Virus record (IMG/VR): IMGVR_UViG_2778261509_000004
Span: 1-12,467 of that record
Length of the DNA: 12,467 bases
Source of the DNA: a virus
Lineage: Duplodnaviria > Heunggongvirae > Uroviricota > Caudoviricetes
Direction: 5' to 3' (one strand)
In this document: piece after piece, positions 1 to 12,467 of the stretch
Position numbering within the stretch: the stretch's first letter is position 1
How the letters are laid out: every line of letters begins with the position of its first letter
Notes under the pieces: generated by a model
Database searches by the model: none
The model's input: only the letters and a program-made list of their open reading frames with translations
What the model was told of the DNA's origin: nothing
Translations under genes and position numbers: made by a program

Positions 1-88
1 CGATTTTTTCCTGAGGTGTTTTACGTTTACGCACCTCTTTTCCTAACAAAACGCCAGCCATCTCAAAATTAGAACTAGTGTTAGACAT
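1..88 (-). CDS. hypothetical protein, 5' end only (gene runs off the left edge)
   Basis: Reverse complement of 1-88 begins ATG TCT AAC ACT and translates MSNTSSNFEMAGVLLGKEVRKRKTPQEKI with no stop before the window edge. No convincing Shine-Dalgarno. Absent from the ORF track because under 60 codons are visible. Confidence 0.3.
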   Translation of the reverse strand, partial: MSNTSSNFEMAGVLLGKEVRKRKTPQEKI

Positions 89-184
89 ATATCCAAGCCT
101 ATCTCTTATTTTAAGATACATCTACTGTCTGGTATTTCAGGGGGCCAGCTCACAAAGTCCTTTAAAGAACAGTTAAGTCGATAT

Positions 185-688
185 ATGAATGGTATGAATG
201 TATATCCATTCATTAGAATACCTTTTGATAGCATATCTTTCACTAAGGCTATGATTGGGCACGTGCTATCAGCAACTTCAGTTGAAGATTGTAAAAAAGA
301 ACCCGTAGATAGCCCCTTCTATACACCTTTAAAGGATTATGTTTTGGGTAAAAATTCAAGTTTTGAGGAAACTCATGATATTTACTACTGGTTTTACCCA
401 CACAGAATGCACATATCCGCTCAAAGTGTAGCATTTATGAACGAAGGACATGTGGCATTTATTTGTGCTTTACATTTTTTTCCTATCGGTTTTATTATCA
501 CAATGAAAAATGAAGGAACATACCCTGCCCACTCTACAAAATTAGAACTTGAAGATAAATTCCTTACATTTAATATGACCTCTATAAATTATGAGTATAC
601 GACATTTCCATTTGTAAATCTTAAGGGAAACCAAATGTATGCGATAAGCAACGGTCATACTTGTGTGAGTTATCCAATAATTAAGTGA
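185..688 (+). CDS. hypothetical protein (167 aa) in a low-GC block; function unknown
   Basis: A 504-nt ORF is unexpected by chance in AT-rich DNA, where stop codons are frequent. No recognisable motif in the translation and no strong RBS before the first ATG (alternatives at codons 4 and 23). Composition is clearly lower in GC than the rest of the window, by eye. Confidence 0.4.
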   Translation: MNGMNVYPFIRIPFDSISFTKAMIGHVLSATSVEDCKKEPVDSPFYTPLKDYVLGKNSSFEETHDIYYWFYPHRMHISAQSVAFMNEGHVAFICALHFFPIGFIITMKNEGTYPAHSTKLELEDKFLTFNMTSINYEYTTFPFVNLKGNQMYAISNGHTCVSYPIIK

Positions 689-741
689 CGGCTAAATCAT
701 ACAATCTACGCATGTTCACTTTCTACATATACCATCTATAA

Positions 742-767
742 TGTCCGCTGTTGGCACAAAGCGGACA
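742..767. other. inverted repeat TGTCCGCT-N10-AGCGGACA between convergent genes
   Basis: An 8-bp perfect stem (742-749 pairs with 760-767) around a 10-nt loop, between the 3' ends of the 185-688 ORF and the 835-1257 gene. No U-tract on either strand, so not a canonical intrinsic terminator. Confidence 0.3.
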
Positions 768-834
768 ACCACGCTAGCTCTACCCTGTGCCACAAAATGT
801 CAATTTGCATCTGAACTAATGCACTTTAATCTCG

Positions 835-1257
835 TCACTTCAATAAATACCGAACATCACCCTGATAAAACGACAATATGCGCTGCATAACTTCACTCTT
901 CCGGCACTCGCGACAGATTATGTTCTGACGCCTGTCGTAGCGACGTATTTCTCCGTCAGGTAATGACCAGATAAGGTCCGGATCAACCGCAGATGGTTTC
1001 TTCAGCTTTGCCCTTGAGAGCTTTTTACGGGCATTTTGCCAGTCCTTACGCGCCTGTTCAGACGGGAATAACCCGTAACCAGAGTTGTATACATCGCCGC
1101 TGGCAACCAGCTCTCTTGCGAGAACGCTCATCAGATATCTTGTCGCACCTGTCTTGACTTCCAGTTGCCGTAACGTCTCGCGTCCACTCCGGCGTACTAG
1201 CTCAACAACCTGCCCTTTAATTTTTTCCCGCTCTTCCTGTGTAAAAACTTTTGCCAT
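835..1257 (-). CDS. hypothetical prophage protein (140 aa from the ATG at 1257)
   Basis: ORF-track ORF 835-1272. I chose the internal ATG at 1257 because GGAGG lies 5 nt upstream on the coding strand; the track start at 1272 is a TTG that abuts the upstream stop. Tightly packed behind the replication genes on the same strand. No recognised motif. Confidence 0.65.
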   Translation of the reverse strand: MAKVFTQEEREKIKGQVVELVRRSGRETLRQLEVKTGATRYLMSVLARELVASGDVYNSGYGLFPSEQARKDWQNARKKLSRAKLKKPSAVDPDLIWSLPDGEIRRYDRRQNIICRECRKSEVMQRILSFYQGDVRYLLK

Positions 1258-1272
1258 AAGCGCCTCCGGCAA

Positions 1273-2034
1273 TCACTTTTCCGACACAATACGACTGGAG
1301 GAATCGACAATCTGTCGGACAATATCCCGGTGCTTGTTCAGCTCCCGCAGCGCGGCGCAGACTCGCTCCCACTTCTGGACATGATTTTTCGCCCGACGCA
1401 GTTCGCGGTTTGCCATATGCAGCGATGGTAAAACCAGGTCATCCGCTTGCGTTTCAGTAAACGATGGCAGCGACTGCACAATGTCCGCCACAGTTTCTGT
1501 TTTAATATCTTCCTGTGTTGCCGCTTCCTGTACTGGTAACGCAACACCGGCTGGCTGAGGAAAGGCTTTACCATCAGTTTCCGCTACCGATGCAGCTTTC
1601 GGCTCTGCTGGTAAATTATCGCCCGGCATGCAGTAACGAAATTTACCGTTCTGATTAACGCGAATCAGACGACCTTTACTGATTGCCATTGCCAGCGTTG
1701 AAGCCACTTTGCGTGATGTGATGCCGAAAAACGTAGCCAGTTCATCCGCCGTTTGTGGGCCACGTTGTTCAATCGTCGCAGTTAAATCGCACTCCGAAAT
1801 TTTTGCGACTGTTGCCGTGGTGGTTTCTTCCGGCAGTTCTGCCTGCTCTGGCTGTTCCTGCTGAACGTTGTTATCAGCCACGCGCCAGGTGTATACGCTT
1901 TTATCAACGAAGCCAGCCTTTTTCAGTTCCCACAGCTCGTTCAGCACTTCTTCACGACTGATATCAAGTCGCGCAGCCAGTTCTACCGACGTAGCTTTCC
2001 CCATTGCTTTCAGTGCGTCAAAAACAGTCTCCAT
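1273..2034 (-). CDS. hypothetical protein with two putative winged-helix-like segments joined by an acidic linker (253 aa from the ATG at 2034)
   Basis: ORF-track ORF 1273-2085. The ATG at 2034 ([13 protein letters not shown]) is preceded by GGGAGA about 10 nt upstream and leaves a 22-bp gap after the DnaC-like stop. Two segments look HTH-like: [32 protein letters not shown] and [35 protein letters not shown]. The fold assignment is inference from sequence pattern only. Confidence 0.65.
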
Positions 2035-2056
2035 TAAATTTTTCTCCCGGTAAAAA

Positions 2057-2803
2057 TTACTTCGCAATTCCTGGCTGGACGACATTCGGACGCCAGCTCT
2101 CCCAGTTAAAATTCACCCATCGCCCGCCGTTCATGGTCATGCGATCCATAATCCGCTCGCCGAGCAATGTTTTCATGGCCTCATAGTTCAGGTTTGTCAG
2201 CATTCCCACGCTACGCATCGACGCTGTCCGTCGATCAATAATCTGGTGCAGTACCACCTGCTCGTTTTTCGTCTCGCGCTGAATGCCAATTTCATCAAGA
2301 ACCAGCAGATCCACTTCGCACAGTTCCCGCAAAAATTTTTCGCCTGACTGCCCGTCGTCATAGCTGGCGTGGAGGGCACTCATAACATCAGCCACGGTAA
2401 CCACAATCACTGTCTGACCGTCTTTCAGCAGGCGATTCCCGATAGCTGCCGCTAAGTGATTCTTCCCGGTACCAGGTTTTCCGCTGAACGCAAAATTTGT
2501 ACACCCGGTCATCAGTTCATCAGCGATGGATTTCGCCTGACTCAACGCGTATCGCTGCCCTTCGTTCTGCACCTGGTAATTCGAAAACGAGCATTTGCGG
2601 TGCAATGGCTGGATGCCAGAGCGATTCAGAATTTTTTCCACCCGCAACTGACGATTCTGACGGTTGATCTCCTCACAACGTTTCTGGCCTTCGGAAAGTT
2701 GCCACTCGCGCCACTCCGCTACCGTCTTGAATGGCGCGGTTACATGTGACGGGGCCAGTCTGCGGATACGTTCAAGAACGTCGCCTGTCGCAATATTTTT
2801 CAT
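2057..2803 (-). CDS. DnaC-like AAA+ helicase loader (phage replication protein P functional analogue; YdaV-like)
   Basis: Walker [16 protein letters not shown] and Walker [10 protein letters not shown] in the translation, as in DnaC/IstB-family ATPases. GGGGG RBS 9-13 nt upstream. Start lies 6 bp after the stop of the upstream O-like gene, suggesting translational coupling. Confidence 0.9.
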
Positions 2804-2809
2804 GGTCAG

Positions 2810-3598
2810 TTACCCCCTGAAGCCTGGCGGGATCGCACTATCCGGTAACGAGACGGTGTTAACCTGTCGGAGTAACGTCTCAGGTCGAACACCTTTCGGC
2901 GCGAACAAGCCCTGGTATTCGTTGGCGATGCTGTGTCGAATCACCTGCTCAGGTGAAAAACCCTGCTGGCGGAATTTTTCCAGCTCCCGTATCGCCCCGT
3001 TAGCGCCCTGCTCCGTTCGAATCGGTTTTCGCAATGCCTGCCTGAACTGAACCCACTCATGCCAGAGTGTTTCCGGCAACCAGTCAGGCAGCTCGATAGC
3101 CTCCGGTTCGAATTTTTTAGACGCTCGTTTTTGGCGAGGGGGATTTAGGGGGAGATAAGTATTTATATCTTCCTCTTTCTCTTCCTCTGGTAACGCTTTT
3201 TGATCCGTTTTTGTAACGCTGGCAGCGTTACCTTTTCGTTTCAGTTCTCGTATTTTTGTTACTCTCTCGTTTGTAACCGCCCGTTTTTTAGAGCTTTTCC
3301 CGTTATGGCGCTCAAAGTTAGGAAGCGACAACACACCATTAGTTTCGACCAGCCATCCAACCTGAATTAACGCATCAGCAAAACCAGCCATAAAAGTGAT
3401 GCGATCTATTGCACTTTTTGTAACGCCGCGAGCGTTACACTCTGCGTTACCGTCTATCATTTGTTGATCCGCCCATGCCCAGAAGCGAATGACTTTCCCT
3501 AATGCGGCATCTGGATCAATATTCAGAATCTCAGCAAGCCTGAATATTTCCGGCTTATCCGGCGTAATAACTTCGAGCTTTATCCAGTTTGAAGCCAT
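2810..3598 (-). CDS. putative replication initiator / replisome organiser (lambda O-like position; YdaU-like)
   Basis: 262-codon ORF immediately upstream of the DnaC-like gene on the same strand. Two 19-bp palindromes lie inside the coding sequence and a third just upstream, like iterons within lambda O. Function is inferred from synteny and the repeats, not from a recognised catalytic motif. Confidence 0.6.
   Translation of the reverse strand: MASNWIKLEVITPDKPEIFRLAEILNIDPDAALGKVIRFWAWADQQMIDGNAECNARGVTKSAIDRITFMAGFADALIQVGWLVETNGVLSLPNFERHNGKSSKKRAVTNERVTKIRELKRKGNAASVTKTDQKALPEEEKEEDINTYLPLNPPRQKRASKKFEPEAIELPDWLPETLWHEWVQFRQALRKPIRTEQGANGAIRELEKFRQQGFSPEQVIRHSIANEYQGLFAPKGVRPETLLRQVNTVSLPDSAIPPGFRG
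3213..3231. repeat. 19-bp palindrome GTAACGCTGGCAGCGTTAC (copy 1 of 3), candidate origin iteron or operator
   Basis: Perfect dyad GTAACGC-N5-GCGTTAC read directly from the sequence. Extra half-sites nearby: GTAACGC at 3190-3196 and GTAACCGC at 3273-3280. Confidence 0.7.
3420..3438. repeat. 19-bp palindrome GTAACGCCGCGAGCGTTAC (copy 2 of 3)
   Basis: Perfect dyad, same arms as copy 1 with a different 5-bp centre. Followed by an extra half-site GCGTTAC at 3444-3450. Confidence 0.7.
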
Positions 3599-3611
3599 TT
3601 GTTTTCACCTT

Positions 3612-3630
3612 GTAACGCTCGCAGCGTTAC
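3612..3630. repeat. 19-bp palindrome GTAACGCTCGCAGCGTTAC (copy 3 of 3), about 14 bp upstream of the O-like start codon
   Basis: Perfect dyad with the same arms, positioned in the 5' leader of the O-like gene where an operator would sit. Confidence 0.7.
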
Positions 3631-3640
3631 ATTTAACTGA

Positions 3641-3662
3641 TACCGAACAAAACAGTTCGGTA
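3641..3662. other. inverted repeat TACCGAAC-N6-GTTCGGTA in the ydaT / O-like intergenic gap
   Basis: 8-bp perfect arms around a 6-nt spacer, located between the ydaT stop (3676) and the O-like start (3598). No U-tract follows on the transcribed (minus) strand, so a protein-binding site or RNA hairpin is more likely than a terminator. Confidence 0.35.
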
Positions 3663-3675
3663 CGATTAATTTCAA

Positions 3676-4098
3676 TCAATGCACTACGACAGAATCGCTA
3701 GGAGAACCGCCGCCGCTGAAATGCGCTTTCCGGTAAACGGCTTGGACTGCATCATCATGCGCATCAATTGCCGTACTTAACGCTTCCTGCGCCGCCAGTA
3801 ATGCACGGCGTTCCAGGGTATCGAAGATGCAGAGTCGGTGACGCAGCTCGCGCGGAAGGATTGCCAGAATTGCTGGGATCAGCTTCTGAATTTTTTCCCT
3901 TTGCGCATTCGTTTCACCTTTCAACCAACGGTGATAGATATTCTGCTGATTGTTCCAGTCCTTGCCTGGAACCAGGGGCAATTCGCCGCCCCCCTGGCGC
4001 AGATATTCTTCAGTAATTGCATTGGCTACCCATGCCTGCCCTTTTTCGGCTGCCAGGGCAAACAACACCGATTCGATGTGCTCATGCTTGATTTTCAT
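3676..4098 (-). CDS. ydaT: YdaT (Rac-prophage toxic protein, reported as a CII functional analogue)
   Basis: 140-codon ORF whose translation (MKIKHEHIESVLFALAAEKGQAWVANAITEEYLRQGGG...) matches my recollection of Rac YdaT in length and sequence. Lies directly downstream of ydaS on the same strand. Confidence 0.8.
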   Translation of the reverse strand: MKIKHEHIESVLFALAAEKGQAWVANAITEEYLRQGGGELPLVPGKDWNNQQNIYHRWLKGETNAQREKIQKLIPAILAILPRELRHRLCIFDTLERRALLAAQEALSTAIDAHDDAVQAVYRKAHFSGGGSPSDSVVVH

Positions 4099-4120
4099 GA
4101 ATCATTTGCCTCTTGATGTT

Positions 4121-4417
4121 TCAGGTATGATCAAATGAGGATTTGTTACTGTCATTTAGTTGCTTCACTGACATATTCTGCGAACAACATGCCGAACGTC
4201 GTAAATATGACCAGTCAATATCAGGACGAAGTTCTTCGCACAGCACCTCACCTCTTGTTGCACGTTCAATTGCTGGACATCTCTCGGCAGGCAATTGACG
4301 TACCCCTTTGATCCATTGATTTACGCTTGGAGGTGATACACCTAAAAGCCTAGCCATTGCTGTTTGCCCACCGACAACAGCACAAGCTTGCTTGAATGAA
4401 TAGTTCTCTTTTTTCAT
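4121..4417 (-). CDS. ydaS: YdaS, Cro-like HTH regulator (XRE family)
   Basis: 98-codon ORF with an HTH-like segment (FKQACAVVGGQTAMARLLGVSPPSVNQWIKG). GGAG lies 9-10 nt upstream of the ATG. Divergent from racR across an operator-rich 123-bp gap, the classic cro/cI arrangement. Confidence 0.8.
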   Translation of the reverse strand: MKKENYSFKQACAVVGGQTAMARLLGVSPPSVNQWIKGVRQLPAERCPAIERATRGEVLCEELRPDIDWSYLRRSACCSQNMSVKQLNDSNKSSFDHT

Positions 4418-4444
4418 CGAATGAACTCCAAAAACACACAGAGG

Positions 4445-4521
4445 TATTAGGCGACGCCTAATACAAATGTCAATAGGCTATGCCTAATACAATGAGAGTA
4501 GGGATTGCCTAATGCAATGAG
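4445..4521. promoter_or_regulatory. OR-like operator/promoter region between racR and ydaS
   Basis: Perfect 19-bp palindrome TATTAGGCGACGCCTAATA at 4445-4463. Palindrome TAGGC-TAT-GCCTA at 4474-4486. Three direct repeats of GCCTAAT(A/G)CAA at 25-bp spacing starting 4457, 4482 and 4507. On the minus strand there is a perfect -35 TTGACA (plus coordinates 4468-4473), with a weak -10 (TAATAC, 18-bp spacer) overlapping the big palindrome, a plausible ydaS promoter. On the plus strand a TACAAT -10 at 4488-4493 has no good -35, a plausible activator-dependent racR promoter. Confidence 0.6.
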
Positions 4522-4540
4522 CATAGGAGAATATTAAGCA

Positions 4541-5017
4541 ATGCTTAGTGGTAAAGACTTAGGCCGAGCGATAGAGCAGGCCATTAACAAAAAAATCGCA
4601 TCGGGATCCGTCAAATCAAAGGCGGAGGTCGCACGCCACTTCAAAGTCCAACCACCATCAATCTATGACTGGATTAAGAAAGGCTCCATAAGTAAAGATA
4701 AACTTCCAGAATTATGGCGTTTCTTTGCTGATGTTGTTGGTCCAGAGCATTGGGGGCTTAACGAATACCCCATACCAACCCCCACCAATCCAGATACAAA
4801 AAGTGAACTTTTAGATATAAACAACCTTTATCAAGCAGCCTCTGATGAAATAAGAGCGATTGTAGCTTTCCTGTTATCTGGAAATGCTACAGAACCAGAT
4901 TGGGTTGACCACGATGTTCGCGCCTACATAGCAGCGATGGAAATGAAAGTGGGTAAGTATCTGAAAGCTCTAGAATCTGAACGGAAAAGCCAGAACATCA
5001 CAAAAACTGGAACTTAA
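4541..5017 (+). CDS. racR: RacR, Rac prophage repressor
   Basis: 158-codon ORF whose translation (MLSGKDLGRAIEQAINKKIASGSVKSKAEVARHFKVQPPSIYDWIKKG...) matches my recollection of RacR. AGGAGA RBS upstream. Divergent from ydaS. Confidence 0.85.
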   Translation: MLSGKDLGRAIEQAINKKIASGSVKSKAEVARHFKVQPPSIYDWIKKGSISKDKLPELWRFFADVVGPEHWGLNEYPIPTPTNPDTKSELLDINNLYQAASDEIRAIVAFLLSGNATEPDWVDHDVRAYIAAMEMKVGKYLKALESERKSQNITKTGT

Positions 5018-5092
5018 ACTTATATGGTCTGACGGAAAACTCCTGGATTCCGTTATTTAACCCCCCCCATCACTTTCTCCAGTCGCCATCAC

Positions 5093-5157
5093 CTATTAGG
5101 TTACGCTTAAAACATTAGGCATAGCCTATTTACAATCAATTAGGCATTACCTATAGT
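5093..5157 (+). promoter_or_regulatory. OL/PL-like promoter-operator cluster driving the rightward early operon
   Basis: Near-consensus sigma70 promoter: -35 TTTACA (5129-5134), 17-bp spacer, -10 TATAGT (5152-5157). Operator-type motifs overlap it: TAGGC-ATA-GCCTA palindrome at 5116-5128, TTAGG half-sites at 5096, 5115 and 5140. The 15-mer TTAGGCATAGCCTAT (5115-5129) is the exact reverse complement of 4473-4487 in the racR/ydaS operator region. Confidence 0.6.
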
Positions 5158-5326
5158 TCCAGCATACCACCCACCCCGCCCCACAGAACGCCAGGCAATA
5201 CTTCGAGTTACCAGGCAGTGGTCAGGGGTTAAGTAGCCAGCCCGAGGCGTATGAACATGACGGCGGGATTCAAATTTTGCAGTGCAGCAGTTAGTTCCGC
5301 CACCCGGCGTTAAGGGGATAGATAAG

Positions 5327-5461
5327 ATGGTGCATTACGAAGTAGTTCAGTATTTGATGGATTGTTGCGGTATCACTTACAACCAGGCTGTGCAGGCTTT
5401 ACGCAGCAACGACTGGGATCTCTGGCAGGCAGAAGTCGCTATACGTAGCAACAAGATGTGA
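5327..5461 (+). CDS. ydaG: YdaG-like small protein (44 aa)
   Basis: ATG at 5327 preceded by GGGGA. Translation MVHYEVVQYLMDCCGITYNQAVQALRSNDWDLWQAEVAIRSNKM. Length and position (between racR and sieB) match Rac ydaG. Below the ORF-track size cutoff. Confidence 0.6.
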   Translation: MVHYEVVQYLMDCCGITYNQAVQALRSNDWDLWQAEVAIRSNKM

Positions 5462-5471
5462 GATTCGCAAA

Positions 5472-5627
5472 ATGCAAAAAATCGACCTCGGCAACAACGA
5501 ATCCCTGGTGTGCGGCGTGTTCCCCAACCAGGATGGAACGTTCACTGCCATGACGTATACCAAAAGCAAAACATTTAAAACCGAAACTGGTGCGCGCCGA
5601 TGGTTGGAGAAGCACACAGTAAGCTAA
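5472..5627 (+). CDS. ydaF: YdaF-like small protein (51 aa)
   Basis: ATG at 5472. Translation MQKIDLGNNESLVCGVFPNQDGTFTAMTYTKSKTFKTETGARRWLEKHTVS. Length and position match Rac ydaF. Its stop codon overlaps the sieB stop on the opposite strand. Confidence 0.55.
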   Translation: MQKIDLGNNESLVCGVFPNQDGTFTAMTYTKSKTFKTETGARRWLEKHTVS

Positions 5628-6112
5628 CGATTAAAACGTCTACTCCTGCTGTTCCAGAATAACTTCATAAAATGGGAGTATTTTTCGGTGACGAGATAAT
5701 AAGAACAGTTTGCGCTATCACTCTGATGTTGAATGATGCCCTTCCGTTCTAATTTTTTCATAACCGGGTTACGGCAAGGAGAAGTGATAATAAGATTTCC
5801 TGTTTTAAGGAAATCTTTAAATACAGCGATTTCTTTCTCAGATAAACGAAGCAATACTCGTTGCTCTGGTAGTAATGAATAATGCTTTTGAATATGTGCT
5901 CGCAATCTTGAGAAGGAAATGGCGACCACGAAAGAAAAGGCAAAAACGATAATCTGAAAGAGCCAAGGTATTTCAGTATAAGCATTGAATGCGACAGTAA
6001 ACTCTTTCGGTATCAGCCAGAGAGTGAGACCAAAAATGATAATCGTATACATAAGTCTTTCGAGTGGCTCGTTAGCAAAAAGTTTCAACAATGGAGTAAA
6101 TACATCCAACAT
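5624..6112 (-). CDS. sieB: SieB, superinfection exclusion protein (162 aa from the ATG at 6112)
   Basis: Translation from MLDVFTPLLKLFANEPLERLMYTIIIFGLTLWLI... matches my recollection of Rac SieB, with a hydrophobic N-terminal segment consistent with a membrane protein. The ORF-track version is extended to 6235; I prefer the 162-codon form. Confidence 0.75.
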   Translation of the reverse strand: MLDVFTPLLKLFANEPLERLMYTIIIFGLTLWLIPKEFTVAFNAYTEIPWLFQIIVFAFSFVVAISFSRLRAHIQKHYSLLPEQRVLLRLSEKEIAVFKDFLKTGNLIITSPCRNPVMKKLERKGIIQHQSDSANCSYYLVTEKYSHFMKLFWNSRSRRFNR

Positions 6113-6330
6113 ATCAATAACTCTCAACTGTAAGGGTATTGAAATGTTAACACAAGCTCTCGCTGTAGGGGTATAGCCGAGACCACCGAAGCCCGGAGGT
6201 GGTGAAATAAAACCGGGCACAACACGAAGGCGCATTTCCGATATCCATAAAGAGTCGGTCTTGTCTGTTAAATTTAAATGGTGGGAGTGCGCCTCCGGTT
6301 GTAAATAACGACATTGCTGTGTGTAGTCCT

Positions 6331-6372
6331 GGCGGCATCAGTTTTTTTCTTGAAGTTCGGCTGATGTCCGCC
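6331..6372. other. long imperfect inverted repeat GGCGGCATCAG-N19-CTGATG(T)CCGCC followed by CTTTTT
   Basis: 11-bp arms with a one-base bulge around a 19-nt loop, inside the ~440-bp non-coding gap between sieB and kilR. The loop is too long for a typical intrinsic terminator; could be a protein-binding dyad or structured RNA. Confidence 0.3.
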
Positions 6373-6553
6373 CTTTTTAAAGTGAGTTTTGTGATGCGGT
6401 GAATGCGGCTAAGCGCACGTGGCACAGTTAAAAGTCATGTTAGTCCTTATTGGTTTGGGTGGGAAAGCCGACTGTAATTGTTAACTGGTTGCAGTCACCT
6501 GGAGGCACCAGGCACCGCATCAACAAAGTTCATTTGTAAAAATGGAGATAATT

Positions 6554-6775
6554 ATGATTGCACATCACTTCGGAACTGATGAAATACCACGTCAGTGTGT
6601 GACTCCTGGCGATTATGTTCTTCATGAAGGCCGGACATATATTGCCTCGGCAAACAATATTAAAAAGCGAAAGCTTTATATTCGTAACCTGACCACAAAA
6701 ACATGCATTACTGACTGCATGATTAAAGTCTTCCTCGGTCGTGATGGTTTACCTGTAAAGGCGGAGTCATGGTGA
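6554..6775 (+). CDS. kilR: KilR, cell-division inhibitor of the Rac prophage (73 aa)
   Basis: ATG at 6554 preceded by GGAG (6544-6547). Translation [73 protein letters not shown] matches recalled KilR length and sequence. Confidence 0.8.
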
Positions 6776-6945
6776 TGACTAAGAAAATAAAATGTGCTTA
6801 CCACCTTTGCGATAAAGAAGTTAAAGAAAGCAAAAGCATTAAAAGACCACTTCATTTCATGCGTGGAGTTATCCCAACGACGGAAATGAAAAAATATTGT
6901 AGTGAAATATGTGCCGAAAAAGACCAGATGGCACACGAACTTTAA
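6775..6945 (+). CDS. ydaE: YdaE-like small Cys-rich protein (56 aa), putative zinc-binding
   Basis: ATG at 6775 overlaps the kilR TGA (ATGA coupling). Translation [56 protein letters not shown] contains a C-x4-C ... C-x3-C pattern. Below the ORF-track cutoff. Confidence 0.7.
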   Translation: MTKKIKCAYHLCDKEVKESKSIKRPLHFMRGVIPTTEMKKYCSEICAEKDQMAHEL

Positions 6946-7019
6946 TTAACTGACTATGCGAAACTGAATTTATGCCAGCAATGGCAGGGATTCGCTCAAC
7001 CTTAATTAAGGAGAAAAAC

Positions 7020-7295
7020 ATGATTACCAGTTATGAAGCCACTGTTGTAACTACTGATGACATTGTTCACGAAGTTAATCTGGAAGGAAAGCGTATTGGC
7101 TACGTGATTAAAACAGAAAATAAAGAAACCCCATTCACTGTAGTTGATATCGACGGTCCATCAGGCAACGTTAAAACACTTCACGAAGGTGTCAAAAAAA
7201 TGAGCCTGGTGCATATCGGAAAGAATCTGCCCGCAGAAAAAAAAGCCGGATTTCTGGCAACTCTGATTGCAATGAAATTAAAAGGTGAAATCTGA
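7020..7295 (+). CDS. racC: RacC (91 aa), function unknown
   Basis: ATG at 7020 preceded by AGGAG (7010-7014). Translation MITSYEATVVTTDDIVHEVNLEGKRIGYVIKTENKETPFTVVDIDGPSGNVKTLHEGVKKMSLVHIGKNLPAEKKAGFLATLIAMKLKGEI matches recalled RacC. The ORF-track start at 6972 is probably too far upstream. Confidence 0.8.
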   Translation: MITSYEATVVTTDDIVHEVNLEGKRIGYVIKTENKETPFTVVDIDGPSGNVKTLHEGVKKMSLVHIGKNLPAEKKAGFLATLIAMKLKGEI

Positions 7296-7300
7296 AAGAA

Positions 7301-7325
7301 ATAGCCTGCGTATGGCGCAGGCTAT
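7301..7325. other. perfect 10-bp stem-loop ATAGCCTGCG-TATGG-CGCAGGCTAT between racC and recE
   Basis: Read directly from the sequence. On the plus strand no U-tract follows it; on the minus strand it is followed by ATTTCTTTCA. Candidate attenuator or RNA-stability hairpin. Confidence 0.4.
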
Positions 7326-7396
7326 GAACAGTGTGTATCCGGCAAGATCATTCACTGAACAAAACGAATTTTAATCTGAGTTGAGGTTAAAAAACA

Positions 7397-10300
7397 ATGA
7401 GCACAAAACCACTCTTCCTGTTACGGAAAGCGAAAAAATCATCCGGTGAACCTGACGTCGTCCTGTGGGCAAGTGACGATTTTGAATCGACCTGTGCCAC
7501 TCTGGACTACCTGATCGTTAAGTCAGGTAAAAAACTGAGCAGCTATTTTAAAGCTGTTGCCACGAATTTTCCTGTCGTTAATGACCTGCCCGCTGAAGGT
7601 GAGATCGATTTTACCTGGAGTGAACGCTATCAACTCAGCAAAGACTCCATGACATGGGAACTAAAACCGGGAGCAGCACCAGACAACGCTCACTATCAAG
7701 GCAATACCAACGTCAACGGCGAAGACATGACTGAGATTGAGGAGAATATGCTACTCCCAATTTCTGGCCAGGAACTGCCCATTCGTTGGCTTGCTCAACA
7801 CGGCAGCGAAAAACCGGTAACGCACGTTTCACGCGACGGACTCCAGGCATTACACATTGCTCGGGCTGAAGAACTACCGGCTGTTACTGCCCTGGCTGTT
7901 TCCCACAAAACCAGCCTGCTCGCCCCGCTGGAAATTCGCGAACTCCACAAACTGGTTCGTGACACTGACAAAGTTTTCCCTAATCCTGGTAATTCAAACC
8001 TGGGACTGATAACTGCTTTTTTCGAAGCATACCTGAACGCTGACTACACCGATCGAGGACTGCTGACAAAAGAGTGGATGAAGGGTAATCGTGTTTCACA
8101 CATCACTCGCACGGCTTCCGGTGCTAATGCTGGCGGCGGAAACCTCACCGATCGCGGCGAAGGTTTCGTACACGATCTGACGTCACTGGCGCGCGACGTA
8201 GCCACTGGCGTACTGGCCCGTTCAATGGATCTGGACATCTATAACCTTCATCCGGCACACGCTAAACGCATTGAGGAAATTATCGCTGAAAATAAACCGC
8301 CCTTTTCTGTTTTCCGCGACAAATTCATCACCATGCCTGGCGGGCTGGATTATTCCCGCGCCATCGTGGTTGCGTCCGTAAAAGAAGCACCAATTGGGAT
8401 CGAGGTCACCCCCGCGCACGTCACTGAATATCTGAACAAAGTACTGACTGAAACCGATCATGCCAACCCTGATCCGGAAATCGTGGATATTGCCTGCGGT
8501 CGCTCCTCTGCCCCGATGCCGCAGCGAGTAACAGAAGAAGGAAAACAGGATGATGAAGAAAAACCGCAACCATCTGGAACAACGGCAGATGAACAGGGAG
8601 AGGCTGAAACAATGGAACCGGACGCAACTAAACATCATCAGGACACGCAGCCGCTGGATGCTCAGTCACCGGTAAATTCTGTTGATGCGAAATATCAGGA
8701 ACTGCGGGCAGAACTCCATGAAGCCCGGAAAAACATTCCATCAAAAAATCCTGTCGATGCCGATAAATTGCTTGCTGCATCACGTGGTGAATTTGTTGAC
8801 GGAATTAGCGACCCGAACGATCCGAAATGGGTTAAGGGGATCCAGACTCGCGATTCTGTGTACCAGAACCAGCCAGAAACGGAAAAAACCAGCCCGGATG
8901 TGAAACAACCTGAGCCAGTAGTGCAACAGGAACCGGAAATAGTCTGCAATGCCTGCGGTCAGACTGGCGGAGATAACTGCCCTGACTGTGGGGCGGTGAC
9001 GGGCGACGCAACATACCAGGAAACATTCGATGAAGAGAATCAGGTTGAAGCTAAGGAAAAAGATCCGGTGGAAATGGAAGGCGCTGAACATCCGCACAAT
9101 GAGAATGCTGGCAGCGATCCGCATCGTGATTGCAGTGATGAAACTGGTGAAGCGTCAGCTCCTGTAGCAACTGAAATCATGTGGCCGTCATATTTCGAGC
9201 CTGGCCGCTATGAAAACCTCCCGAACGAGGTTTATCACTCCGCCAACGGAATAAGCAGCACGATGCTGAAGGATGCCCGTATCAGCCTGATGTATTACCA
9301 CGGACGGCACATTGCCGGAACTATTCCGAACGAGGAAAGTGATGCACTGCTGCGTGGGCGGATCATTCACAGCTATGTTCTGGAAACGGATAAATTCGCT
9401 GATGAATATGCCATTCCGGTACCAGTTCCTGAATATGTGGTTACTACTTCTAGCGAACTGATCGCCATCATTAAAAAACACAATGCCAGTCTGCCAGCAC
9501 TGATGACACCAGAGCAGATGAAAGAGTGGATCGAAAGCTACAACAGCACTCTTATACAGCCACTGTCTGTAAGTGCTGGAGCCGAAGAAACAGGCATCCT
9601 TTACGGTTCGCTTCCGGTGGAATTCCGGCGTATTCCGGAGGAGGAGAAACATACTGCATCGGCAATGAAAGCCTGCATTAGAGAATACAATGCAAACCTC
9701 CCTCCTCTGTTGAAAACCAGTGGAACACGGGAGCAACTTCTGGAGCAAATTGAAACTGTAGATCCAGAACTGGCGAAAAAAGAACGTGCTAAATCTTTGC
9801 CTTACAACATCAGTGGCACGAAAGAGCAATTAACCGAAATCGCTCGGAAAATCCGCCCGGAACTGGTTACCCTGGAGGACTGGCAAAAACGCCAGCAAGA
9901 AGAAAACGCCGGGAAAACGTTTATCAGTTCAGATATGTATGAACAGGCAAAAAATATTCACGCTGCACTGCAAAACAATACTGATGCAGCAAGGCTACTC
10001 AACCACCCGGATCGCAAATCTGAAATCAGCTATTTCGGGTTTGATGAAGAAACCGGGCTGGAAATCAGGGTCCGTCCTGATATCGAAATCCGGCTGCCAT
10101 ACGAAAGCATTTGCGCCGACGTGAAGTCAGTCAGCCTCGGTTATGTGCGACAGGAACGACTGAAAGATCGCCTGCACCGTGAAATTATTGAGCGTGATTA
10201 TCACCTCAGCGCAGCAATGTATTGCGATGTGGCAAATCTGGACAAATTTTTCTGGATCTTCGTCAACAAAGATGCTGGCTATCACTGGGTGGCAGTCGTG

Positions 10301-10468
10301 GAAGCCTCGCAGGAACTCCTGGAACTTGGTCGACAGGAATATCGCCGGACGCTACGCCAGATAAACGAAGCCCTGGAGACAAACAACTGGCCAGCACCGA
10401 TTACCGAAAGTTATACCGACGAATTAAACGACTTTGATCTTCGTCGTCTTGAAGCACTGAGCATCTGA
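7397..10468 (+). CDS. recE: RecE-family exodeoxyribonuclease VIII (1023 aa) with a C-terminal PD-(D/E)xK-type nuclease domain
   Basis: N-terminus [24 protein letters not shown] matches recalled RecE. The C-terminal third carries YH...GIS and RPD...DVK motifs. It also has an acidic low-complexity linker and a C-x2-C-x7-C-x2-C knuckle ([16 protein letters not shown]). Longer than the 866 aa I recall for K-12 RecE. Confidence 0.85.
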
Positions 10469-10479
10469 GGAAGGACACA

Positions 10480-11532
10480 ATGAACGAATTAACTCAACAA
10501 GAAAATATTAACTCTAATGTTGCGGTTTTCAGCCCTCAGTCCCTGGCTGCAATTCAGACATTTTCCCAGGTAATGGCTTCCGGCATGGCTACTGTACCGG
10601 AACACCTCCGGGGAAATCCATCAGACTGCATGGCCATCACCATGCAGGCGATGCAGTGGCAAATGAACCCTTACGCAGTAGCTCAGAAAACTTTCGTTGT
10701 GAATGGTGTGCTCGGATATGAAGCGCAACTGGTTAATGCCGTAATCAGTACTCGTGGGCCGCTAACCGGGCGTATTGAATATGACTGGTTCGGGCCGTGG
10801 GAAAAAATTATCGGGAAATTTGAAATCAGGAAGAGCGACAAAGGGAAAGAATATCGTGTACCTGGCTGGAAGCTGGCCGATGAAAACGGGATCGGTGTTC
10901 GTGTCCAGGCAACACTACGCGGCGAAAGTAAACCACGCGTACTGGAATTACTTCTGGCGCAGGCCAGAACACGTAATTCAACGCTATGGGCCGACGATCC
11001 TCGCCAGCAGCTTGCCTATCTGGCGCTGAAACGCTGGGCGCGCCTTTATTGCCCCGAAGTGATTCTTGGAGTGTACACCAGGGACGAACTGGACGAGCCA
11101 CAGGAAAAAATCATTAATCCGGTTCAGGAACATAAAAACACTTCCGCTTGCCGCGCGGAACGTGAAACAACAATTATTGAGCAGGATGCCGGGGAAAACT
11201 GGATCGATGCTTTCCGTGAACGTATTGAGCAGGCACAAAGCACCGGGGAAACAACAGCACTTCGCCAGGAAGTGGAAGATCATAAAAATACACTTGGCGC
11301 TCTCTATACGGAACTTAAAGGAAAAGTGGTTCAGCGTCATCACCGTCTCAATGCTATTGCCCGTATCGAGAAGATGATAAATGACCTACCTTCTTCAGGT
11401 GATCCAGAAGCAGAACAAAAATTTACTGCTCTGGAAAATACGCTGAATGCTGCCCGGCCACATCTGGGTGAATTATATGAGGCGTATAAAACGACACTGA
11501 CAGATATGAAACCAGAATATATCGGCTCCTGA
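10480..11532 (+). CDS. putative single-strand annealing protein partnered with RecE (RecT/Red-beta-like; 350 aa)
   Basis: Starts 12 bp after the recE stop with a GAGGAAGGA RBS, the classic exonuclease-then-annealase order. A segment (AITMQAMQWQMNPYAVAQKTFVVNGVLGYEAQLVNAVIS) loosely resembles the conserved core of Red-beta/RecT. It does not match the 269-aa K-12 RecT I recall, so the family call is tentative. Confidence 0.55.
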   Translation: MNELTQQENINSNVAVFSPQSLAAIQTFSQVMASGMATVPEHLRGNPSDCMAITMQAMQWQMNPYAVAQKTFVVNGVLGYEAQLVNAVISTRGPLTGRIEYDWFGPWEKIIGKFEIRKSDKGKEYRVPGWKLADENGIGVRVQATLRGESKPRVLELLLAQARTRNSTLWADDPRQQLAYLALKRWARLYCPEVILGVYTRDELDEPQEKIINPVQEHKNTSACRAERETTIIEQDAGENWIDAFRERIEQAQSTGETTALRQEVEDHKNTLGALYTELKGKVVQRHHRLNAIARIEKMINDLPSSGDPEAEQKFTALENTLNAARPHLGELYEAYKTTLTDMKPEYIGS

Positions 11533-11542
11533 TATTTACTTT

Positions 11543-11580
11543 GGCGGTGTAGCCTCACCGCCATCACAAAATTTTATTTT
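11543..11580 (+). terminator. possible intrinsic terminator or attenuator after the annealing-protein gene
   Basis: GC-rich hairpin GGCGGTG-TAGCCT-CACCGCC (11543-11562) followed by ATCACAAAATTTTATTTT. The U-rich run is separated from the stem by several nt, so termination would be partial at best. Confidence 0.4.
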
Positions 11581-11595
11581 ATGAGAGAAAAGACA

Positions 11596-11790
11596 ATGCG
11601 GTATGAAAAAGTCAAACCATGCCCTTTTTGTGGTTGTCCATCAGTAACGGTGAAAGCCATTTCAGGATATTACCGCGCGAAGTGTAACGGATGCGAATCC
11701 CGAACCGGCTATGGTGGAAGTGAAAAAGAAGCACTCGAACGATGGAATAAACGAACCACTGGAAATAATAATGGAGGTGTTCATGTATAA
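11596..11790 (+). CDS. ralR: RalR/Lar restriction-alleviation protein (64 aa)
   Basis: Translation MRYEKVKPCPFCGCPSVTVKAISGYYRAKCNGCESRTGYGGSEKEALERWNKRTTGNNNGGVHV with C-x2-C ... C-x2-C matches recalled Lar. The ORF-track start at 11581 has no RBS; the ATG at 11596 has AGAGA upstream. Confidence 0.75.
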   Translation: MRYEKVKPCPFCGCPSVTVKAISGYYRAKCNGCESRTGYGGSEKEALERWNKRTTGNNNGGVHV

Positions 11791-11971
11791 AATTACCGCC
11801 ACTATTGAAAAGGAAGGTGGCACTCCTACTAACTGGACAAGGTACTCAAAAACAAAATTAACCAAATCAGAATGCGAAAAAATGCTCTCAGGTAAAAAAG
11901 AAGCAGGCATTTCCAGAGAGCAGAAAGTAAAACTGATAAATTTTAATTGCGAGAAACTTCAGTCGTCGTGA
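11783..11971 (+). CDS. ydaC: YdaC-like small protein (62 aa from the ATG at 11783)
   Basis: Strong GGAGG (11773-11777) 5 nt before the ATG at 11783, which overlaps the ralR stop. Position between ralR and xisR matches Rac ydaC. Exact start and identity are uncertain. Confidence 0.5.
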   Translation: MYKITATIEKEGGTPTNWTRYSKTKLTKSECEKMLSGKKEAGISREQKVKLINFNCEKLQSS

Positions 11972-12070
11972 ATTGCATTGTATTCAAATTAAAACTTCAT
12001 AGCTGATTATTAATAATCAACATCGGGCGTCAATTTCAGTCTAACATTGGCGCCTGCCAGAGGTGATGCG

Positions 12071-12286
12071 ATGGCACAAGTAATCTTTAATGAAGAGTGG
12101 ATGGTTGAATACGGCCTGATGCTTCGCACTGGTCTGGGGGCCAGACAAATTGAAGCATACCGCCAGAACTGTTGGGTGGAAGGCTTCCACTTCAAACGAG
12201 TATCTCCTTTAGGGAAACCAGACAGTAAGCGAGGGATTATCTGGTACAACTATCCAAAGATAAATCAGTTTATCAAAGACTCATGA
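12071..12286 (+). CDS. xisR: Rac-type excisionase-like protein XisR/YdaQ (71 aa)
   Basis: ATG at 12071 preceded by AGGTGA. Translation [71 protein letters not shown]. Lies immediately upstream of the integrase start, whose ATG (12288) follows the xisR stop by one base. Confidence 0.7.
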
Positions 12287-12287
12287 T

Positions 12288-12412
12288 ATGTCTAAATTAC
12301 CAACAGGTGTCGAGATTCGAGGTAAATACATTCGCATCTGGTTCATGTTTCGAGGAAAACGATGTCGGGAAACATTGAAAGGCTGGGAGGTTACTAACAG
12401 TAACATTAAAAA
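12288..12412 (+). pseudogene. intR: integrase 5' fragment (N-terminal arm-binding region), interrupted by IS1
   Basis: Translation from 12288 reads MSKLPTGVEIRGKYIRIWFMFRGKRCRETLKGWEVTNSNIKK, a typical Rac/P22-type integrase N-terminus. The reading frame then enters the IS1 end and stops at TGA 12431-12433. Confidence 0.75.
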
Positions 12413-12467
12413 GGTAATGACTCCAACTTACTGATAGTGTTTTATGTTCAGATAATGCCCGATGACC
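12413..12467 (-). mobile_element. IS1 terminal region (inverted repeat plus 3' end of insB), truncated by the window edge
   Basis: GGTAATGACTCCAACTTACTGATAGTGTTTTATGTTCAGATAATGCCCGATGAC matches the recalled IS1 end with about two mismatches. The rest of the element lies outside the window. Confidence 0.85.
12428..12466 (-). CDS. insB: IS1 InsB C-terminal fragment (last 12 codons plus stop)
   Basis: Reverse complement of 12428-12466 reads GTC ATC GGG CAT TAT CTG AAC ATA AAA CAC TAT CAG TAA = VIGHYLNIKHYQ*, as recalled for the insB 3' end. Confidence 0.55.
   Translation of the reverse strand, partial: VIGHYLNIKHYQ

Follow-up and report, generated by a model that had tools for sequence, protein, structure and literature searches.

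A prophage cargo gene for a predicted HNH-type nuclease, truncated by an insertion sequence, and the conserved hairpin at its cassette border

Does the AT-rich left end of this prophage sequence hold a horizontally acquired gene that has escaped description, and what would such a gene do? The window, meaning the whole stretch of viral DNA analysed here, is 12,467 nt long (IMGVR_UViG_2778261509_000004:1-12467). A preliminary description, made from the sequence alone, had singled out positions 1 to 834 as the most likely place for something undescribed. The features it listed there, namely the AT-rich stretch, an ORF at 185-688, a leftward start at 88 and a hairpin, were all found to be present. 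We traced each of them to its source, followed the ORF to the gene from which it derives, and weighed what that gene may do.

An insertion sequence and a gene remnant in the AT-rich block

The GC content was 0.33-0.36 across positions 1-750 (300-nt windows), and the left ~740 nt had the lowest GC of the window. By segment, GC was 0.395 at 1-152, 0.334 at 153-741 and 0.473 at 742-834, with a mean of 0.47 over 1273-12467. The sliding GC run confirmed that the AT-rich block is real but placed its right end at ~741 instead of 830. The remainder had been taken to look typical of E. coli; in it, three more patches at 0.37-0.39 GC were located at 5551-6150, 6601-7200 and 11701-12150. When positions 1-900 were compared by megablast with 5426 complete E. 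coli genomes, the block split at 152. By these matches it is made of two unrelated parts, the end of an IS3-family insertion sequence (IS) at 1-152 and cargo at 153-741. The features identified were as follows.

1-152, minus strand: terminal 152 bp of an IS3-family (ISEc48-like, IS2-group) element, assigned by multi-copy matches, the inverted-repeat end and the OrfA domain
153-688, plus strand: 3' remnant of the 269-aa HNH-family cargo gene WP_000161640.1, assigned by identity to the intact CDS and by PHROG 21495
689-742, plus strand: untranslated 3' end of the cargo cassette, AT-rich (GC 0.34), which travels with the gene
743-766, plus strand: cassette-border hairpin, assigned by its pattern in 116 IMG/VR contigs and by a match to the P2-EC46 repeat
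767-834, no strand assigned: backbone intergenic segment downstream of DUF977, common to lambdoid prophages with unrelated cargo (L015-L017)
835-1272, minus strand: DUF977 gene (Pfam DUF977, E 1e-29), the right-hand anchor of the slot, context and not cargo

Positions 1-153/155 were 98-100% identical to hundreds of chromosomal and plasmid copies, at up to 28-29 places per genome, and a query of positions 1-200 matched 1069 places in 895 records. The matched copies are annotated as 'IS3-like element ISEc48 family transposase', to which RefSeq adds 'programmed frameshift'. A complete copy (L007) has imperfect, TG/CA-ended terminal inverted repeats, which placed the IS end at 152; the terminal inverted repeat in the window ends there with ...CCAGCTCA (TG... 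on the IS strand; window end ...CTCA). The OrfA protein of the complete copy matched Pfam HTH_Tnp_1 (PF01527, E 2.8e-18). The divergent ORF starting leftward from 88 (MSNTSSNFEMAGVLLGKEVRKRKTPQEKI) is present as described, but it is not a partner gene of the cargo; it is the start of this IS transposase OrfA, for which RefSeq gives a start at window position 61. OrfA runs off the left edge, and the window holds its first 29 codons only. The 5' half of the interrupted gene and the target-site duplication fall outside the window, beyond the IS. The exact junction between IS and gene was sought in complete E. coli genomes, GTDB representatives, IMG/VR and JGI metagenomes and was found in none of them. 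As a separate observation, the host prophage is riddled with IS elements, and its integrase is also split, by IS1.

ORF 185-688 lies on the plus strand and encodes 167 aa, with an ATG start and a stop at 686-688. Its reading frame is uninterrupted over 47-688 and its sequence is undamaged; the stop that precedes it, at 44-46, lies within the IS, and from there to 185 the frame contains no ATG, GTG or TTG. For window 152-900, matches at 100% identity came from 79 complete E. coli genomes that carry an intact 810-nt CDS; this CDS spans the equivalent of window -121..688, and it encodes the 269-aa 'hypothetical protein' WP_000161640.1. Identity of 100% extended over window 152-12412 in the Rac-like prophages of LR-21-1, RM10740 and several pig ETEC strains, from which the IS is absent. 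Position 153 lies within codon 92 of the intact gene, codons 93-269 are retained in frame, and ATG185 is the internal Met103. The profile of PHROG 21495, annotated 'unknown function', aligned with the ORF at positions 103-269 of 269.

By these alignments, ORF 185-688 is a recent pseudogene remnant that is mutation-free relative to intact copies, and since it is identical to intact alleles, the IS insertion is very recent. The 167-codon ORF reported before is there, at 185-688, but not as an intact gene: it represents residues 103-269 of a 269-aa gene cut by the IS. On this identity, the block has no intact gene awaiting description; it holds a pseudogene truncated by the IS, next to an IS end. 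The preliminary description had named a decayed fragment as the finding that would speak against its reading, and a truncated remnant is what the homologues reveal, the parent gene being itself uncharacterised.

The ribosome-binding site had been called weak, and indeed no Shine-Dalgarno sequence precedes ATG185; no promoter-like site was found between 153 and 185. The true start of the intact gene has GAGGG ~8 nt upstream, and no promoter of the intact gene rose above the consensus scan. The 167-aa translation had no match in Pfam, PADLOC or NCBIfam. That it bears no recognisable motif, as stated earlier, is true of the 167 aa, but only since the motif-bearing N-terminal HNH-like domain was lost; the nuclease motif residues (18-85) all lie upstream of the IS junction and are absent from the ORF product. 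The remnant most likely makes no protein and has no function. For the window itself this finding is of little weight, and its value lies in the parent family and the border hairpin to which it pointed.

The parent family and its predicted nuclease domain

A word-indexed search returned 93 homologues of ~270 aa from Enterobacterales, Vibrio, Pseudomonas, Plesiomonas and others, under uninformative source names such as 'chaperonin' and 'metal-binding protein'. An exhaustive profile search returned 1789 clusters (50% identity) at E<=1e-3, including 352 at E<=1e-30, and both domains of the protein were retained in nearly all of the best 150 of the 1789 clusters. The dN/dS of the parent gene was 0.14 against pro147 and 0.06 against Serratia, with similar values in both halves; by this measure, the parent family is under purifying selection and is a real gene. 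Its GC content was 35-41% in every host examined, Pseudomonas included.

Among 132 members with 20-44% identity to the E. coli protein, C18, C21, H31, C73, C76, N77, G127, W171 and P202 were invariant, and D30, P33, P34, L81, G82, D85, H128, A131 and P244 were conserved in at least 90%. The two CxxC pairs (C18/C21 and C73/C76), invariant throughout, form a predicted Cys4 zinc site. The N-terminal residues make up the pattern CxxC...DH...CxxCN, which is the signature of HNH nucleases with a bound zinc, those of the HNH_5/endonuclease VII type. Pfam HNH_5 was matched by 40 of the 132 members (E<=0.01, best 1.9e-6) and Endonuclease_7 by two. PADLOC PtuB was also matched by two of these relatives, via the HNH motif, and no other PADLOC family was found among the 132. 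The E. coli protein scored below the HNH_5 threshold (11.6 vs 27.5 bits, E 0.29), and the full protein gave nothing usable in Pfam or NCBIfam. In PADLOC-DB v2.0.0 (2023 models), zero families were returned at E<=10 for either the full E. coli protein or the ORF, and PDB sequence searches with two profiles gave spurious matches only (E~0.7-1).

An AlphaFold2 model of the parent protein (pLDDT 85, pTM 0.87) placed D30-H31 at the end of a strand (24-32) and C73-N77 at the start of a helix (74-103). No convincing solved or viral structural relative was found for the model, and no relative of the C-terminal ~170 aa was detectable by sequence or fold. By its conserved residues, the N-terminal domain (residues 1-91) is a predicted Cys4-zinc HNH/endonuclease-VII-like nuclease, with C18, C21, D30-H31, C73, C76-N77 and D85 as its motif. 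In our literature search, the family and its accession were named in no paper, and neither a paper nor an experiment tying the family to defence was found; the accession does not appear in the DefensePredictor supplements, and the Rousset 2022 hotspot paper did not turn the family up.

Two exact 269-aa sequences were found on at least 1000 and on 769 contigs, respectively, and intact alleles are far commoner than dead ones. The dead alleles are independent of one another: the IS insertion described here, a T6->T5 frameshift at codons 51-52 that occurs in lambdoid as well as P2-like contexts, an allele truncated at its 5' end, and a plasmid copy truncated at its 3' end. Such independent losses are compatible with a nuclease that is costly and equally with ordinary decay.

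The cargo slot and the border hairpin

Judged by its flanks, window 1-834 belongs to a defence-cargo slot in a Rac/Qin-like lambdoid prophage and forms the right-hand part of it. The slot lies between the DUF977 replication module and the hokD/nin region. The DUF977 gene is the last in the replication-module operon and is annotated in all related loci. In sibling prophages with the same DUF977/hokD flanks, the slot contained AbiH (E 7.8e-69) and a 463-aa ORF in one strain, a PD-T7-1 homologue (E 7e-157) and a 314-aa ORF in another, and two uncharacterised ORFs in a third. PD-T7-1 is a prophage-borne single-gene defence (Vassallo et al. 2022, PMC9519451). These observations support the earlier proposal of horizontally acquired cargo in a prophage moron slot. 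They also agree with the proposal that slots of this type carry defence genes, an AbiH or PD-T7-1 homologue standing elsewhere beside the same DUF977 gene. No empty slot was found among 1346 E. coli genomes matching the slot-flank query, and the sole near-empty case was an internally deleted AbiH cargo.

The parent gene is carried by an AT-rich, one-gene cassette of ~1.0 kb, which is identical or near-identical in several contexts. It was found in the lambdoid slot between DUF977 and hokD (L001), in the classical Z/fun slot of P2-like prophages and of phage pro147, which separates the tail-sheath from the tail-fibre genes, and as a truncated copy on a plasmid. In L001 (NZ_CP025916.1), the intact cassette covers 5583-6624. 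Identity of the cassette across unrelated contexts was 99.5-99.9%, and at least 80% of it is carried by ~136 of the 5426 complete E. coli genomes. The tail at 689-742 goes with the gene, being 99.5-99.9% identical in the P2-like prophage (L014) and the plasmid (L013) and 94% identical in pro147. Distant members of the family were located at the end of a Vibrio filamentous (inovirus) prophage, in a Pseudomonas island bounded by serine recombinases, adjoining the terminase in an Enterobacter prophage, and at one end of a P2-like remnant in Serratia; in a Plesiomonas island, a member lies with HEPN_AbiU2, SduA_C and Fic genes. No partner gene was conserved across the parent loci. A survey of homologue neighbourhoods had been recommended to see whether they are moron slots or defence islands, and when run it returned prophage cargo slots, plasmids and defence islands.

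The hairpin in the window reads GTCCGCT-G-TTGGCACA-A-AGCGGAC, with a stem of 7-8 bp and an invariant 8-nt loop. At 743-766 (742-767 with the flanking T-A pair), it has an 8-bp stem and a dG of -13.6 kcal/mol, a stability that by itself could arise by chance (z -1.2). Neither strand has a T tract, and the terminator scan did not call it. Its identity as a terminator or a known RNA was rejected, as it is not terminator-like and has no Rfam match. The hairpin reported at 742-767 does lie at the convergent junction, but as a sequence-conserved cassette-border repeat and not a mere terminator.

In an alignment of eight contexts, GTCCGCT-N-TTGGCACA-N-AGCGGAC was positioned exactly where unrelated cargos meet the backbone. 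An exact-pattern scan of IMG/VR found the hairpin in 116 viral contigs, with 35 cargo-side (left) and 24 backbone-side (right) flanks, and three cargo types, the HNH cassette among them, occurred with both lambdoid (AACCACGC...) and P2-like (TGTCAGATTAGG...) backbones. The first variable loop base tracked the cargo (purity 0.97) and the second tracked the backbone (0.98), which places the junctions within the 8 invariant nt of the loop. Both backbone types also keep CTGTGCCA (785-792), the reverse complement of the hairpin loop TGGCACAG, ~20 nt downstream of the hairpin.

The opposite border of the intact cassette carries GTCyGCT-TTGAGCGAAA-AGCAGAC, at 5584-5607 of L001 and also in L014. This left-border hairpin repeats the right border in inverted orientation over ~33 nt; it lies beyond the IS and so falls outside the window. 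Of the 116 hairpin contigs, ~40 have a partner with the same stem at a distance of 0.4-5.4 kb. The cargo ORFs at hairpin-bounded slots matched 89 PADLOC families, including SduA, SIR2-HerA, ThsB, IetS, PD-T7-1 and CBASS-type endonucleases. When the search pattern was relaxed, hardly any covariation was seen in the outer stem, which favours a DNA site or recent spread and suggests that the stem is kept as sequence rather than as a purely structural RNA. A small tyrosine recombinase of 200 aa was considered as a general driver of the cassettes and rejected; it was found only with PD-T7-1-type cargo and on one plasmid.

Function of the parent gene and relation to known systems

By the alignments above, the slot occupant was a ~1.0-kb AT-rich cassette with one gene for a 269-aa two-domain protein, and the cassette ends at the conserved hairpin, where different cargos join lambdoid and P2-like backbones. 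An IS3-family element inserted at codon 92 of this gene, cutting off the nuclease domain, the start codon, the ribosome-binding site and the upstream region. We propose that the intact parent would act as a stand-alone anti-phage (superinfection-exclusion) nuclease; some feature specific to a phage would be sensed or bound by the C-terminal domain, after which the HNH domain would cut DNA. Taken whole, the explanation of an IS-truncated 269-aa HNH cargo gene in a defence slot, whose parent would be an anti-phage nuclease, has our considerable confidence.

For the function of the parent on its own, our confidence is moderate. A stand-alone, maintained and mobile HNH nuclease occupies the positions of AbiH and PD-T7-1, and therefore a single-gene anti-phage defence nuclease would be the simplest account of it. 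The parent family is a candidate stand-alone HNH nuclease cargo that is so far uncharacterised. Being large, selectively maintained and located in defence slots, with no Pfam, NCBIfam or PADLOC model, it offers a cheap and well-defined candidate for a single-gene defence. A bolder proposal joins two claims: that the parent family, with its HNH and C-terminal domains, is a new single-gene anti-phage nuclease with a new kind of sensor, and that the 24-nt hairpin with its TTGGCACA loop is the crossover site by which defence cassettes are shuttled. We put this forward tentatively, and both claims holding together is on balance doubtful. If the hairpin were such a site, site-specific or RecET/Red-type short-homology recombination would exchange cassettes between two slots, replication/nin in lambdoid prophages and Z/fun in P2-like ones.

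Other readings of the parent gene were weighed against the anti-phage nuclease. One of them is a sub-case of defence, in which the parent would be a Type IV modification-dependent restriction enzyme; its C-terminal domain would read hmC, glucosyl-hmC or methylated DNA, and the enzyme would act directly and not through abortive infection. We think it unlikely that this particular mode is the correct one. In another reading, the parent would be a selfish, free-standing HNH homing endonuclease that spreads by way of cut empty sites and brings the host no benefit, the copy in the window being killed by the IS all the same. The HNH motif would suit such an element, as would an AT-rich gene that stands alone in the intergenic regions of several types of phage, a ~1-kb cassette 99.5-99.9% identical in unrelated contexts, and a conserved hairpin exactly at the insertion border. 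However, the same hairpin border is also used by AbiH, PD-T7-1, SduA and SIR2-HerA cargos that have no such nuclease, and with so many unrelated cargos the border is not specific to the HNH gene. The family is also found in non-phage chromosomal islands, and the 1346 E. coli genomes that match the slot flanks include no empty slot of the kind that continuing homing would need. A homing endonuclease is accordingly rated as quite improbable.

A third reading, that ORF 185-688 is expressed, for instance from an outward-reading IS promoter, as a C-terminal-domain protein serving as a decoy or dominant-negative regulator, could appeal to the open, undamaged frame at 47-688 and to the identical 167-aa product called by gene finders in other assemblies with a 5' frameshift, but it is highly improbable, given that ATG185 has no Shine-Dalgarno sequence and 153-185 no promoter-like site, that the best 150 family members nearly all keep both domains, that the very recent insertion left no time for selection, and that the 167-aa calls elsewhere are artefacts of the T6->T5 frameshift.

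Returning to the anti-phage nuclease as the preferred reading, we compared the parent protein and its border with known systems. With HNH_5 (PF14279), T4 endonuclease VII (PF02945) and PtuB of Septu, the parent shares the CxxC...DH...CxxCN pattern and an Asp eight residues on, positions that are more conserved than any others in the family. Its predicted secondary structure is also alike: a beta hairpin ends with DH, and a long helix begins with CxxCN. Unlike these proteins, the parent would have its nuclease at the N-terminus, joined to a domain of ~170 aa for which no relative was detected. PtuB pairs with the PtuA ATPase, whereas the parent protein has no ATPase partner. AbiH and PD-T7-1 share with the parent the DUF977-hokD position, the hairpin border, the AT-richness and the arrangement as a one- or two-gene cassette. 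In contrast, neither has sequence similarity to the HNH family.

The border hairpin likewise resembles elements known from other phages. PeSL (promoter-early stem-loop) cassettes in T4-type phages (Arbiol et al. 2010) and 'boundary sequences' in lambdoid phages (Clark et al. 2001) have reportedly been described. As with the hairpin here, short conserved sequences bearing stem-loops flank accessory cassettes at shuffling junctions in these systems, so that a likeness in logic may be drawn. The sequences themselves are different, the phages are lytic in one case and temperate in the other, and no promoter is evident in the present hairpin.

A closer match was found in P2-like phages. Nilsson, Karlsson and Haggard-Ljungquist reportedly described inverted repeats there in 2004 (Mol Biol Evol 21:1), on either side of foreign DNA in the Z/fun region. 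A 72-nt query of the hairpin and its flank was 97% identical to the 'left inverted repeat' of the P2-EC46 record AJ512680.1 and was found in 101 phage records, including P2 (NC_001895). The hairpin with P2 flank was 91-97% identical to the 'left inverted repeat' in the Z-region records of P2-EC45, P2-EC46 and P2-EC67 (AJ512679, AJ512680 and AJ512685). The P2 Z-region repeats match both the window hairpin and the P2-type flank, and intact loci have the inverted copy at the other border. They differ in that they border a tail-gene slot, whereas the hairpin in the window borders the lambdoid replication/nin slot and has its left partner beyond the IS.

By these matches, the hairpin as such is already known from the P2 Z-region records. 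How defences are exchanged between P2/P4 hotspots and other elements is listed as unresolved in a 2026 survey of these hotspots (PMC13586616). The border hairpin provides a concrete, mutable sequence for studying how defence cargo moves between unrelated temperate-phage families. As far as could be checked, what the present alignments add to the known P2 repeats is that the same element borders the lambdoid slot, that the cargo it encloses is largely defence genes, and that the junctions map to its loop.

Hairpin loop and its downstream complement

A conserved CTGTGCCA lies about 20 nt downstream of the hairpin at the cargo/backbone border (window 785-792) and complements the loop TTGGCACA(G) of that hairpin (window 743-766). 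This complementarity was present in lambdoid and P2-like backbones alike across the hairpin-bearing loci (L018-L133). The loop and CTGTGCCA could form a pseudoknot or an alternative pairing in the backbone (minus-strand) transcript. Alternatively, they could represent two inverted half-sites in the DNA.

Arrays of three to five hairpins each, spaced 45-1000 nt apart, were observed in three IMG/VR metagenome contigs (L048, L050 and L098). Their stems are identical to that of the border hairpin (GTCCGCT/AGCGGAC), with different loops (TTTGGGGGTAA, ATTGGCCCAT and TTTGACCCAA), and these arrays suggest that the hairpin repeat family is wider than the E. coli phage slots.

Accompanying genes and frameshifted HNH-family alleles

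The following genes were found next to cargo:

L013 (plasmid) 6013-6615 and L017 (lambdoid prophage) 1-304, also L020, L068, L083 and L094: small 200-aa tyrosine recombinase ("site-specific integrase")
L014 (P2-like prophage) 6079-9417, also L013 and L237: DUF2254 protein and BCCT transporter, adjoining the HNH cassette

The recombinase was found with PD-T7-1-type (defence-gene) cargo and with the plasmid copy of the HNH cassette, and was missing from the remaining hairpin-bounded cargos. The DUF2254 protein and BCCT transporter, which neighbor the HNH cassette in P2-like prophages and on a plasmid, are additional non-phage cargo of the Z/fun slot.

The HNH-family gene itself is inactivated in two prophage families, P2-like (L238/L239) and Rac-like (L240), by an identical T6->T5 frameshift at codons 51-52 (GAATTTTTTGG), approximately 150 nt into the gene. 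This shared lesion could reflect recurrent homopolymer slippage, with on/off switching being possible, or a dead allele could have been transferred.

Insertion elements and other low-GC patches

The following feature occupies the right window edge:

12413-12467: IS1 terminal inverted repeat (GGTAATGACTCCAACTTA...)

IS1 breaks the prophage int gene (start 12288) at about codon 42; int is uninterrupted in the closest relatives, whose identity to the window ends at 12412. The prophage therefore carries two different IS elements, and it is unable to excise.

Further low-GC (0.37-0.39) patches were observed at window 5624-6235 (minus strand) and 6600-7200. One contains a 203-aa ORF, which we take to encode a SieB-like membrane protein solely from its position and the Rac gene order.

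In L007 (NZ_CP122758.1), a 16-bp direct repeat (CGTGTTACTGCATGTA) was observed at both ends of a complete ISEc48 copy. IS3-family elements are expected to generate target duplications of 3-5 bp, a length that this repeat far exceeds.

Follow-up and report, generated by a model that had tools for sequence, protein, structure and literature searches.

A probable replication origin within the initiator gene of a Rac-like prophage

Layout of the replication module

The window analysed here is a 12.5-kb stretch of viral DNA (12,467 nucleotides) which contains the replication module of a Rac-like prophage, with the same prophage type and gene order as Rac of Escherichia coli K-12: racR, ydaS, ydaT, initiator and ydaV. 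The replication initiator gene lies on the minus strand at 2810–3598 (ATG at 3598, stop at 2810) and encodes a protein of 262 amino acids. Directly downstream on the same strand is ydaV (2057–2803), which encodes a DnaC-like helicase loader matching PF01695 (IstB_IS21/DnaC; E = 4e-20), NF005931 (DnaC; E = 6e-92) and phrog_50.

The best match of the initiator is phrog_2509, 'replication initiation protein' (E = 5e-88), and its match to the 'O-like' phrog_678 is limited to residues 76–236. No Pfam family was found for it at E ≤ 0.01, nor for five of its distant relatives at E ≤ 1, and the N-terminal domain had no match in Pfam, NCBIfam or PDB-sequence profile searches. The first-pass annotation of an O-like replication gene stands as far as a PHROG replication initiator is meant, but not as membership of the lambda O family, which we reject: Pfam gives no match, and the families that do match are PHROGs of the 'replication initiation protein' kind. 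Modular alignment and an AF2 model divide the protein into an N-terminal domain (residues ~10–98), a disordered basic/acidic linker (residues ~99–159) and a C-terminal domain common to K-12 YdaU. The model is of moderate quality (mean pLDDT 64, with ~80 for the N-terminal domain), and a Foldseek search of the PDB with it gave only non-significant matches to MarR-type winged helices (E ~0.5); we describe the N-terminal domain as winged-helix-like after its AF2 topology. A Rep_3 (WH1-WH2) fold is not indicated, given the lack of a Pfam match and the single winged-helix-like unit in the model. A protein search seeded with the repeat word described below found only relatives of at least ~60% identity; the full N-domain family, seen by exhaustive profile search, comprises 7,833 cluster representatives. 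Some members of the initiator family have a DnaT-like single-stranded-DNA-binding C-terminal domain (PF17948).

A pattern scan of the window for GTAACGC-N5-GCGTTAC returned exactly three perfect matches, at 3213–3231 (dyad 1), 3420–3438 (dyad 2) and 3612–3630 (dyad 3), confirming the first-pass description of three perfect 19-bp dyads which differ only in the 5-bp centre and are spaced 207 and 192 bp apart. That so many should be beyond chance was also borne out: 0.03 are expected, and none of 200 dinucleotide shuffles contained three or more. The interval 3190–3630 holds eight of the ten GTAACGC/GCGTTAC 7-mers in the window, for the whole of which 1.2 are expected. The shared arms are 7 bp long; copies 2 and 3 reach 8 bp (TGTAACGC...GCGTTACA, at 3419–3439 and 3611–3631), and copy 1 extends inwards to 9-bp arms around one central base (GTAACGCTG-G-CAGCGTTAC). 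Two of the three additional half-sites proposed earlier are exact, at 3190–3196 and 3444–3450, lying 23 and 12 bp, respectively, from their own dyads. The third, at 3273 (GTAACCG), was discarded as it has two mismatches and is not kept in relatives.

These sites form two intragenic clusters and a leader copy, in keeping with the earlier statement that two dyads are coding and one precedes the gene. Cluster I (3420–3450) consists of three half-sites at 12-bp spacing (GTAACGC at 3420, GCGTTAC at 3432 and GCGTTAC at 3444). Dyad 2 within it encodes C-N-A-R-G-V-T (residues 54–60), and the cluster falls in an N-terminal-domain loop (residues 50–60) of low pLDDT and variable length. Cluster II (3190–3231) consists of dyad 1, which encodes G-N-A-A-S-V-T (residues 123–129), and the half-site 3190–3196; it falls in the predicted-disordered, low-pLDDT interdomain linker (residues 123–137).

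One base from the half-site at 3190–3196 there is a polypurine tract (3168–3188, minus strand), which reads AGAGGAAGAGAAAGAGGAAGA on the coding strand, and beyond it an A+T-rich stretch (3152–3167; coding strand GATATAAATACTTATC). The GC content over 3140–3199 (0.35–0.375) is the minimum of the region 2800–3660, with strong strand skew; only the leader at 3640–3679 is lower. Cluster II ends family-wide in GCGTTAC-C-AGAG..., and after this GTTAC-C-AGAG junction the DNA runs on as (AGAGA)n, in the majority of members, or as (GAGGAA)n; relatives have a similar TATAAA-type stretch after the tract. Of 90 arginine codons within the tract 89 are AGA, compared with a share of 14% for AGA elsewhere. 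We propose that the tract is a DNA-unwinding or helicase-entry element.

The leader dyad (3611–3631; TGTAACGC-TCGCA-GCGTTACA) lies 13–33 nt upstream of the initiator ATG, with its end 2 nt from the AGGTG ribosome-binding site. Of the 86 distinct family loci considered below, 13 carry a leader dyad. In relatives from Serratia, Yersinia, Pantoea and Erwinia a dyad at −32 to −44 is the sole conserved element, the leaders being unrelated in all else. We regard the leader dyad of the window as a candidate third initiator-binding site and a possible autoregulatory site. A classic operator role is unsupported, since no sigma-70-like promoter is predicted in 3100–4600 except near ydaS, and none near the leader dyad.

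Comparison with K-12 by blastn gives 94–97% identity at 1585–3183 and 3678–5200, with no match between. The unmatched segment (3184–3677) comprises the leader and the part of the gene that encodes the N-domain, and with them the three site clusters, and appears as an exchangeable cassette replacing the K-12 Rac sequence. In DNA, the part encoding the C-terminal domain of the initiator and ydaV match their K-12 counterparts at 94% identity, but K-12 YdaU has an unrelated DUF1376 N-terminal domain, its linker carries three TGTTCAAACA words of its own (23 and 33 bp apart), and the 4-kb K-12 locus contains no GTAACGC or GCGTTAC word at all. The earlier placement of this DNA in a Rac prophage is thus right as to type, but the allele is not that of K-12. 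The oriJ of K-12 Rac is cited as active in a passage of one article (PMC3945230), and a paper that studied it as a plasmid is listed among the entries of another (PMC11014345). Identity with K-12 oriJ was rejected for the sites described here, as 3184–3677 has no K-12 counterpart, and because this segment is a different cassette a mapped oriJ would not be comparable. No sequence-level map of oriJ was found in the searchable literature, in which oriJ is mentioned only in passing.

Selection on the DNA of the sites

Conservation of the dyad arms extends over 86 distinct homologous loci, among which protein identity falls to ~40% and host GC content ranges from 0.37 to 0.63. The cluster I dyad is present in 82 of these loci (at +148 or +160), the cluster II dyad in 81 (at +340 to +412) and both in 80. 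Exact half-sites number 451 between −120 and +450, compared with 24 in flanking DNA of four times that length, and they are spaced predominantly by 12 bp (n = 162) or 11 bp (n = 31), then by 22–24 and 33 bp. Cluster II of relatives contains up to six phased half-sites. The two intragenic clusters are separated by 184–264 bp. The wide spacing of the dyads pointed out in the first-pass annotation therefore holds family-wide, at ~200 bp, but each dyad belongs to a cluster of half-sites phased at 11–12 bp and is less isolated than had been supposed.

The first-pass annotation had named homologues that keep the protein and lose the dyads as the case which would count against its reading. The comparison gave the opposite result: the protein drifts and the arms stay fixed. 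Both intragenic dyads are perfect in four phages that are ~68% identical in DNA and in 11 prophages from eight other genera. When dyad conservation was set against synonymous drift, the arm codons proved invariant (GGT 13/13, AAC 15/15, GTT 13/13 and TTA 13/13), whereas the modal codon frequency elsewhere in the gene is 0.3–0.7, indicating saturated synonymous sites (Fisher p = 1e-4). Among 46 close haplotypes the centres vary and the arms almost never do.

Since the peptide G-N-A-x-S-V-T recurs in almost every family member, the palindromes could in principle be a by-product of a repeated peptide needed for protein function. The frozen synonymous positions speak against this, and so does the residue preceding 'NA': all 190 instances of it in 147 representatives of at most 50% mutual identity are G, C, S or R. 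NGT codons specify just these four amino acids, which share no common chemistry; the codon at the dyad centre, by comparison, specifies 15 different residues in the same set. Furthermore, the distal dyad is read in different frames among relatives, as G-N-A-A-S-V-T in some and V-T-R-T-A-L in others, one copy is found in the leader, which is non-coding, and the peptide occupies low-confidence loop and linker segments of the AF2 model. The chance that the peptide accounts for the dyads is in our view negligible. Taken together, the frozen synonymous sites of the arms, the free centres, the two reading frames and the copy in unrelated leaders lead to the conclusion that selection acts on the DNA and not on the peptide and, as judged from these alignments, the DNA sites are selected independently of the protein.

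The palindromes might alternatively act in the mRNA, as hairpins for translational control, processing or termination. The leader dyad could form a hairpin of at least 8 bp, 5 nt ahead of the Shine–Dalgarno sequence, and dyad 1 has a terminator-like score on the antisense strand. However, the arms are invariant and show no compensatory changes while the loop varies, no Rfam match was obtained, and many members carry lone half-sites or direct repeats of the word at 12-bp phasing (three to four in a row), which are unable to pair. We consider hairpins a highly improbable explanation, and take the selected elements to be sites in the DNA.

Covariation of the repeat word with the N-terminal domain

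The layout of the sites is kept in more distant phages in which the word itself differs. The initiator of phage epsilon15 is genuinely homologous (31% identity, E = 3e-26), and its gene, like those of phiPSA1, RPZH6 and Cobetia phage Carin1, has GTCCGC words at the linker position. These words adjoin the same polypurine tract in epsilon15, phiPSA1 and RPZH6, but not in Carin1, so that the tract is retained in subfamilies with different iterons. In epsilon15 the words are phased and the last one is followed by C and then by AGAGAAGAGAAG..., as in the arrangement seen here. The N-proximal copy or cluster of the GTCCGC group is at approximately +54 to +77 instead of +148 (+54 to +77 in epsilon15 compared with +148 to +172) and is absent in Carin1. 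The C-terminal domain of the epsilon15 protein also differs, being DnaT-like. We note that this protein and its relatives are annotated as 'DNA replication protein' or 'primosomal protein I', and that no published origin of epsilon15 was found in the literature. Ralstonia phage Raharianne has yet another word, GTCTACA.

The retention of the layout with a different word in epsilon15, phiPSA1, Raharianne and K-12 YdaU indicates that the sites follow the N-terminal domain of the initiator and not the host or the neighbouring genes. Word and domain change together across GTAACGC, GTCCGC, GTCTACA and TGTTCAAACA; this covariation is based on about five word classes, the word being constant within the large GTAACGC subfamily, which shows no fine-grained covariation. 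Moreover, the co-inheritance of sites and domain is physically forced, because the sites are inside the coding region of the domain. The identity of the probable binder is thus read only from the change of word between subfamilies.

Several helix–turn–helix proteins are encoded nearby, and a palindrome whose arms stand 5 bp apart would be a fitting target for many dimeric regulators; the dyads might accordingly be operators of YdaT (cII-like), of the 270-residue DUF1627 double-HTH protein, of RacR/YdaS or of a host transcription factor. The footprinted site of YdaT is TTGATT-N6-AATCAA, also given as ATGATT-N6-AATCAA (PMC9986795, PMC11879457); in the window a separate YdaT box is located at 4088–4105, and the dyads do not resemble it. 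The genes for YdaT-like, DUF1627 and YdaV-like proteins are each missing from many loci that keep the dyads, as the C-domain partners are from some, and the epsilon15-like phages have a quite different gene neighbourhood. YdaT and the double-HTH protein are consequently unlikely binders. Against a host factor, the same word spans phages and prophages of Enterobacterales and a Xanthomonas phage, with contig GC contents of 0.37–0.63, whereas different words occur in phages of the single host genus Ralstonia. Recognition by any of these other proteins seems very unlikely to us, and the initiator itself remains the preferred candidate.

A model for the origin and its relation to known systems

With the sites, the selection on their DNA, their layout and their covariation with the N-terminal domain established, we consider it probable (roughly 0.8), from sequence comparison, that the dyads are binding sites of the prophage's own initiator and together form an origin embedded in the initiator gene. 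The suggestion in the first-pass annotation of lambda-like origin iterons inside an O-like gene, and/or an operator, is in its core upheld by the DNA-level selection, by the half-site arrays beside the polypurine and A+T-rich tract and by the change of word with the N-terminal domain. The winged-helix-like domain would recognize the 7-bp word GTAACGC, and two head-to-head words 12 bp apart would make a dyad for a dimer, with further words at 11–12-bp (or 23-bp) phasing lengthening each cluster. Cluster II is the proposed core iteron set; by analogy with known origins, initiator bound there may open the duplex at the polypurine tract (3168–3188), beside the A+T-rich stretch (3152–3167). Host DnaB would then be loaded by the C-terminal domain, which K-12 YdaU also has and which carries a DnaT-like tail, together with its presumed partner, the DnaC-like YdaV. 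What cluster I and the leader dyad do, each ~200 bp further upstream, is a matter of guesswork: they might be auxiliary sites which enlarge or loop the nucleoprotein complex, and through the leader dyad the initiator might also dampen read-through transcription of the gene that encodes it; these are the least certain steps of the model. A literature search found no report of binding, unwinding or autonomous replication for any family member, and nothing relevant on GTAACGC iterons, the polypurine repeat, YdaU/YdaV replication or epsilon15 iterons.

The sites could instead bind the initiator for regulation only, through autorepression, titration or handcuffing copy control, with replication starting elsewhere in the prophage. 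The position of the leader dyad just upstream of the ribosome-binding site would suit such a role, as would the 200-bp separation of the clusters, which are not contiguous, and iteron plasmids are known to use inverted half-iterons as the operator at the rep promoter. However, the intragenic clusters are found in 80 of 86 loci compared with 13 of 86 for the leader copy, no promoter is predicted at the leader, and the best-conserved arrangement, a half-site beside a polypurine and A+T-rich tract, is the anatomy of an origin and not of an operator. A purely regulatory function is in our judgement rather unlikely, and we prefer the embedded origin.

We also entertain, as a doubtful extension of the origin model, that (AGAGA)n, the invariant polypurine repeat of the sense strand which nearly all members looked at have a single base away from the final iteron, is a purpose-built opening device beyond a generic unwinding element, with transcription through the gene mechanically coupled to origin firing. 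The initiator transcript could form an unusually stable purine-RNA/pyrimidine-DNA hybrid (R-loop) at the tract, or the mirror repeat could adopt H-DNA under supercoiling, and the arrays of initiator on both clusters and on the leader might wrap ~400 bp and so position the opening. If this were true, the family would represent a new and very widespread origin type, and DNA constraints would have written the peptides G-N-A-x-S-V-T, A-L-P and E-K-R-R-E-E into the protein.

The closest parallel to the embedded origin is ori-lambda: in lambda and the Stx phages, four to six iterons together with an A+T-rich tract occupy the middle of gene O (PMC7466680). In both systems the origin would lie within the initiator's own gene, in the link between a DNA-binding N-terminal domain and a loader-recruiting C-terminal domain; here, repeated putative initiator sites occupy the linker-coding segment (cluster II, 3190–3231, residues 123–137). 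Both have dyad-symmetric sites with an A+T-rich, strand-asymmetric region beside the last one (3152–3188 in the window), an N-terminal domain exchanged with its sites as one cassette between related phages, and a helicase-loader gene next in order. The differences are also clear. The window initiator has no detectable lambda O homology, with only its C-terminal half matching an 'O-like' PHROG, and its loader is DnaC-like and not lambda-P-like. Lambda has four or more contiguous 19-mers, an arrangement absent here, where 7-bp words at 11–12-bp phasing form two intragenic clusters ~200 bp apart and a leader copy. Finally, the element proposed here for unwinding consists of a strict polypurine repeat, and GTAACGC is common to a very wide range of phages instead of being private to one.

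Iteron plasmids (F RepE, R6K pi, pPS10 RepA and RK2 TrfA) have direct iterons at the origin, and their Rep proteins contact single-stranded DNA of the unwinding element (PMC4081077, PMC10602881). The family described here likewise uses one word as direct repeats (in relatives) and as inverted repeats, one of them just upstream of the initiator gene, and the PF17948 domain of some members would fit contacts with single-stranded DNA in the opened tract. In contrast to those systems, the window initiator lacks a Rep_3/WH1-WH2 signature, the sites lie inside coding sequence, no predicted promoter overlaps the leader dyad and the repeat unit is 12 bp and not 17–22 bp.

The lambda layout is itself known; most likely it is found here in a very large initiator family without lambda O homology. 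This family has thousands of cluster representatives in phages of Proteobacteria, and neither a Pfam model nor a solved structure was found for it, nor any description of an origin in the literature. A replication module present at near-full length in ~680 of 5,426 complete E. coli genomes thereby gains a concrete candidate origin (3150–3631) and recognition word. The Rac prophage of K-12 and the Rac-like prophage of the window have different origin cassettes, and work on oriJ is not transferable between them. The sites also provide a clean case of a DNA-binding-site constraint dictating protein sequence, in which amino acids are chosen by their codons; such site-driven codons bear on annotation, on the interpretation of 'conserved motifs' and on recoding and synthetic-phage design. 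Finally, co-resident prophages of the family, having GTAACGC in common, are predicted to show cross-talk or incompatibility.

Dyads of the window and their genetic setting

The first-pass annotation described three perfect 19-bp dyads (GTAACGC-N5-GCGTTAC) and read them as candidate origin iterons and/or an autoregulatory operator. We find exactly three, at 3213–3231, 3420–3438 and 3612–3630; 0.03 are expected in the 12.5-kb window and none of 200 dinucleotide shuffles gets to three. Of the ten copies of the 7-mer GTAACGC/GCGTTAC in the 12.5 kb, eight lie within 3190–3630. The extra half-sites (single 7-bp arms) noted at 3190 and 3444 are exact; the one at 3273 reads GTAACCG, which does not match and lacks conservation. 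The arms are 8 bp long in the second and third copies, and the first (3213) extends inward to give a 9+1+9 palindrome. The initiator gene is on the minus strand (ATG 3598, stop 2810), and the 3612 copy therefore lies in its leader, ending 13 nt ahead of the ATG. Translation of the 3420 copy gives C-N-A-R-G-V-T (residues 54–60) and that of the 3213 copy gives G-N-A-A-S-V-T (residues 123–129). These two dyads belong to cluster I (3420–3450, in an N-domain loop) and cluster II (3190–3231, in the interdomain linker), respectively. We note between them a half-site with one mismatch, TTAACGC (3367–3373; +225 in gene orientation), which is also present in one relative (L010); as it is absent across the family in general, it is probably non-functional.

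The gene order around the initiator is the Rac-type early-right layout: racR (4541–5017, plus strand) and, on the minus strand, a ydaS/cro-like gene (4417–4121), a ydaT/cII-like gene (4098–3676), the initiator, ydaV, encoding a DnaC-like helicase loader (2803–2057), and a DUF1627 HTH gene (ORF 1273–2085). From its longest ATG the last of these would share 29 nt with the 3' end of ydaV (2057–2085); its true start is probably downstream, since the PHROG match starts at residue 18. A perfect 8-bp-stem hairpin, TACCGAAC-AAAACA-GTTCGGTA (3641–3662), sits between the leader dyad and the ydaT stop and has a terminator-like score on the plus (antisense) strand only; it occurs in close relatives (L007) but is missing from more distant leaders. 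A prophage of E. coli ST2747 matches the window at 100% identity, and three phage records (vB_EcoS-666R9, -673R7 and -613R10) match it at 99.7%. In the alignment with K-12 the flanks (1585–3183 and 3678–5200) match at 94–97% identity and 3184–3677, the segment with the leader, the N-domain coding sequence and the three dyads, has no counterpart; we therefore rejected the window as the K-12 Rac allele. K-12 YdaU is a DUF1376 N-domain fused to the same C-domain as the window initiator.

The 262-residue initiator has no Pfam match. Over its full length it matches PHROG 'replication initiation protein' families (phrog_2509, E = 5e-88), and its N-terminal and C-terminal halves are matched by separate PHROGs, which indicates that the protein is modular. 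A profile search with the N-domain returned 7,833 cluster representatives (50% clustering) at E <= 1e-3, of which 1,190 reach E <= 1e-30. For this family the searches found neither a Pfam or NCBIfam model nor a relative in the PDB; its members are variously annotated as 'primosomal protein I', 'DNA replication domain protein', 'replication protein O' or 'hypothetical'. In the AF2 model (mean pLDDT 64, ~80 for the N-domain) two long helices are followed by a helix-helix-hairpin, and the predicted N-domain fold is winged-helix-like; comparison of the model with the PDB gave no significant fold match. Both intragenic clusters fall in low-confidence segments of the model, the loop of residues 49–60 and the linker of residues 99–159, in which codons dictated by the DNA can be tolerated by the protein. 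The last 19 residues (244–262; 2810–2866) weakly match the C-terminus of the host primosomal protein DnaT (NF002770, E = 0.003, far under its cutoff). Other family members carry a full DnaT-like ssDNA-binding domain (PF17948), a hint of primosome-type helicase loading.

Selection on the DNA

The dyads are selected as DNA. We reject the explanation that they are a by-product of a conserved peptide, which is countered by codon, reading-frame and non-coding evidence. The genes of four phages, BUCT554, ST11-OXA245phi3.2, TL-2011b and ZX5, are ~68% identical at the DNA level and keep both intragenic dyads with perfect arms at 209-bp spacing. Both are also kept in eleven prophages of Rouxiella, Serratia, Yersinia, Rahnella, Pectobacterium, Pantoea, Erwinia and Samsonia, the proteins of which are 59–72% identical to the window initiator; many of these also have a leader dyad, located at −32 to −44. 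A codon alignment shows saturation of synonymous sites gene-wide (modal codon frequency 0.3–0.7) compared with invariant arm codons (GGT 13/13, AAC 15/15, GTT 13/13 and TTA 13/13; Fisher p = 1e-4). One group reads the distal dyad as G-N-A-A-S-V-T and another, one frame shifted, as V-T-R-T-A-L, and the leader dyad is the sole conserved block among otherwise unrelated leaders. Across 46 close haplotypes, arm changes are found in 2 of 138 dyads, while the centres mutate freely. In 147 N-domain family representatives examined, the motif x-N-A-x-x-V-T is found twice, around residue 50 and around residues 110–130. Its first position holds one of the four amino acids of NGT codons (G, C, S, R) in 190/190 cases, its fifth one of those of NGC codons (S, G, C, R) in 81%, and the centre codon specifies 15 different amino acids. 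Formation of RNA hairpins by the dyads is likewise rejected: there are no compensatory changes, direct-repeat versions of the sites exist and an Rfam search of the sites gave no match.

Layout of the sites and the polypurine tract

The dyads themselves were confirmed in the DNA of 80 further viral contigs (GC 0.37–0.63). Among the pooled 86 distinct loci a dyad is present in cluster I in 82, in cluster II in 81, in both in 80 and in the leader in 13, with dyad-to-dyad distances of 184–264 bp. Exact half-sites number 451 in −120 to +450, compared with 24 in fourfold larger flanking DNA. Adjacent half-sites are spaced by 12 bp (162 cases), 11 bp (31), 22–24 bp (48) or 33 bp (14), so that the unit is a 7-bp word about once per helical turn; it is repeated directly in some places and inverted in others, with up to six half-sites in a row in relatives.

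Anchored on the linker, the consensus of all loci is ...GTAACGC-N5-GCGTTACAAAA(A)sCGTTAC-C-AGAGAAGAGAAGAGAAGAG..., with A+T-rich DNA beyond it. Most members have (AGAGA)n as the polypurine tract and the clade of the window has (GAGGAA)n; in the window the tract occupies 3168–3188, one base from the half-site at 3190–3196, and the GC content drops to 0.35–0.375 around 3140–3199. Within the tract 89 of 90 arginine codons are AGA, versus 14% elsewhere, and the 'EKRREE' / 'EEEEED' peptide is therefore a readout of the DNA element. Read in three frames, the 5-nt repeat gives R-E-E-K-R with a period of five residues. The widely conserved peptide 'ALPEKRREE' / 'VTREEKRREE' is the translation of GCGTTACC and then (AGAGA)n. 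Being a homopurine mirror repeat, the tract could form H-DNA or an R-loop.

The repeat word, the N-domain and the proposed origin

The repeat word changes with the initiator N-domain. In epsilon15 the initiator, a genuine homologue (31% identity, E = 3e-26), is accompanied by GTCCGC words in the order > > < <, with C-AGAGAAGAG... after the last. GTCCGC is common to epsilon15, phiPSA1 (Pseudomonas), RPZH6 (Ralstonia) and Carin1 (Cobetia); the word of Ralstonia phage Raharianne is GTCTACA and phage Eline has yet another. The C-AGAGAAGAGAAG junction is kept in epsilon15, phiPSA1, RPZH6 and Raharianne, but not in Carin1, and the N-proximal copy or cluster is at +54 to +77, not +148, in epsilon15, phiPSA1 and RPZH6.

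Binding by a host factor or another regulator is unlikely. GTAACGC is common to Enterobacterales prophages, Xanthomonas phage CP2 and metagenomic phages of widely differing GC, which argues against a host factor, and no neighbouring gene is constant among dyad-bearing loci. The footprinted YdaT site, TTGATT-N6-AATCAA (PMC9986795, PMC11879457), is unrelated to the dyads and occurs separately at 4088–4105. The sequence there, TTGATTTTCATGAATCAT, is the reverse complement of the footprinted K-12 'YdaT-box' ATGATTCATGAAAATCAA (PMC11879457) and overlaps the ydaT start codon; the cII-like autoregulatory, PracR4-activating site is thus intact in the window prophage. A weaker YdaT-box-like repeat, ACGATT-AATTTC-AATCAA (3662–3679; two mismatches), in the initiator-gene leader and overlapping the ydaT stop codon, may be chance, since the window has four matches at <=2 mismatches versus 1.1 expected.

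An origin inside an initiator gene is a classical principle. In phage lambda, the middle of gene O contains the iterons and the A+T-rich tract of ori-lambda, and O forms the O-some; two iterons adjoining the tract suffice for unwinding (PMC7466680). Our proposal is modelled on this arrangement of sites and an A+T-rich tract inside the initiator gene. Sequence comparison establishes that the sites exist, are under selection, have this layout and covary with the N-domain; we infer that the N-domain would bind the GTAACGC arrays and that the complex at cluster II would open the adjoining polypurine/A+T tract, with the C-domain and DnaC-like YdaV bringing in DnaB. The leader dyad and cluster I would serve as auxiliary sites that aid wrapping or looping. 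In addition, the leader dyad may be autoregulatory or a roadblock to transcription; promoter prediction gave none there. The sole serious rival, that the initiator binds these sites in a purely regulatory role, appears improbable to us, as the universal half-site/polypurine junction speaks against it.

Our literature search returned no description of an origin for this initiator family, of a 7-bp word common to very diverse phages, of a two- or three-cluster layout of GTAACGC sites, or of the invariant (AGAGA)n tract and codon-dictated peptide motifs of the family. K-12 ydaU, which has an unrelated N-domain, contains no GTAACGC. Its linker-coding DNA holds three TGTTCAAACA / TGTTTGAACA copies, 23 and 33 bp apart, adjoining an A+T-rich stretch (2011–2076 of the K-12 ydaU locus, L005). 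These copies are natural candidates for the iterons of K-12 oriJ.

Follow-up and report, generated by a model that had tools for sequence, protein, structure and literature searches.

A published and a predicted operator region flanking racR, with a predicted early-left promoter, in the immunity region of an Escherichia coli Rac prophage

Introduction

Short motifs of one family lie on both sides of racR in the Rac prophage, which raises the question of whether RacR governs one early operon or two. In earlier work RacR figures chiefly as the protein that represses the toxic pair ydaS-ydaT; with a second operator region, it would become the direct gatekeeper of kilR, recET, ralR and xis-int too. 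The DNA analysed here, a stretch of 12,467 nucleotides from a viral sequence record (IMGVR_UViG_2778261509_000004; hereafter the window), corresponds to the immunity region of a Rac prophage of E. coli. An initial annotation made from the letters of the window had proposed that operator clusters flanking racR follow the logic of lambda OL and OR, and we followed up this proposal by motif, locus and literature comparison.

Results

The gene racR (4541..5017, + strand) encodes a prophage repressor of 158 aa (NCBIfam RacR equivalog, 242 bits). It is divergent from ydaS (4121..4417, - strand), an ORF for a Cro-like regulator and the first gene of the rightward-type early operon ydaS-ydaT-ydaU-ydaV; its product matched Pfam YdaS_toxin (107.6 bits) and P22_Cro (36.7 bits, cut-off 30.2), and the gene is named ydaS in close genomes. 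The 123-bp gap between the two genes holds four palindromes, as in a lambda-type switch. PydaS, the PR analogue, lies at 4444..4473 on the - strand, with the -35 element TTGACA at 4473-4468, the -10 element at 4449-4444 and 18 nt between them; in K-12, primer extension located the ydaS promoter and mutagenesis of the -10 element confirmed it (PMC9638921). O1 (TTAGGCGACGCCTAA, 4447..4461) is a perfect palindrome with 0 mismatches over the spacer and the first 3 nt of the PydaS -10, and its half-sites were invariant in 80 distinct sequences while its central triplet was variable. O2 (ATAGGCTATGCCTAA, 4473..4487) overlaps the PydaS -35 by one base, O3 (GTAGGGATTGCCTAA, 4498..4512) is an extra operator over the racR promoters, and O4 (TTAAGCAATGCTTAG, 4534..4548), a degenerate palindrome with 3 mismatches centred on the racR start codon, has been published as an operator overlapping the racR ATG and the C-protein box. 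Binding of RacR to the racR-ydaS gap was observed by EMSA, with three complexes (PMC5700373), and DNase I footprinting gave the RacR consensus (T/A)TAGGC-n3-GCCTA(T/A), with the ydaST promoter protected at the lowest RacR concentration (PMC9638921). O1 to O4 are these published RacR sites, and the right-operator half of the arrangement was thereby already known.

Six 15-bp palindromes of the type TTAGGC-N3-GCCTAA were found in two clusters, at 4447, 4473 and 4498 and at 5096, 5115 and 5140. When up to 2 mismatches were allowed, TTAGGCNNNGCCTAA matched 6 times in the 12.5-kb window and nowhere outside the two clusters; shuffled controls gave a mean of 0.34 matches and a maximum of 2, and 0 of 200 shuffles gave 6. 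The operators are spaced by 26 and 25 bp on the ydaS side and by 25 and 19 bp in the downstream cluster, the latter being the spacing at which TTAGG half-sites had first been noticed.

The initial annotation had described the gap as a perfect 19-bp palindrome next to three GCCTAAT(A/G)CAA repeats with a 25-bp period. The palindrome is perfect, with arms at 4444-4453 and 4455-4464 that are 100% complementary, but spans 21 bp in the window and 19 bp in relatives, the extra pair being due to the private substitution at 4444 (see below). The three repeats are present, at 4456, 4482 and 4507, but their spacing is 26 and 25 bp rather than 25 and 25 bp, and as periodic direct repeats they had to be given up: the units are adjacent palindromic operators, and the signal is in part a tandem duplication of the E. 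coli lineage. The repeated unit is better described as a 15-bp inverted repeat, the operator, than as an 11-bp direct repeat. An iteron-like reading of the direct repeats was likewise dropped for palindromic operators combined with a lineage-specific tandem duplication of 25-26 bp. The duplicated segments (4482-4501 and 4507-4526) are 85% identical, and O3 arose through this duplication in the E. coli lineage. In distant relatives there are three sites, at -67, -42 and -7, where the E. coli type has four, and all of these relatives carry a better site, TTAGGCAATGCTTAG, at the position of O4 (-7).

The second cluster lies on the far side of racR, about 0.65 kb (about 640-690 bp) from the first, over what is, at the level of sequence, a promoter. 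The near-consensus sigma-70 element TTTACA-17-TATAGT reported earlier was located at 5129..5157 on the + strand and matches 10 of the 12 consensus positions; it is the predicted early-left promoter, the analogue of PL, and points away from racR into ydaG-ydaF-kilR-ydaE-racC-recE-recT-ralR-xis-int. OL1 (TTAGGCATTACCTAT, 5140..5154; 2 mismatches) covers the spacer and the first 3 nt of the predicted PL -10, OL2 (TTAGGCATAGCCTAT, 5115..5129), with invariant half-sites, overlaps the predicted -35 by one base, and OL3 (TTAGGTTACGCTTAA, 5096..5110; 2 mismatches) is a weak or partial site. The register of OL1 and OL2 on the predicted PL is identical to that of O1 and O2 on PydaS: both promoters are one cassette (a site and T, then TGACA, N5/6, a second site and TAT) in opposite orientations. 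The two clusters share a 15-mer for this reason, 5115-5129 (OL2) being the exact reverse complement of 4473-4487 (O2), as had been noted; the match extends to an inverted repeat of 21 nt spanning operator and -35, in which the single mismatch is due to the private substitution at 5131. The spacing of 25-26 bp is set by promoter geometry, because one site lies in the spacer and -10 and the other abuts the -35.

Compared with the footprint-derived consensus, the downstream sites conform to differing degrees. OL2 departs once from the ideal palindrome TTAGGC-N3-GCCTAA, by a T that the published consensus permits. OL1 departs twice, with one departure permitted, and OL3 departs twice with neither permitted; in OL3 the left half alone is conserved (variability 0.002, against 0.158 for the right half), and the site is absent in distant relatives. 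The published RacR operators (PMC5700373, PMC9638921) have the same consensus, whereas those studies covered the intergenic region and the racR start only, the footprinting papers using DNA between -186 and +85, counted from the racR start. In the accessible RacR and Rac literature no Rac left operator is described; since older subscription papers, including Conter et al. 1996 on Rac kil, were outside search coverage, an earlier description is possible. The left operator region thus appears to be undescribed, and conservation argues strongly for it.

Conservation of the motifs beside racR-like genes in other prophages, on which the initial annotation had staked its reading, was confirmed by locus comparison. 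The downstream cassette accompanies racR-like genes from Enterobacterales to Burkholderiales, with invariant half-sites and variable spacers. Among six distant racR-like loci found by protein similarity (56-75% identity), five carried the downstream site pair exactly 25 bp apart, at distances from 64 bp to 1.9 kb past the gene, and the cassette in distant loci reads TTAGGCnnnGCCTAT followed directly by TGACA, n5, TTAGGCnnnGCCTAA and TAT. In Klebsiella locus L009, the downstream pair was not found within the 2.5 kb of sequence examined. In the full locus set the pair was present in 177 of 180 evaluable loci, in 52 distinct versions, though some loci of this set were retrieved by querying with the cassette and only the protein-similarity loci are unbiased. 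OL2 was kept in loci of Mixta, Morganella, Proteus, Pigmentiphaga and Achromobacter and in IMG/VR phages. Across 80 distinct E. coli-type sequences, variability was 0.021 at half-sites and 0.138 at the other positions of both regions (Mann-Whitney p = 3e-9, a value that overstates independence because the sequences compared are related). The promoter hexamers in these 80 sequences were invariant except for single variants at three positions, two of which are the window's own.

Downstream of the predicted PL follows a conserved untranslated leader of the early-left operon with a C-rich 5' end (5164..5326, + strand), which is common to prophages with unrelated repressors. Prophages with PaaR2, DicA-like and Tritos CI repressors share the leader from about 5163 but not the operators, a mosaic junction that implies an immunity-specific promoter directly upstream. 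The predicted PL is probably the true start of the left operon, with the transcript starting near 5164. The leader was also considered as a conserved small ORF and rejected, as it contains only ORFs of 20-24 aa, and indels of 1, 3 and 4 columns break the frame. As a candidate structured RNA, the leader showed no more than one or two compensatory pairs (5195:5211, 5174:5228), next to many broken ones, when 112 distinct rows were folded with RNAalifold; a permissive Rfam search of 5100-5400 returned no match, and over the whole window the sole Rfam family match was RalA at 11789-11967. The first gene past the predicted PL is ydaG (5327..5461, + strand), annotated in K-12 and LR-21-1, followed by ydaF (5472-5627, + strand), which matches DUF1391, and then by kilR, ydaE, racC, recE and recT. 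When RacR was lowered, ydaG, ydaF, kilR, ydaE and racC were derepressed 40-70 fold, and in a second data set recET were also among the genes induced after racR silencing. Identical half-sites, together with this release of the left operon on lowering RacR, suggest that RacR binds the downstream cluster. Part of the derepression could be indirect, through YdaS/YdaT or read-through from racR.

The RacR protein of the window had no Pfam domain above cut-off, the sole Pfam match being a sub-threshold HTH_17, and a profile search of solved structures gave no credible relative. No Peptidase_S24 domain was detected in it by Pfam, and in this it departs from repressors of the cI/LexA type. Relatives of 300-366 aa that do carry a C-terminal Peptidase_S24 domain (40-56 bits) have the same operators as RacR. 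The earlier statement that RacR is no cI homologue holds for the missing S24 domain but not for the N-terminal DNA-binding domain, which is 71-75% identical to that of the S24-bearing repressors. The comparison shows that one DNA-binding domain and one operator-promoter cassette have been retained from Enterobacterales to Burkholderiales, whereas the C-terminal domain has been swapped. This illustrates cleanly how the induction signal of a phage repressor can be altered with its targets left as they were.

The window differs from the closest complete genome by exactly 2 substitutions over 12,261 bp in a base-by-base alignment, and both fall in promoter hexamers, the -10 of PydaS and the -35 of the predicted left promoter. 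At position 4444, a private A-to-G change makes the PydaS -10 TAATAC, against TAATAT in all 181 other loci, and at 5131 a private G-to-T change makes the predicted PL -35 TTTACA, against TTGACA in all other loci examined. The two private alleles were absent from the IMG/VR and JGI metagenome contigs searched; among 5,426 complete E. coli genomes the best matches were imperfect, and the single best, aligned base by base, lacked both alleles. The integrase gene of the same prophage copy appears to be interrupted by an IS1 end.

Discussion

We regard the region as very probably the Rac immunity switch, with right and left operator regions flanking the repressor gene and RacR acting on the 15-bp palindromes of both. 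The lambda-like logic of the initial annotation is borne out in that one site family flanks racR over two outward early promoters, a reading based on sequence conservation, the published right operator and the derepression data. RacR dimers would bind the palindromes TTAGGC-N3-GCCTAA; O1 and O2 cover the -10/spacer and the -35 edge of PydaS, and O3 and O4 the promoters of racR itself. Published work shows binding and repression by RacR at the ydaS side, and release of both early operons on lowering RacR. Occupancy by RacR would exclude RNA polymerase and shut both early operons, and both would fire when RacR falls.

A different role for the downstream cluster would be mainly that of a helper site without a promoter of its own: RacR bound there would loop to the operators on the ydaS side and reinforce repression or autoregulation, and transcription of the left operon would come from another promoter or as read-through out of racR. 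By size-exclusion chromatography, RacR in solution is octameric (PMC11014345), which makes looping between the clusters plausible, and a Rho-dependent terminator limiting read-through from racR to kil has been reported. However, the downstream sites are fixed in register on -35 and -10 hexamers close to consensus, in every lineage these hexamers are conserved to the same degree as the half-sites, and the equivalent promoter of CP-933P is active and repressible; we consider this role improbable. For the octamer, the published idea is that it consists of four dimers aligned on the four repeats in one gap, and a second region would give an alternative reading in which two dimer pairs bridge two regions; RacR octamers may bridge the two clusters in this way.

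That Cro-like YdaS, rather than RacR, uses the downstream sites is given equally little credence. The helix-turn-helix segments of the two proteins are related (41% identity over 29 aa, including PPS(I/V)..WIK), and YdaS represses PL933P in CP-933P, yet the downstream half-sites are identical to those footprinted by RacR. As both proteins share operators in lambda-type switches, such a role would supplement control by RacR, and YdaS presumably uses the same sites. A non-functional relic of a duplicated ydaS promoter region is suggested by the two promoter-operator cassettes being near-identical inverted copies. A relic should have decayed, but half-sites and hexamers stay constant while spacers drift, and the layout has lasted from Enterobacterales to Burkholderiales, with a varying distance to the repressor gene, which leaves this origin very unlikely. 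The palindromes are most unlikely to be RNA hairpins terminating racR or antisense sieB transcription: a scan did flag a terminator-like site on the minus strand (5128-5116), but their stems comprise no more than 4-5 pairs (-5 and -2.4 kcal/mol), the + strand has no T-run, no intrinsic terminator was found on the + strand within the downstream cluster, and the half-sites conserve base identity, as protein recognition predicts, with no compensatory changes seen. Termination by the palindromes was rejected for these weak hairpins with no U-run after them.

A switch with two operator regions is unsurprising for a lambdoid prophage. As with lambda OL and OR (cI, Cro), the repressor gene is flanked by two operator regions of several sites, each over an outward early promoter, a cro-like gene is divergent from the repressor gene, the strongest sites are on the lytic promoters with weaker ones on the repressor's own promoter, and the repressor is able to form octamers. 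The spacing had been thought unlike that of lambda, but the two are almost the same: in the lambda annotation, neighbouring operators are separated by 23 and 24 bp (OR) and by 24 and 20 bp (OL), so that adjacent sites lie 20-24 bp apart in lambda and 19-26 bp apart in Rac (26/25 and 25/19). Rac differs in its operators, which are 15 bp long (6-3-6) and of another sequence, in having four sites in the right operator, and in the distance between the operator regions, about 0.65 kb against 2.3 kb between OR and OL. E. coli Rac also has no rexAB-like genes between the operators, YdaS reportedly leaves racR unrepressed, and in E. coli RacR a helical C-terminal domain takes the place of the self-cleaving S24 domain. 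Gifsy-type repressors are not SOS-cleavable and are induced by antirepressors, and E. coli RacR resembles them in having no S24 domain; we know of no RacR antirepressor. RacR has been reported to be unresponsive to SOS and said to resemble Gifsy-type repressors (PMC10448788).

The sister prophage CP-933P (PaaR2/YdaS/YdaT) offers a close parallel in its left promoter, since PL933P with OL1-3 has been reporter-tested and is repressed by both PaaR2 and YdaS (PMC8630535). The two prophages share their gene order, including neighbours of the YdaS and YdaT types, and PL and PR have identical -35 and -10 elements; OL comprises three sites, PL is followed by the same conserved leader and a DUF1391 gene, and the repressor is octameric. 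In contrast to Rac, PaaR2 is unrelated to RacR, the operators are GTTTAGTAA-type repeats, the repressor gene is separated from PL by a toxin-antitoxin pair, and PL/OL has been demonstrated by experiment, the Rac counterpart being known from its sequence.

With both early promoters mutated, the window may record a Rac prophage undergoing permanent silencing by selection, a possibility that we rate somewhat below even. If excision, the usual escape from Rac toxicity, were blocked, the cell would next come to tolerate a drop in RacR through promoter-down mutations in both early operons. Should this be true, the mutation pair would be natural genetic evidence for a working promoter at 5129-5157.

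As to individual positions, the substitution at 4444 changes the most conserved base of the PydaS -10, and the base altered at 5131 is the conserved G of the left-promoter -35. Past the end of racR, a hairpin followed by UAUUU (5030..5055, + strand; -11 kcal/mol, z-score -1.8) is, from its predicted folding, a possible weak terminator of racR transcription.

Gene content of the window and published work on RacR

The window is the early region of the E. coli Rac prophage, in reversed orientation relative to K-12 and with 98% identity to K-12 over 4100-5500. ydaT (3676-4098) and ydaS (4121-4417) are located on the minus strand, and racR (4541-5017), ydaG (5327-5461) and ydaF (5472-5627) on the plus strand. 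sieB is on the minus strand and is followed on the plus strand by kilR, ydaE and racC; recE (7397-10468), with recT, ralR and xisR after it, and the start of intR at the right-hand end are also on the plus strand. RalA sRNA was identified at 11789-11967 by an Rfam match. The recE product is 1023 aa in the window versus 866 aa in the K-12 annotation.

The right (ydaS-side) half of the control region is already published. Three GCCTAA/TTAGGC repeats and three RacR-DNA complexes were reported there (Krishnamurthi et al. 2017, PMC5700373), and the ydaS promoter (-35 TTGACA, -10 TAATAT) and three racR promoters were mapped, together with a RacR footprint yielding the consensus (T/A)TAGGC-n3-GCCTA(T/A) (Wisniewska et al. 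2022, PMC9638921). The DNA fragments in the published RacR studies end at +85 of racR, and no mention of sites downstream of racR was found in the accessible RacR literature. Lowering RacR raises expression of ydaG, ydaF, kilR, ydaE and racC 40-70 fold (PMC6765115; PMC11014345), and recE, recT, xisR and intR are derepressed as well (bioRxiv 10.64898/2026.09.06.749655).

Operator sites and the promoter cassette

The natural repeat unit on both sides of racR is a 15-bp inverted repeat. With two or fewer mismatches, TTAGGCNNNGCCTAA matched six positions in the window (4447, 4473, 4498, 5096, 5115 and 5140), a number never reached in shuffled sequences (mean 0.34), and a seventh, degenerate copy, TTAAGCAATGCTTAG, lies at 4534-4548, centred on the racR start codon. 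What the initial annotation had observed was confirmed, while its interpretation was partly supported. The TTAGG half-sites were found at 5096, 5115 and 5140, the TTTACA-17-TATAGT promoter at 5129-5157, and the exact reverse complement of the 15-mer at 5115-5129 occurs at 4473-4487; allowing one mismatch lengthens this match to 21 nt. The palindrome on the ydaS side is present, but its length in the window is 21 bp instead of the claimed 19 bp, and the three GCCTAAT(A/G)CAA repeats (4456, 4482 and 4507) are spaced by 26 and 25 bp rather than uniformly by 25 bp. These direct repeats are partly the product of a 25-26 bp tandem duplication (4482-4501 versus 4507-4526, 85% identical), the source of the fourth right-side site in the E. 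coli Rac lineage, which has sites at -94, -68, -43 and -7 from the racR start where distant relatives have three (-67, -42 and -7).

Both early promoters are built from a single cassette, inverted in one relative to the other. The ydaS promoter on the minus strand reads TTAGGCATAGCCTAT/TGACA-N6-TTAGGCGTCGCCTAA/TAC and the downstream promoter on the plus strand reads TTAGGCATAGCCTAT/TTACA-N5-TTAGGCATTACCTAT/AGT, where a slash marks the end of an operator. At each promoter, one operator covers the spacer and extends three bases into the -10, and the last base of the other forms part of the -35; the 25-26 bp site spacing is therefore set by promoter geometry. The 15-mer common to the two is, at each promoter, the operator next to the -35. 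At the left promoter, a weaker third site (5096-5110) lies 19 bp beyond this pair on the upstream side, and on the right side the racR promoters carry two more sites (4498 and 4534). Taken together, 5096-5157 is very probably the RacR-controlled early-left operator-promoter of Rac, and this left half would be a new member of a well-known type of system, with strong support from the comparisons with relatives. A hairpin directly 3′ of the racR stop codon (5030-5067, -11 kcal/mol), with UAUUUAA and then eight consecutive C on its 3′ side, may act as a weak terminator between racR and the left promoter.

The site spacing, described in the initial annotation as unlike that of lambda, proved to be close to it: steps of 26 and 25 bp on the right side and 25 and 19 bp on the left side nearly equal those of lambda OR (23 and 24 bp; annotated starts 37951, 37974 and 37998) and OL (24 and 20 bp; annotated starts 35591, 35615 and 35635), and the shorter of the two left-side steps leads to the third site in Rac as in lambda. 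The sister prophage CP-933P carries PL and three OL sites downstream of its repressor operon, and this PL is repressed by both PaaR2 and YdaS (PMC8630535). Measured between centres, 642-693 bp separate the two Rac clusters. As RacR had the size of an octamer in size-exclusion chromatography (PMC11014345), bridging between them is plausible, though long-range contact of this kind is proposed here tentatively.

Conservation of the downstream sites and the mosaic junction

A protein-based scan, using one genome per species, identified racR-like genes at 56-62% identity in Mixta, Morganella, Klebsiella and Proteus, and in Pigmentiphaga and Achromobacter at 74-75% identity confined to the first 77 residues. 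The upstream cluster (-67, -42 and -7) and a downstream operator pair exactly 25 bp apart were present in five of the six protein-scan loci, with the cassette TTAGGCnnnGCCTAT/TGACA-n5-TTAGGCnnnGCCTAA/TAT located 64 bp to 1.9 kb past the gene end; the Klebsiella locus had no downstream pair within the 2.5 kb examined. Conservation in other racR-carrying loci, proposed in the initial annotation as a check, was also seen across all fetched loci (downstream pair in 177 of 180 evaluable loci, 52 distinct versions), although part of this set came from a search with the cassette itself as query, so that the loci free of this bias are those ascertained by protein similarity alone. In loci with other genes between the repressor gene and the pair, the pair travels with the early-left genes. 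In one such racR-like phage group (L140), the intervening gene (1820-2989, 389 aa) encodes a nuclease domain resembling the HSDR_N domain of type I restriction systems, and rdgC lies downstream of the promoter. The rexAB genes occupy the same position in lambda, and the L140 gene may function in defence, with expression from the lysogen. The Klebsiella locus probably contains a similar intervening gene.

Among 80 distinct E. coli-type sequences, variability was 0.021 in the half-sites versus 0.138 in central triplets, inter-site spacers and flanks (Mann-Whitney p = 3e-9, a generous value because the sequences are related). In the promoter hexamers, variation was limited to three positions with one variant each, and two of these variants are those of the window; in the third left-side site the left half alone was conserved. 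The downstream cluster could instead be a helper site without a promoter, a set of sites used by YdaS only, a relic duplication, or a set of terminator hairpins; all four readings are disfavoured by the fixed register of the operators on conserved hexamers, by conservation of sequence rather than structure, and by the weak hairpin energies.

Copies of the 160 nt downstream of the -10, 80-99% identical, are present in over 2,000 E. coli genomes as well as in phages whose repressors are unrelated (PaaR2-type, DicA-type, Tritos CI, and even a phage of Actinobacillus), while the sequence upstream of approximately 5163 is specific to each repressor type. Such a junction is the pattern expected if 5096-5157 is an immunity-specific operator-promoter with transcription starting near 5164. 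The leader that follows this early-left promoter (5164-5326) is untranslated and highly conserved, has a C-rich 5′ end, and is shared by prophages whose repressors belong to four or more unrelated types. It had no Rfam match and no conserved ORF, and compensatory pairs numbered just one or two; as a guess, it might load Rho or control the translation of ydaG.

Domain structure of RacR and its relation to YdaS

RacR had been described as not a lambda cI homologue, a description that calls for qualification. E. coli RacR has no S24 domain. It generated no Pfam match above the cut-off, matched the NCBIfam RacR model, and had no sequence relative among solved structures. Its N-terminal domain, however, is 71-75% identical to that of 300-366 aa repressors from Burkholderiales and IMG/VR phages that carry Peptidase_S24 with a GDSMEP motif (L011, 2501-3406; also L012, L138, L163, L167, L169 and L186). 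These loci contain the same TTAGGC-N3-GCCTAA operators and promoter cassettes. From these comparisons, RacR would be best seen as a cI-type DNA-binding module with an exchanged C-terminal domain, and across these repressors the module has been retained while the effector domain was swapped. YdaS is a member of the P22_Cro family, and the helix-turn-helix segment common to RacR and YdaS shows 41% identity over 29 residues, which would fit use of the same operators by both proteins, as suggested in the literature (PMC11014345).

Two private substitutions in the early promoters

Window positions 152-12412 are colinear with E. coli LR-21-1, the closest complete genome, with exactly two differing bases in 12,261 bp. 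One, 4444 A to G, changes the last base of the mapped ydaS -10 (TAATAT to TAATAC), and the other, 5131 G to T, falls at base three of the -35 hexamer in the predicted left promoter (TTGACA to TTTACA). Each allele was unique among the 182 racR loci examined, and neither was found in IMG/VR or JGI metagenome contigs. The chance of two random substitutions both falling in the 24 hexamer positions of these promoters is approximately 4e-6, and reduced activity is expected from each change, given what is known of sigma-70 promoters. The window ends are insertion-sequence ends: an IS3-family end at 1-155 cuts a prophage gene, and intR is interrupted after 125 nt by an IS1 end (12413-12467), so that this Rac copy is probably unable to excise. 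It is possible that selection silenced both early operons in a copy no longer able to excise; the two changes may also be due to sequencing error or have another origin. A one-base difference in a T-run at 3283, in a ydaU-like gene, separates the window and LR-21-1 from L015, an IMG/VR relative, and strain RM10740; this gene is annotated as 262 aa in the window and 285 aa in K-12.

Follow-up and report, generated by a model that had tools for sequence, protein, structure and literature searches.

The window analysed here, 12,467 nt in length, is the entire contig NLPY01000086.1 of the draft assembly GCA_002231095.1. This is a short-read assembly, and the contig terminates in repeats on both sides, an IS3-family terminus on the left and an IS1 end on the right. 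The left end (about 1-151/152) belongs to an ISEc48-like element, ends with TGTCTGGTATTTCAGGGGGCCAGCTCA, much like IS2, and splits a hypothetical prophage gene (WP_000161640.1, 269 aa) of which E. coli strains LR-21-1 and RM10740 have an unbroken copy. In RM10740, 23 places match this IS3-family end.

The window represents the early part of a Rac-like prophage inserted at ttcA. Complete E. coli genomes match positions 152-12412 at 100.0%, among them LR-21-1, RM10740, PEC422 and several pig ETEC strains. In LR-21-1 the matching stretch is annotated DUF977, DUF1627, ydaV, ydaT, ydaS, racR, ydaF, sieB, kilR, ydaE, recE (1023 aa), a RecT-family recombinase gene (350 aa), ralR, DUF1187, xisR and intR, followed by the host genes ttcA and dbpA. 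This annotation, together with Pfam searches of the window, reveals a Rac-like early synteny comprising racR, ydaS, ydaT, sieB, kilR, recE, recT, ralR, xisR and intR. Moreover, IntR is encoded beside the excisionase at the prophage end that abuts ttcA, as is the case for the Rac-type integrase. Integration at ttcA has been described for Rac, Sp10 and CP-933R (PMC4632033).

Three gene products in this region differ in length from their counterparts elsewhere. The sieB reading frame (5624-6235, minus strand) encodes 203 aa from an upstream ATG, and the same sequence is annotated as 162 aa in LR-21-1, a discrepancy that reflects an ambiguity in the choice of start codon. RecE and the RecT-family protein (window 7397-11532) measure 1023 and 350 aa, versus 866 aa for RecE and 277-280 aa for RecT in other Rac-like loci.

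At the right end of the window, xisR is intact, and LR-21-1 and RM10740 carry the same stretch under the annotation xisR (WP_000079604.1). Its TGA stop occupies 12284-12286 and the ATG of intR follows 1 nt beyond, at 12288. The features of this end of the window are listed in the table.

Features of the window, with emphasis on the right junction
Feature	Position	Strand	Remarks
ORF, 167 aa	185-688		Exact protein match on NLPY01000086.1
xisR (excisionase XisR, 71 aa), intact	12071..12286	+	Pfam PF06806, putative excisionase, E 6e-21
intR 5' fragment, codons 1-41 plus 2 nt, Rac-type tyrosine integrase	12288..12412	+	Equals the first 125 nt of LR-21-1 intR
Fusion ORF, 48 aa: 42 IntR residues plus VMTPTY from the IS1 end	12288..12434	+	From the ORF list; stop TGA 12432-12434
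Left copy of the 9-bp target-site duplication CATTAAAAA	12404..12412	.	Same 9 nt at NLPY01000008.1 56-64
IS1 end (IRR / insB 3' side), first 55 nt of the element	12413..12467	-	55/55 to IS1F-type copy
IS1 terminal inverted repeat	about 12413-12435
Last 12 InsB codons plus stop	12428-12466	-	Translation VIGHYLNIKHYQ*, the InsB C-terminus

The two junctions and the reconstructed intR

The fusion ORF encodes MSKLPTGVEIRGKYIRIWFMFRGKRCRETLKGWEVTNSNIKK followed by VMTPTY and a stop. Native intR sequence ends at 12412, and the first G of IS1 supplies the last letter of codon 42, giving AAG (Lys) where the native gene has AAA; in the intact relatives, intR continues with ...AACATTAAAAAAGCCGGG... at the break point. 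Pfam detects the PF12167 arm-DNA-binding domain at residues 5-43 of the 48-aa product (positions 1-39 of the 65-position profile, E 2e-14), and the resemblance to an integrase is not a matter of chance. An exact protein look-up of the 48-aa product found nothing on record, and an exact search of the GTDB species representatives gave no match to the left junction, as was to be expected with a source outside the representative set.

Over all 55 positions, window 12413-12467 agrees with IS1 copies (E 9e-20; in 5,674 records the best match reaches 99% identity or more), and the matching records are annotated as IS1 or IS1F family transposase. These 55 nt match 55/55 an IS1F-type copy adjoining fecI in strain 503025, versus 53/55 for IS1A.

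The other side of the insertion was traced through the remnant of the gene. We built intR remnants in silico, assuming that IS1 duplicates 8-10 bp, and looked up their products by exact protein match. ATG-start versions of 309 aa and 338 aa were on record and led to contig NLPY01000008.1 (123,823 bp) of the same assembly, the 309-aa product being encoded at its very beginning; versions starting at the TTG within IS1 (MAASP.../MAALP...) and versions of 363 aa and 337 aa were absent from the protein collection in the same exact look-up. Positions 1-55 of NLPY01000008.1 are the last 55 nt of an IS1F-type element, ending ...CAGTAAGTTGGCAGCATTACC. They are followed by CATTAAAAA at 56-64 and then by AGCCGGGAAT..., that is, by intR from nt 126 to its stop. 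ttcA (PF01171) lies 51 nt beyond the intR remnant, with dbpA and zntB further on. The same right junction is present in the Logan assembly SRR3993777, which is identical to NLPY01000008.1 over 11,111 nt.

The 9-bp sequence CATTAAAAA is present as a single copy in native intR. When the IS1 and one copy of the duplication are removed, window 12288-12412 and NLPY01000008.1 65-1175 together form a gene of 1,236 nt, whose 411-aa product is identical to the IntR of LR-21-1 (WP_072014550.1) and of RM10740. In the rebuilt protein, Pfam places the arm-binding domain PF12167 at residues 5-69 (E 2e-26) and the catalytic domain PF00589 at 205-391 (E 3e-23); in the source strain, these two domains are separated by the IS.

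The two IS1 ends fit one another. Window 12413-12467 and NLPY01000008.1 1-55 are, respectively, the first and the last 55 nt of the IS1F-type copy of strain 503025, on the same strand, and the terminal inverted repeats of IS1 (GGTRATG...CCAACTTA...) are found at both ends in opposite orientation. What is visible amounts to 110 of the approximately 768 bp of IS1 and, as InsB coding sequence, to its last 12 codons, the interior of the element having collapsed in the short-read assembly. Each contig ends precisely 55 nt inside the IS, and we interpret this as a break made at a repeat by a short-read de Bruijn assembler using k = 55. From the matching ends and the duplication, NLPY01000086.1 and NLPY01000008.1 appear to be adjacent across one IS1.

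These observations agree in nearly every respect with the original prediction of an IS1 insertion cutting the integrase after about 41 codons. The sequence from 12413 on is indeed an IS1 end, as its 55/55 identity to annotated IS1 copies establishes, and insB lies on the minus strand, since the InsB C-terminus (VIGHYLNIKHYQ*) is translated from 12428-12466 on that strand. The cut after about 41 codons is correct (125 nt, or 41 codons and 2 nt); the start proposed at 12283 is not, the ATG at that position being out of frame and 5 nt early with respect to the true ATG at 12288. The rest of the IS, its target duplication and the 3' part of the integrase gene had been expected beyond the window, and extension to the right, as had been advised, recovered the other IS1 end, the 9-bp CATTAAAAA and the complete remainder of intR on NLPY01000008.1. 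A simple insertion was thereby supported over an in-frame resumption of the integrase: the reading frame does not resume unless the IS is taken out. The advised comparison with strains carrying an intact intR gave a concordant answer, as LR-21-1 and RM10740 possess the full gene and its reading is restored in the source strain on removal of the IS.

Age of the insertion and state of the prophage

Apart from the IS, intR carries no mutation, and xisR is intact. Over the 12,261 nt of window 152-12412, two SNPs separate the prophage from LR-21-1, both of them intergenic (4444 and 5131), and over the whole prophage sequence available (window 152-12412 plus the prophage part of NLPY01000008.1) the count is still two in about 13.4 kb. 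The chromosomal flank shows 0 mismatches in 3000 positions to RM10740. This identity, together with the tracing of the contig to GCA_002231095.1, spoke against a Shigella source, an idea prompted by the lack of the junction in complete E. coli genomes. Both of these strains have an intact intR. The insertion is thus very recent, given an otherwise unchanged gene, two SNPs to one intR-intact strain and a flank indistinguishable from that of another; by this sequence comparison, the lesion is more recent than any point mutation in intR. As to the two SNPs themselves, one falls in the divergent ydaS-racR promoter region and the other downstream of racR.

A megablast search of 5,426 complete E. 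coli genomes returned, among its top-ranked records, no contiguous match across the xisR-intR-IS1 junction, and a look-up of the neighbouring DUF1187 protein found only loci with an intact 411-aa integrase. Apparent full-coverage matches in the megablast search turned out to be IS1 insertions at other sites, for instance between rcbA and xisR. In strain 2017.13.01CC, which carries a K-12-like Rac, an IS1B overlaps the 3' end of recT and an IS1A lies between rcbA and xisR (1832-2529 and 3139-3906). The insertion in intR is an ordinary strain-specific mutation of a kind already known.

The near-identity to LR-21-1 ends within the 5' end of ttcA, coinciding with the Rac att site; past approximately codon 11 of ttcA, the chromosome differs from that of LR-21-1 at 26 of 2,889 positions. 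This break of similarity at the att site suggests that nearly the same phage integrated recently into different E. coli backgrounds.

It had also been proposed that the loss of the integrase would make the prophage a domesticated cryptic element. This view is not supported, as removal of the IS restores a perfect gene, two SNPs distinguish the prophage from that of an intact strain, and the relatives have head, tail and lysis genes. Indeed, the prophages of LR-21-1 and RM10740 are full-length and lambdoid, about 48-50 kb long, with terminase, portal, capsid, tail and lysis genes and trkG, so the loss of morphogenesis or lysis functions which, along with selected genes kept over the long term, marks a cryptic prophage was not found in either; the window itself covers the early region only. 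The picture suggested is that of a recently active phage now struck by IS elements rather than an old, domesticated remnant.

Both relatives have lesions of their own. The LR-21-1 prophage has an IS1A in the lysozyme gene rrrD, and that of RM10740 has an IS3-family element and an IS1A near a DUF1971 gene as well as an internal stop in one head-tail gene.

Probable consequences for excision

Our preferred explanation is that one IS1, with ends identical to an IS1F-type variant, transposed into codon 42 of intR and duplicated the 9-bp AT-rich target CATTAAAAA, as is usual for IS1. The gene hit encodes the tyrosine integrase of this prophage, a Rac-like lambdoid element inserted at ttcA. The 48-aa product would retain about 60% of the arm-binding domain and neither the core-binding nor the catalytic domain, and the 369-codon remnant would be left with no promoter, ribosome-binding site or proper start. 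From a 48-aa fragment and a start-less remnant we therefore infer that the prophage would have no functional integrase and no site-specific excision of its own. We hold it to be very probable that a single, very recent IS1 insertion with IS1F-type ends and a 9-bp duplication in codon 42 accounts for the locus, and that self-excision would be lost with it.

In K-12, excision of Rac is driven by XisR together with IntR, RacR repressing both, and it is the cells' escape from YdaS/YdaT toxicity (PMC4632033, PMC11014345). In the strain studied here, XisR would still be made, with no functional integrase to act beside it. Upon derepression, the prophage would then replicate or kill in place instead of leaving, and the K-12 route of escape from YdaS/YdaT by excision of Rac would be closed. 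A precedent exists in O157 Sakai, where Sp3, Sp11 and Sp12, whose integrases are disrupted, were predicted to be incapable of excision and did not figure among the prophages found in circular form, and where the Rac-like Sp10, with an intact int, was excised, packaged and transferred (PMC2669165).

Could excision nevertheless persist? An N-terminally truncated integrase might be made from the remnant, or a compatible integrase might act in trans. There is an in-frame, TTG-initiated ORF of 377 aa that spans the IS1 end and the remnant, the TTG within the IS1 end being the only in-frame start upstream of the remnant, and IS1 ends can create hybrid promoters. In addition, prophage-prophage complementation is documented in O157 Sakai, some defective prophages being mobilized with the help of others (PMC2669165). 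Against this, a scan for plus-strand promoter-like sites upstream of the remnant found none, no Shine-Dalgarno sequence was seen on reading the start of NLPY01000008.1, and the TTG-start product would be deprived of residues 1-39 of the arm-binding domain (PF12167 spans 5-69). For lambda Int, arm-dependent integration and excision both need this domain. A second copy of the intR integrase, moreover, is rare: in complete genomes intR is almost always single (median 1 place per genome, maximum 2). Residual excision seems very unlikely to us. Loss of autonomous excision, by contrast, would follow on good grounds from the disruption of the gene, and the prophage is most likely unable to leave the chromosome by its own means.

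A second alternative concerns what lies between the two junctions. They may flank not a single 768-bp IS1 but a composite transposon, or the two halves of intR may have been parted by later IS1-IS1 recombination, through inversion or translocation. Both contigs stop within the IS; the stop at exactly 55 nt suggests that the genome has several IS1 copies with identical ends, and in RM10740 the xisR-intR-IS1 query matches 21 places, presumably IS1 copies for the most part. Nevertheless, the two ends come from opposite termini of a single IS1 variant, both on the same strand, and they are accompanied by a perfect 9-bp duplication and a seamless intR, which is the signature of a simple insertion. 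We regard the more complex arrangements as very unlikely, and a composite transposon would inactivate intR equally.

That the junction is an assembly artefact, or an insertion confined to a minority of the sequenced culture, is hardly credible in spite of the short-read draft and the repeats at both contig ends: the assembly recovered both junctions, whose ends are reciprocal and whose duplication matches, SRR3993777 agrees on the right one, and no intact-intR path breaks the contigs at the junction, where a mixed population would have broken them at 12412 and not 55 nt into the IS.

Recurrent insertions and comparison with known systems

With a single IS1 insertion as the preferred reading, the event can be set among others of its kind. 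The same intR allele has been struck twice independently, by IS1 at nt 125 here and by IS2 at about nt 234 in the Logan assembly SRR33800841. In the latter, intR is interrupted at about codon 78 by TGTCTGGAGATTCAGGGGGCCAGTCTA (SRR33800841, 1-60), which we take to be an IS2 end. In intact form, the allele is known from 472 contigs. IS1 has repeatedly struck the recT-to-xisR part of Rac-like prophages at different sites, and the present insertion is one of several independent IS hits on copies of this prophage in different strains.

One might go further and propose that IS knock-outs of intR are recurrent because they are selected, either locking in useful genes or serving as a switch that precise excision of IS1 would reverse. 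The genes retained by such locking may include recE, the RecT-family gene, ralR, sieB, kilR and trkG. We find this proposal highly doubtful. IS insertions in prophage genes, integrase genes included, are known to be commonplace, and IS1, IntR and Rac-like prophages are each familiar from earlier work.

The significance of the finding is local, and our understanding of IS1, of tyrosine integrases and of prophage decay is unchanged by it. It adds one more example of a lambdoid prophage, active until recently, that is decaying through IS insertion. It also corrects the annotation, in that intR here is an IS1-split pseudogene and NLPY01000086.1 and NLPY01000008.1 would be neighbours across one IS1, and it leads to the prediction that the Rac-like prophage of this strain cannot excise or transfer unaided.

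IS1 elements are about 768 bp long, encode InsA and, by a programmed -1 frameshift, InsAB', and duplicate 9 bp (occasionally 8 bp) of their target. The present element conforms to the family in its 9-bp duplication, its AT-rich target and the InsB C-terminus VIGHYLNIKHYQ. Both visible termini are identical, at 55/55 each, to the IS1F-type copy adjoining fecI, whereas the visible ends differ from IS1A at 2/55 and 6/55 positions.

Among prophages, the closest parallel is Rac of K-12. There too, intR adjoins ttcA, with the att site in the 5' end of ttcA (PMC4632033). The gene order is likewise racR, ydaS, ydaT, sieB, kilR, recE, RecT-family gene, ralR, xisR, intR, and the K-12-type intR (MG1655 record) is 96.6% identical at the DNA level. 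The two differ in size, K-12 Rac being a 23-kb remnant whereas near-identical relatives have a complete prophage, about 48-50 kb long. They differ also in the integrase, as K-12 intR is intact and Rac still excises (PMC4632033), whereas intR here is split by IS1. This lesion, an IS1 at codon 42, is not among the top-ranked records of the 5,426 complete E. coli genomes.

Sp10 and CP-933R are similarly Rac-like prophages at ttcA, and Sp10 is lambdoid with an ExoVIII-type recombination module; in contrast to the prophage described here, the integrase of Sp10 is intact, and the phage genome is excised, packaged and transferable (PMC2669165). For a lambdoid prophage with a disrupted integrase, Sp3, Sp11 and Sp12 of O157:H7 Sakai provide the precedents (PMC2669165).
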